Below are positions 1 through 64,000 of a stretch of DNA of 64,000 nt, in pieces. Position 1 is the first letter of the stretch. Every line of letters starts with the position of its first letter. Below the pieces are notes generated by a model. It was given only the letters and a program-made list of their open reading frames with translations. It was not told where the DNA came from and made no database searches. Origin of the DNA: an uncultured Clostridia bacterium (lineage in GTDB: Bacteria; Bacillota; Clostridia; Christensenellales; CAG-917); contig CALVKR010000007.1 of assembly GCA_944332995.1 (NCBI GenBank), forward strand, positions 9,859 to 73,858, given 5' to 3'. A program made the translations under genes and the position numbers.

Positions 1-975
1 GTCGAGCACAACCTCGCCCGTGAAATATCCGAACACCTGATGCGGGAGCATGGCGAGAATCTTAAGGTCAAGCGGAGCCTGTCTGTCAAGGATAGGCTCG
101 AACTGCATTTCAAATCTGCCGTCATCGGACGTGAAAGTCCACGGTTGCATATAAAGATAATTTCCCTTTTTGTCACGGGGAATGTTGAAAGTGACCTGAC
201 TTAGCTTGTGTGCCACACCGTCGACGAACAGCATATTTTCGCTTGCCGCAGAAGTGTCGCCGAAGCCGTATCCTATATTCCACCCCAGCTTTGTGCCGGA
301 CGGCAAGACAGCCTGAAACGAGCCCCAATACCATGTATTGTCATACGTCCAGACGCCTCTGCCCCAATCGAGAGTGCCAAGCGAATCCGACGGGTCGAAA
401 ACGTATTCTTTGTCTCCGTATTTAAAGCTGCCGCTTGCGGTCATACAGTTTATCTTTTGATTGTAGTAAAAATGCTTCTTCTTTTTAAAGGGCGTGGCTA
501 TGACCATGCTGTCTTTGGGGAAGTCGGTCAATGTAACGTCAAACGACAAATCCTCTTTATTCTTTCCGAATTTAGGATAAACTCCGCTAAGACGGCGGGT
601 TTTTCCGTCGTTTTTAAAAGAGAAAAACACGTCCTTGTTTTTCCACTCAACGTCGCCGATTTCGCTTGTGGCAGGAAAATTCATTTTGCCCATCGGGAAA
701 AAGTTAATGGCGGTGTTGGTATGGTCAAACGGCACGGTATAGTCTATGACCGAAGCGCTTATCGCCCCTACGTATCCCTCGTCGCCGAGAGTGAGCGCCA
801 GGGCGTATTTTTGATTTGTGATTATATAATAATCCCATTCTTTGATTCTTATCTTTTTGGCTTTGATATCCGCACGGTCGTATTGCCACACAAGCGAGGT
901 GGAATATCCCGGCTCTGCGATGTTGCCCTTGCCGTTTAAAAGTTTTTGTTTTTCCGTTACTTTGTGCTGTTCCAT
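1..975 (-). CDS. DUF2804-family protein, runs off the left edge
   Basis: My translation from ATG at 975 (SD AGGGGG): MEQHKVTEKQKLLNGKGNIAEPGYSTSLVWQYDRADIKAKKIRIKEWDYY, the N-terminus typical of this family. Absent from the ORF track, presumably because its stop lies outside the window. Confidence 0.75.
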   Translation of the reverse strand, partial: MEQHKVTEKQKLLNGKGNIAEPGYSTSLVWQYDRADIKAKKIRIKEWDYYIITNQKYALALTLGDEGYVGAISASVIDYTVPFDHTNTAINFFPMGKMNFPATSEIGDVEWKNKDVFFSFKNDGKTRRLSGVYPKFGKNKEDLSFDVTLTDFPKDSMVIATPFKKKKHFYYNQKINCMTASGSFKYGDKEYVFDPSDSLGTLDWGRGVWTYDNTWYWGSFQAVLPSGTKLGWNIGYGFGDTSAASENMLFVDGVAHKLSQVTFNIPRDKKGNYLYMQPWTFTSDDGRFEMQFEPILDRQAPLDLKILAMLPHQVFGYFTGEVVLD

Positions 976-1151
976 ATCTGCCCCCTTTTTGTCTCTATGC
1001 AATAATTTTAGTTTAACGGTGCTGATTTGTCAATACGCACGTTTGCACGCCGCAACTGCTCTCGCCCCTAAAAGTTTATACCAAACGGCGTAGTCGACGC
1101 TGAATTGCCCGATTGTGATTATATAAAACTCTTTTTGGCAAAAATGAATAT

Positions 1152-1361
1152 ATGTACAGTTATCACGGCAGGATAAGACAGCGCATAAAAAACGGCGAGC
1201 TGAAGGATATAATAAAAGGCGACGGCGAGTTTGCCGTGATACTTATTTTCGACACCTACCCTTTCACACGCCCGATAAGGGAAAGGGCGCTCTACCGTTA
1301 CAGAGAGGAACTTGAAAAATATCCCGAAGTTTTAAGCGACCTTGATCGACACGAACACTAA
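1152..1361 (+). CDS. small hypothetical protein (69 aa)
   Basis: ATG ORF filling the gap between two real genes, with protein-like composition. Confidence 0.6.
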   Translation: MYSYHGRIRQRIKNGELKDIIKGDGEFAVILIFDTYPFTRPIRERALYRYREELEKYPEVLSDLDRHEH

Positions 1362-1596
1362 AACGCCATAGCCGATTGCCGACAGCCGTCTGCTATCAAA
1401 TTGGCTATACACGGACAGGCTTAAAAAAGGCGCTTTTTTAATTGGACGAAATACGCCAAACCTGTAAAAAATCCGACAAAAACCTCGACTTATTCGACAA
1501 AGAATTTGCCTTGACCTTTTACGAGTGGACGTCAAAGGAAAAAATGCCGATATCGCCAAAAACCTAAAAAACAGACTGCCAAAATTTGCAGTTAAA

Positions 1597-1625
1597 TTGA
1601 CAGTTTTTGATAATTGTGCTATGTT
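1597..1625 (+). promoter_or_regulatory. sigma-A promoter of the DegV gene (leaderless-type)
   Basis: TTGACA-17 bp-(TGc)TATGTT, then 6 nt to ATG 1632. Confidence 0.6.
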
Positions 1626-1631
1626 GTGAAT

Positions 1632-2510
1632 ATGAATACGAAATACTTTATCACGTCTGACTCTACGACGGATATTCCCGAAAACCTTTGCCCAAAGGGA
1701 TACGATACCATTAAGATGACCTACGTTTTAGACGGAGTGTTATACGACGGCGAAACGAACGATTTTCTGACTCCCGAGGCTTTTTACGAACAGCTCAGGG
1801 CGGGAGCCGTCGTTTCTACTTCGCTTGTGCCGGAACAGACCGCACTCGAATTTTTCGAGAGCAAGCTGAAGGCAGGATACGACGTATTGCATATAGGCTT
1901 TTCGTCGGGGCTTAGCGGAACCTTCGATAACTACGTAAAGGCAAAAGAAAAACTCGAGAAAAAATATCCCGAAAGAAAAATAGCTCTTATAGATTCTAAA
2001 TCCGCATCCGGCGGTGAGGGGCTTTTGGTGTTGAAGGCAATTAAAAATCGGGATAACGGAATGGATATCCTCTCTAACGCCTCAGACGTCGGCTCGGCGG
2101 TGGACAACGTCATACACCTGTTTACAGTGGACGACTTGATGCACCTCTACCGTGGCGGCAGACTTTCTAAATCCAAGGCGATAATGGGAACGCTTGCGCA
2201 TATCAAACCGGTGCTTATCATCAACATAGAGGGTAAGCTCGAGCAATTTATGAAAGTTTCCGGCAATAATCTCTGCATAAAGACGATTGCCGAAAACCTC
2301 GCTCACAGAGCAAAGGGCTTTGAAAACGACGTGTGCTTCATCACCCATACAATGGCGCTTGGCAACGCCGAAAAACTTAAAGCCAAAATCACTGAGCTTA
2401 CCGGCGTAGAAAACGTTTACGTCATGCCCTGCTCGCCCATCATCGGAGCGCACCTCGGCTACGGCGCAGTAACCATCGAAATGTTCGGCTCGCCTAAAAA
2501 CCCGAAATAA
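1632..2510 (+). CDS. DegV/FakB-family fatty-acid-binding protein
   Basis: Motifs DSTTD, SSGLSGT, DSKSASGGEG, LYRGGR, IKPVL, IGAHLG. Start moved to ATG 1632. Confidence 0.9.
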   Translation: MNTKYFITSDSTTDIPENLCPKGYDTIKMTYVLDGVLYDGETNDFLTPEAFYEQLRAGAVVSTSLVPEQTALEFFESKLKAGYDVLHIGFSSGLSGTFDNYVKAKEKLEKKYPERKIALIDSKSASGGEGLLVLKAIKNRDNGMDILSNASDVGSAVDNVIHLFTVDDLMHLYRGGRLSKSKAIMGTLAHIKPVLIINIEGKLEQFMKVSGNNLCIKTIAENLAHRAKGFENDVCFITHTMALGNAEKLKAKITELTGVENVYVMPCSPIIGAHLGYGAVTIEMFGSPKNPK

Positions 2511-2648
2511 TCCGCTTGACAATATCCGACAAACGGCTTGCCGACAAACCAAAAATAATCGACTAAAAATTATAAGTTTTTACCAAAATAGTAAAATATC
2601 CACGGCTAAAGAAATTTCTTTTCGATAATGCCGTGGTATTTTTTTGCC

Positions 2649-4943
2649 ATGAAAGCTAAAGCCTTAAAACCACCCGTATACCATAAGCGCCGTAAGCTGA
2701 GAGCGGATAAGATAAATCTTTCGCAAATTGCGAGATACGCCCTTTCGTTTATAGCGTTTTTGTGCCTGTCGCACGCTACCGTGTTCGACAGCTTCTCGCC
2801 GTTCGCCTTAGGACTGTTCGTCGGGCTCGTGTATGCAAGACAGAACATACTCGTTTTGACTCCTCTGTATATCCTCGCCGCCCTGACGGTAGATTTCAGC
2901 CTTTATGCCTTTATATATACGATAACTCCCGCCGTCGTGCTTACGGTGTGTTATTATCTGTGCTATAAAGCGTCGAAAACGGTAACTCTTGTAATGCTCG
3001 CCGTTTGCACGCTCATAGGTTCGATACCTTACATAGCGATAAGTTGCGTAAATACCGCCGCCTATTTCGAGATATTCTTCACCGCTCTGCTTGCCGTCGT
3101 TTTTGCGCTTGTTTGCGAGATAGGCTGCTATGCCCTCGTGCTAAGGGGACTCAACTATCATTTGTCGGCGGACGAGAGGATATGTCTTGCCGTCATGCTT
3201 GCCGCACTGTCGTTCGGCGTTTACCGACTTCCTCTCGGCGGATTTAATATCTTTTATATCTTGGCGGCGTTTGCCTCGATGTTTTTTATTATGAACTTTT
3301 CAAAGGACGTAGCGCTCATTGTAGGCATAGCCATGGGTGCGGGAGCGTATCTCGGCGGCGGAAATATAGGCGTCGCTTCCCTCGTCGCACTGTGGACGGC
3401 GCTCGCCCTGCCCTTTAAAGGACTGACAAAATTTTCCGTGGCGGCGGCAATAGCGGTGGTAAACACTCTTATAGAACTTTACGTCGACGGACTTTCTTTT
3501 GATTATCTCGAACTTATCGCCGTATTGACAGGACTTATACTGTATCTGATAATCCCAAAAAAAATAGCGGAAGCGGCGGCTCAGTCTATGGGCGGACTGT
3601 CGCAGAAGGCGGCGTCGAGAAATATAGTCAATCAAAACAGAAAAGAAATGTCGGTAAAACTCGGTTGCGTTTCAAGCGTGTTTTACTCTATGCAAAATAT
3701 GCTCTCGTCTTCTCCGCCCGTTCAGGTAGACGCCTATACCGTGGCGGATTCGATAATCAAAACCTACTGCGCAAAATGTCCGTCTTATAACAACTGTGTT
3801 CAATCCAACCTGCCCTTTCATATCGCTCAGCTTGTCGAGGCAGGAATGACAAAAGGCAAAATAACCGTTTTGGATACCACCTCTCAGCTTTCGTCAAACT
3901 GCAAAAATTTGACTTCGCTCACCGCCTACACTCTTTCGGCGTGCGAAACGACAAGGCAAAAACTCAAATCCGCAAACGAGGCGGACGGCTGTAAAAAACT
4001 GCTTGCCGAACAATTCGGCTCCGTCGCTTCCGTCATAGGAGAACTCGGACAGGATATGAAAAAGAGAGTTTCCTATTCGCTCGAGCGTGAAAACTCGATA
4101 ATAGCCGAGCTCGGACGACACAACGTTATAGCAGAAGAGGCAATCGTTTACGGCGAAAATCCGCACCTTTCCGTCACGCTTGCCGTGAGGGAATCCGACT
4201 ACGACAAGGCGATAATCGAAAAAATAGTTTCCAAAGTTTTAAGGTGCAAAATGGAAAGAGCGTCATTGATCGATAAACCGTCGGGAAACGGTTGGAAGAC
4301 GGTATATTTAAACAGCGCTCCCCGTTACGGCGTGGCGTTCGGAATGAGCAGAGCGGCAATAAATCCCGAGTGCGGCGACAGCCTTTCCGTCACCAAACTC
4401 GACGACGGAAAAATAATCATAGGTCTGTCCGACGGTATGGGCACGGGTGCGACGGCAAAAGAGGAAAGCCAAAACACGATAACGCTAATTGAAAACCTAT
4501 ACAAGGCAGGGCTTAAAAGCTCGCTTATCCTTCCGCTGGTAAACAAACTGTTGTGCCTCAACAATTTTGAAACTTATTCCACGCTCGACATAGGGATACT
4601 CGACCGTGACAGCGGCGTGCTCGACGCCATAAAGCTCGGAGCGGTGGCGACTTATATCACGGACGGACAGAGCGTAAGGCAGATAAATTCGCACGCCCTG
4701 CCCATGGGTATACTCGACACGGTAACGCCGTCGGTGGAATCGGTAAAACTTTCGACTTCCGATATGGTGATAATGCTTTCCGACGGAGTTATCGACACTA
4801 TGGGCGAAGATGAGTTTTTAACCCTTATCACCTATGAAAAAAGCTTTAATCCTCAAACCGTTTGCGACAGAATAATCTCTAAGTGCAATCCGCCAAAAGA
4901 CGATTGCTCGGTAGTCGCTTTCCGTCTTTCAAACAACCTTTAA
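2649..4943 (+). CDS. spoIIE: stage II sporulation protein E (membrane PP2C phosphatase)
   Basis: Multi-TM N-terminus, CxxC..C region, PP2C motifs CGDS, LSDGMGTG, SDGV, DDCSV. Upstream of tilS-hpt, the usual synteny. Confidence 0.9.
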   Translation: MKAKALKPPVYHKRRKLRADKINLSQIARYALSFIAFLCLSHATVFDSFSPFALGLFVGLVYARQNILVLTPLYILAALTVDFSLYAFIYTITPAVVLTVCYYLCYKASKTVTLVMLAVCTLIGSIPYIAISCVNTAAYFEIFFTALLAVVFALVCEIGCYALVLRGLNYHLSADERICLAVMLAALSFGVYRLPLGGFNIFYILAAFASMFFIMNFSKDVALIVGIAMGAGAYLGGGNIGVASLVALWTALALPFKGLTKFSVAAAIAVVNTLIELYVDGLSFDYLELIAVLTGLILYLIIPKKIAEAAAQSMGGLSQKAASRNIVNQNRKEMSVKLGCVSSVFYSMQNMLSSSPPVQVDAYTVADSIIKTYCAKCPSYNNCVQSNLPFHIAQLVEAGMTKGKITVLDTTSQLSSNCKNLTSLTAYTLSACETTRQKLKSANEADGCKKLLAEQFGSVASVIGELGQDMKKRVSYSLERENSIIAELGRHNVIAEEAIVYGENPHLSVTLAVRESDYDKAIIEKIVSKVLRCKMERASLIDKPSGNGWKTVYLNSAPRYGVAFGMSRAAINPECGDSLSVTKLDDGKIIIGLSDGMGTGATAKEESQNTITLIENLYKAGLKSSLILPLVNKLLCLNNFETYSTLDIGILDRDSGVLDAIKLGAVATYITDGQSVRQINSHALPMGILDTVTPSVESVKLSTSDMVIMLSDGVIDTMGEDEFLTLITYEKSFNPQTVCDRIISKCNPPKDDCSVVAFRLSNNL

Positions 4944-5053
4944 CGGACAATACGTTATAAACTAAAATTAAATCTTTTATAAACGAAACAGTTATAAAAA
5001 AATTATTCGTAAGCAAAAAATTATTAACAAGCAAAATCGGTTTATAAAATCTT

Positions 5054-5087
5054 GATAAAAACGCCGTATTTTTACGGCGTTTTTATC
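5054..5087 (+). terminator. intrinsic terminator after spoIIE
   Basis: GATAAAAACGCCGTA-tttt-TACGGCGTTTTTATC inverted repeat. Confidence 0.7.
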
Positions 5088-5221
5088 TGCCGAAATAAAG
5101 CTTTGTTTAAAGCTATTATGCGAATTATATAAAATTTGCCATAAGCAGATTTGTATATTGACGGACAAAACTCGGTTTAAAATCGTTTTGTCTTTTTATG
5201 ATTTTGATATATAATATTTTT

Positions 5222-6544
5222 ATGGAATTAAATCTCGGATTTGACGACAAAAAAGTAGCGCTTGCCGTCAGCGGAGGCGCCGACAGCATGGTAATGCTTT
5301 ACCTCTTTATAAAAGAATATAAAGGGGAATTTTTCGTCGTCAACGTCGACCACTCGATAAGGGGAACATCTTCCGTTTCCGATTCCGATTTCGTAGAGGA
5401 CTACTGCAAAAAAAACGGCGTAAAAATAAAAAGGTTTAAAGTGGACGCACTCGGCTATGCAAAGGAAAAGAGAATATCGACCGAGCTTTCTGCCAGAATC
5501 CTGCGCCGTGAAATTTTTGAGAGTTTAGACTGCGACTATATCGCCACCGCCCACCACAAAGGCGACAAAGCCGAAACCGTGCTCTACCGCATTGCGAGAG
5601 GCACGGGGCTGTCGGGGCTGAAAGGCATAGAAAGACAGACGGAAAAATTTATCCGTCCGCTTTTAGATTTTTCCAAAGAGGAAATTTTAGACTTTGCCTC
5701 AAAAAACAATATCCCCTACGTCACGGACGAAACAAATTTTTCCGACGAGGCGGACAGAAACTTTTTAAGGCTTAACGTGCTTCCCCTGTTAAAGGAGAGG
5801 TTCCCCTCTTTTGAAAACAGCGTTTTGCGGCTCGCCCTTGCCGCTGTAGAGGCGGACGACTATTTAAACGGCGTAATTTCGAAGCCTGTCAAAACGGAGG
5901 GCGGTTATATGATAAAAAAGCCGTTTAAACATCCGTTTTTGCTTAAAAAAGAGATACTTTCGTGCTTTAAACTTTTGGGCGTAGAGCACGACGTGGAGGA
6001 GCGTCATTTAAATGCCATAGTAAAGCTGACGAAAAACTCAAACTCAAAACGGCTCGATATGCCATACCTTGTCACGGTATATCTTGAAAAGGACGGGCTG
6101 GTATTCACCAAAGAGGGATACGGCGACAGACCTCTTTTATGCGGCGTAGATTTTAAAGAGGGTATAAACTTGTCCGAGGCACTGAAAAACGGAAAATTAA
6201 AAGAGGAGCTGTCTATAAAAGTTTTATCTTCTGACGAATTTAAATCGGAATTTAAAAACGGAAAACCAAAAGGCTTTCTCTATTGCGACTTAGATAAATT
6301 CCCGAGCGGCACCGTCCTGCGTTTCAGGCGTGACGGCGACTCGTTTGAAAAATTCGGGGGCGGCACGAAAAGCCTGGGCGACTTTTTGACGGATAAAAAA
6401 ATTCCCGCTAGGCTGAGAGATAATTTGCTTGTGTTTGCCGCAGGAAATGATATACTTTTAATAAAGGATATAGAGATATCCGAAAAAATCAAAACAGACT
6501 TTAAGACAACACGGATTTTAGTCGTCGGAGGAAAAAATGTATAA
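5222..6544 (+). CDS. tilS: tRNA(Ile)-lysidine synthetase
   Basis: PP-loop AVSGGADS, VDHSIR, TAHH.GD.AET, IRPLL, RNFLR. Start set at ATG 5222. Confidence 0.95.
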   Translation: MELNLGFDDKKVALAVSGGADSMVMLYLFIKEYKGEFFVVNVDHSIRGTSSVSDSDFVEDYCKKNGVKIKRFKVDALGYAKEKRISTELSARILRREIFESLDCDYIATAHHKGDKAETVLYRIARGTGLSGLKGIERQTEKFIRPLLDFSKEEILDFASKNNIPYVTDETNFSDEADRNFLRLNVLPLLKERFPSFENSVLRLALAAVEADDYLNGVISKPVKTEGGYMIKKPFKHPFLLKKEILSCFKLLGVEHDVEERHLNAIVKLTKNSNSKRLDMPYLVTVYLEKDGLVFTKEGYGDRPLLCGVDFKEGINLSEALKNGKLKEELSIKVLSSDEFKSEFKNGKPKGFLYCDLDKFPSGTVLRFRRDGDSFEKFGGGTKSLGDFLTDKKIPARLRDNLLVFAAGNDILLIKDIEISEKIKTDFKTTRILVVGGKNV

Positions 6545-7079
6545 TTCTGATATTGAAAAGATTTTGGTTTCAAATGCCGAGATAGCGAAAAGAGCCGAAG
6601 AAATCGCCGCTCAAATCAACGCCGATTATAAAGGCAAGCCCATACTCGTTGTGGGCATATTGAGAGGTGCGTCAATATTTTTGGCGGATATATTCAAAAG
6701 GCTCGAGGGCGACGTCGAGCTCGACTTCATGTCCCTTTCAAGCTACGGAAGCGGAACGAATTCCTCAGGCGAAGTCAAAATGATAAAGGACCTTTCCGAA
6801 CCCGTCGACGGCAAAAACGTGCTCATTATCGAGGATATTATCGATACGGGCATCACGCTTTCCTACCTCATCAAAGTCCTTGAGGCGAGAAATCCGGAAT
6901 CGATAAAACTCTGCGCCCTGCTTGACAAACCGTCGAGGAGAAAGGTGGAGCTAAAAGGCGACTATATAGGATTTGAAATACCCGACGAATATGTTGTGGG
7001 ATACGGTCTCGACTATGCCGAAAAATACCGCAACCTGCCCGACGTGTGCGTGCTTTCAAAAACGGTGTATGAAAAATAA
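6537..7079 (+). CDS. hpt: hypoxanthine phosphoribosyltransferase
   Basis: VLIIEDIIDTGITL PRPP motif and VVGYGLDYAEKYRNLP. Confidence 0.97.
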   Translation: MYNSDIEKILVSNAEIAKRAEEIAAQINADYKGKPILVVGILRGASIFLADIFKRLEGDVELDFMSLSSYGSGTNSSGEVKMIKDLSEPVDGKNVLIIEDIIDTGITLSYLIKVLEARNPESIKLCALLDKPSRRKVELKGDYIGFEIPDEYVVGYGLDYAEKYRNLPDVCVLSKTVYEK

Positions 7080-8436
7080 GCTGCCTAAGGCGCTAAATGA
7101 ACTTGCCGATTTTCTCGGCAAAGACGCTACGCTTTACGCCGTGGGCGGAAGCGTGAGAAATTTTCTGCTCGGGCTGGATTTTGACGATATCGATATAACG
7201 AGCTCACTTCCCCCGTCCGTGCTTATCGAAAAGCTGAAAGGCTCGAAGTTTAAAGTTGCCGATTCAAATCTCAGAGTCGGCACGGTGATTGTTACAAGCT
7301 GTGATTTTAAAGCGGAATACACCTGCTTTCGGCAGGACAGCTACCCCGTGGGCGGTGCGCATACGCCTGCCAAAGTGGAGTTTTGCACGGATATAGCGCT
7401 TGACGCCAAAAGGCGGGATTTTAAAGCCAACGCCGTATACTACGACATATCAAAAGGCATATTCGTTGACCCGCTCGGCGGTATGGAAGATATAAAAAAC
7501 AAAATTCTTTCCGCTACGGTCACGCCTCAAAAGGTGTTTTCGGAAGACGGACTGAGGATTTTAAGGCTGTGCCGCTTTGCCGCCGAACTCGGTTTCGGTA
7601 TCGAGGACGAAACTATGGAGTGGGCGATAAAAATGTCGGATAACGTGCTCGACATCTCCAAAGAACGGATAGCGACAGAGCTTAAAAAGATACTTTCCGC
7701 CGACGTCCGCTATCCTTCGCTAAACAATAAATACGCCCAATACAGAGGGCTTAAACTGCTCGACCAAACTACGGTTTTGACAAAGCTTTTTCCCGTCCTT
7801 AAGGAAGGAAAGGGCGTGGCGCAAAATCCCAAATACCACGACTACGACGTTTTCGAGCATATAATGCAAACGGTAAAATTTGCTCCGCCGTCCGTCAGGC
7901 TTGCCGCCCTGTTCCACGACGTGGCAAAGCCTATGTGCCTTGCCCGTGACGGCAATATGTATAATCACCCGCTAGAGAGTGCGGCGATAGCAAGGCGCGA
8001 GCTCGGAGCGACGGGACTTAAACTATCAAACGCCGAAGTGGACTTCACCTGCCGTTTGATAGAAAATCATATGTATAACCTTTTAAACGAAACAAAGACG
8101 CCCAAGCTGAAATGGTTTTTGGCAAAAAATCACGATATAGCCCCTGCCCTCATATCTCTTATAAGAGCGGACGCCATGGCGGCAAAAGGAGTTACCTCGC
8201 CGTCTGCGGACAGAATGGAATCGCTTTTTAACGATATGCTGAAAGCCGGCGTTCCTCTATGCGTAAAAGATCTCAAAATAAAAGGAGAAGACGTCCTTGA
8301 CGTCCGGCCAAAAACACGCTCAGAGATATTAAACAAGGTTTGGGAAAAATCGGTAAAATACGACCTTTTAACTTACGAGCAACAGTTAAAGGCTCTTGGC
8401 GACATAAAACGACAGATAATAAAGGAGAAAAAATGA
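7069..8436 (+). CDS. cca: CCA-adding tRNA nucleotidyltransferase with HD domain
   Basis: VGGSVR, DIDIT, RRDF..NA, EDGLRILR..RF, ERI..EL, LFHDVAKP. Start at ATG 7069, overlapping hpt. Confidence 0.88.
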   Translation: MKNKLPKALNELADFLGKDATLYAVGGSVRNFLLGLDFDDIDITSSLPPSVLIEKLKGSKFKVADSNLRVGTVIVTSCDFKAEYTCFRQDSYPVGGAHTPAKVEFCTDIALDAKRRDFKANAVYYDISKGIFVDPLGGMEDIKNKILSATVTPQKVFSEDGLRILRLCRFAAELGFGIEDETMEWAIKMSDNVLDISKERIATELKKILSADVRYPSLNNKYAQYRGLKLLDQTTVLTKLFPVLKEGKGVAQNPKYHDYDVFEHIMQTVKFAPPSVRLAALFHDVAKPMCLARDGNMYNHPLESAAIARRELGATGLKLSNAEVDFTCRLIENHMYNLLNETKTPKLKWFLAKNHDIAPALISLIRADAMAAKGVTSPSADRMESLFNDMLKAGVPLCVKDLKIKGEDVLDVRPKTRSEILNKVWEKSVKYDLLTYEQQLKALGDIKRQIIKEKK

Positions 8437-9692
8437 CAGCACTTTACATTCTTTTGGCGGTGGCTATCGCCCTGCTTATAACGCTCATCGTTATAGCCGT
8501 CGTAAAAAAGACAAAAATAGATTCGTCCGCTTTCGATTCGACGAAAAACGAGATAAACACCACGCTCAGAATGAACAACGAAATGACGGCTAAAACCTTT
8601 GAGCTGTCGTCGAAAAACGTCGAAGACAAACTCTCCGCCTTAAAGGACACCAACAACGCCATAGAACAGCGCATGGTGGCGTTTATGCAAAACGTCGATT
8701 CTAAACTCGACGCAATGCGCCAAGAAAACGAAAAAAATTTAAACGAGGTCAGACGGGACAACGAAACTCAGCTCACCAAAATGAGAGAGACGGTAGACGA
8801 AAAACTGTCCTCCACCTTGGACGAAAGGTTTAATCAGTCGTTTAAAATAATAAGCGACAGACTTAGCGAGATAAACAAAGGGTTTATGGAAATGCAATCT
8901 TTGCAGACGGGAGTAAACGACCTCAAAAAGATTTTCACCAACGTCAAGCAAAGAGGAACGTGGGGCGAGATTGCGCTCGACAATCTGCTGAGCCAGATAC
9001 TTACCCCCGAGCAATATTCCAAAAACGTCAACATAACCAAAAACGAAAACGAGCGAGTGGATTTCGTCATCAATCTGCCCGGCAAAAACGAGGAAACGGT
9101 TTTTCTTCCCATTGACGCCAAATTTCCCATAGAGGACTACCTCAGGCTTGTAGAGGCCTCCGAAAAAGGCAACGTAGCGCAGATTGAAGAAGAGGGCAAA
9201 AATCTCGAGAAGCGCATAAAGGCGGAAGCGCAGTCGATAAGGGATAAATACGTCCACCCTCCCAAGACTTGCGACTTTGCCATTTTGTATCTGCCCGTCG
9301 AGGGATTATACGCCGAAGTGGTCAGACGCCCTAACCTTATCGAAGACCTTCAGACAAGGCTCAGAGTCGTCGTGTGCGGACCTACCACCCTTGCCGCCCT
9401 GTTGAACAGCCTGCAAATGGGATTCCGCACCGTGGCAATAGAAAAGCGCAGCACGGAGATTGGCAAACTGCTCGAACAGTTCCGAAAGGACTTCACTCAG
9501 TTTTCCGACCTTTTGGGACAGACGAAAAAGAAACTCGAAAGCGTTCAAAACACTATCGACAACGCCGAGAAGCGCACTCAGTTGATAGGAAAGAGATTGC
9601 AATCCGTCTCGGCAATCACGGGAGAAAAAACTTCGCTTTTAGAGGCGGCTTCAACCTTTGTCGATTTAGATAGCGACGACGGCGAAAACTGA
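8433..9692 (+). CDS. rmuC: DNA recombination protein RmuC
   Basis: N-terminal TM and coiled coil, RGTWGE, PIDAKFP, GPTTLAALLNSLQMGF. SD AAGGAG before ATG 8433. Confidence 0.92.
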   Translation: MTALYILLAVAIALLITLIVIAVVKKTKIDSSAFDSTKNEINTTLRMNNEMTAKTFELSSKNVEDKLSALKDTNNAIEQRMVAFMQNVDSKLDAMRQENEKNLNEVRRDNETQLTKMRETVDEKLSSTLDERFNQSFKIISDRLSEINKGFMEMQSLQTGVNDLKKIFTNVKQRGTWGEIALDNLLSQILTPEQYSKNVNITKNENERVDFVINLPGKNEETVFLPIDAKFPIEDYLRLVEASEKGNVAQIEEEGKNLEKRIKAEAQSIRDKYVHPPKTCDFAILYLPVEGLYAEVVRRPNLIEDLQTRLRVVVCGPTTLAALLNSLQMGFRTVAIEKRSTEIGKLLEQFRKDFTQFSDLLGQTKKKLESVQNTIDNAEKRTQLIGKRLQSVSAITGEKTSLLEAASTFVDLDSDDGEN

Positions 9693-9718
9693 TATACCAA
9701 GGCAAAAAAAGAGGAGAT

Positions 9719-10543
9719 ATGAGTCTTATTTATGCGGATATGCACAATCATACCACTTTCAGCGACGGACAGCTTACACCCGAGCAGGTTTTGACGCGCC
9801 TCAAAAAGCTGGGAGCAAAAGCGTGCGCCATATCCGACCACGACACGGTGGACGCCCTGCCCGAAGCGGTAGAGACGGCAAAGGCGATAGGCATTCTCTT
9901 TGTCCCTGCCATAGAAATTTCTACCTATGCGTCAAAAGACGTCCACATTTTGGGCTATGGCATAGACTACCGCTCGACAGAGTTTTTGGACACGCTCAGC
10001 ACGGTAAAGGAATACCGCAAGGCAAGAAACATAAGGCTTTACGAAAAATTGCAAAGTATGGGCATTAAAATCGATTTGGACCCTGCCGCAAAGGGAGTCG
10101 GCAGAGTGCATTTTGCCCTCGCCATGGTTAAGGCAGGATATTGCCAAAGCGTAAACGAGGCTTTCGACCGCTATCTCGGCACGGGAAAGCCGGCATATAT
10201 TCAAGCCACCAAGCTGACCCCGCTCGCCGCAGTAAAGGCAATATCCGAGGCCGGCGGCATACCCTGTCTTGCTCACCCCAAAGCCTATCTTGCCGACAAG
10301 AGCGCAGAGCTTATCGTTTCGGGACTTGTAAAATACGGACTTAAAGCGCTCGAGGTTTCATATCCCTCGCACAACGAGACGGAAGAAAAAACGCTAAAGG
10401 CGCTTGCGACAAAATACCGCCTTATACCGACGGCGGGCAGCGATTTTCACTATGAATCATCAGATAGCTACAACGCCTCGTTTGTTCCCAAAATGGAAGA
10501 AGCGGACGTCATGAAACTGCTTAAACAAAATAAAACATATTAA
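9719..10543 (+). CDS. PHP-domain phosphoesterase (TrpH/YciV-like)
   Basis: DMHNHTTFSDG, ISDHD, HILGY, LAHP, GSDFH. Confidence 0.9.
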   Translation: MSLIYADMHNHTTFSDGQLTPEQVLTRLKKLGAKACAISDHDTVDALPEAVETAKAIGILFVPAIEISTYASKDVHILGYGIDYRSTEFLDTLSTVKEYRKARNIRLYEKLQSMGIKIDLDPAAKGVGRVHFALAMVKAGYCQSVNEAFDRYLGTGKPAYIQATKLTPLAAVKAISEAGGIPCLAHPKAYLADKSAELIVSGLVKYGLKALEVSYPSHNETEEKTLKALATKYRLIPTAGSDFHYESSDSYNASFVPKMEEADVMKLLKQNKTY

Positions 10544-10650
10544 ACGGCATTTATTTTTCCGATATAATTCCCCTTTTTGTATTCATAGTCTTTGTTTTAT
10601 CTTTTCTTTGTTTTATCTTCCCTTTGTTTTCCGTTTTTTCGCCTTTTTTT

Positions 10651-10730
10651 CTTTTTCCCTCTTTGTCATTTAATGTTCTTTCGTCTTTTTCTTTTTCCCT
10701 CTTTGTCATTTAACGTTCTTTCGTCTTTTT
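10651..10730. repeat. 40-bp tandem duplication (2 copies, 1 mismatch)
   Basis: CTTTTTCCCTCTTTGTCATTTAA(T/C)GTTCTTTCGTCTTTTT twice. Confidence 0.9.
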
Positions 10731-10885
10731 ATTTTTTCGACTTTTTATTTTGCGATTCACGCCCTTTAAAACACCGCTTTACGGCCTTTATTTTGCGCCC
10801 GGCCGATAAATTTTGCCGCCATAATTTACCGAGTTTTAGCCACCTTTTTTTGATTAAAAATCCGCCCTTTCGACAAACTAAATAT

Positions 10886-12151
10886 ATGAAAAAGCCGAAA
10901 ACTTTTCTTTTTCGTCAAAATCTTATTTTTGTTTTGATAATGTTGCTCACCCTTTTTCAAGCGGCGATTTTTTCGGCAGCGATTTTTTCTCGTCAGGATT
11001 ACCTCGTCGCGTTTGCTTTGGCAAATAATTCGGATAACGGTATAATCGACGCAAAAAATACTTTCGCGCTCAATGTGGAGATAAAAGGCGAAACGATTCC
11101 GTTCGAGGCGATTTTCAACGAATCGGCCGCCAAAACGACAAAACGTTTCGGATATTTAAACACCTACAAAGCGGCTTTAAAGTTTGCCGACTGCGACAAA
11201 GCGGCGAATTTTATGTTTTTAAATTTGACGGCGTTTGCCGACGAGCTGAAAAAAAGCTACTGCTTGGAATATATTCCCACGTCCTACACTTTTAAATACG
11301 GCAACATAAGCTATATAAAAGGACGGGACGGCTTTAATTTTTCAAAATGCGACTTTTACGAATCTGTTTGCAAGGCGATAGACGCCGGGGCGGATATGGT
11401 AAAGATAGATATCGTCGAAAAAAAAGCGGAAGATATTTTATCTTTTAAAAAGAGCCACTGTGTAAAAGGTAAATTTTCGACGGCGTTTTATACGAGCTCA
11501 AACGAGAGGGCGCACAACATATCGCTTGCCGCAAAAAAGATTGACGGGTACGTCATACTGCCCGGCGAAACGTTTTCCTTTAACGAGGTTGTGGGAAAGC
11601 GCACGAGAGAAAACGGATTTAAAGACGCCAAAGTAATTTTAAACGGCGAATTTACCGACGGCGTGGGCGGAGGAACATGTCAGGTTTCAACGACGCTTTA
11701 TAACTGCGCTCTTCTTTCCGATATGCAGATAATCACTGTAAATCAGCATTCGTTGCCCGTATCATACGTTGCCCCGTCGTTCGACGCTATGGTGTCCGAC
11801 AGCGCCGATTTAAAATTTACAAACACCTCCGATTTCCCCGTGACGGTGCATAGCTTTATCAAAGACAGAAATCTGTATTTTTATATGATAGGCGTTAAAG
11901 GCAGAGATATAAAACTCGTATCCGAAACGCTTGACGTCATACCGTATAAAACGCAGACAGTAACATCCGACGAGGTGACGGAGAATACGGTAAAGCGAAA
12001 GGGAAAAAACGGGCTGATATCGCAAGGGTATATCGAAGTTTCTGAGGGTGGAAAGGCTAAAAAAATCAAGATAAGAAAAAACACGTATAAGGCGCTCGAC
12101 GAAATAATCTTGACCCCCAAACAAGATTTGCTTATTGACTATCTCCCATAA
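10886..12151 (+). CDS. VanW-domain protein with N-terminal membrane anchor and G5-like tail
   Basis: R.HNI.LA, PGETFSFNEVVG, GGGTCQVSTTLYN, HSLPVSY, DLKF.N. The ORF-track extension from 10592 is T-rich non-coding DNA. Confidence 0.85.
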   Translation: MKKPKTFLFRQNLIFVLIMLLTLFQAAIFSAAIFSRQDYLVAFALANNSDNGIIDAKNTFALNVEIKGETIPFEAIFNESAAKTTKRFGYLNTYKAALKFADCDKAANFMFLNLTAFADELKKSYCLEYIPTSYTFKYGNISYIKGRDGFNFSKCDFYESVCKAIDAGADMVKIDIVEKKAEDILSFKKSHCVKGKFSTAFYTSSNERAHNISLAAKKIDGYVILPGETFSFNEVVGKRTRENGFKDAKVILNGEFTDGVGGGTCQVSTTLYNCALLSDMQIITVNQHSLPVSYVAPSFDAMVSDSADLKFTNTSDFPVTVHSFIKDRNLYFYMIGVKGRDIKLVSETLDVIPYKTQTVTSDEVTENTVKRKGKNGLISQGYIEVSEGGKAKKIKIRKNTYKALDEIILTPKQDLLIDYLP

Positions 12152-12193
12152 AATGGTATAATTATTTTATACTAAATGATAGCGGAGGAACTT

Positions 12194-13936
12194 ATGTCAT
12201 ATCTCGATACTTATCAAAATTTTTTAGAAAGCCCTGAGCTTACCGAAGAAGAAAAGGCAAGGCTTTCGGAACTTACCGAAGAAGAAAAGAAAGAAATGTT
12301 TGCAATTCCGCTTGCATTCGGAACGGCGGGAATGAGGGGCGTGCTCGACCAGGGCACGAACCGCATGAACCGCTTTACCGTGCGCAGAGCGACGGAGGGA
12401 CTTGCAAACTATATAGAAACTTTAGGAGAACAGGCAAAACAGCAAGGCATCGTCATTTCATACGACACGAGGCGTATGTCGACGGAATTTGCCATCTTGG
12501 CGGCAAAGGTTTTGGACGCACACAACATAAAAGTGTTTTTGTTTGAAAACGTCCGTCCCGTGCCCGTTTGCTCGTTTGCCATAAGGCATTTGAATGCGAT
12601 AGCCGGTATTATGATTACCGCTTCGCACAATCCCAAAATTTACAACGGATACAAAGTATACGGCGAGGACGGCGCTCAAATGTCGCCCGAAGCCACTGCG
12701 AAAGTCGTTGAGTTTATCGACAAGCTCGACTATTTCGGAATTGCCGAAGCCGACGTCAAACTCGACAAGGAAAGCATTGTCGGCAAGGACAATTTAAAGG
12801 TGGACGCAAACGTCACGATAATAGGAAAATCGGTCGACAACGCCTATTTCAAGGAGATACAAAAACTTTGCCTCTCCCCCGACGCCGTAAAGAAAGCGGG
12901 CAAAAACATTAAGATAGTTTATACCCCCATTCACGGAAGCGGATATATGCCTGTCACGACGATACTCGATATCATGAATATCCCCGTGACCGTCGTGCCC
13001 GAACAGGCAAAGCCGGACACGGAGTTTTCCACCGTCAAGGTGCCCAACCCCGAGGAGAGCGACGCCCTTAAGATGGCAATTGAACTTGCCGACAAGATAG
13101 GAAGCGATATCTGCATAGGCACCGATCCCGACTGCGACAGAATGGGCGTGGCGATAAGAAACAGAGAGGGCAAATTCGTGCTTTTAAACGGCAACCAGAT
13201 AGGTGCGCTCCTTTGCGACTATATCCTGCTCCGCCACAAGCAAAACGGCACCCTGCCCGCTAACGCCGCTATCGTCAAGACGATAGTTACCACCAATCTC
13301 GCAAACGAAATTGCCTCGTCATACGGAGTCAAAACTTTCGACGTATTGACAGGATTTAAGTTTATCGGCGAAAAAATCAAGGAATGGGAAAAGACGGGCG
13401 AATATACGTTTATGTTCGGCTACGAGGAAAGCTACGGCTATCTGAGCGGCACGCACGCCAGAGATAAAGACGCCGTCGTCGCCTCTATGCTGTTTGCCGA
13501 AATGGCGTGCTTCTATGAGGCGAAAGGCTCGTCGGTGTTCGACCGCCTTATGGAGATTTTCGACACGTTCGGATATTATATCGAAAAATCCGTTTCTATC
13601 TTCTACGAAGGACTTGACGGAATGGAAAAAATGAGCGCAATCATGGATAAGGCAAGAAGCACTGCGCTCGAAAAGATAGACGAAAAGAAAGTGCTTTCGA
13701 CAAGCGACCTTTTAAATCAGATAACAATAAACGCTGACGGCTCGAAAGAGGATACGCACCTGCCCAAGACAAACGCCATAAAGTGGAAACTTTCAGACGG
13801 CGATTGGGTATGCGTCCGCCCCTCCGGCACGGAACCAAAACTCAAAATTTACGTTGCCACCAAAGCAACCTCGTCGGATAAGGCAAACGCTTTAGCGGAA
13901 AAATACGTGGCGTTCATGAAAGCGTTTTTATCTTAA
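12194..13936 (+). CDS. pgm: phosphoglucomutase/phosphomannomutase
   Basis: FGTAGMRG, TASHNP, DPDCDR, EESYG, RPSGTEPK. SD GGAGG before ATG 12194. Confidence 0.93.
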   Translation: MSYLDTYQNFLESPELTEEEKARLSELTEEEKKEMFAIPLAFGTAGMRGVLDQGTNRMNRFTVRRATEGLANYIETLGEQAKQQGIVISYDTRRMSTEFAILAAKVLDAHNIKVFLFENVRPVPVCSFAIRHLNAIAGIMITASHNPKIYNGYKVYGEDGAQMSPEATAKVVEFIDKLDYFGIAEADVKLDKESIVGKDNLKVDANVTIIGKSVDNAYFKEIQKLCLSPDAVKKAGKNIKIVYTPIHGSGYMPVTTILDIMNIPVTVVPEQAKPDTEFSTVKVPNPEESDALKMAIELADKIGSDICIGTDPDCDRMGVAIRNREGKFVLLNGNQIGALLCDYILLRHKQNGTLPANAAIVKTIVTTNLANEIASSYGVKTFDVLTGFKFIGEKIKEWEKTGEYTFMFGYEESYGYLSGTHARDKDAVVASMLFAEMACFYEAKGSSVFDRLMEIFDTFGYYIEKSVSIFYEGLDGMEKMSAIMDKARSTALEKIDEKKVLSTSDLLNQITINADGSKEDTHLPKTNAIKWKLSDGDWVCVRPSGTEPKLKIYVATKATSSDKANALAEKYVAFMKAFLS

Positions 13937-13998
13937 CGCAGGGTGTGACCGCTTTTTGCAAAATTGAATACCGCCGTCAAAACGGCAAAAAGTAAAAT

Positions 13999-14024
13999 AA
14001 AAAAGCGCCAAAAGGCGCTTTTTT
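13999..14024. terminator. bidirectional intrinsic terminator
   Basis: AAAAAAGCGCC-aaaa-GGCGCTTTTTT between convergent genes. Confidence 0.8.
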
Positions 14025-14133
14025 AAATGCTAAATTAAATTTTGCGGTTTTGCTTTTATCGCTTTTTCCGATTTTATTTTACCGCCTGTTTTTACTGCCT
14101 CTCTTTACTTTTTTTCAGACGCTTGTTTTATAT

Positions 14134-14943
14134 TTATTTTTCCACCGCTTCCGACTCGAATGCTTTTACCTCGTCGGGAACGGAAGTCAATGCGCTTTTG
14201 TTTACATTTTTGATGAGGAGCGAATAGTCTTTAACCGTCTTGCCGTCCTCTATAAAATGAAACATAACGCCGAAGCTATCGTCTTCGATGATAAGTTCCG
14301 CAGTGGTGCCTTTCATGGTCTTCGGGACAATTTTGCCCTCTTCATAGAAAAGATAATCGTAGATATACATATAAAAAAGATTATTCGACTTTATCTTATA
14401 CGAAGCGAACTCGTTAAAACTCTCGTTGCCGAGAAGTCCCAAAGTAAACTCTATAGGCTTCGTGGGGGCTTTCTTCTCCGCCGATTTAAGCACAAAATTT
14501 CCGCTTTCGTTCTTTATAGGCGCACCGTTTTCACCGATTGTATAATTATTAAGCGAAATAAGATATTCGACAGAATCGCTCTGATAAATATATTCTTTCA
14601 TAGTATAGGTTTCGCCGTCTTTTGTGTTTATTGTTTCTGCATAGGTTATGTCGGTTTCGTTGTCGACAACTATCGAAAGCACTTGCGACCACACAACGGG
14701 GCTGTCAGGATTGGAAACGTCGTAATCTTTTTCCTCGGTGACTATCGTATAGTTTTTAGCGGAATCGATAACTCCGTAAAGATAGTCGAAAGTCATGTCT
14801 TCGTAAAAGGTTTTTTCAGTCGTGTCCGCACCTCCCTTGTCGGGATTCGTGCCGCCCGGTACGTTATCGCAGGCAACGAAAATAACTGCGGTCAAAGAGA
14901 CGACCAAAACGACCGATAATAAAAATAAAAATTTCTTCTTCAT
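14134..14943 (-). CDS. hypothetical lipoprotein
   Basis: MKKK, hydrophobic stretch, lipobox FVAC, SD AAGGAG. Confidence 0.8.
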   Translation of the reverse strand: MKKKFLFLLSVVLVVSLTAVIFVACDNVPGGTNPDKGGADTTEKTFYEDMTFDYLYGVIDSAKNYTIVTEEKDYDVSNPDSPVVWSQVLSIVVDNETDITYAETINTKDGETYTMKEYIYQSDSVEYLISLNNYTIGENGAPIKNESGNFVLKSAEKKAPTKPIEFTLGLLGNESFNEFASYKIKSNNLFYMYIYDYLFYEEGKIVPKTMKGTTAELIIEDDSFGVMFHFIEDGKTVKDYSLLIKNVNKSALTSVPDEVKAFESEAVEK

Positions 14944-15109
14944 TTTTATCTCCTTACAAGTTTTATGTACTCATTTTACACTAAACAGCCAAAAAGGCAA
15001 CCTTTTGAGTATATTTAGATTGCCTTTGTTTTGCCTGCCCTTTCGGTTGACAGTCGGATTATGCTTTCAGCTTAGCCGATTATGTATTCAGATTAAAGTC
15101 GAAACGAAA

Positions 15110-18100
15110 TCATTCCGCATCGATAGTGGAAACGTTCATCGTTATTTCCTCGAGCACGTCAAGCAAAACTCTTACCGTATCGAGCGACGTGAACACCGTC
15201 ACGTTGTTTTCGACGGCGCATTGCCTTATCTGAGAGCCGTCCGAAAGCCTGTGTTCCGAACGGACGTCTCTTGTGTTTATGACGTACGTGACGTATCCCT
15301 GCCGTATCGAGTCGAGCATATCGGTAGAGCCTTCGCTTATCTTTTTTCTTATCCTCGTTTTAATGCCGTTGCTCTTTAAAAACTTTGCCGTTCCCTCGGT
15401 GGCTTCTATGTTGAAGCCGAGATTGTAAAAACGCCTGATCAGAGGAAGCGCTTCCGGTTTGTCGTCGTCGGCGATGGTGATGAGCACCGTTCCGTAGTTT
15501 TGCACCTTTACGCCTGCCGCCGCAAGCGCTTTATACAGCGCTCTCGTCAACGTCTTGTCGTATCCTATCGCCTCGCCCGTCGATTTCATTTCGGGTGAGA
15601 GATGCGAATCCATTCCCCTCAGTTTTGCAAACGAGAAGGCGGGCACTTTGACGTACCAACGCTTTTTCTCGTCGGGATAAATTTTGTCGAATCCCTGCTC
15701 CTTCAAGCTCTTGCCCAAAATAACGAGCGTGGCAATATCCGCAATGGGATAACCCGTCGCCTTCGACAAAAACGGAACGGTCCTCGACGAACGTGGATTG
15801 ACTTCGATTATGAACACCTTTTCGTCTTTATCGACGATAAACTGAATGTTGTAAAGTCCCTTAATGCCTATGCCTCTGCCAAGTTTCAAGGTGTAGTCCA
15901 AAATGGTATCTTTTACCTTTTGAGATATGCTGAAAGTGGGATAAACGCTTATCGAGTCGCCCGAATGTACGCCCGTCCTTTCCACAAGCTCCATAATGCC
16001 GGGGACGAAGACGTCCTTGCCGTCGCATACGGCGTCAACCTCCACTTCCTTTCCGCTGATATATTTATCCACCAAAACGGGTTTATCCTCATCGATTTCA
16101 ACCGCCGTTTTGAGATAATGGCGAAGCTGCTGTTCGTTTGCTACAATACGCATTGCCCTGCCGCCCAAAACAAAGCTCGGACGTACGAGCACGGGATAAC
16201 CTATCTCGCCTGCCGCCTTTATACCTTCTTCTATATCGGTGACGGCTCTGCCCTTAGGCTGCGGAATTTTGAGCGACACCAAAAGTTTTTCAAAGGCGTC
16301 GCGGTTTTCCGCCTTTTCGATTGCGGCGCAGTCGGTGCCTATGATATTGACGCCCCTGTCGGTAAGCGGCTGAGCAAGATTTATAGCCGTCTGACCGCCA
16401 AGCGAAGCTATTACTCCTTCAGGCTTTTCAAATTCAATCACGTTCATGACATCCTCTACGCAGAGAGGCTCGAAATAAAGTTTGTCGGACGTGGTATAAT
16501 CCGTCGAAACGGTTTCGGGGTTGTTGTTTACGATTATCGCTTCGTAGCCTGCCGCCTTGATGGTCTTTACCGCATGAACGGTGGAGTAGTCAAATTCGAC
16601 GCCCTGACCTATACGGATAGGTCCGCTTCCCAAAACGACTATTTTTTTGTTGCCTGAAACAACCGATTCGTTTTGCTTTTCGTAAGTGGAATAAAAATAA
16701 GGGATATAGCTGTCAAACTCGGAAGCACAGCTGTCAATCATTTTGTATACGGGACGTATTCCCTCTTTTTTGCGGAAATTATAAACGCTAAGCTCGTCCG
16801 TCTGCCAAAGTCTTGCCACCGCCCTGTCCGAAAAGCCAAACGACTTTGCTTCCCGTAAAAGCCGGGTATCCCATTTACCCGAGGCAAGTTTTTCCTCTAT
16901 CTCGATGATATGCGCTATTTTCCCTATGAAAAACACGTCGATTTTTGTAGCTAAAGCAATCTCTTTCGGCGACGCTTTAAGCCTTAAAAGCCTTGCTATG
17001 GCATATATGCGGTCGTCCGTGCCTCTTTCGATATATTCAAACAGTTCCGCTTTCGACATAGAATCGAATTTTGCCATATACACGTGGTCTACGCCTATCT
17101 CAAGGGAGCGGACGGCTTTTAAAAGGCTTTCCTCTATCGTTCTGCCCACGCTCATGACCTCGCCCGTGGCTTTCATCTGAGTGCCGAGGCGATTGTTTGC
17201 GTCCTCGAATTTGTCAAACGGAAAACGCGGCATTTTGGTTACCACATAGTCGAGGGAGGGCTCGAAAGAAGCGGGAGTATTGGCAAGCATTATCTCGTCG
17301 AGGTTCATTCCTATACCAATCTTTGCCGATACTCTTGCAATGGGATATCCGCTGGCTTTACTCGCAAGCGCAGAAGAACGGCTGACCCTCGGATTGACTT
17401 CTATAAGGTAGTATTGAAAGGATTTCGGATCTAAAGCAAACTGAACGTTGCAACCGCCCTTTATCTTTAACGCTCTGATTATCTTGAGCGCCGACGACCT
17501 TAGCATCTGATATTCTCTGTTGGTGAGCGTCTGCGACGGACAAAACACAATCGAATCCCCGGTATGAATTCCCACAGGGTCGAAGTTTTCCATATTACAT
17601 ATGGCGATTGCCGTGTCGTTGGCGTCTCGCATGACCTCGTATTCAATCTCCTTAAAGCCCTTTATCGATTTTTCGACGAGCACCTGGTGAGTGGGCGACA
17701 GATACAAAGCGTTTTTGATTATCTCCAAAAATTCCGTTTCGTTGTCGGCAAAACCGCCGCCCGTGCCGCCCAAAGTAAAGGCAGGTCTTAAAACGACGGG
17801 ATATCCTATCTTCTTTACCGCCTCCAAGCCTTCCTCGACGGAATTTGCGATTTCCGACGGCAAAACGGGTTCGCCCAGTCTTTGGCAAAGCTCTTTGAAC
17901 AGTTCCCTGTCCTCCGCCATTTCTATGCTTTCGCTGCTCGTTCCCAAAAGCTCCACTCGGCATTCTTTGAGTATACCCTTCTTTTCAAGCTGCATGGCAA
18001 TATTGAGCCCCGTCTGTCCGCCGATGCCGGGGATTATGGCGTCCGGTCTTTCGTATCTGATTATTCTTGCGACGTATTCGAGCGTCAACGGCTCCATATA

Positions 18101-18292
18101 AACTTTATCCGCTATCGAAGTGTCCGTCATTATGGTGGCAGGGTTCGAGTTGCAAAGCACAACCTCATAGCCCTCCTCTTTCAAGGCAAGACACGCCTGC
18201 GTCCCCGCATAGTCGAATTCCGCCGCCTGACCTATAACGATAGGTCCGCTGCCTATAACAAGTATCTTTTTTAAGTCTTCTCTTTTGGGCAT
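15110..18292 (-). CDS. carB: carbamoyl-phosphate synthase large subunit
   Basis: [17 protein letters not shown], duplicated ATP-grasp halves, C-terminal MGS domain. Confidence 0.98.
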
Positions 18293-19378
18293 TTATCTTT
18301 TCTCCTTCATTGAAAGGATGAATTTATCAAACAAATATGAGCTGTCGCAAGGACCGGGACAGCTTTCGGGGTGATATTGCACGCTGAAAACGTTGTCCTC
18401 TTTACACTCTACGCCCTCCACCGTGTTGTCGAGAATGTTGACGTGCGTTACTGTGAGCGGCGTGCCCTCTAAGCTCTTGGCGTCAACGGCATAAGAGTGG
18501 TTTTGCGACGTAACCTCAACCTTTGAGTTTTCGAGATTGCGGACGGGGTGGTTGCCTCCCCTGTGTCCGAATTTGAGTTTATACGTCTTTGCGCCGTATG
18601 CGAGCGATATGAGCTGATGACCGAGGCAAATTCCGAAAACGGGATACTTTCCCTTTATTTTTTTAATTAGCTCGATGACGGGCACGACGTCGGTAGGGTC
18701 GCCGGGGCCGTTTGAAAAAAACACGCCGTCGGGTTTAATTTTAGCAATCTCCTCCGCCGTCGTGTTCCAAGGAACGACAATGACGTCGCACTCTCTTTCG
18801 TTTAAAGAGCGGACGATATTAAGTTTGATTCCGCAATCGACAGCCACCACTTTATACTTTGCTCCCTTGACTTTCGATTCCCACGACTTTTTACAGCTTA
18901 CGCGGCTGACAGCGTCGGTTTTGAGCGGAGTGTTTTTTAAAATTTCCAACGCCTTATCTATAGGCGTATCCGCACTCGTGATGAGCACCTTTCTGCTTCC
19001 GAAATCTCTTATCGAACGGGTGAGCTGACGGGTGTCTATTCCGCTTATGCCGGCAACGTTATATTTTTTCATAACGTGGTCGAGGGTCGCAACGCTTCCG
19101 AAATTCGACGGCTCGTCGTTGTACTCTTTGACCACGAGGCCTCCAATCGTCGGCGTTTTCGTTTCGTAGTCCCACTCCGTCATTCCGTAGTTGCCTATAA
19201 GCGGATAAGTCATAACAACCGTCTGATAAGTATAAGAAGGGTCGGATACAATTTCTTGATATCCAACCATAGAAGTGTTAAAAACTATTTCCGTTACCTT
19301 TTCGCTTTTGGCGCCGAAATAATAGCCGAAGTATTCGCTTTTGTCCTCAAAAACAAGTTTTGCGTCAAATTTTTTCAT
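18293..19378 (-). CDS. carA: carbamoyl-phosphate synthase small subunit
   Basis: [27 protein letters not shown]. Confidence 0.97.
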
Positions 19379-20988
19379 TGTGACCTCTTTTGTCTTATAT
19401 CCAATCCCGCACTCAGAAACGCTTTAAAAAGCGGATGCGGTTTGTTTGGTCTGCTTTTAAATTCCGGGTGAAACTGCACGCCCAGATAAAACGGCATGTC
19501 GCTTATTTCCACCGCTTCCACAAGACGGTTGTCGGGCGACGTTCCGCACACGGTGAGCCCCGCATTTTCAAATTGCTGTCTATAATCGTTGTTAAACTCG
19601 TAGCGGTGGCGGTGTCTTTCGTCTATCTTATCCGAGCCGTAACATTTTCTCATGACCGTTTTTGAAACTATATCGCAAGGATAGCTGCCAAGCCTCAGCG
19701 TTCCGCCCTTGCCTATCTCGTCGCTCTGTCCCGGCATAAAATCGATTACCTTGTGAGCGCAATCTTTGTCAAATTCACCCGAGTTTGCGTCTAAAAATCC
19801 CAAAACGTCCCTTGCGTATTCGATGACGGCGATTTGCATTCCTAAGCATATTCCGAAATACGGAACGCCGTTTTCTCTTGCATATTTTGCGGCAAGAATC
19901 ATTCCCTCTATTCCTCTTTGACCAAATCCGCCGGGAACGATTATTGCGTCCACTCCGCCGAGCGCCAACTCGACAGTTTCGTCGGTGAGCGTTTCGGAAT
20001 CTATCCACTTTATCTCCACGTCGGAATCGAGCGAATACGCCGCATGCTTCAACGCTTCCGATACGGACAGATAGGCGTCGTGCAAACGCACGTATTTACC
20101 TACCAATCCCACCGTTATATTTTGCTTCCTGTTTTTTATCTTGTCAATCATTTGACGCCATTCTTTGAGGTTTGGTTCTTTAGTTTTTATCGCAAGCTCA
20201 CGGCAGACTATTCCCGAAAAGTTTTGCTTTTCCAGCATTAGCGGCGCCTCGTATAAAACGGGGATAGTCATATTTTCAAAAACGCAGTCCGGCTTGACGT
20301 TGCAAAAGAGGGATATCTTGTCGAATATGCTCTTTTCCAAAGGCTCGTCGCACCTGAGCACTATTATATCGGGATTTATACCCATGCCCAAAAGCTCCTT
20401 TACCGAGTGCTGTGTGGGCTTGGATTTATGCTCGTCGCTTCCCCTAAGATAGGGAACGAGCGTAACGTGAATAAACAAACTGTTTTCCCTGCCCACCTCG
20501 AGGGATATCTGCCTTACCGCCTCTATGAAGGGCTGCGACTCTATATCGCCTATCGTTCCGCCGATTTCCGTGATGACTACGTCTGCGTCCGTCTTTTTGG
20601 CGACGGCGTAAACAAACTGTTTTATCTCGTCCGTGACGTGAGGAATAACCTGAATGGTAGAGCCTAAATATTCTCCACGCCTTTCTTTGTTTAAAACGTT
20701 CCAATAAATCTTGCCCGTCGTAAGGTTGGAATATTTATTGAGATTCTCGTCTATAAACCTTTCGTAGTGTCCGAGGTCGAGATCCGTTTCCGCCCCGTCC
20801 TCGGTGACGAACACCTCGCCGTGTTGATACGGGCTCATCGTGCCCGGGTCAACGTTGATATATGGGTCGAGTTTCTGTGCCGCAACCTTCAAACCTCTCG
20901 CCTTTAAAAGTCTGCCCAGCGATGCCGCCGTTATACCTTTGCCGAGTCCCGAAACGACTCCCCCCGTCACAAATATATATTTTGTCAT
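19375..20988 (-). CDS. pyrG: CTP synthase
   Basis: [36 protein letters not shown]. Confidence 0.98.
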
Positions 20989-21319
20989 ATCCTCTCCTTT
21001 TCCGTAACTTGCGGAACGCTTTAACTTTTCTTTCAGATTTATCTTTGTCGTTTATATCGTTTGCTTTATTTTTCTATATTGTTTGTTCTGTCTTTGTTCT
21101 TTTAGCTATATATTGCTTGTCTGATTTTCTTGTAGCGCTTTTATGTCCAAGCCGTTTGCTTCGCCTGTTTTATATTTTATATCGTCTTTCAGATATTTTT
21201 ATCTTGTTTTCCATTTATTGAGTTTTCGTCTTCCGATTGCCCTTTTTTACGCTTTGATAAAGGTGCATTTGCGTTTTTGCCCGCAAAATGCCGCTTTACT
21301 CTTTGGGCGCATGCCGACT

Positions 21320-22900
21320 TTACACTCCGCTGTCGCCGTAGTTTGAAAGTACTCTTGCGGACGGGTCGTTGACTTTGCAACCGGGCCAGCTTTCGTTGGG
21401 CATCCAGAATGCGGGAATCATCTGCGCCTGTTCGGGATAATACTTTTCAAATATTTCACGGTAAAGAAGCGACTCTTTCGATATGGGCATAACGTGAGCG
21501 TATTTTTTTCTCTTTTCTTCAAATTCCGCATCGGTATATTTCCCGTTTGCGTATTCTTTTAGATAGTCCACCATAGAATGTCCCACGGCGTCGGAAAAAG
21601 CCGCTTTTTCTCTCATGAGAATATCGTAAGGCAGATAGCTTCCGTCCTCGAAAGCGTGGCGCAAAAGATATTTGCCCTTGCCGTATACGTTCATCTTCTT
21701 TTGAGGGTCTATCGCCATGACGTAGCTTGCAAAATCGAGGTCACCGAAGGGAACTCGTGCCTCTATCGAGTTTACCGATATGCACCTGTCCGCCCTTAAA
21801 ACGTCGTAATAGTGAAGCTCTTTTATCCTCTTTTGCGACTCCTTTTGAAATTCTTCCGCCGACGGCGCAAAATCGGTGTATTTATATCCGAAAAGCTCGT
21901 CGGATATCTCGCCCGTGAGCAACACTCTGATATCCGTGTGCTCGTGTATGTATTTGCAAACGAGATACATTCCCATGCTTGCTCTGATGGTCGTTATATC
22001 GTAAGTAGCCAAAAGCTCTATCACCCTTTCGAGAGAATCGATAACCTGCTCTTTGGTCATTATGACCTCGGTATGGTCGGAATGAATGTACCTTGCCACC
22101 TGCTTTGCGTATTTAAGGTCTATGGCGTCCCCTTCCATTCCTATGGCAAAAGTCTTTATAGGCGCCGATTGTTCTTTTGCCGCAATGGCGCACACGAGCG
22201 ACGAATCAAGACCGCCCGACAGCAAAAATCCCACTTTTGCGTCGGACACAAGCCTCTTTTTAACGCCTGCCACAAGTTTTTCTTTAATGTTTCGGCAAAC
22301 AGTTTCAAGGTCGTCCGATACCGTTTTATCAACCGCCGTCATGTCCCTGTAGCATATGAATTTGCCGTCCTCGTAATAATGTCCCGGCGGAAAGGGAAAG
22401 ATTTTATCCACAAGTCCGACAAGGCATTTAGGTTCTGAAGCAAACATTATTTTTTGCGATGCGCTGTAACCGTAGTAGAGCGGTCGTATGCCGATAGGGT
22501 CCCGTGCCGCAATAAACTTCCCTTTTTTGCCGTCGTATATGACGAGCGCAAATTCCGAATCGAGCATTTTAAACATTTCCACGGAATATTTTTCATAGAG
22601 CGGAAGAAGTATCTCGCAATCGCTGTCGCTTTTAAAGCTGTATTCGCTTTTGAGTTGTTCTTTTATCTTCCGATAGCCGTAAATCTCTCCGTTGCAAACG
22701 ACGCTGTTTCCGTTCAAAGTAAAAGGCTGCATACCGTCCGAGGTAAGCCCCATAATCGAGAGCCTGCCAAAGCCCATTATTCCGTCTTTCAATTCAACTA
22801 CTTTCATATCGTCGGGGCCTCTCGAGTGCGTCTTATACAATGCCTCTTTTATGTCCTCGCACTCTATATCCCTTCCCGTATAACACATTATCGTACACAT
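21320..22900 (-). CDS. asnB: asparagine synthase (glutamine-hydrolysing)
   Basis: N-terminal Cys2, RGPD, NGEIY, LSGGLDSS, EARVPF. Confidence 0.96.
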   Translation of the reverse strand: MCTIMCYTGRDIECEDIKEALYKTHSRGPDDMKVVELKDGIMGFGRLSIMGLTSDGMQPFTLNGNSVVCNGEIYGYRKIKEQLKSEYSFKSDSDCEILLPLYEKYSVEMFKMLDSEFALVIYDGKKGKFIAARDPIGIRPLYYGYSASQKIMFASEPKCLVGLVDKIFPFPPGHYYEDGKFICYRDMTAVDKTVSDDLETVCRNIKEKLVAGVKKRLVSDAKVGFLLSGGLDSSLVCAIAAKEQSAPIKTFAIGMEGDAIDLKYAKQVARYIHSDHTEVIMTKEQVIDSLERVIELLATYDITTIRASMGMYLVCKYIHEHTDIRVLLTGEISDELFGYKYTDFAPSAEEFQKESQKRIKELHYYDVLRADRCISVNSIEARVPFGDLDFASYVMAIDPQKKMNVYGKGKYLLRHAFEDGSYLPYDILMREKAAFSDAVGHSMVDYLKEYANGKYTDAEFEEKRKKYAHVMPISKESLLYREIFEKYYPEQAQMIPAFWMPNESWPGCKVNDPSARVLSNYGDSGV

Positions 22901-23196
22901 TTTTTACCTCTCAAAAATTTCTTTGCCGTTTGCTTGGTTTGTCGGTTTTTTTTCCTCATTTGCTTTTAACGCCCACACGGTAACCCGCCCACGCTTTCAC
23001 GTCCTCACGGCTTAAAGCACTTGCGCTTGTCTTTCGGTTGAGTTTTTCGTTTTAGCCTAAATACACCGCTTTAAACTTTCTTTTTACACGATAAACAACA
23101 CTTTTTGCCCTAATTTTTATTTTGGGATACGGTGTTGTTTTTCGTCCTTTTATCTTTTAAATTTTTCTGCGTTTAAATTTGCCGTTTAATCTGCAT

Positions 23197-23224
23197 TTCC
23201 CTCCCGGCAAATGCCGAGAGGGAA
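23197..23224. other. stable hairpin after the amt stop codon
   Basis: TTCCCTCTCGGC-attt-GCCGGGAGGGAA on the minus strand with no U-tract in that direction. Possibly an mRNA stabiliser rather than a terminator. Confidence 0.5.
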
Positions 23225-23231
23225 TTTTGTT

Positions 23232-24989
23232 TTATTTTGAGTCCTGCAAGGCGTCATAGCCTTCTTCGCCTGTCCTCACTTTTACTACGTTTTCCACGTC
23301 GTAAACGAATATCTTTCCGTCGCCTATCTCGCCTGTATACAGTGCGGATTTTGCCGCCTCGATAACGTCCTTTACCGGCACCTTGGATACGACGATATCC
23401 ACCTGCACTTTAGGCAACAGATTTACGGTAACGGGAACGCCTCTGTAAAATTCCTTTTTGCCCTTCTGCTGTCCGTAACCCATGACGTGGGATACCGTCA
23501 TACCGGTTATGCCTATCTCCGTCAGAGCCGCATTGAGCTTTTGCAATCTTTCCTCTTTGCAAATTATCTGCACCTTTGTAAACTTTTTGGGAGCTAAGCC
23601 TCTCTCGGTTGCCGTCTTTAAAGGCTCGTAAGTGGACGCTGTTGCCGATGCATCCTCGCTTATCACTCTGCCACTTACGTCAAACTCGCCCTTTAAGCCT
23701 TCCGCTCCTTCGTAAGCCAAAGCATAGCTTGCAACGTTGGGAGCAAAATCGGCGTATGCGTTGATGAGTCCGTGTTCGGAAACGTCAAGTCCTTTGAGTT
23801 CTTCTTCCGGCTTGACTCTCAGTCCTATCGTCTTTTTTATGATAAAGAAGAACAAAGTCATAAGCGCCGCAGTATAAAGGCATACGGTTACCACACCCAA
23901 AACCTGAACGCCGAGCTGATACCAATCGCCGGTGTAGAAAAGTCCTTTAACTCCGGCAGGTGCGTTGGGGTTTGCCAAAAGACCTACCGCAATCGTTCCC
24001 CATATTCCGTTTGCGAGGTGCACTCCGACTGCACCGACAGGGTCGTCAACGTGAAGTTTTAAATCTATAAATTCTATCACGAGCACGATGAGGAATCCGG
24101 AAACGAGTCCCACCACGATAGAGCCTATCGCATCGAACGCCGCACAGCCCGCCGTCACGCCTACGAGTCCTGCCAGACAGGCGTTGATACACATCGACAC
24201 GTCAGGCTTTTTGTTTTTTACCCATGTGAATATGAGCGTCGTGCACGTCGCCACCGCAGGAGCAATCGTCGTGTTTAAAAAGATTGTCGCAAGTTCGGAT
24301 ACGCTTGTCGCCGCCGCACCGTTGAAGCCGTACCAGCCAAACCAGAGTATGAATGCTCCGAGTGCGCCGAGCGGTATGGAATGTCCCATGATTGCATTTA
24401 CTTTGATGACCTTTCCGTTTTCGTCACGTTCGTATTTACCGATTCTCGGACCTACCATTATTGCGCCTATCAAAGCGGTTATACCGCCCACCATATGTAT
24501 CGCCGTCGAGCCTGCATAATCGTGGAATCCCATCTGTGCAAGCCAGCCGCCTCCCCATATCCAGTGCGCCTCGATAGGATATACGACAAGCGAGATTATA
24601 GCCGAGTAAATGCAATATGCCGAAAACTTCGTTCTTTCCGCCATAGAGCCGGAAACGATTGTCGCCGCAGTCGCACAGAACACAAGGTTGAACACAAACT
24701 TGGACGCCTCCGTCAAGCCTTCCTCGGGTGAGGCGATAAACTCCGTAAACTTACCGAACAAATCCAGGTTCGGTATGCCCACAAGTCCTGCCAAGGCGTC
24801 CTCGCCCATCATAAGTCCGTAACCTAAAAGCATAAAGACGACGGTGCCTATACAAAAGTCCATAAGGTTTTTCATTATAATGTTGCCTGCGTTTTTTGCT
24901 CGGGCAAAGCCTGTTTCCACCATGGCAAATCCCGCCTGCATAAAAAATACCAACGCCGCTCCGATTAAATACCAATATTCCGTAGTCAT
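23232..24989 (-). CDS. amt: ammonium transporter fused to a C-terminal PII (GlnK-like) domain
   Basis: Amt motifs FMQAGF, DYAGSTAIH, WFGWYGFN, DDPVGA..VH, followed in frame by PII motifs G.G.QKG..E.YRG and TGEIGDGKIF. Confidence 0.95.
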   Translation of the reverse strand: MTTEYWYLIGAALVFFMQAGFAMVETGFARAKNAGNIIMKNLMDFCIGTVVFMLLGYGLMMGEDALAGLVGIPNLDLFGKFTEFIASPEEGLTEASKFVFNLVFCATAATIVSGSMAERTKFSAYCIYSAIISLVVYPIEAHWIWGGGWLAQMGFHDYAGSTAIHMVGGITALIGAIMVGPRIGKYERDENGKVIKVNAIMGHSIPLGALGAFILWFGWYGFNGAAATSVSELATIFLNTTIAPAVATCTTLIFTWVKNKKPDVSMCINACLAGLVGVTAGCAAFDAIGSIVVGLVSGFLIVLVIEFIDLKLHVDDPVGAVGVHLANGIWGTIAVGLLANPNAPAGVKGLFYTGDWYQLGVQVLGVVTVCLYTAALMTLFFFIIKKTIGLRVKPEEELKGLDVSEHGLINAYADFAPNVASYALAYEGAEGLKGEFDVSGRVISEDASATASTYEPLKTATERGLAPKKFTKVQIICKEERLQKLNAALTEIGITGMTVSHVMGYGQQKGKKEFYRGVPVTVNLLPKVQVDIVVSKVPVKDVIEAAKSALYTGEIGDGKIFVYDVENVVKVRTGEEGYDALQDSK

Positions 24990-25007
24990 AAAATACTCCT
25001 TTTGAGC

Positions 25008-27098
25008 TTATACTCCGAAAAGCAGCTCACCGTACGTCGGGAACGGCCAACATTCTTTTGAACATACCGTTTCCGCTTCGTCCGCCAAAAGACGCAGACG
25101 AGTCATTAAGGGAAGCACGCTGTCGCGTATCTTTGCCGATTCTGCAATGACGTCGCTTCCGTCCTTTGTCTTGATGACCTCGCCTTCGAGCTCGCCCGTC
25201 ATATCGAACATGGCGTCCGACAGAGTCGAGAGCTTGGATACCGTTTTTGTTTCAAACATACATTCCGCATTTTGAGATACTGATTTCTTTTTGATAACCG
25301 TATCGCAAAGTTTGTCAACGTATTTGGATATTGCCGGCAATATTTGTTTTTTCACCATATCCGTCATCGTGTTAGCTTCGATAATGACCGTCTTGCAATA
25401 GTTTTCAAGCATTATCTCGCATCTCGACTCAAGCTCTTCCTTTGTGAAGATTCCGTGGGATATGAGCATATCCGCATTCTTTTTATCGAGAAGATGCGGC
25501 ATACAGTCCGCCGTCGTCTTATAGTTTGAAAGTCCTCGTCTTTCGGCTTCGGCTATCCATTCGTCGTCATAGCCGTTGCCGTTGAATATGATTCTCTTGT
25601 GGTCCTTTATCGTCTTTTTGATGACTTCTTGCAATTTCGTTTTGAAGTCTGCCGCACCCTCAAGCTTGTCGGCGTATTGCTTTAAAGATTCCGCAACGGC
25701 GGCGTTAAGCATCATGTTGGCGCAGGCTATACTGTTTGACGAGCCGAGCATTCTGAACTCAAATTTGTTTCCGGTAAAGGCAAACGGCGACGTCCTGTTG
25801 CGGTCGGTCGTGTCTTTGACGAATTTAGGCAATACGTCGACGCCGAGCTTCATTTGCTTTTTCTCTTTTGCGCTGTATGGCTTATCCGTTTCGATAGCCT
25901 CGAGTACGGCGCTGAGTTCCTCGCCCAAAAACATCGATATGACCGCAGGCGGAGCTTCGTTTGCTCCGAGACGGTGGTCGTTGCCCGCCGTAGCAACGGA
26001 CAGTCTCAGCAAATCCTGATAGTCGTCAACCGCTTTTATCACGGCGCAAAGGAATATCAAAAACTGAGCGTTTTCATAAGGCGTTTCGCCGGGGGTGAGC
26101 AGGTTTACGCCTGTATCCGTCGTCATTGACCAGTTGTTGTGCTTACCGCTGCCGTTTACGCCTGCAAACGGTTTTTCGTGCAACAGACAGACGAGGTCGT
26201 GGCGTTTTGCAACCTTTTGCATGATTTCCATCGTAAGTTGGTTTTGGTCGGTTGCAATGTTCGTGGTCGAATATATCGGCGCAAGCTCGTGCTGTGCGGG
26301 AGCAACCTCGTTGTGCTGAGTTTTGGCAAGAATGCCGAGTTTCCAAAGCTCGTCGTTGAGGTCGTGCATAAAGTCAAGCACTCTCGGTTTAATGACTCCG
26401 AAATAGTGGTCGTCCATCTCCTGACCCTTGGGAGGTTTTGCTCCGAACAGCGTTCTGCCCGTGTAAATCAAATCCGGTCTTTGGTCATACAGTTTTTTGT
26501 CTACCAAAAAATATTCTTGCTCAGGTCCGACGCTCGTTTTAACGCATTTTGCCGTATCGTTTCCGAACAGCTTTAAAATCCTGAGCGCTTGTTTGTTTAA
26601 CGCTTCCATCGAACGCAGAAGCGGAGTTTTTTTGTCGAGCGCCTCGCCGCCGTAAGAGCAGAAGGCTGTGGGTATGCAAAGAGTTTTATCCTTGATAAAC
26701 GCATAACTTGTAGGGTCCCACGCCGTATATCCTCTTGCTTCAAACGTTGCCCTGAGTCCGCCCGACGGGAAACTCGAGGCGTCGGGCTCGCCCTTGATAA
26801 GTTCTTTTCCCGAAAACTCCATTATCACTCTGCCGTCGGGAGCGGGACTGATAAATCCGTCGTGTTTTTCCGCCGTGATACCCGTCAAAGGTTGAAACCA
26901 GTGCGTGTAGTGCGTCGCACCCTTTTGAACCGCCCAATCTTTCATTGCCGTTGCAACGGCGTTAGCGACCGATAGGTCGAGGGTTGCGCCCTCGTCGATA
27001 GTTTTTCTCAGCGAATTGTATACGTCCGCAGAGAGCATAGAGCGCATAACTCTGTCGTCAAAAACCATACTTGAAAAATAATCCGATACCGTTTGCAT
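25008..27098 (-). CDS. glnA: glutamine synthetase type III
   Basis: 696 aa, [58 protein letters not shown]. Confidence 0.96.
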
Positions 27099-27146
27099 AA
27101 ATTTTTCTCCTTTTAAATTTTTTCGGCAATGCCTGTATCACGGCAT

Positions 27147-27193
27147 AAAAAAAAGCGTCTTCGAGACTAAGTCTCAAAGACGCCTTTGCCTTT
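27147..27193 (-). promoter_or_regulatory. attenuator: ANTAR-type hairpin overlapping an intrinsic terminator (GS III leader)
   Basis: Minus strand AAAGGC-AAAGGC-GTCTTT (6-nt loop, A1/G4) overlaps the 5' arm of GCGTCTTTGAGAC-tta-GTCTCGAAGACGC-T8. Confidence 0.8.
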
Positions 27194-27202
27194 TTCGCTT
27201 GC

Positions 27203-27231
27203 ATTATACAAAAGGTTTTTTTTGTTGTCAA
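27203..27231 (-). promoter_or_regulatory. consensus sigma-A promoter of the GS III operon
   Basis: TTGACA-17 bp-TATAAT on the minus strand. Confidence 0.85.
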
Positions 27232-27504
27232 CGATTTTTTTTAATTTTTTTTCTCTTTTTTTTAGTTTGTACCTTTCTCTTTTCTCTTTTTTCGGCGCAT
27301 ATAAATATATATATAAAAGAGAGTATCATACCCTATCCTATTATTTTTTTTTCGCTGAATTGTACTCATTTTATTCTGCCGCCAAAGATTGCCTTCCGCT
27401 GTTAAATCAAATGCGACTATCCTTTTAAAATTCATACGGTTAAAAGGCAAAATCTTTGCCTTTTTTTACCGCAATTTTAAGACAAATTTTTTTTTGCTCG
27501 GTTG

Positions 27505-27533
27505 TTGACAACCTTAAAATACTGTGCTATAAT
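27505..27533 (+). promoter_or_regulatory. consensus sigma-A promoter of the glutamate synthase operon
   Basis: TTGACA-17 bp-(TGc)TATAAT. Confidence 0.85.
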
Positions 27534-27544
27534 CTCGCTGAAAG

Positions 27545-27600
27545 TGAGCAAAGACGTTCATTTCAGAGTTTTGACGACTCTGAAACGGGCGTCTTTTTTT
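27545..27600 (+). promoter_or_regulatory. attenuator: ANTAR-type hairpin overlapping an intrinsic terminator (glutamate synthase leader)
   Basis: TGAGC-AAAGAC-GTTCA (loop A1/G4) overlaps the 5' arm of a long stem AAAGACGTTCATTTCAGAGT...ACTCTGAAACGGGCGTCTTT ending in a T-run. Confidence 0.8.
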
Positions 27601-27630
27601 ATTTGCAAAAATAACAGTGAGAGGTCAGAT

Positions 27631-28728
27631 ATGGATTTGAAAGAAGGGCAAATAAGAATTCCGTCGGGCTGCGCCGTGAGCGCCGTTATTTCACGGCAAG
27701 GCAACGCCGTAAACGGAGAAAAGATTGTCAAAAGCATGATACCCATGCACGAGAGATCCAACGGACTCGGAGGCGGTTTTGCCGCATACGGAATATATCC
27801 CGAATACGCCGAGTTTTACGCATTTCATATGTTTTTCGACTCGAGGCAGGCGAAAATCGATTTTGAAACGTATATCAAAGAATTTTTTGAAATCGTCAAA
27901 TCGGAAATCATTCCGACGAAAAAGATAAGGGCGATAGTAAACGAGCCTTTGATAATGCGCTACTTTCTTGCCCCTATGAAATCCCGTCTTGCCGACGCTC
28001 AGCTTGACGAACGTGAATTCGTGGCGAGAACGGTCATGCGTATAAACTGCAAAATAGAGGGCGCTTGCGTCGTTTCGAGCGGTAAGAATATGGGCGTATT
28101 CAAGGCAGTCGGATACCCCGAGGACGTCGGCGAATTTTACAGTCTGAGCGAATACGACGCATATCTTTGGACGGCGCACGGCAGATATCCTACAAACACT
28201 CCCGGCTGGTGGGGAGGCGCTCATCCTTTCGGGCTTTTGGATTATACGGTGGTGCACAACGGCGAAATATCGTCATACGACGCAAACAGACGTTTTATAG
28301 AAATGTTCGGTTATAAATGCACTCTGCAAACGGATACCGAGGTCATAACCTACATAGCGGATTTTCTTTTGCGCAGACAAAAGCTGACGCTTGAAGAAAC
28401 GGCGTTAGTTATCGCCGCCCCGTTTTGGAGCACGATTGCAAAGTGCGATAAAGAAAAAAAGGACAAGCTGACCTATCTGAGATACGTATTTTCTTCCCTG
28501 CTCATCACCGGTCCGTTTTCGATAATACTCGGCTTTGACGGCGGCGTTATGGCGCTCAACGACAGATTGAAACTTCGTTCAATGGTGACGGGAGAAAAAA
28601 AAGATTTGTTTTTTATAGCGAGCGAGGAAGCCGCTATAAGAGCTATGGAGCCGGAAGCGGAAAACATATATTCGCCCGACGGTGGCGAGCCGATTATCGT
28701 AAAGGTTGAAAAGGAGGCGCAAAAGTGA
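27631..28728 (+). CDS. glutamate synthase amidotransferase subunit (class II GATase, split GltB part 1)
   Basis: SGCAV, AHGRYPTNT..WW.GAHPF, VHNGEI, TDTE. SD GAGAGG before ATG 27631. Confidence 0.9.
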   Translation: MDLKEGQIRIPSGCAVSAVISRQGNAVNGEKIVKSMIPMHERSNGLGGGFAAYGIYPEYAEFYAFHMFFDSRQAKIDFETYIKEFFEIVKSEIIPTKKIRAIVNEPLIMRYFLAPMKSRLADAQLDEREFVARTVMRINCKIEGACVVSSGKNMGVFKAVGYPEDVGEFYSLSEYDAYLWTAHGRYPTNTPGWWGGAHPFGLLDYTVVHNGEISSYDANRRFIEMFGYKCTLQTDTEVITYIADFLLRRQKLTLEETALVIAAPFWSTIAKCDKEKKDKLTYLRYVFSSLLITGPFSIILGFDGGVMALNDRLKLRSMVTGEKKDLFFIASEEAAIRAMEPEAENIYSPDGGEPIIVKVEKEAQK

Positions 28729-30230
28729 AAGCAGATTATCTTTATCCTGAATTTGAAATAATACGAAACGAGGCGCTTTGCACAAAATGCCGCCTTTGCG
28801 AAAAGGAATGTTCAAACGGCGTGCATGCGTTTCTTCCCGAAAAAGGTATCCTAATTGCGGATTCGGCAAAATGCGTAAACTGTATGCGTTGCGTTGCAAC
28901 CTGCCCCGTGCACGCCATTAAAATCGTAAAGAGCGGAGCGGATTTTACCTACAACGCCAACTGGACTTCGGACGTGATAAGAGAGATTTTCAAGCAATCG
29001 GCAACGGGCGGAGTTTTGCTTTCGTCTATGGGCAATCCCAAACCCCTGCCCGTCTATTGGGACAAGATACTCATCAACGCCTCTCAAGTGACTAACCCGT
29101 CCATCGATCCGCTCAGAGAGCCGATGGAAACAAAAGTTTTTTTAGGCAAAAAGCCGTCGACCGTCATGCGCGACGAAAAGGGCAAAATGATTTTAAACAC
29201 ACCCCCGTCGCTTGAGCTTTCCCTGCCCGTTATGTTTGCCGCAATGAGCTACGGCTCTATAAGCTACAACGCTCACGAGTGTCTTGCAAGAGCGGCAACG
29301 GAGCTCGGCACTTTTTACAATACCGGCGAGGGCGGTTTGCATCAAAACTTTTATAAATACGGTTCAAGCACGATTGTGCAGGTAGCGTCGGGAAGATTTG
29401 GAGTGCACAAAGATTATCTCGAAGCGGGAGCGGCAGTCGAAATTAAGATGGGGCAAGGCGCAAAGCCCGGTATAGGAGGTCACCTGCCCGGCTCGAAAAT
29501 CGTTGACGACGTTTCAAAAACGAGAATGATTCCGATTGGCTCGGACGCCATATCCCCCGCCCCTCATCACGATATCTATTCGATAGAAGATTTAAGACAG
29601 CTCGTCTTTTCCCTTAAAGAGGCGACGGATTATAAAAAACCTGTCTTTGTCAAAGTGGCGGCTGTTCACAATATAGCGGCAATAGCAAGCGGTATTGCCC
29701 GAAGCGGCGCAGACGCAATCGTCATAGACGGATTCAGAGGCGGCACGGGCGCAGCCCCGACGAGAATAAGGGATAACGTGGGTATCCCCGTGGAGCTCGC
29801 CCTTGCGGCTGTGGACGAAAGGCTAAGACAAGAAGGAATACGAAACGACGTTTCGCTCATAGTGAGCGGAAGCATAAGAAGCTCCGCCGACGTTATCAAG
29901 GCAATCGCTTTAGGCGCAGACGCTTGCTATATCGCCACCGCCGCTCTCGTTTCTCTCGGCTGTCACCTTTGCAGAAACTGCCAAAGCGGAAAATGCAATT
30001 GGGGTATCGCCACTCAACGTCCCGAACTTGTCGCAAGGCTCGACCCCGACGAAGGCAGCGAAAGACTTGTCAAATTGCTCACCGCTTGGAAAAGGGAAAT
30101 CAAAGAGTTTATGGGAGCCATGGGCATCAACTCTATCGAAGCTCTTAAAGGCAACCGTCTTATGCTCAGAGGTATAGGCCTTAGCGAAACGGAACTCAAA
30201 GTGCTCGGCATCAAGCACGCAGGCGAATAA
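28725..30230 (+). CDS. glutamate synthase FMN-binding subunit with N-terminal 2x[4Fe-4S] domain (split GltB part 2)
   Basis: Two CxxCxxCxxxC motifs, MSYGSIS, NTGEGG, QVASGRFG, EIKMGQGAKPG.GGHLPG.K. Confidence 0.93.
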   Translation: MKADYLYPEFEIIRNEALCTKCRLCEKECSNGVHAFLPEKGILIADSAKCVNCMRCVATCPVHAIKIVKSGADFTYNANWTSDVIREIFKQSATGGVLLSSMGNPKPLPVYWDKILINASQVTNPSIDPLREPMETKVFLGKKPSTVMRDEKGKMILNTPPSLELSLPVMFAAMSYGSISYNAHECLARAATELGTFYNTGEGGLHQNFYKYGSSTIVQVASGRFGVHKDYLEAGAAVEIKMGQGAKPGIGGHLPGSKIVDDVSKTRMIPIGSDAISPAPHHDIYSIEDLRQLVFSLKEATDYKKPVFVKVAAVHNIAAIASGIARSGADAIVIDGFRGGTGAAPTRIRDNVGIPVELALAAVDERLRQEGIRNDVSLIVSGSIRSSADVIKAIALGADACYIATAALVSLGCHLCRNCQSGKCNWGIATQRPELVARLDPDEGSERLVKLLTAWKREIKEFMGAMGINSIEALKGNRLMLRGIGLSETELKVLGIKHAGE

Positions 30231-30250
30231 TTGCAAAAGGAGATAAAATT

Positions 30251-30973
30251 ATGATAACCATAAATGCTTCTACACACGACAACGCATCTTTATGCGAAAT
30301 GATAAAACAGGCAAAAGATGACGTGAAAATATCTCACTGCCTCGGCGAAAGATTTTTGGGCGTCGGACTTAAAGACAGATATATCGAAATCGACGGCACT
30401 CCGGGAAATGCGCTCGGCGCCTACCTCAACGGAGGAAGCGTAAAAGTAAACGGCAACGCTCAGGACGCCGTGGGCGACACTATGAATGCGGGAACGATAG
30501 TAATTTACGGCAATGCAGGCGACGCTGTAGGATACGCCATGCGAGGCGGAAAGATATACATTAAAGGCAACGCAGGCTACCGTGCGGGGATACACATAAA
30601 GGCATACAAGGAAAAATTCCCCGTCATCGTGATAGGTGGCCGCTGCGGAAGTTTTTTGGGCGAGTATCAGGCAGGCGGCTTGATTATCGTTTTGGGACTT
30701 TGTAAATCAGAAAAGAACGTGACCGGCAATTTCCCTTGCACGGGTATGCACGGAGGCAGAGTGCTCATAAGAGGCGACGTCAGCAAGATAACCTTTCCCG
30801 AGCAGGTCAGCGTTGGCGAGGCTACAGAAGAAGATATGAACACGGCCATGCCATATATAAAAGAATTTTGCTCGTTGTTCGGCTACGAGCTGTCCGAAGT
30901 GCTCGGCTCTGCCTTTACCGCCGTAAAACCGAACAGCGCCAATCCTTATAAACAAATGTACGTTGAAAACTGA
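30251..30973 (+). CDS. glutamate synthase GXGXG beta-helix subunit (split GltB part 3)
   Basis: Repeated G.AGD..G..M.GG.I.I.G motifs. Confidence 0.9.
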   Translation: MITINASTHDNASLCEMIKQAKDDVKISHCLGERFLGVGLKDRYIEIDGTPGNALGAYLNGGSVKVNGNAQDAVGDTMNAGTIVIYGNAGDAVGYAMRGGKIYIKGNAGYRAGIHIKAYKEKFPVIVIGGRCGSFLGEYQAGGLIIVLGLCKSEKNVTGNFPCTGMHGGRVLIRGDVSKITFPEQVSVGEATEEDMNTAMPYIKEFCSLFGYELSEVLGSAFTAVKPNSANPYKQMYVEN

Positions 30974-31066
30974 CCGACGCAAAATAACTGCCAAACTTAA
31001 AAATGCTCCGTCGACCGTTTTATACGATAAAACGCAAAGCTAATTCAGCTAAAATTTTATTTTGTA

Positions 31067-31095
31067 TTGACACGGCGACGGCGTTTATTTATTAT
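31067..31095 (+). promoter_or_regulatory. sigma-A promoter of the GS I-like/ANTAR gene pair
   Basis: TTGACA-17 bp-TATTAT. No ANTAR hairpin or terminator seen in the leader. Confidence 0.6.
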
Positions 31096-31265
31096 TATAT
31101 TGTTTATATCTATATAAGTATTTATATAATCTAATTATAAGACTGTAAAACCGTTTGTATATTTAAACAGTAAAACGTTGAAATTGCAAAATTTAAAATG
31201 CAAAATTTTAAAAGTTTATAAACCAAAACAAAACTTATAAGTCGATATTTTAAAAAGGTGAGAAA

Positions 31266-32477
31266 ATGAGTTATACACAAAAAGAAGTTATGCAATACTG
31301 CGCCGAGGAAGACGTAAAATTCATACGTCTTGCGTTTTGCGACGTTTTCGGAGTGCAAAAAAATATTTCCGTTATGCCGAGCCAGCTACCCAAGGTATTC
31401 AAGCACGGCATCGCCGTCGACGCTTCCGCTATCGACGGTTTCGGCAGGGAGGGACGCTCGGATTTGTTTTTATATCCCGACCCTTCCACCCTCACCGTCC
31501 TGCCCTGGCGACCGGAGCACGGCAGAGTCGTAAGAATGTTTTGTAAAATCTGCAATCCCGACGGAAGCGTTTTCATAAACGATACGAGAAGTATTTTGAT
31601 TAAGGCCGTTGCCGACGCAAAAGAAGCGGGATACACTTTCAATTTCGGCTCCGAGCTCGAATTTTATCTGTTCAAACTCGACGAAAAGGGAAACCGCACC
31701 TATATTCCGCACGACGAAGCGGGCTATATGGATATCGCCCCCGATGACAGAGGCGAAAACGTAAGGCGTGAAATTTGCCTGACGTTGGAACAAATGGAAA
31801 TAATCCCCGAGGGTTCGCACCACGAAGAAGGACCGGGACAAAACGAGATAGATTTTGAATATTCCGATCCACTGACTGCGGCGGACAGAGCTGTAACCTT
31901 TAAATCGGTGGTCAAAACGATTGCGGCAAGAAACGGGCTTTACGCCGATTTCTCGCCCAAGCCGCTTGCCGACCAGCCCGGCTCGGGATTTCACGTCAAT
32001 ATATCCGTCGGCGACGGAAAAAACGGCGAGCTTATGCCTTATCTGATTTCGGGCATTATGGATAAAATAAGAGATATCTCTCTGTTTTTAAATCCCGTTC
32101 AAAATTCATACGAGCGTCTCGGTTGCTTTAAAGCGCCCAAATACGTTTCGTGGTCAATCGAAAATCGCTCGCAGCTTATCAGAATACCTGCGGCTGTCGA
32201 AAACTTCAAACGTCTCGAGCTCCGCTCCCCCGACCCGGCTTGCAATCCTTATATAGGCTTTGCGTTGCTCATTTACGCCTGCATAGAGGGACTTGACGGA
32301 CACCTTCCGCTCCCCGAGCCTGCGGATATCAATTTCTATACCGCAAGTGAAGATATTCTGTGCCGTTTCAAAACTCTGCCTCTTAGCCTCGACGAGGCAA
32401 AAAAGACAACCTTGGCAAGCGACTTTGTAAATAAGCACTTGCCGTCATCTTTAATCGACGCCTACCTCAACAGATAA
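31266..32477 (+). CDS. glutamine synthetase type I-like protein (short, degenerate)
   Basis: ELEFY, HHEEGPGQNEI, GSGFH, NRSQLIRIP, ELRSPDP.CNPY. Only 403 aa, and the flap reads FKAP rather than YEAP. Confidence 0.88.
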   Translation: MSYTQKEVMQYCAEEDVKFIRLAFCDVFGVQKNISVMPSQLPKVFKHGIAVDASAIDGFGREGRSDLFLYPDPSTLTVLPWRPEHGRVVRMFCKICNPDGSVFINDTRSILIKAVADAKEAGYTFNFGSELEFYLFKLDEKGNRTYIPHDEAGYMDIAPDDRGENVRREICLTLEQMEIIPEGSHHEEGPGQNEIDFEYSDPLTAADRAVTFKSVVKTIAARNGLYADFSPKPLADQPGSGFHVNISVGDGKNGELMPYLISGIMDKIRDISLFLNPVQNSYERLGCFKAPKYVSWSIENRSQLIRIPAAVENFKRLELRSPDPACNPYIGFALLIYACIEGLDGHLPLPEPADINFYTASEDILCRFKTLPLSLDEAKKTTLASDFVNKHLPSSLIDAYLNR

Positions 32478-32489
32478 TCGGAGAAAGAT

Positions 32490-33074
32490 ATGTCGCTTCA
32501 GGAAAAGGTTTACAGCGTTTTAGTCGTTTCTTCATCGGACAAATTTTTAGCGTCCGTATCTCCCCTTTTGCCCGAAGCGTCCTTTTCTCCCGTGGACAAA
32601 GCCGACAGCGTATCTAAAGCCAAAAGACGGCTGGTTGACAAAAGCTACGATATCTTGCTCATCAATTCCCCTCTGCCCGACGAGGACGGTTGCAAGCTCG
32701 CAATAGATTTCTGTGGCGTGTCAAACGGAGTAGCGCTGTTGTTTGTATCAAGAGAACTCTATCACGATTTCTATGCCAAGACCGTCGACTTCGGCGTTAT
32801 GACCGTTCCCACGCCCACAAGCGTGCAAGTGGTGGCGCAATCGCTCGATTATCTGAGAGCGGTGATAGAACGTCTTAAGAAATTCAACCGCACCGTCAGC
32901 ACCGTTCAGGAAAAAATGAAGGAAATCAGGATAGTCAACCGTGCTAAATGGGTGCTTATCGAAGTTTTAAAAATGACCGAAGAAGACGCACACCGATATA
33001 TCGAAAAACAGGCAATGGACAGGTGCATTTCAAAAACGGCGGTAGCGGAAAATATAATAAACACTTATAAATAA
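32490..33074 (+). CDS. pseudo-receiver + ANTAR RNA-binding antiterminator (AmiR/NitR-like)
   Basis: C-terminal IVNRAKWVLI...MTEEDAHRYIEKQAMD....K..VAE.II. The receiver-like N-terminus has INSP in place of the phospho-Asp. Confidence 0.92.
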   Translation: MSLQEKVYSVLVVSSSDKFLASVSPLLPEASFSPVDKADSVSKAKRRLVDKSYDILLINSPLPDEDGCKLAIDFCGVSNGVALLFVSRELYHDFYAKTVDFGVMTVPTPTSVQVVAQSLDYLRAVIERLKKFNRTVSTVQEKMKEIRIVNRAKWVLIEVLKMTEEDAHRYIEKQAMDRCISKTAVAENIINTYK

Positions 33075-33103
33075 AAAGACGGAAAATTTTTCCGTCCTTT
33101 TTT
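33074..33103 (+). terminator. intrinsic terminator after the ANTAR gene
   Basis: GACGGAAA-att-TTTCCGTC followed by a T-run. Confidence 0.7.
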
Positions 33104-33186
33104 ATCTTGTTTTTACCCCTTTGACCTAATAAAAATCTTTGATTTAATAAAACACTTTTGAACCGATAAAATCTTTTGTCCGGATA

Positions 33187-33219
33187 AATAAAAACGCCCG
33201 AAATTGTCGGGCGTTTATT
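33187..33219 (-). terminator. intrinsic terminator after the DtxR-family gene
   Basis: AAACGCCCGA-aattg-TCGGGCGTTT with a T-tract on the minus strand. Confidence 0.7.
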
Positions 33220-33584
33220 CAATCTTTAACGAATGCCTTGATAATTTCAAACAGTTCGTCGGAGACGACGTGCTCTATCCTGCACGCATTTTCTTCCGCC
33301 ATGGCGGAATTCGCGCCTATCTTTTCAAGCGCCCTTGTGAGTACCTCGTGTCTTTCGTAAATCTTTTCCGCCCTCTCCTTTCCCTCGGCGGTAAAATCGA
33401 TATCGCCGCTTACTCGGTCAAGCGTTATATATCCCTTTTTAACCAACAAGTTTACCGCTTTCGATACGCTCGACTTTGCGTAGTTTAACGTATCCACAAT
33501 ATCCACCGAACGCACGTTGGCCTTTTTCTTTTTCAAAAGGAAAATCGTTTCAAGATACATTTCCTCGGATTCTCTTGTCCGCAT
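33219..33584 (-). CDS. DtxR/MntR-family metal-dependent regulator
   Basis: S.EMYLETI, VRSVDI, SVSKAV..L, ERHEVL, ACRIEH. Confidence 0.9.
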   Translation of the reverse strand: MRTRESEEMYLETIFLLKKKKANVRSVDIVDTLNYAKSSVSKAVNLLVKKGYITLDRVSGDIDFTAEGKERAEKIYERHEVLTRALEKIGANSAMAEENACRIEHVVSDELFEIIKAFVKD

Positions 33585-33688
33585 ATCTGCCTCCGAATCT
33601 ATTTTACTCCATTTAATATTTTTTGTAAAGAACTCATAATTATTAGTGAAATCTCAGAAATATAATAAATTTGATGTATTATAAAAAT

Positions 33689-34630
33689 CTATTTAAGTAT
33701 ACTTAAGGATAATAATATAACCATAACTATTGCAAAAATTATCAGCAAAATTCCAATGCCCATAAAAATCATAGGAAGTATTTTCTCTCTACTTGAATAT
33801 GACTTTATTCCATTCTTTGTATTATATCTATACTCACTATCAAATAAATTTACAGGTAAAATTTTTTCAATTGCATTTATGACCGCAAATTTTCCTTGAT
33901 TATTCATTTCATACGCTTTTAAACAAGCTCGCCAATTATTAGCTAAAAATATAAAAACTATCCCGACTCCCAAAGATATATATCCCACAGCCCACCAATT
34001 ATCAAAAGCGAACGATGCACCGACAGCCGCAACCAAGGCAGCGCATAACGTCATGTATAAATTGCTTGTATTATGACGTCTTTCCATTAGTTTTTCAGAC
34101 GTATCCACCATTATTTTATATTCGTTTAATAAAAGCTCATAATACTCTTTTTCCGATAATTTTGTTTTATCAAAGTCTTTGCTGATAACATCATCTTCGA
34201 TATTCCATTTTACCTCAGACTCTAAAATGCCGTAAAAATCGTTTTCGTGAAAAATTTTATATTTTGCGATATTTAATAATTCTTCAGAGTAGTCAGTACC
34301 AAATATATCTTTGGCAAATTTATTCATTGTGCTACTATTAAGTTGAGAACCGATATCGCAAATGTATATTCGTTTCTTTAAACTATTGGCTAAATTTAAT
34401 TCCCATTTTACATTTTTTGTCTTGCGACTTTGCTCGTCACTATAAAAATAAACAACTAAATTGCTTTTTATCATCTTCTCTTTTGCTTTCCTATGCCAAA
34501 ATGATTTGCTATGGTCTTTATTAAACATAAAAAAATTTAATGCATGTGTGCTGTCTTTTCTCTTATATTCATTTAGCAAGCTGTTTACTTTTTCCGAATC
34601 GTTAAATTTATAAATGACATATACGTTCAT
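33689..34630 (-). CDS. TIR-like domain fused to a 3-TM RipA-like membrane domain
   Basis: N-terminal VYVIYKFND, SNLVVYFYS, KNVKWELNLA..KKRIY. C-terminal EYKIMVDTSEKLMERR..TSNLY..W...LKAY..NNQGKFAVINAIEKILP..LFDSEY with hydrophobic helices. AT-rich, with its own promoter and SD. Confidence 0.7.
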   Translation of the reverse strand: MNVYVIYKFNDSEKVNSLLNEYKRKDSTHALNFFMFNKDHSKSFWHRKAKEKMIKSNLVVYFYSDEQSRKTKNVKWELNLANSLKKRIYICDIGSQLNSSTMNKFAKDIFGTDYSEELLNIAKYKIFHENDFYGILESEVKWNIEDDVISKDFDKTKLSEKEYYELLLNEYKIMVDTSEKLMERRHNTSNLYMTLCAALVAAVGASFAFDNWWAVGYISLGVGIVFIFLANNWRACLKAYEMNNQGKFAVINAIEKILPVNLFDSEYRYNTKNGIKSYSSREKILPMIFMGIGILLIIFAIVMVILLSLSILK

Positions 34631-34762
34631 ACAATTCCTCTCTTTTTTTCAATAATAACAAATTTTTTTATTAAAATCAATATCGTCTTTTAACGATTTA
34701 TGTGTATGCCCTATATGCTTTATTAAATATCCTTCAATTTTCTTATTCGTCATTCAGCATAT

Positions 34763-34790
34763 AAAAAAGTCTGCTTTTACACAGACTTTT
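34763..34790 (-). terminator. intrinsic terminator of the SPFH operon
   Basis: AAAAGTCTG-tgtaaaag-CAGACTTTTTT on the minus strand. Confidence 0.65.
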
Positions 34791-34861
34791 AATTTGTTGA
34801 CAGAACAATTCATTTAAATTTGTTTAATTTTATATCGGACAACCATAAATAAACATTGAAT

Positions 34862-35083
34862 CTAATTAATTTTTTGCATTACTTTGTTTTCTGATTCCAA
34901 AGAAAGACATTCGACAAGTTCCTCGGCTAAGACCTTGGCTTTGGAGTTTTTGTTCCTCACCGCCGATGTAAGGATATATTCTATCTCGGAATTGAGCGAG
35001 CGGAAATCGTCGGCAGCCATTTTATTTAATTCCTCCCACAGCACAGGCGATATTCTGAGCACAAGTTGTTTTTTTTCAGTCAT
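34862..35083 (-). CDS. Arc/ribbon-helix-helix DNA-binding protein
   Basis: MTEKKQLVLRISPVLWEELNKMAADDFRSLNSEIEYIL. ATG 35083 lies just after the SPFH stop. Confidence 0.85.
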   Translation of the reverse strand: MTEKKQLVLRISPVLWEELNKMAADDFRSLNSEIEYILTSAVRNKNSKAKVLAEELVECLSLESENKVMQKIN

Positions 35084-35090
35084 AGGCGCC

Positions 35091-36050
35091 TCAATACAGA
35101 CTTCCGCTGTTGACCACAGGTTGAGCGTCTTTATTGGCACAGAGGACGACCATAAGATTTGACACCATTTGCGCTTTCCTTTCGTCGTCAAGCTCGACAA
35201 GTCCCGTGCTCGAGAGTTTTTCGAGAGCAAGCTCCACCATTCCTACCGCTCCTTCGACGATTGTCGTTCTTGCGTCCACAACCGCCTTTGCCTGCTGTCT
35301 TTGGAGCATAGCGGCGGCTATTTCCTGAGCGTATGCAAGATGCGCTATCCTTGCCTCGACCACTTCTATTCCCGCTATCTCCACTCTCTGCTGAAGTTCC
35401 TCGCAAAGCGTCTGAGCAATTTCCTGGGCACTGCCTCTGAGCGACTTTTCATCGCCGTCGTCGCTTATGTCATAGGGATATTGCCTTGCGATATTTCTTA
35501 TTGCGGCGTCACTCTGTATTGATATAAAGTTGACGTAGTTATCGACGTTAAACACCGCCTTTGCGGTATCTTTTATCCTCCAGATAACTACGACGCCTAT
35601 CTCGATAGGATTACCCTCGGCGTCATTGACCTTTTGTTTGTCGTTGTTAAGCGTCATCGCCTTGAGGGATACGTAGTTGCGCCTTGCCATATTGGGAACG
35701 GCGGCAGGATTAAATTTTTTGCAAAGCGGATTATAAAGATAAAATCCTTCCTGTTTTATCGTACCGCTGTATTTACCGAAAAGCACAAGCACCAAAGCCT
35801 CGTTGGGTGAAACGACGGCAAATCCGCCCGCCATTACGATACAGACGGGTATAAGCAGATATCCTATGACGAACACCGCCACAAGAGAATGCATATGTCC
35901 CAGCACTATCATTGCCGTAGAGCCGGCGGCTATCACGAGGAAAAGCAACAAACCGATATAGCCGTTTAACGGTTTAAGTATCTTTTCGGTATAGTCGCCT
36001 TTAACCTTAGCCATAGCCTCGCTATTCAAATTTTTGTTTTCCTTTTCCAT
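35091..36050 (-). CDS. SPFH/band-7 membrane protein
   Basis: Two TM helices, LFGKY.GT, KVNDAEGNPIEI, HLAYA.EIAAAMLQRQQA, IVEGAVGMV. Confidence 0.92.
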   Translation of the reverse strand: MEKENKNLNSEAMAKVKGDYTEKILKPLNGYIGLLLFLVIAAGSTAMIVLGHMHSLVAVFVIGYLLIPVCIVMAGGFAVVSPNEALVLVLFGKYSGTIKQEGFYLYNPLCKKFNPAAVPNMARRNYVSLKAMTLNNDKQKVNDAEGNPIEIGVVVIWRIKDTAKAVFNVDNYVNFISIQSDAAIRNIARQYPYDISDDGDEKSLRGSAQEIAQTLCEELQQRVEIAGIEVVEARIAHLAYAQEIAAAMLQRQQAKAVVDARTTIVEGAVGMVELALEKLSSTGLVELDDERKAQMVSNLMVVLCANKDAQPVVNSGSLY

Positions 36051-36302
36051 AATTACCTCCGTATGACTTTTTGTTTTCTTTTTCGTTTTCTTTTGTTTGT
36101 CTTTTAGTTTTCTTTTTGTTTTTTTGTTTTTATTGTTTGATTTCCTTTTTATGATATATGACTATTTTGTTTTATGCCCTAACTTTTGTCCGTCTTATCT
36201 TTTGCAACCGTTTTGTTTTAGCGAGGCTTTATATACGGCAAACAATATTTTCCGTCTTTTCGCCGCTGCCGTGCCTTTCGATTTCCACCAGCCTACTAAA
36301 CC

Positions 36303-36779
36303 TTAACCGTTTAAAACTCCTTTTTCTTTTAGGACGCTTTCTATTTTTTCCTTTGCCTCGTCAATATCCGTTGCATATCTGATTTTTATCGTTTTGTAGT
36401 CGGTGATCAAAAACACGTCGCCGTAAGGATAAGCCTTGCCGTATTTGTTTTTAAAATGCGACACTTTAACCTCTATTACAGACTTGACAGCGATTGCCTG
36501 TCTGTTGAAAAAATCGAAAAAGTTTTCCGAATCGGTTTTTACGAGCAGACTGTCGGGAAGATTTAAATACTTTATGTGTGATATTACGCCCAAAATCAAA
36601 GGCACGGCAAACAATGCGCCTATTGCGACAAATATGTATCTTATGAATAAGACATCCTCGTCCAGCGGCAGTAAAAAAGCCGCCAAAAACATTGCCAGCA
36701 CGCATAGTCCGAAAAATACTTCCATAAATATAAATTCGCTTTTATGCTTATATTCTTTTCTTACCAGCACTTCTCCCAT
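36303..36779 (-). CDS. hypothetical membrane protein (2 TM plus small soluble domain)
   Basis: SD AAGGAGGG, two hydrophobic helices, promoter directly upstream. Confidence 0.75.
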   Translation of the reverse strand: MGEVLVRKEYKHKSEFIFMEVFFGLCVLAMFLAAFLLPLDEDVLFIRYIFVAIGALFAVPLILGVISHIKYLNLPDSLLVKTDSENFFDFFNRQAIAVKSVIEVKVSHFKNKYGKAYPYGDVFLITDYKTIKIRYATDIDEAKEKIESVLKEKGVLNG

Positions 36780-36798
36780 TTCTTCCCTCCTTTTTATA

Positions 36799-36837
36799 TG
36801 ATATTAAAATGATATCATCTTCATATCTTTTTGTCAA
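36799..36837 (-). promoter_or_regulatory. sigma-A promoter overlapped by a TGATATCA-type operator
   Basis: TTGACA-17 bp-TATCAT. TGATATCAtttTAATATCA covers the -10 and the start site. Confidence 0.65.
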
Positions 36838-36899
36838 TACTCAAATCGGCAGAAATATGGAATAACAATAAAGCTAAATTTTTCAAATTATTTTTCTAT

Positions 36900-38345
36900 A
36901 AGGTCGCAAAAAAATGGAGCAAAGTTACCTTTCAATTTTATCCTATTGAACAAATTCGTGAAAGCCTGCTTGGCTCGGAAAGTCGGCTGTTTGCTCAAAA
37001 CAAACTCCTTTTGTTTTTTCGCCTTACCACCGCTTCCCTCGCTTTCCGCAAAATCAGAATTTTGCGGATTTTATGAGGTAACCAAAATACAATGATAACT
37101 ATATTCTTTAAATAAACGTATTTAAAACAAATAAAACAAGTTTTCCAAAAAAAAGCTGTTGTTACATTTATATCCTTATTATTGCGAGTGAAGCGAGCAA
37201 CTCGCAAAAAGTTCAGCTTGCGTGACTTTTTGCGAAAAGCGAAGGAGCAAGCCGTCTCGGAAACAGGCTTTTGCTAAAACATAATAAATTATGTTTTGCC
37301 TTACAGCCTTTTCCTCGACTTTCCGCAAAATCAGGATTTTGCGGACTTTCAAGGTCGCAAAAAAATGGAGCAAAGTTGCCTTTTAATTTTATCCTATTGA
37401 ACAAATTCGTGAAAGCCTGCTTGGCTCGGAAAGTCGGCTGTTTGCTCAAAACAAACTCCGTTTGTTTTGAGCCTTTCCACCGCTTCCCTCGCTTTCCGCA
37501 AAATCAGGATTTTGCGGATTTTATGAGGTAACCAAAATACCAAGATACTATCTTCTTTAAATATAAGCTATTTCGAATATATAGAATGAATAACCTGAAA
37601 TAACCTGTTGTTTCATTTATATCCTAATTTTGCGAGCGATAGCGAGCATATCGCAAAAAGTTCAGCTTGCGTGACTTTTTGCGAATAAGGAAAAACCTGC
37701 CGTAAAAAAAGAACACGCCTAAAGCGTTTTCGATAACAAACAGCAGAGTTTTTCCGCCGTGACAAGATTTGTAAGGAGCGTAGCGACGGAATAGCGAGCA
37801 TTTTGCGATCGTCACCGGCTCGGGAAGTCGGCTGTTTGCTCAAAACAAACTCCGTTAGTTTTTTCGCCTTTCCACCGCTCCCCTCGCTTTCCGCAAAATT
37901 AGGATTTTGCGGATTTTATGAGGTAACCAAAATACCAAGATACTATCTTCTTTAAATATAAACTATTTCGAATATATAGAATGAACAACCTGAAATAACT
38001 TTTTGTTTCATTTATATCCTAATTTTGCGAACGAAGTGAGCAACTCGCAAAAAGTTCAGCTTGCGTGACTTTTTGCGAAAAAGGAAAAACCTGCCGTAAA
38101 GTAAGAAAACGCCCATTGCGTTTTCGCAAATAATCGGCAGAGTTTTTCCGCTACACGCCAAAAATAAAAGAAAACGGCTTTAGCCGTTTTCTAATAAAAA
38201 AGGCGGTGTCATAAAAATGCGAACGAAGTGAGCACTCGCAAAAAGTTCAGCTTGCGTGACTTTTTGCGAAAAGCGAAGGAGCAAGGTATCAAGCGAAATT
38301 TTTTTGCAAAAAAAATGGAGCAAAGTTACCTTTGCTCCTTCGCTT
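36900..38345. repeat. mosaic of palindromic modules in ~450/395-bp direct repeats downstream of tRNA-Pro
   Basis: Four identical 35-nt palindromes at 37202, 37651, 38045 and 38236. Four TCCGCAAAAT-N4-ATTTTGCGGA palindromes at 37045, 37322, 37495 and 37890. Long shared blocks between them. Confidence 0.9.
38308..38338 (-). terminator. terminator of the tRNA-Pro transcript
   Basis: Minus strand GGAGCAAAG-gtaa-CTTTGCTCC-A-T8. Confidence 0.75.
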
Positions 38346-38421
38346 GGTCGAGGTGACAAGATTTGAACTTGCGACCTTTCGGTCCCGAACCGAACGCACT
38401 ACCAAGCTGTGCCACACCTCG
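38345..38421 (-). tRNA. tRNA-Pro (anticodon CGG)
   Basis: 77-nt cloverleaf CGAGGTG...CACCTCG-ACCA, anticodon arm TTCGG-TTCGGGA-CCGAA, GTTCAAAT T-loop. Upstream TTGACA-17-TATTAT promoter. Confidence 0.97.
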
Positions 38422-38524
38422 ATGCCTTAATATAATAACAATGCTTTTTGATTTTGTCAAACATACATGATTATTTAATTATTTTTTAGTTTATTTTACT
38501 TGTAAATTAAATTTTAATTGGGTA

Positions 38525-38553
38525 TTGACTTTTATACTCTTTACGGCTATAAT
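38525..38553 (+). promoter_or_regulatory. sigma-A promoter of the Cys-rich microprotein gene
   Basis: TTGACT-17 bp-TATAAT. Confidence 0.7.
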
Positions 38554-38591
38554 GTGTATACACCAAAGAATACTAAAGGGGGGCAAATAAA

Positions 38592-38792
38592 ATGGAGTAT
38601 CCTAATCACAGAAAATGTTGCGGAACTTGCGCTAACTGGAAAGAGCCCAAAAGGGTTATCAGTACGGATAGAACAAAGGTTACTACGGAAGTCCAAAAAG
38701 CTGTATGTCAAGTTATCAACTCTGCCGGACAGGAAATGGGCGGTGGATGCAGTGCTTGCGCAAAATACAGAAAATTGCCAATGTTAAGATAA
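38592..38792 (+). CDS. small Cys-rich protein (66 aa), putative metal or Fe-S binder
   Basis: CCxxC..C..CxxC, SD AAGGGGGG, own promoter and terminator. Confidence 0.7.
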   Translation: MEYPNHRKCCGTCANWKEPKRVISTDRTKVTTEVQKAVCQVINSAGQEMGGGCSACAKYRKLPMLR

Positions 38793-38808
38793 TTTGTGCA
38801 AACAAAAA

Positions 38809-38836
38809 GCCGATTCTGACGAATCGGTCTTTTTTT
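38809..38836 (+). terminator. intrinsic terminator
   Basis: GCCGATTC-tgac-GAATCGGT-c-T7. Confidence 0.75.
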
Positions 38837-39031
38837 GTCCTCACCCGCCTACACCCTTTTCTCATTTGACGGCAAAGATAAACGGACATATTCAGGACTT
38901 TGCCAAAATTACAAAGATGCCTTTTCGCCGTCGCTCCGTCGTTTATAAAATATAAAAATCTATTTTATCCGCCCGGGAATTTGTTTAATAGTTTATTAGA
39001 CAAAAAAATCAAATAATGATATAATTTTCCC

Positions 39032-39880
39032 ATGAAAACTTGTGACCTGTTCAAACAAAAAGAGCTTGTGCTTTCCGCCGAGGTATTCCCCCCTAAAAAG
39101 ACGGGAAATCTCGAGGGCGTGATAAGAGCGTTAAAGAGCATAAAGTCGGTAGGCCCCGACTTTGTTTCCGTGACTTACGGCGCAGGCGGAGAGGGCGCAG
39201 ATACCACCGCAGACGTGGCGTCTATTGCGATTGACGCTTTCGGCATAAACACGGTGGCGCATATGACCGCCGTCAACATGACCGTGGGAAAACTCGAGTC
39301 GCAAGTGGAAATGCTAAACCGCAAAGGGATAGAAAATATCCTGGTGCTCAGAGGCGACGTTTGCCCAACCTCCAGGTTTTTCGATTTTCATCATGCGAGC
39401 GACCTTGCAGAATACTTAAGCACCCGTCATCCGGAATTCAATCTTATCGGAGCGTGCTATCCCGAAAAGCACCCGGAGGCAAAAACGCTTGAAGAGGATA
39501 TCGACAATTTAAAGAGAAAGATAGATTGCGGAATCACTCACCTTATCACTCAGCTGTTTTTGGATAACGACAAGTTTTTCCGCTTTTTGGAGCTTACCGC
39601 TAAAAAGGGAATCACCGTTCCCATCGAGGCAGGCATAATGCCCATGTTTTCGGCAAAGACGCTCGAACACAGCGTTTCGCTTTCCGACGCATCGGTGCCT
39701 GCCGAATTTAGAAAACTCAAAGAGGAAAACCCCGACGAAAAAGAGTTTTTTGAAAGAGGAATCGAGCTTGCCGTAGAGCAGATAAATGCGCTCATCAAAG
39801 GCGGTGCAAGAGGCATACACCTGTATACAATGAATAAAGGCGAGATAGCCGAACGCATACTTCCTAAATTTAAAAAATGA
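39032..39880 (+). CDS. metF: 5,10-methylenetetrahydrofolate reductase
   Basis: S.EVFPPK, FVSVTYGAGG, LRGD, CYPEKHPE, ITQLF, GIHLYTMNK. Confidence 0.93.
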   Translation: MKTCDLFKQKELVLSAEVFPPKKTGNLEGVIRALKSIKSVGPDFVSVTYGAGGEGADTTADVASIAIDAFGINTVAHMTAVNMTVGKLESQVEMLNRKGIENILVLRGDVCPTSRFFDFHHASDLAEYLSTRHPEFNLIGACYPEKHPEAKTLEEDIDNLKRKIDCGITHLITQLFLDNDKFFRFLELTAKKGITVPIEAGIMPMFSAKTLEHSVSLSDASVPAEFRKLKEENPDEKEFFERGIELAVEQINALIKGGARGIHLYTMNKGEIAERILPKFKK

Positions 39881-40431
39881 TATCTAAAAACGCTTTGTTA
39901 CTTTTTATGGGCAACGAACGCCCTGTTTTTTATAACGACGAAACGCTGTCTAAGGCGGTGGCACTCGCAAACGCCTGCGCCGCCGAAAGGAGCGTTGTAA
40001 AACTTGCCGACGTCGAAACTGTCCCCGACGGCGTTTATTTTAACGGGGAATTTTTTAAAGGCTCCAAACTTTCCGCACATCTTGACGGCTGCAAAAGAGC
40101 GGCGTTGTTTTGCGCCACGCTCGGCGACGAGTTCGACAGAGAAATAGAACGCTCAAAATACGAAAGCCTCGAGCTTGCATATCTTATCGACTATGCGGGG
40201 CTTGTAATGATTGAACAGCTTTGCGACGAGATAAACTGTGAAATCGCAAAAGAATATAAAGGTAAAATAACCGCAAGATATTCGATAGGATTTGACGATA
40301 CATCGATAAAAGACCAACAAAAATTTTTGGATTTAATTTCGGCAACAAAAAAAATCGGCGTTATGACGACTAAGGGCGATATGATGTGCCCGACAAAGAG
40401 CGTAACCGCCATAGTGGGTATTTATGATTGA
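39877..40431 (+). CDS. stand-alone methionine synthase reactivation (AdoMet-binding) domain
   Basis: FCATLG, RYSIGFDD, MMCPTKSVTAIVG. Sits between metF and metH. Confidence 0.85.
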   Translation: MISKNALLLFMGNERPVFYNDETLSKAVALANACAAERSVVKLADVETVPDGVYFNGEFFKGSKLSAHLDGCKRAALFCATLGDEFDREIERSKYESLELAYLIDYAGLVMIEQLCDEINCEIAKEYKGKITARYSIGFDDTSIKDQQKFLDLISATKKIGVMTTKGDMMCPTKSVTAIVGIYD

Positions 40432-42751
40432 TTTTAACCAAGACTTGATTTTAGACGGCGGAATGGGAAGCTCCCTTTTGGAAAGAGGGTATATCGGCTT
40501 GCCCGAAAAGCTCAACCTCACCTCGCCCGAGGTTATAGAAGATATTCACATTAGTTACGTCAAAAGCGGAGCGGACGTAGTTTACACAAACACGTTCGGC
40601 GCAAACCGCTTTAAATACGGCGACGAGCTCGATAAAATAATAAGCGCCGCCATATCGATAGCCAAACGAAGCGGAGCGAGGTATACCGCCCTGGATATAG
40701 GTCCGCTCGGCAAAATTGTCGGCGAAGGCGGAATATCCTTTGACGAAGCATACGACGAGTTTAAAAGGATAATCCTTTCGGCAGGCGACAAGACGGATTA
40801 TATAGCGATAGAGACCATGACGTCGCTGACCGAAGCGAGAGCGGCTGTCCTTGCGGCAAAAGAAAACAGCACTCTCCCCGTTTGCGTCACGATGTCTTTT
40901 GAAAAAAATCTCAGGACTTTTTTCGGCGTGGATATACACTCGTTCGTTCTGACAATGGAAGCTATGGGGGTGAATGCGCTGGGCGCAAACTGTTCTGTGG
41001 GACCCGTGCAAATGGAAGAGATTGCAAAAAAACTTTTGGAGTGCGCTTCCGTTCCCGTAGTCATAAAACCAAACGCAGGTATGCCGTCCGTCAAAAACGG
41101 AAAGACGGTTTACGACGTGGACGAAAAGTCCTTTGCTGAAAATATGGCAAAAATCAAAGGCATGGGCGCAAATATCCTCGGCGGCTGCTGCGGAACGACG
41201 CCTGCCCACATCGCCCTGACCGCCGAACGGACAAAGGCTATAGAGGCAAAGCATGAAAAGGCAAAAGGCGTTTGGGTGTGCTCGGCGTATAAAGCCGTAT
41301 CTATCGACGGTCACACGGTAGTCGGCGAAAGGATAAACCCGACGGGCAAGAAAAAAGTTCAGGCGGCGCTGAGAGCGGACGATTATGACTTTTTGGTGTC
41401 CGAGGGCATAAAACAGGAAAAACAAAACGCCGCCGTTTTGGATGTCAACGTGGGCGTTAGCGGAATAGACGAAACAAAGGCGATGCTCGAAATGATAAAG
41501 AGGCTGTCAAAGGCAACCACCCTGCCGCTTCAGATCGACTCGTCAAAACCCGAGGTCATAGAAAAAGCGCTGAGGTATTATGACGGAGTCGCCATAGTAA
41601 ACAGCGTGAACGGCTCTAATAATTCACTTTGTTCAATCTTGCCGCTCGTAAAAAAATACGGCGCCGCAGTTATAGGTCTTACCATGGACGAAAACGGTAT
41701 TCCCGATACGGTGGAAGGCAGGCTCAAAATTGCCGATAAAATTATTAAAACCGCAGAAAATTTCGGCATAGACCGCTCTAAAGTTATCATCGACGCCCTG
41801 ACCATGGCAGAGTCTTCCGCACCCGGAACGGCGCTCGTGACGCTCGGCACCGTCGAGGCTTTGACAAAAGCCGGTATAAAGACGGCGCTCGGCGTATCCA
41901 ACGTGTCTTTCGGCATGCCGTCCCGTGAGATAATAAATGCGTCCTTTTACGATATGGCAAAGTCGAAAGGGCTGACGCTCGCCATCATCAATCCTGCCAT
42001 GAGTATGCTGTCGGGCAGCGACGACGCTGTAAACTTTTTGCTTGCAAAGCCGGATTCCGCCGGTATATATATCGAAAACACCACTCCTCTTTCCATGCCC
42101 GTTTCGGAATCAAAGGGCGACCTTGCCGACCTTATCGTTACGGGACAAGCCGACAGCGCAAGAGAGGAAACGGCTGTGTTGCTCAATTCGCTAAAGCCAA
42201 TGGAAGTTGCGGAAAAATACGTTATGCCCGCCCTGAACGAAATAGGCAAACTTTACGAAGACGGCAAAGTTTTCCTGCCTCAGCTTATCGCATCAAGCGA
42301 CGCAGCCAAAGCCGCTTTTGAAGTGATAGAAGAAGCGCTCGGAGATAAAAAGGAAGAAGGCGGCGTAAAGACTTTTGTCATTGCAACCGTCAAGGGCGAC
42401 ATACACGATATAGGCAAAAACATAGTAAAGGCGATAACTTCAAACTACGGTTACAAAGTTATCGACCTCGGGCGTGACGTCGATTATCAGACGGTAGTCG
42501 AAGCCGTAAAAAGAAATTATCCCTGCGTTTTGGGACTTTCCGCACTCATGACCACTACGGCGGAGAATATGGCAACGCAGATAAAACTCGTAAAAGAGAA
42601 ATTTGACATTCCCGTATTTTGCGGCGGCGCCGTGCTCACCCCCGAATATGCCGAACAGATAGGCGGCATATACTGCAAGGACGCCCAAGACACGGTAATG
42701 AAACTTAGCGACTTTTTCGCCCGCAATCCTGCGTTTGTAAAACAGGCTTGA
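40424..42751 (+). CDS. metH: B12-dependent methionine synthase (homocysteine, pterin, cap and B12 domains)
   Basis: LDGGMG, GGCCGTTP.HI, VGERINPTGKK, GDIHDIGKNIV, LSALMTTT. Confidence 0.93.
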   Translation: MIDFNQDLILDGGMGSSLLERGYIGLPEKLNLTSPEVIEDIHISYVKSGADVVYTNTFGANRFKYGDELDKIISAAISIAKRSGARYTALDIGPLGKIVGEGGISFDEAYDEFKRIILSAGDKTDYIAIETMTSLTEARAAVLAAKENSTLPVCVTMSFEKNLRTFFGVDIHSFVLTMEAMGVNALGANCSVGPVQMEEIAKKLLECASVPVVIKPNAGMPSVKNGKTVYDVDEKSFAENMAKIKGMGANILGGCCGTTPAHIALTAERTKAIEAKHEKAKGVWVCSAYKAVSIDGHTVVGERINPTGKKKVQAALRADDYDFLVSEGIKQEKQNAAVLDVNVGVSGIDETKAMLEMIKRLSKATTLPLQIDSSKPEVIEKALRYYDGVAIVNSVNGSNNSLCSILPLVKKYGAAVIGLTMDENGIPDTVEGRLKIADKIIKTAENFGIDRSKVIIDALTMAESSAPGTALVTLGTVEALTKAGIKTALGVSNVSFGMPSREIINASFYDMAKSKGLTLAIINPAMSMLSGSDDAVNFLLAKPDSAGIYIENTTPLSMPVSESKGDLADLIVTGQADSAREETAVLLNSLKPMEVAEKYVMPALNEIGKLYEDGKVFLPQLIASSDAAKAAFEVIEEALGDKKEEGGVKTFVIATVKGDIHDIGKNIVKAITSNYGYKVIDLGRDVDYQTVVEAVKRNYPCVLGLSALMTTTAENMATQIKLVKEKFDIPVFCGGAVLTPEYAEQIGGIYCKDAQDTVMKLSDFFARNPAFVKQA

Positions 42752-43019
42752 TTAAAAGGCTGTTTGAATGAGTTTTAACGGCTGTTTGAAAACTGTTTAC
42801 CGATTAAACGGCAGAAACTGTAACTGTTTTACGGATATTTAAAAGGCAGAATTTAATAGCTTTAAACTAAAACTCGGTTTAACCCGTTAAGGCTTTTATA
42901 GGCCTACAGTTTAAAAGAGTAAATTATACAAAGCGCATTAGCTATATTGCTATAAAGGATAATCCCTGCCGATTACTTCATAGCTATATTAAACGCAAGC
43001 TAAACCGTTTAAATTTATT

Positions 43020-43054
43020 AGCCGCCCCAAAGGGCGGTTTTCGCTTTTCTTTTT
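43020..43054 (+). terminator. intrinsic terminator of the met operon
   Basis: AGCCGCCC-caaa-GGGCGGTT followed by a T-rich tail. Confidence 0.65.
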
Positions 43055-43078
43055 CGCCCTCTTGTGCTAAAATTATAT

Positions 43079-43232
43079 CGCATAAGACGTCAGGGAAGTT
43101 GGTGAAAATCCGACACAGCCCCCGCTACTGTTATAAGCCAAGTTGCCATACGTCACCGAGAGGGAAGACGGCAAAGAATTTTTAGTTAAGATAAACTAAA
43201 ACTCTCTTAAAGTCAGGATACCGGTCTATGCG
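43079..43232 (+). ncRNA. cobalamin riboswitch
   Basis: AGGGAAgttGGTGAAAATCCgacACAGCCCCCGCTACTGT ... GGGAAG ... AAGTCAGGATACC (B12 box), closed by CGCATA(A)GAC/GTCTATGCG. Confidence 0.9.
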
Positions 43233-43259
43233 AAAATAATTTCTTTTACGGAGGGTAAA

Positions 43260-43781
43260 ATGAAAAGACACGTTTTATCTATTGTGGCGGTGGTTTTTAT
43301 CGTCACGGCACTTTCACTTGTTTTCGTCGCTTGCGACAATCCCCTTGCCCCGAATACGGGCGACGATTCACAAAAGACCGTATCGGTTTATCTTTTGGCG
43401 CCCGATTGCAACTCATCTCCCGACGTGCTGAAAAGTTTTGAAGTTACCACTACGGCGGCAAACGTGCACGATTTGCTTTTGCAGTTAAAGGGCGAAAAGA
43501 AAATATCTTACGCTTTTTCCGAAAGCAGTTACGGCGCATATATCACCTCGCTCGGATACTACGATGGCGAAACGCTGACTGATATGAGCTATAATGCGTC
43601 TACGCAGTTTATCGCCGTTTACCACTCGATAGACCGTGCCGACCTTATCGACTACGGACAGTCGTCAAACTTTTTCGACTTGGCTACTTTTAATTTTAAA
43701 TCGTCGTATGCAGGCATATCCTCGCTTCCCGTCGAAAACGGAGAGGCTTATGCTTTTATGGTAAACACTTTCTCGTGGTAG
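43260..43781 (+). CDS. lipoprotein with DUF4430 (transcobalamin-like) domain, putative B12 binder
   Basis: Lipobox FVAC, motifs S.YGAYITSLG and GISSLPVENG..Y.F. Directly downstream of the B12 riboswitch. Confidence 0.7.
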   Translation: MKRHVLSIVAVVFIVTALSLVFVACDNPLAPNTGDDSQKTVSVYLLAPDCNSSPDVLKSFEVTTTAANVHDLLLQLKGEKKISYAFSESSYGAYITSLGYYDGETLTDMSYNASTQFIAVYHSIDRADLIDYGQSSNFFDLATFNFKSSYAGISSLPVENGEAYAFMVNTFSW

Positions 43782-43797
43782 ATTGATTATTTTTTAA

Positions 43798-44442
43798 ATG
43801 CAAAAGATAGAGAGCGGACAAAACAAAAGTGCGTCGGTCAACCTGACCTACGTCGCCGTCATGGCGGCGTCGCTTACCGTGCTAAAACTCGCTTTGAGCT
43901 TTATACCCAACGTCGAGGTAGTAACGCTTTTAATACTATGTTACGCCTCGGCTTTCGGGGCAAGGCGAACGATGACCGCCACAATGATTTTTTGCACGGT
44001 GGAAATTTTGCTCTACGGCTTCAATTCGTGGGTGCTGCTTTATTATATATATTGGAACGCCCTTGCCTTTACCGCCTCGCTGTGTCTTAAAAAGCCGTCG
44101 CTTATTGTCGCCGTCGTCATTGCGGTGCTGTTTACCGCTTTTTTCGGTGTGCTTTCCACCGCCATCGACGTAATGTTTGCCGGCATAAACGGCGTGCCCG
44201 AAAGCGAACTCGGCTACCTGTTTACCGCCTATTACGTAAGAGGCGCATGGTTTTATATCATACACGTCATCTCAAACTTTTTCATCGTGGGCGTTTTATA
44301 TATCCCTCTTACCGTCACGCTTTATAAAATACTCGGCAAAGACGTATCCTATATAATATCTCGGTTTAAAAGGATAAAGCCTTATAGGGTAAGGAAAAAA
44401 GCCAATGCCAACACAGATAAGGAGAACAAAGCGGAAAGATAA
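43798..44442 (+). CDS. ECF transporter S-component, CbrT-like (cobalamin)
   Basis: Several TM helices, IPNVEVVT motif, HVISN near the C-terminus, B12 riboswitch context. Confidence 0.8.
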   Translation: MQKIESGQNKSASVNLTYVAVMAASLTVLKLALSFIPNVEVVTLLILCYASAFGARRTMTATMIFCTVEILLYGFNSWVLLYYIYWNALAFTASLCLKKPSLIVAVVIAVLFTAFFGVLSTAIDVMFAGINGVPESELGYLFTAYYVRGAWFYIIHVISNFFIVGVLYIPLTVTLYKILGKDVSYIISRFKRIKPYRVRKKANANTDKENKAER

Positions 44443-44536
44443 ACTAAATACTGTTCAGTCCCGTCCGCTTTTACCTTTTTTTGGAACTCGGCGTCGACAA
44501 AAGGCGGTCAAAGTAGCACTGTCCTCAATTCTTTTC

Positions 44537-44576
44537 CCGCTTCTATTCCGTTTCTATTCCGTTTCTATTCCGCTTC
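44537..44576. repeat. 11-bp tandem repeat (~3.6 copies)
   Basis: CCG(C/T)TTCTATT units. Confidence 0.8.
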
Positions 44577-44594
44577 AAAAATTCCCCGATAAAC

Positions 44595-44633
44595 AAAAAA
44601 ACGCCCCGACAGAGTTGTTTGGCGTTTTTTTTT
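44595..44633 (+). terminator. intrinsic terminator
   Basis: AAAAAAACGCC...GGCGTTTTTTTTT. Confidence 0.65.
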
Positions 44634-44757
44634 GCTTTATTTGAGCGTATTTTCATTATTTGGAAACTGTTTTTTTCGCTGTATTATTGACAATAGTTGT
44701 GAATTGGTTTAATATTTACTATGTATCTTAGTCTTTAATTAACATAGGAGGAAAGCA

Positions 44758-45825
44758 ATGTTTACGAGATGCCCAAGCTGCCATACGGAAATCAGCTTCG
44801 ACGCACCTAAAAATGCGCCGGCAGGATATAAACATCGTATCAAATGCCCAAACCCGAATTGCGGCGTTACAATAAGCGTGGTCATTCCGCCCAGGCAAAA
44901 TGCGGTCAATCAGCAACCTACCCAGGCGGCAAGCACTTACAGCCAACAGCCTGTGGGAGGAGTGGGACAGCAATATCCGCCCTATCCGCCTCAGTATCCG
45001 CCATACGGATATGCGCCGTATAACGGATATACGCCTCAGCCCTATCCGCAAAATCCGCCCTATCCTTATCCTCAGCAACCTGCTCAGTCTGAACAGCAAG
45101 AGGAGGAAGTTACTTCGGGAAAGCTGTCGGGAAGCGTGGTAAAAAGCCTTGTGTTGCTTTTTATCGGTTTAGGCGTAGTTCTTTTCCACGTCCTCGGATA
45201 TCTCGTTGCGACGGGAACGCTTGCCCTGCCCAACAGCGCCGGTCTTGAGCTCTTTACGGGAATCTCGTATCTCGACCTGCTCATCTCCATGGGCGCAGAC
45301 GCATTGAGAGGAACAAGCATTATATCGTCAGTGTTCAATCTTTTGTGCGTGGTGCAATTCTTCCTCGCCTGCATAATGATTATATTCAATCTGTTTATAG
45401 CAATATTCAAAGCATACGGCAAAGGTGCGGGAATAACTAACATCGTTTTCTCGGCATTGGTTTTGCTCCTGTTTATCGCAAGCGCCATAGCGCCTTATAT
45501 CGATACGCTTTTAACGCTTCAGATTCAAATTGACTTTGGCTCATACTTCAAGATGATAGCGACCGTCGATATGTGTTGCCTGCTCGTGGGCGTGGCGTTG
45601 GGGCTTTTAATGTTCGTCCTTTCGATAGTGTTCTTCTTCTTGAAGGCACACCCCATTCCGGATAAAACGGAAGAGACGGAAAACGCCGACCCGTTCAACC
45701 CCGCGGCTGCGGACGCGCAAAACTCAGAAGAAGGCGGCAAGAAACAGAAAAAGGCTAAAAAGGAAAAAAAGAAAAAGTCTAAAGACGAAAAAGGCAACGC
45801 CGAGCCTGTAGATACGGCGCAATAA
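44758..45825 (+). CDS. zinc-ribbon protein with P/Q/Y-rich linker and multi-TM domain
   Basis: MFTRCPSC...IKCPNPNC (MJ0042-like finger), low-complexity linker, about 5 hydrophobic helices, charged tail, SD GGAGG. Confidence 0.8.
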   Translation: MFTRCPSCHTEISFDAPKNAPAGYKHRIKCPNPNCGVTISVVIPPRQNAVNQQPTQAASTYSQQPVGGVGQQYPPYPPQYPPYGYAPYNGYTPQPYPQNPPYPYPQQPAQSEQQEEEVTSGKLSGSVVKSLVLLFIGLGVVLFHVLGYLVATGTLALPNSAGLELFTGISYLDLLISMGADALRGTSIISSVFNLLCVVQFFLACIMIIFNLFIAIFKAYGKGAGITNIVFSALVLLLFIASAIAPYIDTLLTLQIQIDFGSYFKMIATVDMCCLLVGVALGLLMFVLSIVFFFLKAHPIPDKTEETENADPFNPAAADAQNSEEGGKKQKKAKKEKKKKSKDEKGNAEPVDTAQ

Positions 45826-45833
45826 TAAAAAAC

Positions 45834-45862
45834 AAAAAGAAGCGGACTGCCGCTTCTTTTTT
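45834..45862. terminator. bidirectional intrinsic terminator
   Basis: AAAAAGAAGCGG-actg-CCGCTTCTTTTTT. Confidence 0.8.
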
Positions 45863-45965
45863 ATTGCTACACTGCCGATTTTACCTTTAACCGTTAGCTT
45901 TGCAGGTGTAGTTCAGTGTTTAAGTTTCGGTTGTCAAGACTTAATTTAATTTTGCTTAAACAGAT

Positions 45966-47309
45966 TTATAACACAAGCTGTCCCGCATCCGAATTGACAA
46001 CGTATAAAATGTTGAGTTCTTCTCCCGTGGCGCAATCGATATAGACAAAGTATTCGCCGCCGTTTATTTCGCCGTTCAATTCATAGCAAAGTCTTTCGCT
46101 CTTTTCGCCGTAAGGAATGACGGCAAGTCGGACGTTTTTGATTTGCATTCTCTCGTCCGCTTTTGCTACCGCATCCGATTCGGATATGGCGATTGCGCCA
46201 TAACTTCTCGTCTTATGATTTTTTGCGTAATGACTTGCCTCGACGCCGAGCACTTTGAGGTCGTCAAGCGCCACTTTAAATTTTACGATATCGGGATAAA
46301 TGACGACGCCGTTTTCCTTTACCGCCGTATTGACGTAGGCATAACCGTCCGTTTTTTCCACCCACACGGCTATGAGATTTTCAAAGCCGAGCTCTTTTGA
46401 ATACTCAAGCGTAGCATTTATTATCTCGTCGTTTGAATAGTCTTTAGGAGCGTCAACCCTTTTTGTCACTGTAAAGCCTAAGAGTTCTGCGTCCGATTTT
46501 GTCACGTTGACGTACGTTTCGCTTCCGTCTATTTCCGTTTTAAAGCAATACATATCGTCCGTCTCCGCCACAAGCTCCACTGCCGTGTTATCGCCAAGCG
46601 AGAAGATATCTTTCACTCTCTTTTGCGCTTTTTCAACGGAAATCAAAGTCGTTTTGTCCGAAACGGATTTTTCGTCGCCGTCCGAGAAAGGACCGTCGTA
46701 TATGAGCGTCGGGTAATCGACGTCAGGCTCGACAAAGTTTTCAAACATATCGGGAAGCGACTTTAACACGCCGTCCGAACCTAAAAAGGATTTACCGCTT
46801 TTAAGCTCGTCCTGAATTGCAGAAAGATTGTCGGATACCACCTCGAGCATCTGCCCTATCTGAAACAGATTTTGTTTTTCATTTTCGCTGAGCGGATTGC
46901 CTTCGCTTGTCTTTTTCGCAAGGTAATAGGCGTAGTCCTGCACCTGATTTATAAACTTTTTGAGTTTTTCACCGCCCTCACCGCTTGCGTCGAAACTTGA
47001 CAGATTTGCGGCGGCACCCTGTCCGGCGTTCCATACCTCATAAAGATATTCCTGCTCCGTCTTGCCCGACGTAGCGGCATCGATTTTCTTTAAGTCGACC
47101 GACATATCGTTGACCTCAGCTACGAGGTTATAATACGCCCTTTGATAGGTCCCCTCAAGCATATTCTGCGCCTCTACCGTGGGCGACGTCGGATTGAACA
47201 ACACGGCAAAGGCAACTACTGCGGCTATCAGTAAAAGCGATATCACTATAATTGTGGCGATGAGCGCTTTTATTGTTTTGTCTTTTTTATCTACGTTGGT
47301 TTTTTCCAT
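45966..47309 (-). CDS. ypeB: germination protein YpeB (PepSY domains)
   Basis: YQRAYYNL, YPTLIYDGPFSD, YPDIVKFKVALD, LCYE, YID..TGEE. Follows sleB. Confidence 0.92.
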   Translation of the reverse strand: MEKTNVDKKDKTIKALIATIIVISLLLIAAVVAFAVLFNPTSPTVEAQNMLEGTYQRAYYNLVAEVNDMSVDLKKIDAATSGKTEQEYLYEVWNAGQGAAANLSSFDASGEGGEKLKKFINQVQDYAYYLAKKTSEGNPLSENEKQNLFQIGQMLEVVSDNLSAIQDELKSGKSFLGSDGVLKSLPDMFENFVEPDVDYPTLIYDGPFSDGDEKSVSDKTTLISVEKAQKRVKDIFSLGDNTAVELVAETDDMYCFKTEIDGSETYVNVTKSDAELLGFTVTKRVDAPKDYSNDEIINATLEYSKELGFENLIAVWVEKTDGYAYVNTAVKENGVVIYPDIVKFKVALDDLKVLGVEASHYAKNHKTRSYGAIAISESDAVAKADERMQIKNVRLAVIPYGEKSERLCYELNGEINGGEYFVYIDCATGEELNILYVVNSDAGQLVL

Positions 47310-47318
47310 ATCTCCTCC

Positions 47319-48002
47319 TTACACCGCAAAATTGTGACTGCCTATCGACAGCCTGACCTGCCTTGACCAAATCCAGCTGCTTGTCGCCGTGGACGGGTTG
47401 TAATAATAAATGCAACCGTTCGTAGGGTCCCAGCCGTTCATTGCGTCGAGCGCAGCCTGACGCGCCGTGCTGTTGGGCGTAAGATTTATCTGCCCGTCGT
47501 TGACGCAGGTAAAGGCATACGGCTCGTATATAACTCCTGCAATCGTGTTGGGAAATGACGAGCTCTTGACTCTGTTCAATACTACCGCCGCTACGGCAAC
47601 CTGTCCCGTATAAGGCTCGCCCCGAGCCTCGGCATAAACGAGCTTTGCCAAAAGGTTAATATCCGAATTGCTGTATCCACCGCCGGTGCTGCTTGAGGTA
47701 TTGCTGAGCGTCATACCGAGAGCCGCAGCTGTTTTCGCTCCCACTATACCGTCGGCTACAAGTCCGTTTTTGCGCTGAAAATATAAAACGCCGTTTAATG
47801 TTTTCGGGCCGAAAATGCCGTCAACGGAACCTGTCATATATCCCCAATTTATAAGTTTGGTTTGCAAAGTCCTGACTTGCGTTCCCTGAGACCCTTGTTT
47901 TAAAACGGCGGCTTCGGCTACGTCGGCGTCCGAAGTGAATATCACTCCCACCGAAAGACACACCGCCAAAGCCATACATAAAAACAATGTTATCTTTTTC
48001 AT
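47319..48002 (-). CDS. sleB: spore cortex-lytic enzyme
   Basis: Peptidoglycan-binding domain (DGIFG..T, FQ..NGL..DGIVG), AEARGEPY.GQVAVAAV.LNRV, GWDPT. Confidence 0.95.
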   Translation of the reverse strand: MKKITLFLCMALAVCLSVGVIFTSDADVAEAAVLKQGSQGTQVRTLQTKLINWGYMTGSVDGIFGPKTLNGVLYFQRKNGLVADGIVGAKTAAALGMTLSNTSSSTGGGYSNSDINLLAKLVYAEARGEPYTGQVAVAAVVLNRVKSSSFPNTIAGVIYEPYAFTCVNDGQINLTPNSTARQAALDAMNGWDPTNGCIYYYNPSTATSSWIWSRQVRLSIGSHNFAV

Positions 48003-48228
48003 AAATCCTCCGCTTTTATTTTTCGCCTAAACAAAATTTGTATGCCCTGCTTTTTTGCCAATAAAAAGCAAAAACCGCCCGTCTTGCGACGAACGGCTCA
48101 TTGCTCGGATTTTGTATCGGGTTTTTAAATTTTGACTTTAATACTTTGTCTTTATTTGAAATTTTAAACGCATTATGTTTTGACTTGACGGATAGGCTCG
48201 CTCGGTTTGAGCGTCTTGCAGATACGCT

Positions 48229-48771
48229 TTAGCCGAACAGACTGTCGAGTTTTTCCTTGACCCACGATTTATATACTACTTCGCCTTCGGGGACAAAGCA
48301 CAGCGGTGGGAAAGCCACGCACCACCAATTATCTCCCTCGCCCGTGCCGAGATTCAAAATAAGGCTGTCGTATTCTCCTGCGGGGAAAGTGTATTCGCCG
48401 TAAACTCTTTCGGGAAATGTTTCCTTGCCGATATATATGTTAGCTTTGTAGTCAAATCCGTTTTGCGCCAATACCTCGTTTGCGATTTTCGTGATTTGAG
48501 CCTTTGATGCGTCGAGCGTTTCAAGCGCCTGCGCTTTAGAGTTTACTCCCTCCAGCCTTTCAGTGAGATATTCCGTAACGCTGTCACGCACCCTGAGTTT
48601 TACCTCTTGGTCAATATCCGAATTGCTGTTTGCTCTGATATGTATCCTGACAACCTCTTGCGTAAGGTCGGGCTCATCGCAAGCGGAAAGGGCGAGCACG
48701 CAAAACAAGACGGCTAAAAGCAACCCTGTAAACACTATTCCCTTTTTAAATTTCAATTCCCTTGTTTTCAT
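48229..48771 (-). CDS. spoIIR: stage II sporulation protein R
   Basis: RIHIRANSNS..DQ.VKL.VRD, FP.R.YG, G.G.G.NWWCV.FPPLC. Confidence 0.95.
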   Translation of the reverse strand: MKTRELKFKKGIVFTGLLLAVLFCVLALSACDEPDLTQEVVRIHIRANSNSDIDQEVKLRVRDSVTEYLTERLEGVNSKAQALETLDASKAQITKIANEVLAQNGFDYKANIYIGKETFPERVYGEYTFPAGEYDSLILNLGTGEGDNWWCVAFPPLCFVPEGEVVYKSWVKEKLDSLFG

Positions 48772-48840
48772 ATCCTGATTGTCGACAGATTTATTTTTTT
48801 TATACTTGCCCTGCCGATATATTTGTGATAATCTTTAGAT

Positions 48841-49368
48841 ATGGAAAAAACGGTAAACAAAAACTATGTGTATCAAGGTCGCATAATAAAGGTGCGCAAT
48901 GACGACGCCTTAGCCGAAAACGGCAATCCTTGCAAACGTGAAATCGTGGAGCACAGAGGCGGAGCGGCAATCCTTGCCGTGGAAGACAAAAAATTCGTGT
49001 ATCTCGTAAAGCAATATCGCTATGCCTACGAAAAAGAATTGCTTGAGATACCGGCAGGAAAAATAGAGGAAAACGAAAACCCCTATGACACCGCCATAAG
49101 AGAGCTTGAAGAGGAACTCGGACTCAAAGCGGACAGGATTGAGCCTTTCGGCGAAGTTTATCCCACACCCGGTTACTGCAACGAAATCATAAGGCTGTAT
49201 CTTGCCGAAAAATTCGTCCCCACCCACACACACTTTGACGACGACGAATATTTAGTCCAGATAAAAGTTACCCTTGACGAGGCAATAAAAATGATTATGG
49301 ACGGGACGATTAAAGATTCAAAGACAATAGTCGCACTGTTAAAATATAAAGAAATGCAAAACAAATAA
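48841..49368 (+). CDS. nudF: Nudix hydrolase (ADP-ribose pyrophosphatase)
   Basis: QYRY, EIPAGK, Nudix box A.RELEEELG, DSKT. Confidence 0.9.
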   Translation: MEKTVNKNYVYQGRIIKVRNDDALAENGNPCKREIVEHRGGAAILAVEDKKFVYLVKQYRYAYEKELLEIPAGKIEENENPYDTAIRELEEELGLKADRIEPFGEVYPTPGYCNEIIRLYLAEKFVPTHTHFDDDEYLVQIKVTLDEAIKMIMDGTIKDSKTIVALLKYKEMQNK

Positions 49369-49626
49369 TTTTGTTTTACCTGCATTTTGCCGATTCGCTT
49401 ATCAAAGCCGCATTGGCACAGGCTGTCTTTTCTTCTTTGACGTCCTTTGGTTTAAACGGTATTTAATACGGCGTTTTAAATATACCGTCGCACTTTAAAA
49501 TATTATAGAGTATTTTAAAGTTTGACGGTTTTGTTTTGCGATTAAATTTAGGCAATGCTTTCCCCTTTTGATTTATCGGATACATATTTTTAAGTTTATA
49601 TGCAACACTAATACCGAGGTGAAACT

Positions 49627-50043
49627 ATGAAAATTTACGAAGAAATATTAAAAAACGCCGACCTCGGCATTGAGGCTATCGAGGCGGTCAAATGCAGAGT
49701 GCAGGACGAAAGATTTTTAAACGAGCTTGCCAAAGAAAAGAGAGCCTACGTTTCATACAGATGCGAGATGGAAAGAGAGCTATCCGATTCGCAGCTCAAA
49801 GACGCAGTGGCGTCAAAATTTCAAAAGGCAATGATGAAATTCGGCACAAAAATGAACACCGTTTTCGACAGCTCGAACACCAATATAGCCGAGATGATGA
49901 TAGAGGGCACGAACATGGGCATTAACGACATTCAAAAGGAAATCAACCGCATGAACGCCGACAAAGAGGACGTTCCGCCCGTAGCATATGAGTATATCGA
50001 AATGATGCAACAAAACGTCGACGAGCTGAGAAATTATCTTTAA
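49627..50043 (+). CDS. conserved hypothetical helical protein
   Basis: SD GAGGTG, downstream terminator, IAEMMIEG.NMG motif. Possible forespore-type promoter. Confidence 0.75.
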   Translation: MKIYEEILKNADLGIEAIEAVKCRVQDERFLNELAKEKRAYVSYRCEMERELSDSQLKDAVASKFQKAMMKFGTKMNTVFDSSNTNIAEMMIEGTNMGINDIQKEINRMNADKEDVPPVAYEYIEMMQQNVDELRNYL

Positions 50044-50046
50044 ACT

Positions 50047-50072
50047 AAAAAGCCGCTTAAAGCGGCTTTTTT
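50047..50072. terminator. bidirectional intrinsic terminator
   Basis: AAAAAGCCGCT-taa-AGCGGCTTTTTT. Confidence 0.8.
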
Positions 50073-50221
50073 AATTGAAGTATCTTTATTTTTACTTATG
50101 GCTTTTAAACCGATAACGCATCGAATTTTTCCTGTTCTATGCCTAAAAGGCTTATAGATATCTTTGCGTATATGCTCTTTTATCGTTTGTTTATAACGAG
50201 GTGATACCGACGCACGGCAAG

Positions 50222-53200
50222 CTAAGCCACCGTCGCCTTAATGAGCCACACACCGTCCGCCCCGACTCCGAATTCGTAACTTATGCCGTCTATGGCGATA
50301 AGATTTAAAGCGTTGCGCATATATGTGCCGTTAACGTTCGTTCCGTCTATAAAGGCATAGCTACCCACCTTGACCGCCACGAAAGTATCCTCGCCGTTAA
50401 GTTGCGAAAGATTATAGCTGTATATGAGCGCAAGCGCAAGCTCGGTGGCGCTGTCAATCTCCCCGTCGCCTATGACGTAGTCGCCTTTGACTAGGGTTTG
50501 GTCATAGCTTTCTTTAAGATAAGTTTTTGCAACCTTAAAATCGAGAATGTCGAAAACGTTTATACTGACGTCCGCCGCCGTCGGATAGAGTTCTATCTCA
50601 ACCGCTTTTATCTCGGAATCCGCTCCCGGGAAAGCATAGCTTATTCCCCTTTCTATATGCGCACCGTCGCCCTCGCCCGTTATATCCGCCTCTGAAAGGA
50701 AGAGGTAGTCAAACAGATACACTTCCGTTCCCGAAGTGGCTGTTTCGGGGCATTTGACGTTTGCCCAGGTAAGGTCAAAACCGTACCACTCTTTTACTCC
50801 GTCTTCGTCGGCGTCAACCAAGGCCTTGTTCCAGGCGTGGTCGCCGCCGTTTGCCGTACCGACGACTCTGACGCACGGGATATTTTCAAATCCGCACAAA
50901 AGACAGAACAGCTTTGAAATTCCGTCGCAGACGGCAAGACCGTCGAGCGCACCTTCTATATAATAGCAAGAAAGAGTCAGCGCTTTTTCCGCGGTGTATC
51001 CGGCTCCTGCCGCGGCATAATCGTAGACGACGTTGTTTGCGATATATCCGCTTATTGCGAGAAGTTTTTCGACGTCCGTCATATTATCGTCTATGATTGA
51101 AAGCGCTATCTCCCTCGCCTCGTTGTAGGCAATTTCCGCATTTGAATTAGCGCCTTCAAATATCGGACGGTAACCGTATGATACCGCTCGGTAAAGAGCG
51201 TCCGTCGTTTTGACTAAATACGTCTTTTCGTTGGAATCGATAGGCAGCGACGTCCTCTTTTCCGACGACGTGTTATATCTGCCGTCGATAAGCGGAGCGT
51301 TGACGTAGTCGTATGCTATTCCCTCTTCGACGCTTGAGGAAGTGGGAGCTTTAATTCCTTTTTCGTTATTGTATTTCAGCATTAAAATGTTATCCGAAAT
51401 GCTGTAATTTAATGGCATCGAACCGCCGCTGTAATACTGCGCCCATATATTTGAAAATACGTCGCCGAAATTGAATTCTGCATATCCAAGCTCGGAATTG
51501 AACATAAAATTCTGATTTGTCGTAAGATAGTTTACCTGCACATAGCTGAAAGCCACGCAGGCGTCAAGATGCGTTTCGAGATAATAATTGTAGGTATCCC
51601 CTTCCCACTCAAAAGTCTTTTCAACGTAGCTTTTTACCGAATTCCACTCCGTTGCCGTAAAGCAATAGACCCTCGTTATGTTTGACTTGACGTTTCCTAT
51701 CATCGCATAGATATTATTTTCGCCGTGCGACGGAGTAAACGTCAGAGTATCCAAGTTTTGGTCGACGCTGTAACCTTGCACGTCGTTGACCAACACGTCG
51801 TTGACATACCAATACACGGGAAGCGTGGCGTTATAGTCTTTTGTCGGCTCGACAACGTTTGCCGTTACCGTAACGGAAGAATACGAGCCCGTCACCTGAT
51901 TTGCTTGACCGGACGTAAGAGAAGTTGCCACCTTATCGACGGGCGAATAACTGTCGGAAACGACAAGAGTATATTCCGCCTCCTTATAGGTCGATGACGA
52001 CTTGGCGTCGTAAACTCTGACCTTAAAGACGTTCGTACCGATATCCGCCATGGTGGGCGTATATGTATATGTATCGGCGGATCGGTCGGACGAATAAGAA
52101 CCCTCTTTTTTAACCGCTCCGTTTAGATACCACACGACGTATTCCGTGCCGTTAGTGCTCGACTTGTTCCAATCGGCAAAAAGATAAACGTCGTCGCCGT
52201 CGTCAAATTTAATTTGTGCGCTCTCTCTGCCCTCTCTGTCCGTCAATGTGAGATTGTTGACCAAAGCGCTCGACGCTTTGAAATAGATATTAGAGCTGCA
52301 AAGAGTACCGTCGCAATACGCTTTAAAGACATAATAATTTTTGTCGGGTGCGGTGAAGTTTAAAATGTAATCGCTGTCGCCGTCATATAAGGTCCAACGT
52401 GCGTCGTCGGTAGACGGAGCCGACGCAAACGGCGTATCCGAAGATATATAATACCAATACGTTTCGGGATACGGATTATAGTTTGGATATCCGCTCGCCA
52501 TTTTAATATACACCTTGACTTCCTCGCCCGACGGAGCGATATAGTAGTCGATATTATTTTCCCTTTGGGTAAGAAAATCCGTCGTGCCCGTTTCAAAACC
52601 GTCTAAAGGTTTGGGCGCAATCGTCTTAGGGGAATATCTGTCGAAATATCCGAAAAACACCTCGGGCGACGTGAAAGTATATCCGTCGTAGGCAATCGTC
52701 GCATAAACCGTGGCATAATAGCCTTTGGCGCTAGGAGTGAAGGTTGCCGTATTTTTATTTGAGAGCTCATCGATTTTCACAAATTCCGCAGTCTGTCCGC
52801 TTGTCGGTTTTTCTTTTATATACCAAACCGTTTTAGCATAAGACGGCAAAACGACTTCGCCGTAGTTGAGCGTAAGTCTTATCGATTCGACGGCGTCATA
52901 CTGCAAAAGCGCGCCCGTGCAATCTATCGAAAGAGATTCTATAGGTTTGTTTTTGGCTGTAACGGTGACGGAATCGGAGAGCCTGCCGTCGTCCGTTTTA
53001 ACGGTTATGTTTGCGCTGCCGGCGAGATGCGCTTTAACGACTCCTTTTTCGTCAACTGAAATCTTTTCGGGATTGTCCGAAATAAATTTAAGCGTTTCCG
53101 TGGCGCTTGATGGAACTTTTTCCACCTCGAGCGTTAAAGACTCGCCCACGAACATGGAAATCTCGTCCGCCCCCGATATGGTGAGCGAATTGAGCCTGAA

Positions 53201-53281
53201 TTCCCAAAGTCCGCACCCTGCAAAGGCGCCGACCAAGAGTCCCAACATCAATATTATTAAAAATAATTTAAACCGTTTCAT
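50222..53281 (-). CDS. large lipoprotein with Ig-like repeats and a transglutaminase-like domain
   Basis: Lipobox FAGC, Big_2-like N-terminal domain, repeated WY..NG/WYVND beta domains, triad AVCDG, HAWN, DLTW. Start set at ATG 53281 after SD GAGGG. Confidence 0.85.
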   Translation of the reverse strand: MKRFKLFLIILMLGLLVGAFAGCGLWEFRLNSLTISGADEISMFVGESLTLEVEKVPSSATETLKFISDNPEKISVDEKGVVKAHLAGSANITVKTDDGRLSDSVTVTAKNKPIESLSIDCTGALLQYDAVESIRLTLNYGEVVLPSYAKTVWYIKEKPTSGQTAEFVKIDELSNKNTATFTPSAKGYYATVYATIAYDGYTFTSPEVFFGYFDRYSPKTIAPKPLDGFETGTTDFLTQRENNIDYYIAPSGEEVKVYIKMASGYPNYNPYPETYWYYISSDTPFASAPSTDDARWTLYDGDSDYILNFTAPDKNYYVFKAYCDGTLCSSNIYFKASSALVNNLTLTDREGRESAQIKFDDGDDVYLFADWNKSSTNGTEYVVWYLNGAVKKEGSYSSDRSADTYTYTPTMADIGTNVFKVRVYDAKSSSTYKEAEYTLVVSDSYSPVDKVATSLTSGQANQVTGSYSSVTVTANVVEPTKDYNATLPVYWYVNDVLVNDVQGYSVDQNLDTLTFTPSHGENNIYAMIGNVKSNITRVYCFTATEWNSVKSYVEKTFEWEGDTYNYYLETHLDACVAFSYVQVNYLTTNQNFMFNSELGYAEFNFGDVFSNIWAQYYSGGSMPLNYSISDNILMLKYNNEKGIKAPTSSSVEEGIAYDYVNAPLIDGRYNTSSEKRTSLPIDSNEKTYLVKTTDALYRAVSYGYRPIFEGANSNAEIAYNEAREIALSIIDDNMTDVEKLLAISGYIANNVVYDYAAAGAGYTAEKALTLSCYYIEGALDGLAVCDGISKLFCLLCGFENIPCVRVVGTANGGDHAWNKALVDADEDGVKEWYGFDLTWANVKCPETATSGTEVYLFDYLFLSEADITGEGDGAHIERGISYAFPGADSEIKAVEIELYPTAADVSINVFDILDFKVAKTYLKESYDQTLVKGDYVIGDGEIDSATELALALIYSYNLSQLNGEDTFVAVKVGSYAFIDGTNVNGTYMRNALNLIAIDGISYEFGVGADGVWLIKATVA

Positions 53282-53594
53282 CTTCCCTCTTTTAATATTC
53301 ATTCATTTTAATACTTAAGCGGCAACCTACAGCTTAAAACTCGCTTTTTGGCGTTTAAACCTTAAATTGCCTGCATTGCGCAACTTTAATCCCCTTAAGG
53401 CAAGTTTGTTTGCGGCAATTTAACGCACTCGGATTTGCCATAGTACCGATACCCTTTTGTTTTAAAGCGGTATACCGTCGGGCGGTATAATAAATAAATA
53501 TATATAATAATAAATATCAATATATAGCCGTCATATATTTTATATCATTTTGAAATTGTTGTCAATACGGGCAATATGTGGTAAAATTCGCTTG

Positions 53595-53987
53595 ATGGAT
53601 TGCATATTTGAAATTTCTCAAAAGCTCACCGAGGAAGAAGCCTTAAAACTCCCCCCTTTATCGCTTGCTTTTATAGGCGACAGCGTGCAATCGCTATACG
53701 AGCGCTCGCTCGTCACGATAGGAAGCTCCGACCCGACGGGAAAACTTCACAGCCTCGTCACCGAAAAGGTAAAGGCGGTATCGCAGGCGGACAAGGTAAA
53801 GGGGCTGATTGAAACAATGACCGAAACGGAGCAGGATTTATTCCGAAGGGCAAGAAACGCAAAAATTCACACGTCGGCAAAACACGCCGAGATAGGCGAA
53901 TACCGCTACGCCAGCGGTTTCGAGGCGGTGATAGGCTTTTTGTATCTGACCGGACAGACTCAAAGGCTTAAACTGTTTTTAAGCTGA
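53595..53987 (+). CDS. mrnC: Mini-ribonuclease III
   Basis: LAFIGDSV, V.A.SQA, RRARNA, Y..ASGFEAVIGFLYL. Confidence 0.92.
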   Translation: MDCIFEISQKLTEEEALKLPPLSLAFIGDSVQSLYERSLVTIGSSDPTGKLHSLVTEKVKAVSQADKVKGLIETMTETEQDLFRRARNAKIHTSAKHAEIGEYRYASGFEAVIGFLYLTGQTQRLKLFLS

Positions 53988-54127
53988 CAATATCGCCTCT
54001 GCCGCTGAAGCTAAAGACAATAACTCCCGCCTTAAATTTCGGAATTTAGCGATAAATTATACTGTCCATATAGGCTCAGCTGAATATTTAATTTAAATTT
54101 AAATACACAAAATAAACGCAGGAAGAT

Positions 54128-54853
54128 ATGATAGTTTACGGAAAAAACGCCGTCAGAGAAGCGCTTAGCGGCGACGACGTCATCGAGAAAGTTTTAATAG
54201 AAAAAGGGAACTTTGACAAAGCCTTAAACGATATTGTAAAACTCGCCAAAGAAAGGCGGGCAGTTTTGCAATTTGTCGACAAAGGCGCCCTCACCCAAAA
54301 GGCAGGTACCTCAAACCATCAGGGAGCCGTTTTGATAAAGGGCGAATTTGACTACTGCTCGCTTGACGATATATTGGAGCTTGCCCGGTCAAAAGGCGAA
54401 AGGGCGCTCGTGGTGATATGCGATTCTATTTGCGATCCGCACAACCTCGGCGCAATCCTGAGAAGTGCGGAATGTTTCGGAGCGCACGGCGTAGTCATTT
54501 CTAAACACAGAAGCTGTCCCGTAAACGGCACCGTCATAAAAGCGAGCGCAGGCGCTGCCGAGCATATCCTCGTTGCCAAAGTCACCAACGTAAACGACGC
54601 CATAAGAGAACTTAAAGAGCGTAGCGTCTGGGTTTATGCCACCGACTTCGACGGCGACGATATATCCAAGTGCGACCTGACGGGCGACGTTGCCATAGTC
54701 ATAGGCAATGAGGGGGACGGAATAAAAAGACTCACTAAAGAGCTTTGCGACGCAACCGTCACGATAAAACAATACGGCAAGGTAAATTCGCTCAACGCCT
54801 CGGTAGCGTGCGGCGTTGCCCTTTACGAAATAACACGGCAAAGGAATAAATGA
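54128..54853 (+). CDS. rlmB: 23S rRNA Gm2251 methyltransferase
   Basis: HQG, DPHNLGAILRSA, IGNEG.G, SLNASVA. Confidence 0.95.
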   Translation: MIVYGKNAVREALSGDDVIEKVLIEKGNFDKALNDIVKLAKERRAVLQFVDKGALTQKAGTSNHQGAVLIKGEFDYCSLDDILELARSKGERALVVICDSICDPHNLGAILRSAECFGAHGVVISKHRSCPVNGTVIKASAGAAEHILVAKVTNVNDAIRELKERSVWVYATDFDGDDISKCDLTGDVAIVIGNEGDGIKRLTKELCDATVTIKQYGKVNSLNASVACGVALYEITRQRNK

Positions 54854-55437
54854 TGGATTATTCAAAAATGTCCGACGAAGAACTTTTATCTCTTTTAAAC
54901 TCGGGAGATAAAGAAGCCACCGACGTCTTTTACAAACGTTTCGGTCCTCTCGTCACGGGGATAGCCAGAAAGTTTTACCTTTACGGCGCAGACATCGCCG
55001 ACCTCACTCAAGAGGGCATGATTGGCATTTTTAAAGGAGTCAAATCCTACGACTCGTCTAAGGGAAAACTTAAAAGTTATCTTGCCGCCTGCGTAAAAAA
55101 TCAAATTTTGGACGCCGTGCGTTCCGCAAACGCCAAGGGAAACAGCCCTCTCAATTCCGCCCTGTCGCTCAGCGTGTGGGTGGACGGCGAGGAAATCGGC
55201 GACAACCTCGAATCGGACGAGCTCACTCCCCTCGATACTTTGATAGAAAACGAAGGCAGGCTCGACTTTCTGACTCTGCTCAATTCCAAACTGACCGAAA
55301 CGGAAATAGAAATATTAAAAGGCTTTTTGGGAGGCGACAGCTATAAGGTCATTGCCTCAAATTGCGGCGTTTCCGAAAAAAAAGTGGATAATACCATAAG
55401 CAAAATAAAAAAACTTGCAAAAAAGGTAAACGCATAA
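54850..55437 (+). CDS. sigH: RNA polymerase sigma-H factor
   Basis: DLTQEGMIG, PLNSALSL, SY..IA, K.VDN. Follows rlmB as in other Firmicutes. Confidence 0.85.
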   Translation: MMDYSKMSDEELLSLLNSGDKEATDVFYKRFGPLVTGIARKFYLYGADIADLTQEGMIGIFKGVKSYDSSKGKLKSYLAACVKNQILDAVRSANAKGNSPLNSALSLSVWVDGEEIGDNLESDELTPLDTLIENEGRLDFLTLLNSKLTETEIEILKGFLGGDSYKVIASNCGVSEKKVDNTISKIKKLAKKVNA

Positions 55438-55507
55438 GAGCTTTTTGCTTTACAAAACTCTTTTTTTGTTAGATAATATTAAAGCCTTTAAGGCAGGCGA
55501 AAGCCAA

Positions 55508-55543
55508 ATCCTTGCTCGCAAGAGCCACAGACCATAAGGAGGT
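55508..55543 (+). promoter_or_regulatory. probable S6:S18 autoregulatory leader
   Basis: TCCTT pairs with AAGGA of the SD, inner hairpin GCTC-gcaa-GAGC, unpaired CC before the SD. Upstream TTTACA-17-GATAAT promoter. Confidence 0.6.
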
Positions 55544-55549
55544 ATTAAA

Positions 55550-55831
55550 ATGAATAAGTACGAAATTCTCTACATTATTCAGAACGGCATCGACGATGAC
55601 CAGAAGTCTTCAACAGTGGAAAAGTATTCCAAACTCGTTGAAACGTTAAACGGCAAAGTTGAGTCAGTCGACAAGTGGGGCACCAAAAAATACGCCTATC
55701 CTATCGACTACAAAAACGAAGGCTACTACGTTTTGATGAATTTTGAAGCCGACGACACTGTCCCGGCGGAAATCAGAAGACAAATGGGCAACGACGAAAA
55801 CGTCGTCAGAGAAATGATTATCAGAAAATAA
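55550..55831 (+). CDS. rpsF: 30S ribosomal protein S6
   Basis: MNKYEILYI, WG.K..AYPI, EGYYVLMNF. Confidence 0.97.
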   Translation: MNKYEILYIIQNGIDDDQKSSTVEKYSKLVETLNGKVESVDKWGTKKYAYPIDYKNEGYYVLMNFEADDTVPAEIRRQMGNDENVVREMIIRK

Positions 55832-55841
55832 GGGGGATAAT

Positions 55842-56234
55842 ATGAATAAAGTATTCTTAATCGGAAACTTAACAAGAGACCCTGAACTTTCATCCACCAC
55901 GAGCGGAATAAGCTATTGCAGATTTACCCTTGCCGTTTCGCGTAACTTTGCTTCTAAAGACGGAAAAAGGGAAACCGATTTTATCAACATCAGAGTTTGG
56001 AGAGCTCTCGCCGATAACTGCGCTAAATACCTTAAAAAAGGTTCCAAAGCCGCCGTTTCGGGCAGTATCCAGACGAGCAGCTATGACGGCAATGACGGTC
56101 AAAAGAAATATGTCACCGAAGTAGTCGCGGATGAAGTTCAATTTTTATCAACGAGAAACGAAACCGAGTCAAGGGATGATTCGTCTGACTTTGCCGATTT
56201 GAAACCGGTCAGCGACGACGAACTTCCGTTCTAA
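55842..56234 (+). CDS. ssb: single-stranded DNA-binding protein
   Basis: MNKV.LIGNLTRDPEL and C-terminal DDELPF. Confidence 0.97.
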   Translation: MNKVFLIGNLTRDPELSSTTSGISYCRFTLAVSRNFASKDGKRETDFINIRVWRALADNCAKYLKKGSKAAVSGSIQTSSYDGNDGQKKYVTEVVADEVQFLSTRNETESRDDSSDFADLKPVSDDELPF

Positions 56235-56246
56235 AAGGAGTTTAAA

Positions 56247-56489
56247 ATGGACGAAAAAACTATACGCCCCGCAAAAAGGGTTCAAAAGAAAAAGGCTTGC
56301 GCTTTCTGCGTGGAACATGCCGCGGATATCGATTATAAAGACGTTGCAAAACTCAAAAAGTATATCACGGAAAAAGGCAAAATCGTTCCCCGTCGTGCCA
56401 GCGGCGTTTGCTCAAAGCATCAACGTCTCCTTGCCACCGCTATCAAGCGCGCAAGACAGATGGCTTTGCTTCCTTATAAAGCAGACTGA
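56247..56489 (+). CDS. rpsR: 30S ribosomal protein S18 (Cys-containing form)
   Basis: C.FC, IDYKD, GKIVPRR, C.KHQR, AIKRAR.MALLPY. Confidence 0.97.
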
Positions 56490-56490
56490 T

Positions 56491-56514
56491 AAAAGAGGCG
56501 AAAGCCTCTTTTTT
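56491..56514 (+). terminator. intrinsic terminator after rpsR
   Basis: AAAAGAGGC-gaaa-GCCTCTTTTTT. Confidence 0.85.
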
Positions 56515-56573
56515 GGTTGCAAAAATTTTTCTTTTCGTTTATATTAAAGATAACTTATATTAAAGGAGTCGTC

Positions 56574-57380
56574 ATGAAACTGCCCGACGGTTACGATTTA
56601 TACAGCGTAATAGATTTAAAGACAAACAAAAAAGACAATCTTTTCGTCACGATAGGAAGCGTGGTGATTATGGCGGTTATGTTTATCGCCGCATACTTCA
56701 CCAAGGGCGTATATATTCTCGCCTCCATAGGCTGGGTAAAAATAATCATAAATATCGTCATAGCGTTTGTCGGCTCCGTCGTATATATCTTTCTGCACGA
56801 GGCTACGCACGCCGCATTTTTTAAGATATTCGACACAAAATGCAGGCTGCGCTTCGGATTTAAAGCGGCTATGGCATACTGTGCGTCGGACGGCTATTAT
56901 AAAAAAGCCCCCTACCTCGTCATCGGTCTTTCTCCTCTTATAATCTGGACGCCGATTTTGCTAATTCCCTGCCTTTTGGTTCCGTCCGTCTATTTCTGGG
57001 GCGTGTTCTTCATACAGATTTTCAACATATCGGGTGCGGCGGGCGATTTATATGTCACGGTGAAAATTCTGACGGCTCCCAAAAAAGCTCTCATTCTGGA
57101 CAACGGCACGGATATGGAAATATACGCCACCGACCTGACCAAAAAGGAAAAAGCCGAGGCGGTAGCCTTAGGTGCCGTAAACGAAAATGCCGACGCTCCT
57201 CAAAATACCGATAATCAAAGCGAGCGAAAGGAAGATATGCAACCGAGCGACGGCTACGCAAGCGAGGCTTTCGTAAATTGTGACGGCAAAGCCGAAAACG
57301 GCAAAATATCCGACGGCGCGGACAGCGAAATTGCAAACGGCGACGCAGAAATGTCTTCAGATAACGAAGGCGAAAAATGA
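56574..57380 (+). CDS. DUF3267-like membrane metalloprotease with acidic tail
   Basis: LHEATH (HExxH) in a TM context, L.P, N.SGAAGD. SD AAGGAG before ATG 56574. Confidence 0.8.
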   Translation: MKLPDGYDLYSVIDLKTNKKDNLFVTIGSVVIMAVMFIAAYFTKGVYILASIGWVKIIINIVIAFVGSVVYIFLHEATHAAFFKIFDTKCRLRFGFKAAMAYCASDGYYKKAPYLVIGLSPLIIWTPILLIPCLLVPSVYFWGVFFIQIFNISGAAGDLYVTVKILTAPKKALILDNGTDMEIYATDLTKKEKAEAVALGAVNENADAPQNTDNQSERKEDMQPSDGYASEAFVNCDGKAENGKISDGADSEIANGDAEMSSDNEGEK

Positions 57381-57495
57381 GCCTTTCGGAAAACATTTTA
57401 ATTTGTCAGTCGACTGATTTAAGACAGCCTATAGCTTAAACCTATATGGCTTGTCGTCTGAATTAAACAATAAAATTAAAATGCCTGAAAAATTT

Positions 57496-57521
57496 AAAAA
57501 GACGCAAATGCGTCTTTTTTT
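57496..57521. terminator. bidirectional intrinsic terminator
   Basis: AAAAAGACGCA-aa-TGCGTCTTTTTTT. Confidence 0.8.
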
Positions 57522-57585
57522 GTTTCCTTTTACATTTTGAGGCAAAAGCGATATGAGTTAAAACGAAAGGCTCGTCATAGCTTTG

Positions 57586-57780
57586 TCACCAATCCTCTCT
57601 GTGAGATATCTTGACGTCGTCGTAATACTCGAAATATCTTTTTTTGAAAGCCTCTGTTTCTCTTTGCTTTCTCTTTTTTTCCGCTTCCTCGGCTTTAGTC
57701 AGTTCCTTTTTGACGGGAGCTTCCTTTGCCCTGTCAAGCGGTTCCCAAAGCGGCAGATAATCAGTTTCTTTTTTTGTCAT
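57586..57780 (-). CDS. small hypothetical protein (64 aa)
   Basis: SD AAGGTG inside the end of the upstream gene, charged helical sequence. Confidence 0.6.
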   Translation of the reverse strand: MTKKETDYLPLWEPLDRAKEAPVKKELTKAEEAEKKRKQRETEAFKKRYFEYYDDVKISHREDW

Positions 57781-57958
57781 ACTTCACCTTATTTCCCTTT
57801 TCGTCAACAATATATACGTTTTCAAGCTGCGCTCTTAAATTGCCCGTCACGCTGTCGATATATTCTCTCCTGAGTTTCGCCTGTTCGGCTTTTTCCTCAT
57901 CGGTCAGACCTTCCGTTTTTGCCTTTTTTGCAAGAAAATTTATCCTTTCGATATCCAT
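57761..57958 (-). CDS. DUF896/YnzC-family protein
   Basis: RINFLAKKAK.EGLT.EE..EQ..LRREYI. Confidence 0.9.
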   Translation of the reverse strand: MDIERINFLAKKAKTEGLTDEEKAEQAKLRREYIDSVTGNLRAQLENVYIVDEKGNKVKYDKKRN

Positions 57959-58101
57959 AAACTTGACCTTTTAAATAGTTTTTCAAAACTTCTTTGTGGC
58001 TATGCAAAACAAAAGCATTATATAAAGCGTGCTTTGCCGTGTTTTGACTTATTTACCAAATTCAACTAAATTTATTTTTAACTTTAAATATACGGTTTTG
58101 A

Positions 58102-58392
58102 CTAAAACTCGATATGCTTTATATCCTCTCTTTTCGAGCGGCGATATAAAATTATCTTGTTGCCGACGGCGGCGATAGGCTCGGCGCCGAGTTTTTCCGC
58201 CAAATCGGAAAGTATATCCTTTGCGCTCTTTTCCGAGTTTTGCAACACGGAAATTTTTATGAGCTCGTATTTTTCGAGCGCATCGCCAAGGTCTGATATC
58301 ATGTTGTCGTTCAAACCGCCCTTGCCTATCTGAAATATCGGCTTTAATCCGTTTGCCATGGATTTTATTGCGGCTCTCTGTTTACTTGTCAT
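58102..58392 (-). CDS. yhbY: YhbY/CRM-domain RNA-binding protein
   Basis: MTSKQRA, QIGKGG, ELIKISVL, VG..IILYR. SD GGAGG before ATG 58392. Confidence 0.92.
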   Translation of the reverse strand: MTSKQRAAIKSMANGLKPIFQIGKGGLNDNMISDLGDALEKYELIKISVLQNSEKSAKDILSDLAEKLGAEPIAAVGNKIILYRRSKREDIKHIEF

Positions 58393-59057
58393 ACGTCTGT
58401 CCTCCAATCGACGGGCTCAAGCCCCGCCTTAACTAAAAAATCGTTGGTGCGGGAAAAAGGCTTAGAGCCGAAAAAGCCGTTATAAGCCGAAAGCGGCGAC
58501 GGATGAGCGGATTCAATAATGAGATGTGCGTCACCCTTTATAAGACTCTTTTTCGACCTTGCGTTTGTGCCCCAAAGTATGAATACCACGGGCGTAGTTT
58601 TCTCGCTTATCTTTTCTATGATTTTGTCGGTCAATATCTCCCAGCCTCTGCCCTTATGCGAATTCGGCTGTCCTGCCCTGACCGTGAGCGAGGTATTCAA
58701 AAGCAACACGCCCTGTTTTGCCCACGAGGTTAAATCGGGCGAAGTGTTTTTAACGTGCACGTCGCTTTCCATTTCCTTGAAAATGTTGACGAGCGACGGC
58801 GGCGCATCGATATCTTTCGGCACGGAAAAACACAGACCCATCGCCTGTCCCCTGCCGTGGTATGGGTCCTGCCCCAAAATGACTACCTTTACGTCTTCGT
58901 AAGGAGTAAGTTTTAAGGCGTTGAAAATATCGCCCATGGGCGGATACACCGTGGCGGAGAAATATTCCTTTTTCAAAAACTCTCTGAGCGTAAGATAATA
59001 ATCGGATTTAAACTCGTCTTTTAATATCTCGTCCCAGCTGTTGCCTATACATACCAT
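58389..59057 (-). CDS. ung: uracil-DNA glycosylase
   Basis: GQDPYH, PPSL.NI, GVLLLN, HPSPLS. Confidence 0.97.
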   Translation of the reverse strand: MVCIGNSWDEILKDEFKSDYYLTLREFLKKEYFSATVYPPMGDIFNALKLTPYEDVKVVILGQDPYHGRGQAMGLCFSVPKDIDAPPSLVNIFKEMESDVHVKNTSPDLTSWAKQGVLLLNTSLTVRAGQPNSHKGRGWEILTDKIIEKISEKTTPVVFILWGTNARSKKSLIKGDAHLIIESAHPSPLSAYNGFFGSKPFSRTNDFLVKAGLEPVDWRTDV

Positions 59058-59701
59058 TATTTCATTTTCTGCTGTTTGACCTTTTTGTCAACAACGTGTC
59101 TTTTTTCAAGTTCTGCTATGACGTCTTTGGGGGTTATCTTCATTTCCACCATTAAAACGAGAAGGTGATAGCAAAGGTCGGCAATTTCGAAGAGCGCTTC
59201 CTCTCTGCTGTTTTTTGCGCCGATTATGACCTCGGTGCACTCCTCGCCCACCTTTTTCAATATCTTTTCGATGCCCTGCTCGAAAAGATATGTGGTATAG
59301 CTTCCCTCTTTGGGACTTGTCTTTCTGCCCTCGAGTTCTTTATATAAAAGCTCGATGGAAAACTCTTTAAGCTGTTCGCTGAGATACACCTCGTCGGCAA
59401 AACAGCTTTCACGGTTGAGGTGGCAGGCAAACCCGTCCTTTATGACGTCGCAGACGAGCGCATCGTAGTCGCAGTCTGTGCGAATCGAAACTATGTGCTG
59501 ATAGTTTTTGGACGTTTCGCCTTTAAGCCAAAGCTGCTTTCTCGACCTGCTCCAAAAACAAGTGAGTCCCTTTTCCATTGATATCTTAAGGCTCTCTTTG
59601 TTCATATAGGCAAGCGTTAAAACTTCTTTGGTGTAGTGGTCTTGCACTATGCACGGGATAAGCCCGTTTTCGTCAAATTTTAAATCGTCTATCGTAATCA
59701 T
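59057..59701 (-). CDS. hisIE: phosphoribosyl-AMP cyclohydrolase / phosphoribosyl-ATP pyrophosphatase
   Basis: SRSR..LW.KGETS, DCD.D, ACH..SCF, KKVGEE, E.ADL.YH. Confidence 0.96.
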   Translation of the reverse strand: MITIDDLKFDENGLIPCIVQDHYTKEVLTLAYMNKESLKISMEKGLTCFWSRSRKQLWLKGETSKNYQHIVSIRTDCDYDALVCDVIKDGFACHLNRESCFADEVYLSEQLKEFSIELLYKELEGRKTSPKEGSYTTYLFEQGIEKILKKVGEECTEVIIGAKNSREEALFEIADLCYHLLVLMVEMKITPKDVIAELEKRHVVDKKVKQQKMK

Positions 59702-59702
59702 A

Positions 59703-60461
59703 TTAAATGCGTATCGAAACGCCCTCCTTTGATAATCTTTGTTTAAGTTCGGATATACTCACTTCTTTAAAGTGGAATATCGAAGCGGCGAGCCCTGCGT
59801 CCACTTTGGGCAGAGTTTTAAATAAGGTGACAAAATCGTCTATACAGCCTGCGCCGCCCGAAGCAATGACGGGGACGTTGGTAACCGAACAAATTTTGTC
59901 AAGCATCTCAAGGTCAAAGCCTTGCTTCACGCCGTCGGTATCTATACTGTTTAAAACTATTTCGCCTGCGCCGTCGCCCACGCCCTTTTTAGCCCATTCT
60001 ATAGCGTCTATCCCCGTATTCTCTCTGCCGCCTTTGGCGAACACGGTAAACTTTCCGTCCACCCTCTTTACGTCCATGGACAGCACGACGCACTGGTCGC
60101 CGTATCTTTTTGCCGCCTCGGATATGAGTTTGGGATTTTTTATTGCGCCGCTGTTTACGCTGACTTTATCCGCTCCGCACTTTAAAACTCTGTCAAAATC
60201 GTCGACGGTGTTTATCCCTCCGCCAACGGTGAGCGGAATGAATATCTGCCTTGCGACGTCGAGCAATATGTCGGTAAACAGCGCCCTGCCCTCTGCCGAT
60301 GCGGTTATGTCGTAAAATACGAGTTCATCCGCCCCCGATTCGTTGTAAAACTTGGCAAGTTCCACGGGGCTTTCGACGTCTTTGACGCCTAAAAAATTTA
60401 CGCCTTTTACCACTCTGCCATCCTTAATGTCGAGGCAAGGTATAATTCTTTTAGCGAGCAT
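59703..60461 (-). CDS. hisF: imidazole glycerol phosphate synthase cyclase subunit
   Basis: MLAKRIIPCLD, GADELVFYDITAS, ASGGAG, LAASIFH. Confidence 0.97.
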   Translation of the reverse strand: MLAKRIIPCLDIKDGRVVKGVNFLGVKDVESPVELAKFYNESGADELVFYDITASAEGRALFTDILLDVARQIFIPLTVGGGINTVDDFDRVLKCGADKVSVNSGAIKNPKLISEAAKRYGDQCVVLSMDVKRVDGKFTVFAKGGRENTGIDAIEWAKKGVGDGAGEIVLNSIDTDGVKQGFDLEMLDKICSVTNVPVIASGGAGCIDDFVTLFKTLPKVDAGLAASIFHFKEVSISELKQRLSKEGVSIRI

Positions 60462-61171
60462 TATTCTTCCTCCTTTACCGCCTCGGCAAGGCAGAGTTTC
60501 TTTTCATAAAGCGCCTTTCCCAAAATGGCGCCCCATATCCCCATCTGTTTCAACTGCCTTATCTCATCTACGCTCGAGATACCGCCCGACGCCGTGACTT
60601 TGAGTCCCTTTATCTCGGACAGTCTTTTAAAAGCGGAAAGATTTGTTCCCTTCAACATTCCGTCGGTGGCTATGTCTGTGTATATGACGCTCGTAACGCC
60701 TGCGTCATACAGTTTTTTGCAAAACTCGAAACTGTCTGTATCCGACACTTCCTGCCAGCCGTGCGTTGCCACCCTTTCGTTTTTGGCGTCCACACCCACG
60801 GCTATCATATCTTTGAACTCTTTTACCGCCTCGACAACAAAGTCAAAGTTTTTTATCGCTACCGTGCCCAGAATAACTCTGTCGACGCCGATTTTTTGAT
60901 AAGCCTCTATCTTTTGCATATCCCTTATGCCGCCTCCCACTTCGACGAACATATCGAGGCTTTTGAGGTTTTTTATCACCTCAAAATTTACCGGACTGCC
61001 CGCCTTAGCTCCGTCGAGGTCGACAACGTGAAGGTGCGTCGCTCCGTCGGCGATAAACGAGCGTGCGACGGACAACGGATCGTCGGAATACAAAGTCTTT
61101 TTGGAATAATCGCCCTGAGAGAGCCTGACCACCTTTTTATCTATAAGGTCTATCGCAGGAAATATTTTCAT
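60461..61171 (-). CDS. hisA: ProFAR isomerase
   Basis: IFPAIDL, LHVVDLDGA, GGGIR, TDI..DG.L.G. Confidence 0.96.
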   Translation of the reverse strand: MKIFPAIDLIDKKVVRLSQGDYSKKTLYSDDPLSVARSFIADGATHLHVVDLDGAKAGSPVNFEVIKNLKSLDMFVEVGGGIRDMQKIEAYQKIGVDRVILGTVAIKNFDFVVEAVKEFKDMIAVGVDAKNERVATHGWQEVSDTDSFEFCKKLYDAGVTSVIYTDIATDGMLKGTNLSAFKRLSEIKGLKVTASGGISSVDEIRQLKQMGIWGAILGKALYEKKLCLAEAVKEEE

Positions 61172-61782
61172 ACTTTCACCTCGCTGAACGCCTGTAAAAT
61201 TTTAAGTCCCGTCTTTCCGCTCTTTTCCGGGTGAAACTGCGTGCCGAACACGCTTTCGTTTTGCACCACCGCAGTGACGGGCGTTCCGTAATCGGTATAG
61301 GCGACAAGCGACTTATCGCACTCTTTAGCGTAAAAGCTGTGCACGAAATATACGAAGTCGCCTTCCGAAACGTATTTTAAAATGGGGCTGTCCTTTACAA
61401 TTTTAAGGCTGTTCCAACCCATTTGAGGCACTTTAAGATGCGACGGAATATCGCCCGACAGCGGACAGACTTTTCCGCCTACGAGTTTTAAACCTTCCGT
61501 TTTTCCGTATTCGAGGCTATAATCGAAAAGCAGCTGCATACCGAGGCATATCCCCAAAAACGGCTTGCCCTCTTTGGCGAGAGTTATAAGCGGCTCGGTA
61601 AGCTCCATAGCGTCAAGTTTGTCCTTTGCGTCCTTGAACGCCCCGACTCCCGGCAGAATTATTTTTTCGCAGTCCTTTATTTTGTTTATGTCCGACGTGA
61701 CGGTGCTGTCTATCCCTAAATACTTAAGCGACGAAGCAAGCGAAAACAGATTCCCGACACCGTAGTCCACTATAGCAATCAT
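61168..61782 (-). CDS. hisH: imidazole glycerol phosphate synthase glutaminase subunit
   Basis: [27 protein letters not shown]. Confidence 0.96.
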   Translation of the reverse strand: MIAIVDYGVGNLFSLASSLKYLGIDSTVTSDINKIKDCEKIILPGVGAFKDAKDKLDAMELTEPLITLAKEGKPFLGICLGMQLLFDYSLEYGKTEGLKLVGGKVCPLSGDIPSHLKVPQMGWNSLKIVKDSPILKYVSEGDFVYFVHSFYAKECDKSLVAYTDYGTPVTAVVQNESVFGTQFHPEKSGKTGLKILQAFSEVKV

Positions 61783-62366
61783 AAAGCTCCTTTGCTCGAC
61801 GGCACTTTGCCCTTTAAGCTCTCGTCTATTTTTACCGCAGCTCTGAGCGCACGGGCAAACGCTTTAAAAACACATTCTATTATGTGGTGCGTATTTTTTC
61901 CCGCAAGCTGAATAAAATCGAGCGTAACTTCCGCTTTGCGGCAAAATCCCCAGAAGAATTCTTCCACCAGCTCCGTATCGAAATCGCCCACTTTCGCCTG
62001 TTTTAAAATAAGGTCGTATAAAAGATAGCACCTGCCCGAGATATCCACGGCGCACATAACAAGCGACTCGTCCATAGGAATGGTGACGTCGGCATAACGG
62101 CAGATACCTCCCTTGTCGCCGAGCGCCTTTTTAAACGCCTCGCCGAACGCTATGCCGATATCTTCTACCGTGTGGTGATAATCCACTTTGGTATCGCCTT
62201 TGCATTTGACGGCAAGGTCAAACCTCGAATGCGCAGACACAAGCTCGAGCATGTGATCCAAAAATCCGCAGCCCGTATCTATGTCGCAAACGCCGTCGCC
62301 GTCTAAATTGAGGCTGAGCGAAATATCCGTTTCGTTTGTCTTTCTTTCTATTTTTGCTTCTCTCAT
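61779..62366 (-). CDS. hisB: imidazoleglycerol-phosphate dehydratase
   Basis: R.T.ETDI, FLDHML, HHTVED, N.HH..E..FKA. Confidence 0.97.
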   Translation of the reverse strand: MREAKIERKTNETDISLSLNLDGDGVCDIDTGCGFLDHMLELVSAHSRFDLAVKCKGDTKVDYHHTVEDIGIAFGEAFKKALGDKGGICRYADVTIPMDESLVMCAVDISGRCYLLYDLILKQAKVGDFDTELVEEFFWGFCRKAEVTLDFIQLAGKNTHHIIECVFKAFARALRAAVKIDESLKGKVPSSKGAL

Positions 62367-63415
62367 AAAATCTCCTTCACGGCGGCGATAAACGCTTGCA
62401 TTTCCTGCGCCGAGCCGATTGTGATTCTGATAAAATCTTTTATTCTCTCATCGCCCAGGTATCTGACGAGTATACCCTTTTCCTTTAAGGCGAGGTATAA
62501 ATTTTTGCCCTGCATTTTGTCCGTCCTCGCCAAAAGAAAATTGGCGCTGCTGTTTAATACTTCAAAACCGAGGCTAATGAGCTCTTTTTTTGTGTATTCC
62601 CTTGCTTCGACGACTTTTTTTGTGCATTGCTCGAAATACGCAACGTCTTTCATTGCCTCAACGCCTGCCTCAATCGGCAAAGTCCCGAGGTTGTAGGGAT
62701 TAAAACTGAATTTAACCGTTTCGAGATCGCAGACTAGCTTGCCGTTCGCTATGGCATAACCTATTCTTCCTCCTGCGAGATTTCTCGACTTGGAGAAAGT
62801 GGAAACCAAAATCAAATTGTCGTATTTTTTTACAAGCTCTATGCAGCTTTTGCCGCCAAAGTCGCAATACGCCTCGTCCACTATGACCACCCTGTCAGCT
62901 TTCGCCCTGACGAGCGATTCGATATCTTCAAGACTTTCAAATATCCCCGTCTGAGCGTTTGGGTTGGCGATAATCACGTTGCCCTGCGTCTTTTTCAACC
63001 CGTCGAAATCGGCGGTAAAATCTTCTTTTAAAGCAACTACCTCCGACTTTATATTGAAAAGCTCGGCATACACCTTGTAAAATCCGTAGGTCACGTCAAA
63101 GTATGCCATAGGCGTTTTGCCGTCGCAGAACGCCATAAAGCAAAACGCCAAAATCTCGTCCGAGCCGTTTGACACTGTCACCATGTCCTCGTCCACGCCG
63201 TAGCGGTTTGCTATTGCCTGCTTTAAACTCAGTGCCGTCGGGTCGCTATATAAATTTAAAAGGTTTGCTTTGCTCTGTATTGCTTCAACGACTTTGGGCG
63301 ACGGGGCAAAAGGCGACTCGTTCGTATTCAGCTTTATATACTTCCTGTCACGTGGCTGTTCGCCGGGCGTGTAGGGAGTTAAATTGTCGTGTGTTTTAGA
63401 AAAAAATCTGCTCAT
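62363..63415 (-). CDS. hisC: histidinol-phosphate aminotransferase
   Basis: KLNTNESP, NGSDE, NPN, VDEAY, TFSKS..LAG.RIGY. Confidence 0.95.
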   Translation of the reverse strand: MSRFFSKTHDNLTPYTPGEQPRDRKYIKLNTNESPFAPSPKVVEAIQSKANLLNLYSDPTALSLKQAIANRYGVDEDMVTVSNGSDEILAFCFMAFCDGKTPMAYFDVTYGFYKVYAELFNIKSEVVALKEDFTADFDGLKKTQGNVIIANPNAQTGIFESLEDIESLVRAKADRVVIVDEAYCDFGGKSCIELVKKYDNLILVSTFSKSRNLAGGRIGYAIANGKLVCDLETVKFSFNPYNLGTLPIEAGVEAMKDVAYFEQCTKKVVEAREYTKKELISLGFEVLNSSANFLLARTDKMQGKNLYLALKEKGILVRYLGDERIKDFIRITIGSAQEMQAFIAAVKEIL

Positions 63416-64000
63416 TTTTCCTCCGAAAAACGAATGGCAACGCTGTTTGCGTGCGCCGTAAGCCCCTCAGATTGCGCAAAAGAAATAACGTCGTCTTTTA
63501 CCTGTCTTAAAGCGTCCTCGCTATAATAAATATACGACGAGCGTTTTACATAGTCAAGTGCGTTGAGCGGCGAGGAAAATTTTGCCGTTCCCGACGTGGG
63601 AAGGGTGTGATTGGGTCCTGCATAGTAGTCGCCGAGCGGTTCGGGCGTGTTGTATCCCATAAATATCGAGCCTGCGTGTTTGACTTCACAAAGATAATCG
63701 AACGGATTTGCCACCATGAGCTCGAGGTGTTCGGGCGCAATTTCGTTTGCTATCTCCACGCCTTTCTTTAAATCGCTCACCACTATTATTTTGCTCATAT
63801 TGTCAACCGAAGCCCTCGCTATCTCTTTTCTTGACAGTTTGTTTAACTGAACCTCGATTTGAGATTGCACGCTCTTGGCAAGGTTGGGACTGTCCGTTAT
63901 AAGCACGGCGCTGGCAAGACGGTCGTGTTCTGCCTGCGACAGAAGGTCTGCCGCCACCACCTCCGGTTTTGCGCCGCTGTCGGCTATTACCAAAATCTCG
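63412..64000 (-). CDS. hisD: histidinol dehydrogenase, 3' part (start lies outside the window)
   Basis: DLLSQAEH, APEHLEL, GDY.AGPNH.LPT. Confidence 0.95.
   Translation of the reverse strand, partial: EILVIADSGAKPEVVAADLLSQAEHDRLASAVLITDSPNLAKSVQSQIEVQLNKLSRKEIARASVDNMSKIIVVSDLKKGVEIANEIAPEHLELMVANPFDYLCEVKHAGSIFMGYNTPEPLGDYYAGPNHTLPTSGTAKFSSPLNALDYVKRSSYIYYSEDALRQVKDDVISFAQSEGLTAHANSVAIRFSEEK

Follow-up and report, generated by a model that had tools for sequence, protein, structure and literature searches.

The window analysed here, a 64,000-nucleotide stretch of DNA from an uncultured Clostridia bacterium, encodes a glutamine synthetase (GS) type I-alpha-like protein with a Lys in its catalytic flap and, directly 3' of it, an ANTAR protein whose receiver-like domain appears unable to take a phosphoryl group. 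Relatives of the two genes stay side by side across families of Clostridia. The reading favoured here, tentatively and at close to an even chance, is that of an attenuation-controlled nitrogen regulon in which the GS-like protein would sense nitrogen and gate a kinase-independent ANTAR antiterminator, while a type III GS (GSIII) catalyses. The original prediction had presented the locus as a candidate new nitrogen-sensing system. This is too strong, because the same pseudo-receiver ANTAR type beside a canonical Glu-flap GS-I gene is the published glnA-nitR arrangement; the locus is better described, from its sequence features, as a variant of that known kind.

Two divergent operons and their leaders

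On the reverse strand lies the gene for a GSIII of 696 aa (25008..27098; GSIII_N 7.5e-81, Gln-synt_C 9.7e-20, Gln-synt_C-ter 5.6e-45). All three GSIII domains being present at 25008-27098, the enzyme is intact, as had been claimed, and it is presumed to be the catalytic GS. On the same strand and 3' of it, a single open frame of 585 aa (23232..24989) encodes a fusion of AmtB and PII (Ammonium_transp E 5.6e-122, P-II E 4.1e-26), probably a member of the same attenuator-controlled operon. The forward strand carries a split glutamate synthase, made up of a class-II glutamine amidotransferase subunit (27631..28728; GATase_2 4e-11; its ATG at 27631 agrees with the N-termini of relatives), an FMN subunit with an N-terminal 4Fe-4S domain (28725..30230; Glu_synthase 3.6e-137 plus Fer4 families) and a GXGXG subunit (30251..30973; GXGXG 7.2e-27). 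These are followed by the GS-like gene (31266..32477), the ANTAR gene (32490..33074) and an operon-end terminator (33078..33096, forward strand) with an 8-pair stem and then a T run. Between the GXGXG and GS-like genes is an AT-rich spacer of 292 nt, as against about 20-40 nt in relatives, and in it sits a promoter-like site (31067..31095, forward strand, 11/12 consensus positions) that could provide basal expression of the GS-like/ANTAR pair.

The predicted two divergent attenuators are borne out by promoters, hairpins of 6-7 bp and terminators in both leaders. The promoter of the GSIII operon (27203..27231, reverse strand) reads TTGACA-17-TATAAT and agrees at 12/12 consensus positions; it is followed by an antiterminator hairpin (27174..27195, reverse strand) with arms AAAAAGGC and GUCUUUGA around the loop AAAGGC, a hexaloop with A1 and G4, which overlaps the 5' arm of an intrinsic terminator (27143..27187, reverse strand) consisting of a 17-pair stem and then a T run. 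In the leader of the glutamate synthase (glt) operon, on the forward strand, a TTGACA-17-TATAAT promoter with TG (27505..27533, 12/12 consensus positions) precedes a hairpin (27542..27563) with arms AAGUGAGC and GUUCAUUU around the loop AAAGAC, again with A1 and G4, and an intrinsic terminator (27550..27600) that shares its 5' arm with the hairpin; its fold of -37.9 kcal/mol has a z of -5.9 against 200 shuffles. Among 47 loose matches to the core motif, a complementary arm and a T run downstream were found, judged by eye, only at the two divergent leaders, and the leader motif is absent at the second GSIII gene of the genome, which is on contig C4. The regulon in this genome thus appears to comprise only the two divergent operons.

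The ANTAR-type hairpin motif recurs in 80 of 83 related leaders (GSIII 39/41, glt 41/42), with stems of 6-8 pairs. Stem pairs 3-7 are paired in 314/360 cells (87%), compared with 50% and 45% for shifted partner arms, and substitutions between the two leader classes are compensatory. In the published passages of Ramesh et al. 2012, the ANTAR target RNA consists of two linked hairpins, each hexaloop having A1 and G4 and each stem at least 3 pairs, and competes with a terminator. The window leaders share the A1/G4 hexaloop, the stem and the overlap with the terminator but have one conserved hairpin per terminator, not two with a short linker; the apical terminator loops vary and lack the A..G.. 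pattern, and some related GSIII leaders have two tandem attenuators. Rfam at gathering thresholds gave no match in the window leaders, the matches in the window being a tRNA and a cobalamin riboswitch elsewhere. Further afield, a stringent hairpin scan of 20 distant loci returned one site only, and reading of their intergenic regions revealed hexaloop hairpins in L085, L089, L092, L094, L096 and L097, in several of which the closing pairs depart from those of the core motif; in L096 a similar hairpin lies 5' of a canonical GS-I gene. While the RNA anatomy itself can be read directly, binding of the ANTAR protein to the leader hairpins is suggested by the ANTAR hexaloop signature together with strict co-occurrence. 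As a side observation, one metatranscriptome run has a high-depth contig at the bin of the GSIII leader (34.4 versus at most 3.5 elsewhere), a figure from assembled contigs in which levels are not readable.

A Lys-flap GS beside a pseudo-receiver

The GS-like protein (403 aa, forward strand) was assigned to a short Lys-flap subfamily of GS type I-alpha on domain, alignment, tree and model evidence. It has both GS domains (Gln-synt_N E 3.7e-23, Gln-synt_C E 3.1e-82) and scores 326.5 bits against TIGR00653 (type I GlnA), below the curated equivalog cut-off of 429.15. Aligned with the GS of M. mazei (E 1.2e-99), its flap has G-C-F-K-A-P in place of the P-G-Y-E-A-P of that enzyme, which amounts to a Glu to Lys replacement (Lys289) plus a 1-aa deletion and upholds the reported FKAP in place of YEAP. 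The Lys is found in 68/68 family members in one set and in 119/120 in another; family length is likewise conserved (401-409 aa), and the short Lys-flap form is a separate clade (UFboot/SH-aLRT 100/100). A shortfall of about 40 aa at the C-terminus, with loss of the inter-ring helix, had also been reported. The total and the missing C-terminal thong helix hold (32 residues past position 372, against 56-58 in canonical GS-I), but the C-terminal part accounts for only about 24-26 aa, the remainder being an internal deletion of 10-12 aa and the 1 aa of the flap.

The residues that bind metal, ATP and glutamate, together with the D50-loop Asp (E130, E132, Y154, E187, E194, H243, R301, R306, E318, R320 and D52) are kept in 67-68 of 68 family members, in line with the claim that metal and substrate motifs survive, and such a conserved ligand set is the pattern expected of an active ligase. 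At the position of the second Ser in the canonical D-G-S-S loop, 61/68 of the family have Ala, compared with Ser in 14/19 canonical sequences; with the flap Lys, this points to a partly altered ammonium site. The Arg noted at the position of the B. subtilis feedback residue Arg62 is indeed present in the window protein, but it is not a family trait, as position 61 is D in 55/68 members and R in 1/68. A charge swap from Arg62/Glu304 to Asp61/Lys289 was considered and dropped, for an intermediate clade has Asp or Asn at 61 together with a Glu flap. The predicted structure (pLDDT 90.9) has a TM of 0.95-0.96 to GS I-alpha structures, which are active enzymes. The clade support, the near-invariant Lys and the conserved length mark the GS-like protein as a derived, conserved subfamily rather than a broken gene.

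The ANTAR protein (194 aa, forward strand), assigned to the NitR type on domain, alignment and model evidence, is encoded after a gap of 12 nt, exactly as first reported. Its ANTAR domain scores 58.5 bits and Response_reg 26.2 bits, under the threshold of 30.2; the model (pLDDT 89.9) has a REC-coiled coil-ANTAR fold, and its Foldseek matches include Rv1626, EutV (RNA-bound, TM 0.77) and AmiR (TM 0.66). The receiver reads VVSS in the acidic pocket (S14-S15), has N59 at the phospho-Asp and T108 at the Lys position. Loss of the pocket and of the phospho-Asp is shared by the family (Asn at the acceptor site in 74/76; pocket S-[AS]), but loss of the Lys, although real in the window protein, is confined to it, the family having K-P in 68/76. 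The face around the former active site (N59, P61, L62, D64, G67) is nearly invariant in the family, which would suit a ligand pocket or another interface. With a supported clade, a near-invariant Lys and Asn and a conserved pairing, the changes in flap and receiver are not decay, and chance is excluded by the conservation of these features across families of Clostridia.

As for a kinase, HATPase_c gave no match on the contig of the window, which extends to the whole contig the original prediction's remark that there is none in the window. The genome has one ANTAR gene and three canonical receivers, two of which adjoin kinase-like genes; the two kinase-like genes elsewhere in the genome each lie beside their own receiver gene. 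Kinase independence of the ANTAR protein is thereby supported, and the protein is best regarded, judging from its conserved residues, as a pseudo-receiver that cannot take a phosphoryl group and has no available kinase. Metatranscriptome contigs from two runs map to both genes of the pair, one of them spanning the junction (32398-32644), though as assembled contigs they make neither transcription, ends nor levels readable.

The pair across Clostridia and its known counterparts

Contigs representing one genome per species hold at least 575 stretches that encode relatives, with carriers among Lachnospiraceae, Oscillospiraceae, Ruminococcus and Christensenellaceae of human and animal guts. In 78 of 80 related loci an ANTAR gene comes next, 3' of the GS-like gene; in the two exceptions the sequence ends 49 and 86 nt further on. 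The co-occurrence of a flap-altered GS with a pseudo-receiver ANTAR gene, for which an alignment and co-occurrence analysis had been proposed, emerges as a Lys-flap clade followed by its ANTAR gene. Likewise, in a sample of 401 genomes of the phylum, a GS-I at least 54% identical to that of the window occurs in 10, with an adjoining ANTAR gene in 10/10. The pair stays together while its neighbours vary, including the positions of GSIII and amtB. The GXGXG gene lies directly 5' of the pair in 56/80 loci, usually with a gap of about 20-40 nt, and is absent from that place in 24/80 (4 of these with less than 800 nt of upstream DNA); in 8 loci without an upstream GXGXG gene the pair is preceded by a leader motif of its own. 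Most relatives of the window have a seven-gene order of amidotransferase (GAT), FMN subunit, ferredoxin, oxidoreductase, GXGXG, GS and ANTAR.

All of the sampled genomes with a non-Glu flap in an ANTAR-linked GS-I (7/7) have a GSIII; the sole NitR-type genome without GSIII in the sample has a canonical Glu-flap GS-I. The same type of pseudo-receiver ANTAR protein also adjoins canonical Glu-flap GS-I genes (442-449 aa). Among distant ANTAR homologues, 17 from 20 loci, 15 are encoded beside a GS-I gene and 13 have the acceptor Asp; since GS-I adjacency extends to ANTAR proteins bearing the Asp, adjacency may mean only a regulator beside its target. A NitR-type ANTAR gene without an adjacent GS-I gene, beside GSIII only, occurs in 4 of 20 NitR-type loci, and in one of those four genomes (100% complete) the window query detected no GS-I. 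One genome sampled from the same family as the window gave no GS-I match to that query at E <= 1e-105; its ANTAR protein is encoded between purA and guaA.

The closest counterpart is the glnA-nitR system of C. saccharobutylicum, in which, according to passages of a review, the ANTAR regulator antiterminates GS/GOGAT genes on nitrogen limitation. These passages call the mechanism of NitR 'not fully understood' and leave its sensor unnamed; an antisense RNA to glnA is a further feature of the clostridial glnA-nitR system. As far as the passages describe it, both systems have a GS-I gene followed by an ANTAR gene and terminator-bearing leaders before GS and GOGAT genes, whereas the GS-I partner in the window comes from a clade of its own (403 aa, Lys flap, internal deletion, no terminal thong helix); the ANTAR protein is likened to NitR by gene arrangement and description.

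Published passages on AmiC-AmiR of Pseudomonas aeruginosa and NasS-NasT of Paracoccus denitrificans describe a ligand-binding partner that sequesters the ANTAR protein and frees it on ligand binding, AmiR being a pseudo-receiver ANTAR protein. ANTAR control is there achieved without phosphorylation, and the window protein also has a non-phosphorylatable receiver-like domain, albeit one with marginal sequence similarity to AmiR (E 0.048). The candidate partner in the window has a glutamine synthetase fold, AmiC and NasS a periplasmic-binding-protein fold. With EutV the REC-coil-ANTAR fold is shared, but EutV is phosphorylated by EutW and the window protein has no acceptor Asp.

A precedent for signalling by GS itself exists in B. 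subtilis, where, in the published passages, a GS of type I-alpha signals nitrogen status by binding GlnR and TnrA, with GS and regulator genes in one operon. These regulators are described as DNA-binding proteins of the MerR type whose C-terminal tail enters the GS active site, and their binding as dependent on glutamine held by Arg62 and by Glu304, the catalytic glutamate of the flap, and on the thong helices, which join the two GS rings. In the GS-like family none of the three (Glu304, Arg62, thong helices) is retained, each being either altered or absent, so that the analogy is not directly transferable; the B. subtilis GS is, besides, the working enzyme of the cell.

Proposed gating by the GS-like protein and rival explanations

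In the gating model, the ANTAR protein would bind an AAAGRC-type hexaloop hairpin at the 5' end of the two divergent leaders, the first leading to GSIII and amtB-PII and the second to the split glutamate synthase, GS-like and ANTAR genes. Binding would keep the hairpin closed and block the overlapping terminator, allowing read-through. The GS-like protein would be the input, mainly a trigger protein with its binding of metal, ATP and glutamate or glutamine preserved: in the ligand state of nitrogen repletion it would hold the pseudo-receiver, keeping the ANTAR protein off the RNA, and on nitrogen limitation it would free it, bulk catalysis being performed by GSIII. Contact between the two proteins, its ligand and the sign of control are what we infer.

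Such contact was addressed by a complex prediction with two GS-like chains and one ANTAR chain, each with its own alignment, and three controls. The pair scored 0.57, a score given with no interface, and the best of the 3 controls 0.00; at least 55% of contacts are shared between runs, and the partner has a pLDDT of 81 or more. The mark of the tool is reached by 58/80 solved complexes and 2/110 mismatched pairs, but passing scores of up to 0.60 comprise 7 of the 80 solved complexes and both passing mismatches, and for scores in the band of 0.57 the tool itself warns that a prediction without prior plausibility is likelier to be false than true. The complex prediction envisaged as a check therefore separates the pair from its controls but in a band of low reliability, and supports binding weakly. 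To our knowledge, there is no solved GS-ANTAR complex that the prediction could have memorised, and a full-text literature search turned up no report of physical contact between a GS protein and an ANTAR regulator.

For the gating model speak the strict pairing, the want of a spare kinase, the presence of GSIII alongside the non-Glu flap, the complex score and the derepression published, in the passages concerned, for deletion of the type I GS in C. thermocellum (see below). Against it stand the intact catalytic core, the loss of the residues with which B. subtilis GS senses glutamine, the GS adjacency of Asp-bearing ANTAR proteins, the occurrence of the same ANTAR type without an adjacent GS-I (4/20 loci), the same-family genome without a GS-I match, the AmtB-PII protein as an alternative sensor and a hairpin that is single, not dual.

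Several of these points are shared by a rather unlikely alternative, namely that the GS-like protein serves the operon as an ordinary enzyme, a GS or a gamma-glutamyl ligase acting on another amine, with no regulatory contact with the ANTAR protein, whose gene would lie there as a regulator beside its target. A fully conserved catalytic core, a fold intact enough to superpose on active I-alpha enzymes and an invariant Lys, more in keeping with new chemistry than with loss of function, would all suit an enzyme, as would a gene that closes the GOGAT operon in 56/80 loci, yielding a GS-GOGAT unit, and the GS-I adjacency of 15/17 distant ANTAR homologues, mostly Asp-bearing. Yet such an enzyme would have exchanged, family-wide, the flap Glu whose catalytic role is described for B. 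subtilis GS, would lack the helix that ties the rings, scores under the NCBIfam GlnA cut-off and coexists with a GSIII in all sampled genomes whose flap is not Glu; in addition, the pseudo-receiver would be left without an input, and the persistence of the pair when detached from GOGAT genes would go unexplained.

It is improbable, moreover, that the ANTAR signal comes from elsewhere, with the pseudo-receiver binding a metabolite, or the PII domain of AmtB-PII or GSIII as its partner, and with the GS-like protein as a regulated target. The AmtB-PII fusion is encoded in the regulon, the nearly invariant face around N59 could accommodate a ligand, and the four NitR-type genes beside GSIII only, one of them in a genome without a GS-I match to the window query, fit such a scheme; but it is the GS-like gene that strictly adjoins the ANTAR gene, while GSIII and amtB change position, the complex prediction gave a weak pass against zero-scoring controls, and the PII domain is anchored at the membrane by the transporter it is fused to. 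Most improbable of all is a GS-like protein whose partner, for regulation or assembly, is the split glutamate synthase (in an enzyme-enzyme complex or with the GS-like protein as an allosteric subunit) instead of the ANTAR protein: its gene does directly follow that of the GXGXG subunit, closely spaced, in 56/80 loci, but 24/80 lack an upstream GXGXG gene, whereas the ANTAR gene is found wherever the DNA extends far enough.

Extended beyond the window, the gating model leads to a proposal that is possible but somewhat doubtful: a GS-derived trigger protein, with Lys flap and no thong helix, may be the missing sensor of NitR-type pseudo-receiver ANTAR proteins, gating them by direct binding, and may form with the single-hexaloop hairpin the main nitrogen circuit of Lachnospiraceae, Oscillospiraceae, Christensenellales and related gut Clostridia, canonical clostridial GlnA doing the same job while catalytic. 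Nitrogen sensing in most Clostridia is unsettled, and the pair is very widespread. Were the GS-like protein the sensor, it would add a third type to the partners of pseudo-receiver ANTAR proteins, and would be a case of a central enzyme turned into a dedicated signalling protein after GSIII took over catalysis.

A comparable cluster is found in C. thermocellum, for which published passages list the ANTAR gene Clo1313_2030, a type I-alpha glnA (2031), GOGAT genes (2032-2036), three GSIII genes and an AmtB-PII fusion. The cluster shows the seven-gene order that most relatives of the window have; the window resembles it in gene order, GSIII and AmtB-PII but lacks the ferredoxin and oxidoreductase genes. 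No entry named for C. thermocellum was among the 120 matches listed for the intermediate-type GS of locus L089, and the published passages on the cluster propose no link between the type I GS and the ANTAR protein. According to passages of a citing paper, deletion of the type I GS upregulates urease genes; a sensor role of the GS-like protein would offer a possible reason why this deletion deregulates nitrogen genes and raises ethanol yield. It would also make the system a compact protein-RNA switch, testable in the genetically tractable C. thermocellum with its similar cluster. In that organism, the 2017 work of Rydzak reportedly observed transcription resembling nitrogen starvation despite raised glutamine.

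A derived glutamine synthetase family with a lysine flap

The GS-like protein (403 aa, 31266-32477, plus strand) is matched by both GS domains and scores below the NCBIfam GlnA cut-off (326.5 vs 429.15 bits). GS I-alpha enzymes are its closest solved relatives (M. mazei GS, E 1.2e-99), and its AlphaFold model (pLDDT 90.9) agrees with GS I-alpha structures at TM 0.95-0.96. In the alignments its flap reads G-C-F-K-A-P against P-G-Y-E-A-P in GS I-alpha, namely a Glu to Lys change with a one-residue deletion; 10-12 residues are missing internally, after the H-x-N-x-S strand, and the C-terminus is 24-26 residues short, so that the deficit of about 40 aa in the original prediction is right overall but not as a C-terminal loss. 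Travis et al. (2022) take the flap Glu to be the glutamate of catalysis, ascribe glutamine feedback to Glu304 braced by Arg62, and have the C-terminal 'thong' helices joining the two rings and aiding GlnR binding.

Thousands of relatives came up in a word-indexed search; the best 120 are 65-100% identical and, save one fragment, 401-409 aa long. The absence of the flap Glu extends to the whole family, with an invariant Lys found in 68/68 and in 119/120 members (the exception is a regex miss). The metal and substrate motifs are kept as anticipated, with the metal, ATP and glutamate ligands conserved in 67-68/68 members. The Arg aligned with Arg62 is a quirk of the window, the family having Asp at that position in 55/68 and Arg in 1/68. 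Maximum likelihood on 40 GS-I sequences places the short Lys-flap proteins in a single clade (UFboot/SH-aLRT 100/100), nested in a larger clade of proteins that are ~439 aa long and likewise have the flap one residue shorter, G-x-F-x-A-P; among 120 of these ~439-aa proteins the flap residue is E in 109, K in 7, A in 2 and unmatched in 2; canonical GS I-alpha (V-P-G-Y-E-A-P) is sister to that larger clade. The Lys-flap family differs from canonical GS-I in conservation at only seven positions, of which 289 is the sharpest. The GS-like protein belongs to a conserved, derived family and is not a decayed gene.

The pseudo-receiver ANTAR protein and its pairing with GS

Twelve nucleotides past the GS-like gene lies the gene for the ANTAR protein (194 aa, 32490-33074, plus strand). 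Its ANTAR domain is clear (58.5 bits), its receiver match is sub-threshold (26.2 vs 30.2 bits), and its model (pLDDT 89.9) has a receiver-coiled coil-ANTAR fold with Rv1626, EutV (TM 0.77, RNA-bound form) and AmiR (TM 0.66) as best structural matches. That it lacks the phospho-Asp and the acidic pocket is borne out by the orthologues, in which the acceptor site is Asn in 74/76 and the acidic pair S-[AS]; loss of the conserved receiver Lys holds for the window (T108) but not for the family, 68/76 orthologues retaining Lys-Pro. No kinase had been seen in the window, and indeed HATPase_c finds no match on the window's contig, while the genome (1.54 Mb, 98.7% complete, with a single ANTAR gene) encodes three canonical receivers, two of them adjoining kinase-like genes. 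This makes the ANTAR protein a pseudo-receiver, the type that AmiR exemplifies.

The co-occurrence proposed for flap-less GS and pseudo-receiver ANTAR genes is strict. A one-genome-per-species scan gave at least 602 matching stretches, at least 575 of them encoding a relative; in 78 of the best 80 loci the ANTAR gene directly follows the GS-like gene, with a gap of 22-106 nt (74 loci) or 205-253 nt (four loci), and in the other two the DNA ends 49 and 86 nt past the GS-like gene. Within the fetched flanks, the GXGXG gene of glutamate synthase lies upstream of the pair in 56/80 loci and a GSIII gene in 21/80; the GXGXG gene was not seen upstream in 24/80, four of which have less than 800 nt of upstream DNA. 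Since the ANTAR gene follows almost always while the upstream genes vary, the pair is the constant unit. Likewise, in a phylum sample of 401 evenly drawn genomes, all 10 whose GS-I shares at least 54% identity with the GS-like protein have the pseudo-receiver ANTAR gene next to it.

Outside the genome of the window, the top 20 ANTAR matches have Asn (14), Ser (5) or Glu (1) at the acceptor site, and never Asp. A GS-I gene adjoins 16 of them, with a short Lys flap in 3, a long Lys flap in 1, a Ser flap in 2 and a Glu flap in 10 (six of these being canonical enzymes of 442-449 aa); in 4/20 the neighbour is GSIII only, and in one of these four genomes GS-I was not found with this query. Such varied flap types beside pseudo-receivers make the pairing with GS a general one, in which the published clostridial glnA-nitR arrangement, as a review outlines it, is apparently included. 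One genome carries two such pairs (loci L089 and L100), an intermediate GS of 439 aa with a Glu flap and a canonical GS of 449 aa.

Nitrogen genes and divergent hexaloop leaders

The nitrogen-assimilation genes are compactly clustered. GSIII (25008-27098, minus strand; ORF and domain matches) is directly followed downstream by an AmtB-PII fusion of 585 aa in one ORF (23232-24989, minus). Divergent from GSIII run, on the plus strand, the amidotransferase (27631-28728), FMN/Fe-S (28725-30230) and GXGXG (30251-30973) subunits of a split archaeal-type glutamate synthase and then the pair, a terminator at 33078-33096 closing the operon. The spacer before the GS-like gene (30974-31265) is AT-rich and 292 nt long, vs only ~20-40 nt in related loci, and holds a promoter-like site at 31067-31095 (11/12 positions). 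Three relatives inspected (L012, L021, L037) carry two further genes between those for the FMN and GXGXG subunits, one for a 4Fe-4S ferredoxin of 142 aa and one oxidoreductase-like (~360-450 aa as called; its name follows gene order and the annotation in C. thermocellum), and a 1.7-kb gap there is common among the 80 loci; the window lacks both (28725-30973), leaving a three-gene GOGAT cluster.

The two divergent attenuators were correctly foreseen, each with a promoter, a hexaloop hairpin and an overlapping terminator. Two sigma-70-type promoters with matches at 12/12 positions diverge, one at 27505-27533 (plus) and one at 27231-27203 (minus). At the start of each transcript is a hexaloop hairpin with a stem of 6-8 pairs, AAGUGAGC-AAAGAC-GUUCAUUU at 27542-27563 (plus) and AAAAAGGC-AAAGGC-GUCUUUGA at 27195-27174 (minus); in both, the loop and 3' half double as the 5' arm of the terminator, a strong one. 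The folding energy of the plus-strand leader is -37.9 kcal/mol (z -5.9). Among 83 related leaders, picked by gene position and not by pairing, 80 have the core motif GCAA-N-G-R-Y-GU (amidotransferase 41/42, GSIII 39/41). The five motif-independent stem pairs are paired in 314/360 cells (87%; 72 distinct instances), a share that drops to 50% and 45% on shifting the 3' partner by 1 or 2, and compensatory changes separate the leader classes (AUGAGC/GUUCAU vs AAAGGC/GUCUUU). Ramesh et al. define ANTAR targets by an A in the first and a G in the fourth position of the loop, as here, and require two hairpins, whereas here one is conserved per terminator. Many related GSIII leaders (L021, L024, L026, L032, L033, L035, L037, L050, L057, L067, L075, L081) have tandem double hairpin-terminator units, and the tandem copies may supply the second hairpin for an ANTAR dimer.

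In eight loci where the pair is detached from GOGAT it has its own leader of hexaloop type, and is therefore autoregulated; GS genes neighbouring distant ANTAR homologues are also preceded by A1/G4 hexaloop hairpins, the closing pairs differing in several. In the window's genome the hexaloop leader is limited to the two divergent leaders. Its second GSIII (contig C4, ~78.4-80.5 kb, minus; with the first GSIII and the GS-like gene, one of three GS-family genes) has no hexaloop leader, and its expression may not depend on the ANTAR circuit; all that precedes it is the terminator of the upstream gene plus a short spacer. A contig from one metatranscriptome run lay on the GSIII leader bin (27111-27321) at a word depth of 34.4 vs 3.5 or less on genes, which could reflect abundant terminated leader RNA, although contigs cannot show termination.

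A possible GS-derived input to the ANTAR protein

In the model considered here, the ANTAR protein would stabilise the hexaloop hairpin and so avert termination, the GS-like protein, carrying a ligand that reports nitrogen status, would bind the pseudo-receiver and set ANTAR activity, and GSIII would carry the catalytic load; as a whole I hold it tentatively, as quite possible. Complex prediction of two GS-like chains with one ANTAR chain (68-row alignments from the same loci) scored 0.57 (runs 0.49, 0.57, 0.57) against 0.00 for the best of three controls, with contact agreement of at least 55% and partner pLDDT of at least 81. The calibrated mark is reached by 58/80 solved complexes and 2/110 mismatched pairs, at 0.60 or below by only seven of the former and by both passing mismatches, a calibration only roughly valid for user-supplied alignments and a three-chain job. 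The proposed binding thus receives weak support from the score, and the prediction returned no interface. In C. thermocellum the order ANTAR (2030), type I-alpha GS (2031), GOGAT (2032-2036) is that of the window's cluster, and three GSIII and an AmtB-PII fusion also occur; the title of Rydzak 2017 states that deletion of its type I GS 'deregulates nitrogen metabolism', and Whitham et al., citing that work, report urease genes upregulated in the deletion. By analogy, this lends independent biological support to the link.

That the GS-like protein is a plain enzyme seems less likely. GSIII is present in 18 of 19 genomes with this ANTAR type, including 7/7 with a non-Glu flap, and the sole genome without it has a canonical, Glu-flap GS-I. 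Less probable still is that the ANTAR protein takes its signal from another sensor, be it PII, GSIII or a ligand directly. Several observations weigh against a partnership of the GS-like and ANTAR proteins, among them the GSIII-only genome in which this query found no GS-I. Among weaker ANTAR matches (17 recovered from 20 fetched), 15/17 lie beside a GS-I gene and 13/17 keep the acceptor Asp, and therefore adjacency alone is no proof of protein partnership. In G356, the only sampled genome of the window's family, no GS-I match was obtained with this query at E <= 1e-105; its 193-aa ANTAR protein (locus L127, 6712-7293, plus) is encoded between purA and guaA, ~3.6 kb from GSIII, and has a divergent N-terminal half unmatched by the Pfam receiver. 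An action of the GS-like protein on GOGAT appears quite remote.

For the gating model, glutamine is the obvious guess as ligand, but the GS-like protein lacks the residues with which B. subtilis GS senses glutamine. 2-Oxoglutarate is a fair alternative, since one structure solved for an archaeal GS I-alpha has it bound, by the entry title. As to the control sign, its one source, the C. thermocellum phenotype, suggests that under nitrogen plenty the ANTAR protein would be inhibited by the GS-like protein.

Already known are the linkage of glnA and nitR, the attenuation of nitrogen genes by ANTAR proteins, the control of pseudo-receiver ANTAR proteins by a partner, and GS as a trigger enzyme. 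A full-text literature search, with subscription papers and supplements (e.g. the predicted-target tables of Ramesh et al.) outside its scope, found no Lys-flap, thong-less GS subfamily, obligatory pairing of Lys-flap GS with a pseudo-receiver, single-hexaloop leader element or proposal of a GS-derived protein as ANTAR input. The interest of the pair rests on its breadth in gut Clostridia.

Past the operon, a gene for a DtxR-family metal-dependent repressor (33219-33584, minus) is convergent with the ANTAR gene; beyond it lie a low-GC stretch with ORFs (37-41% GC, 32-38 kb), a tRNA gene (38348-38421, minus) and a cobalamin riboswitch (43068-43242, plus; 59.2 bits).
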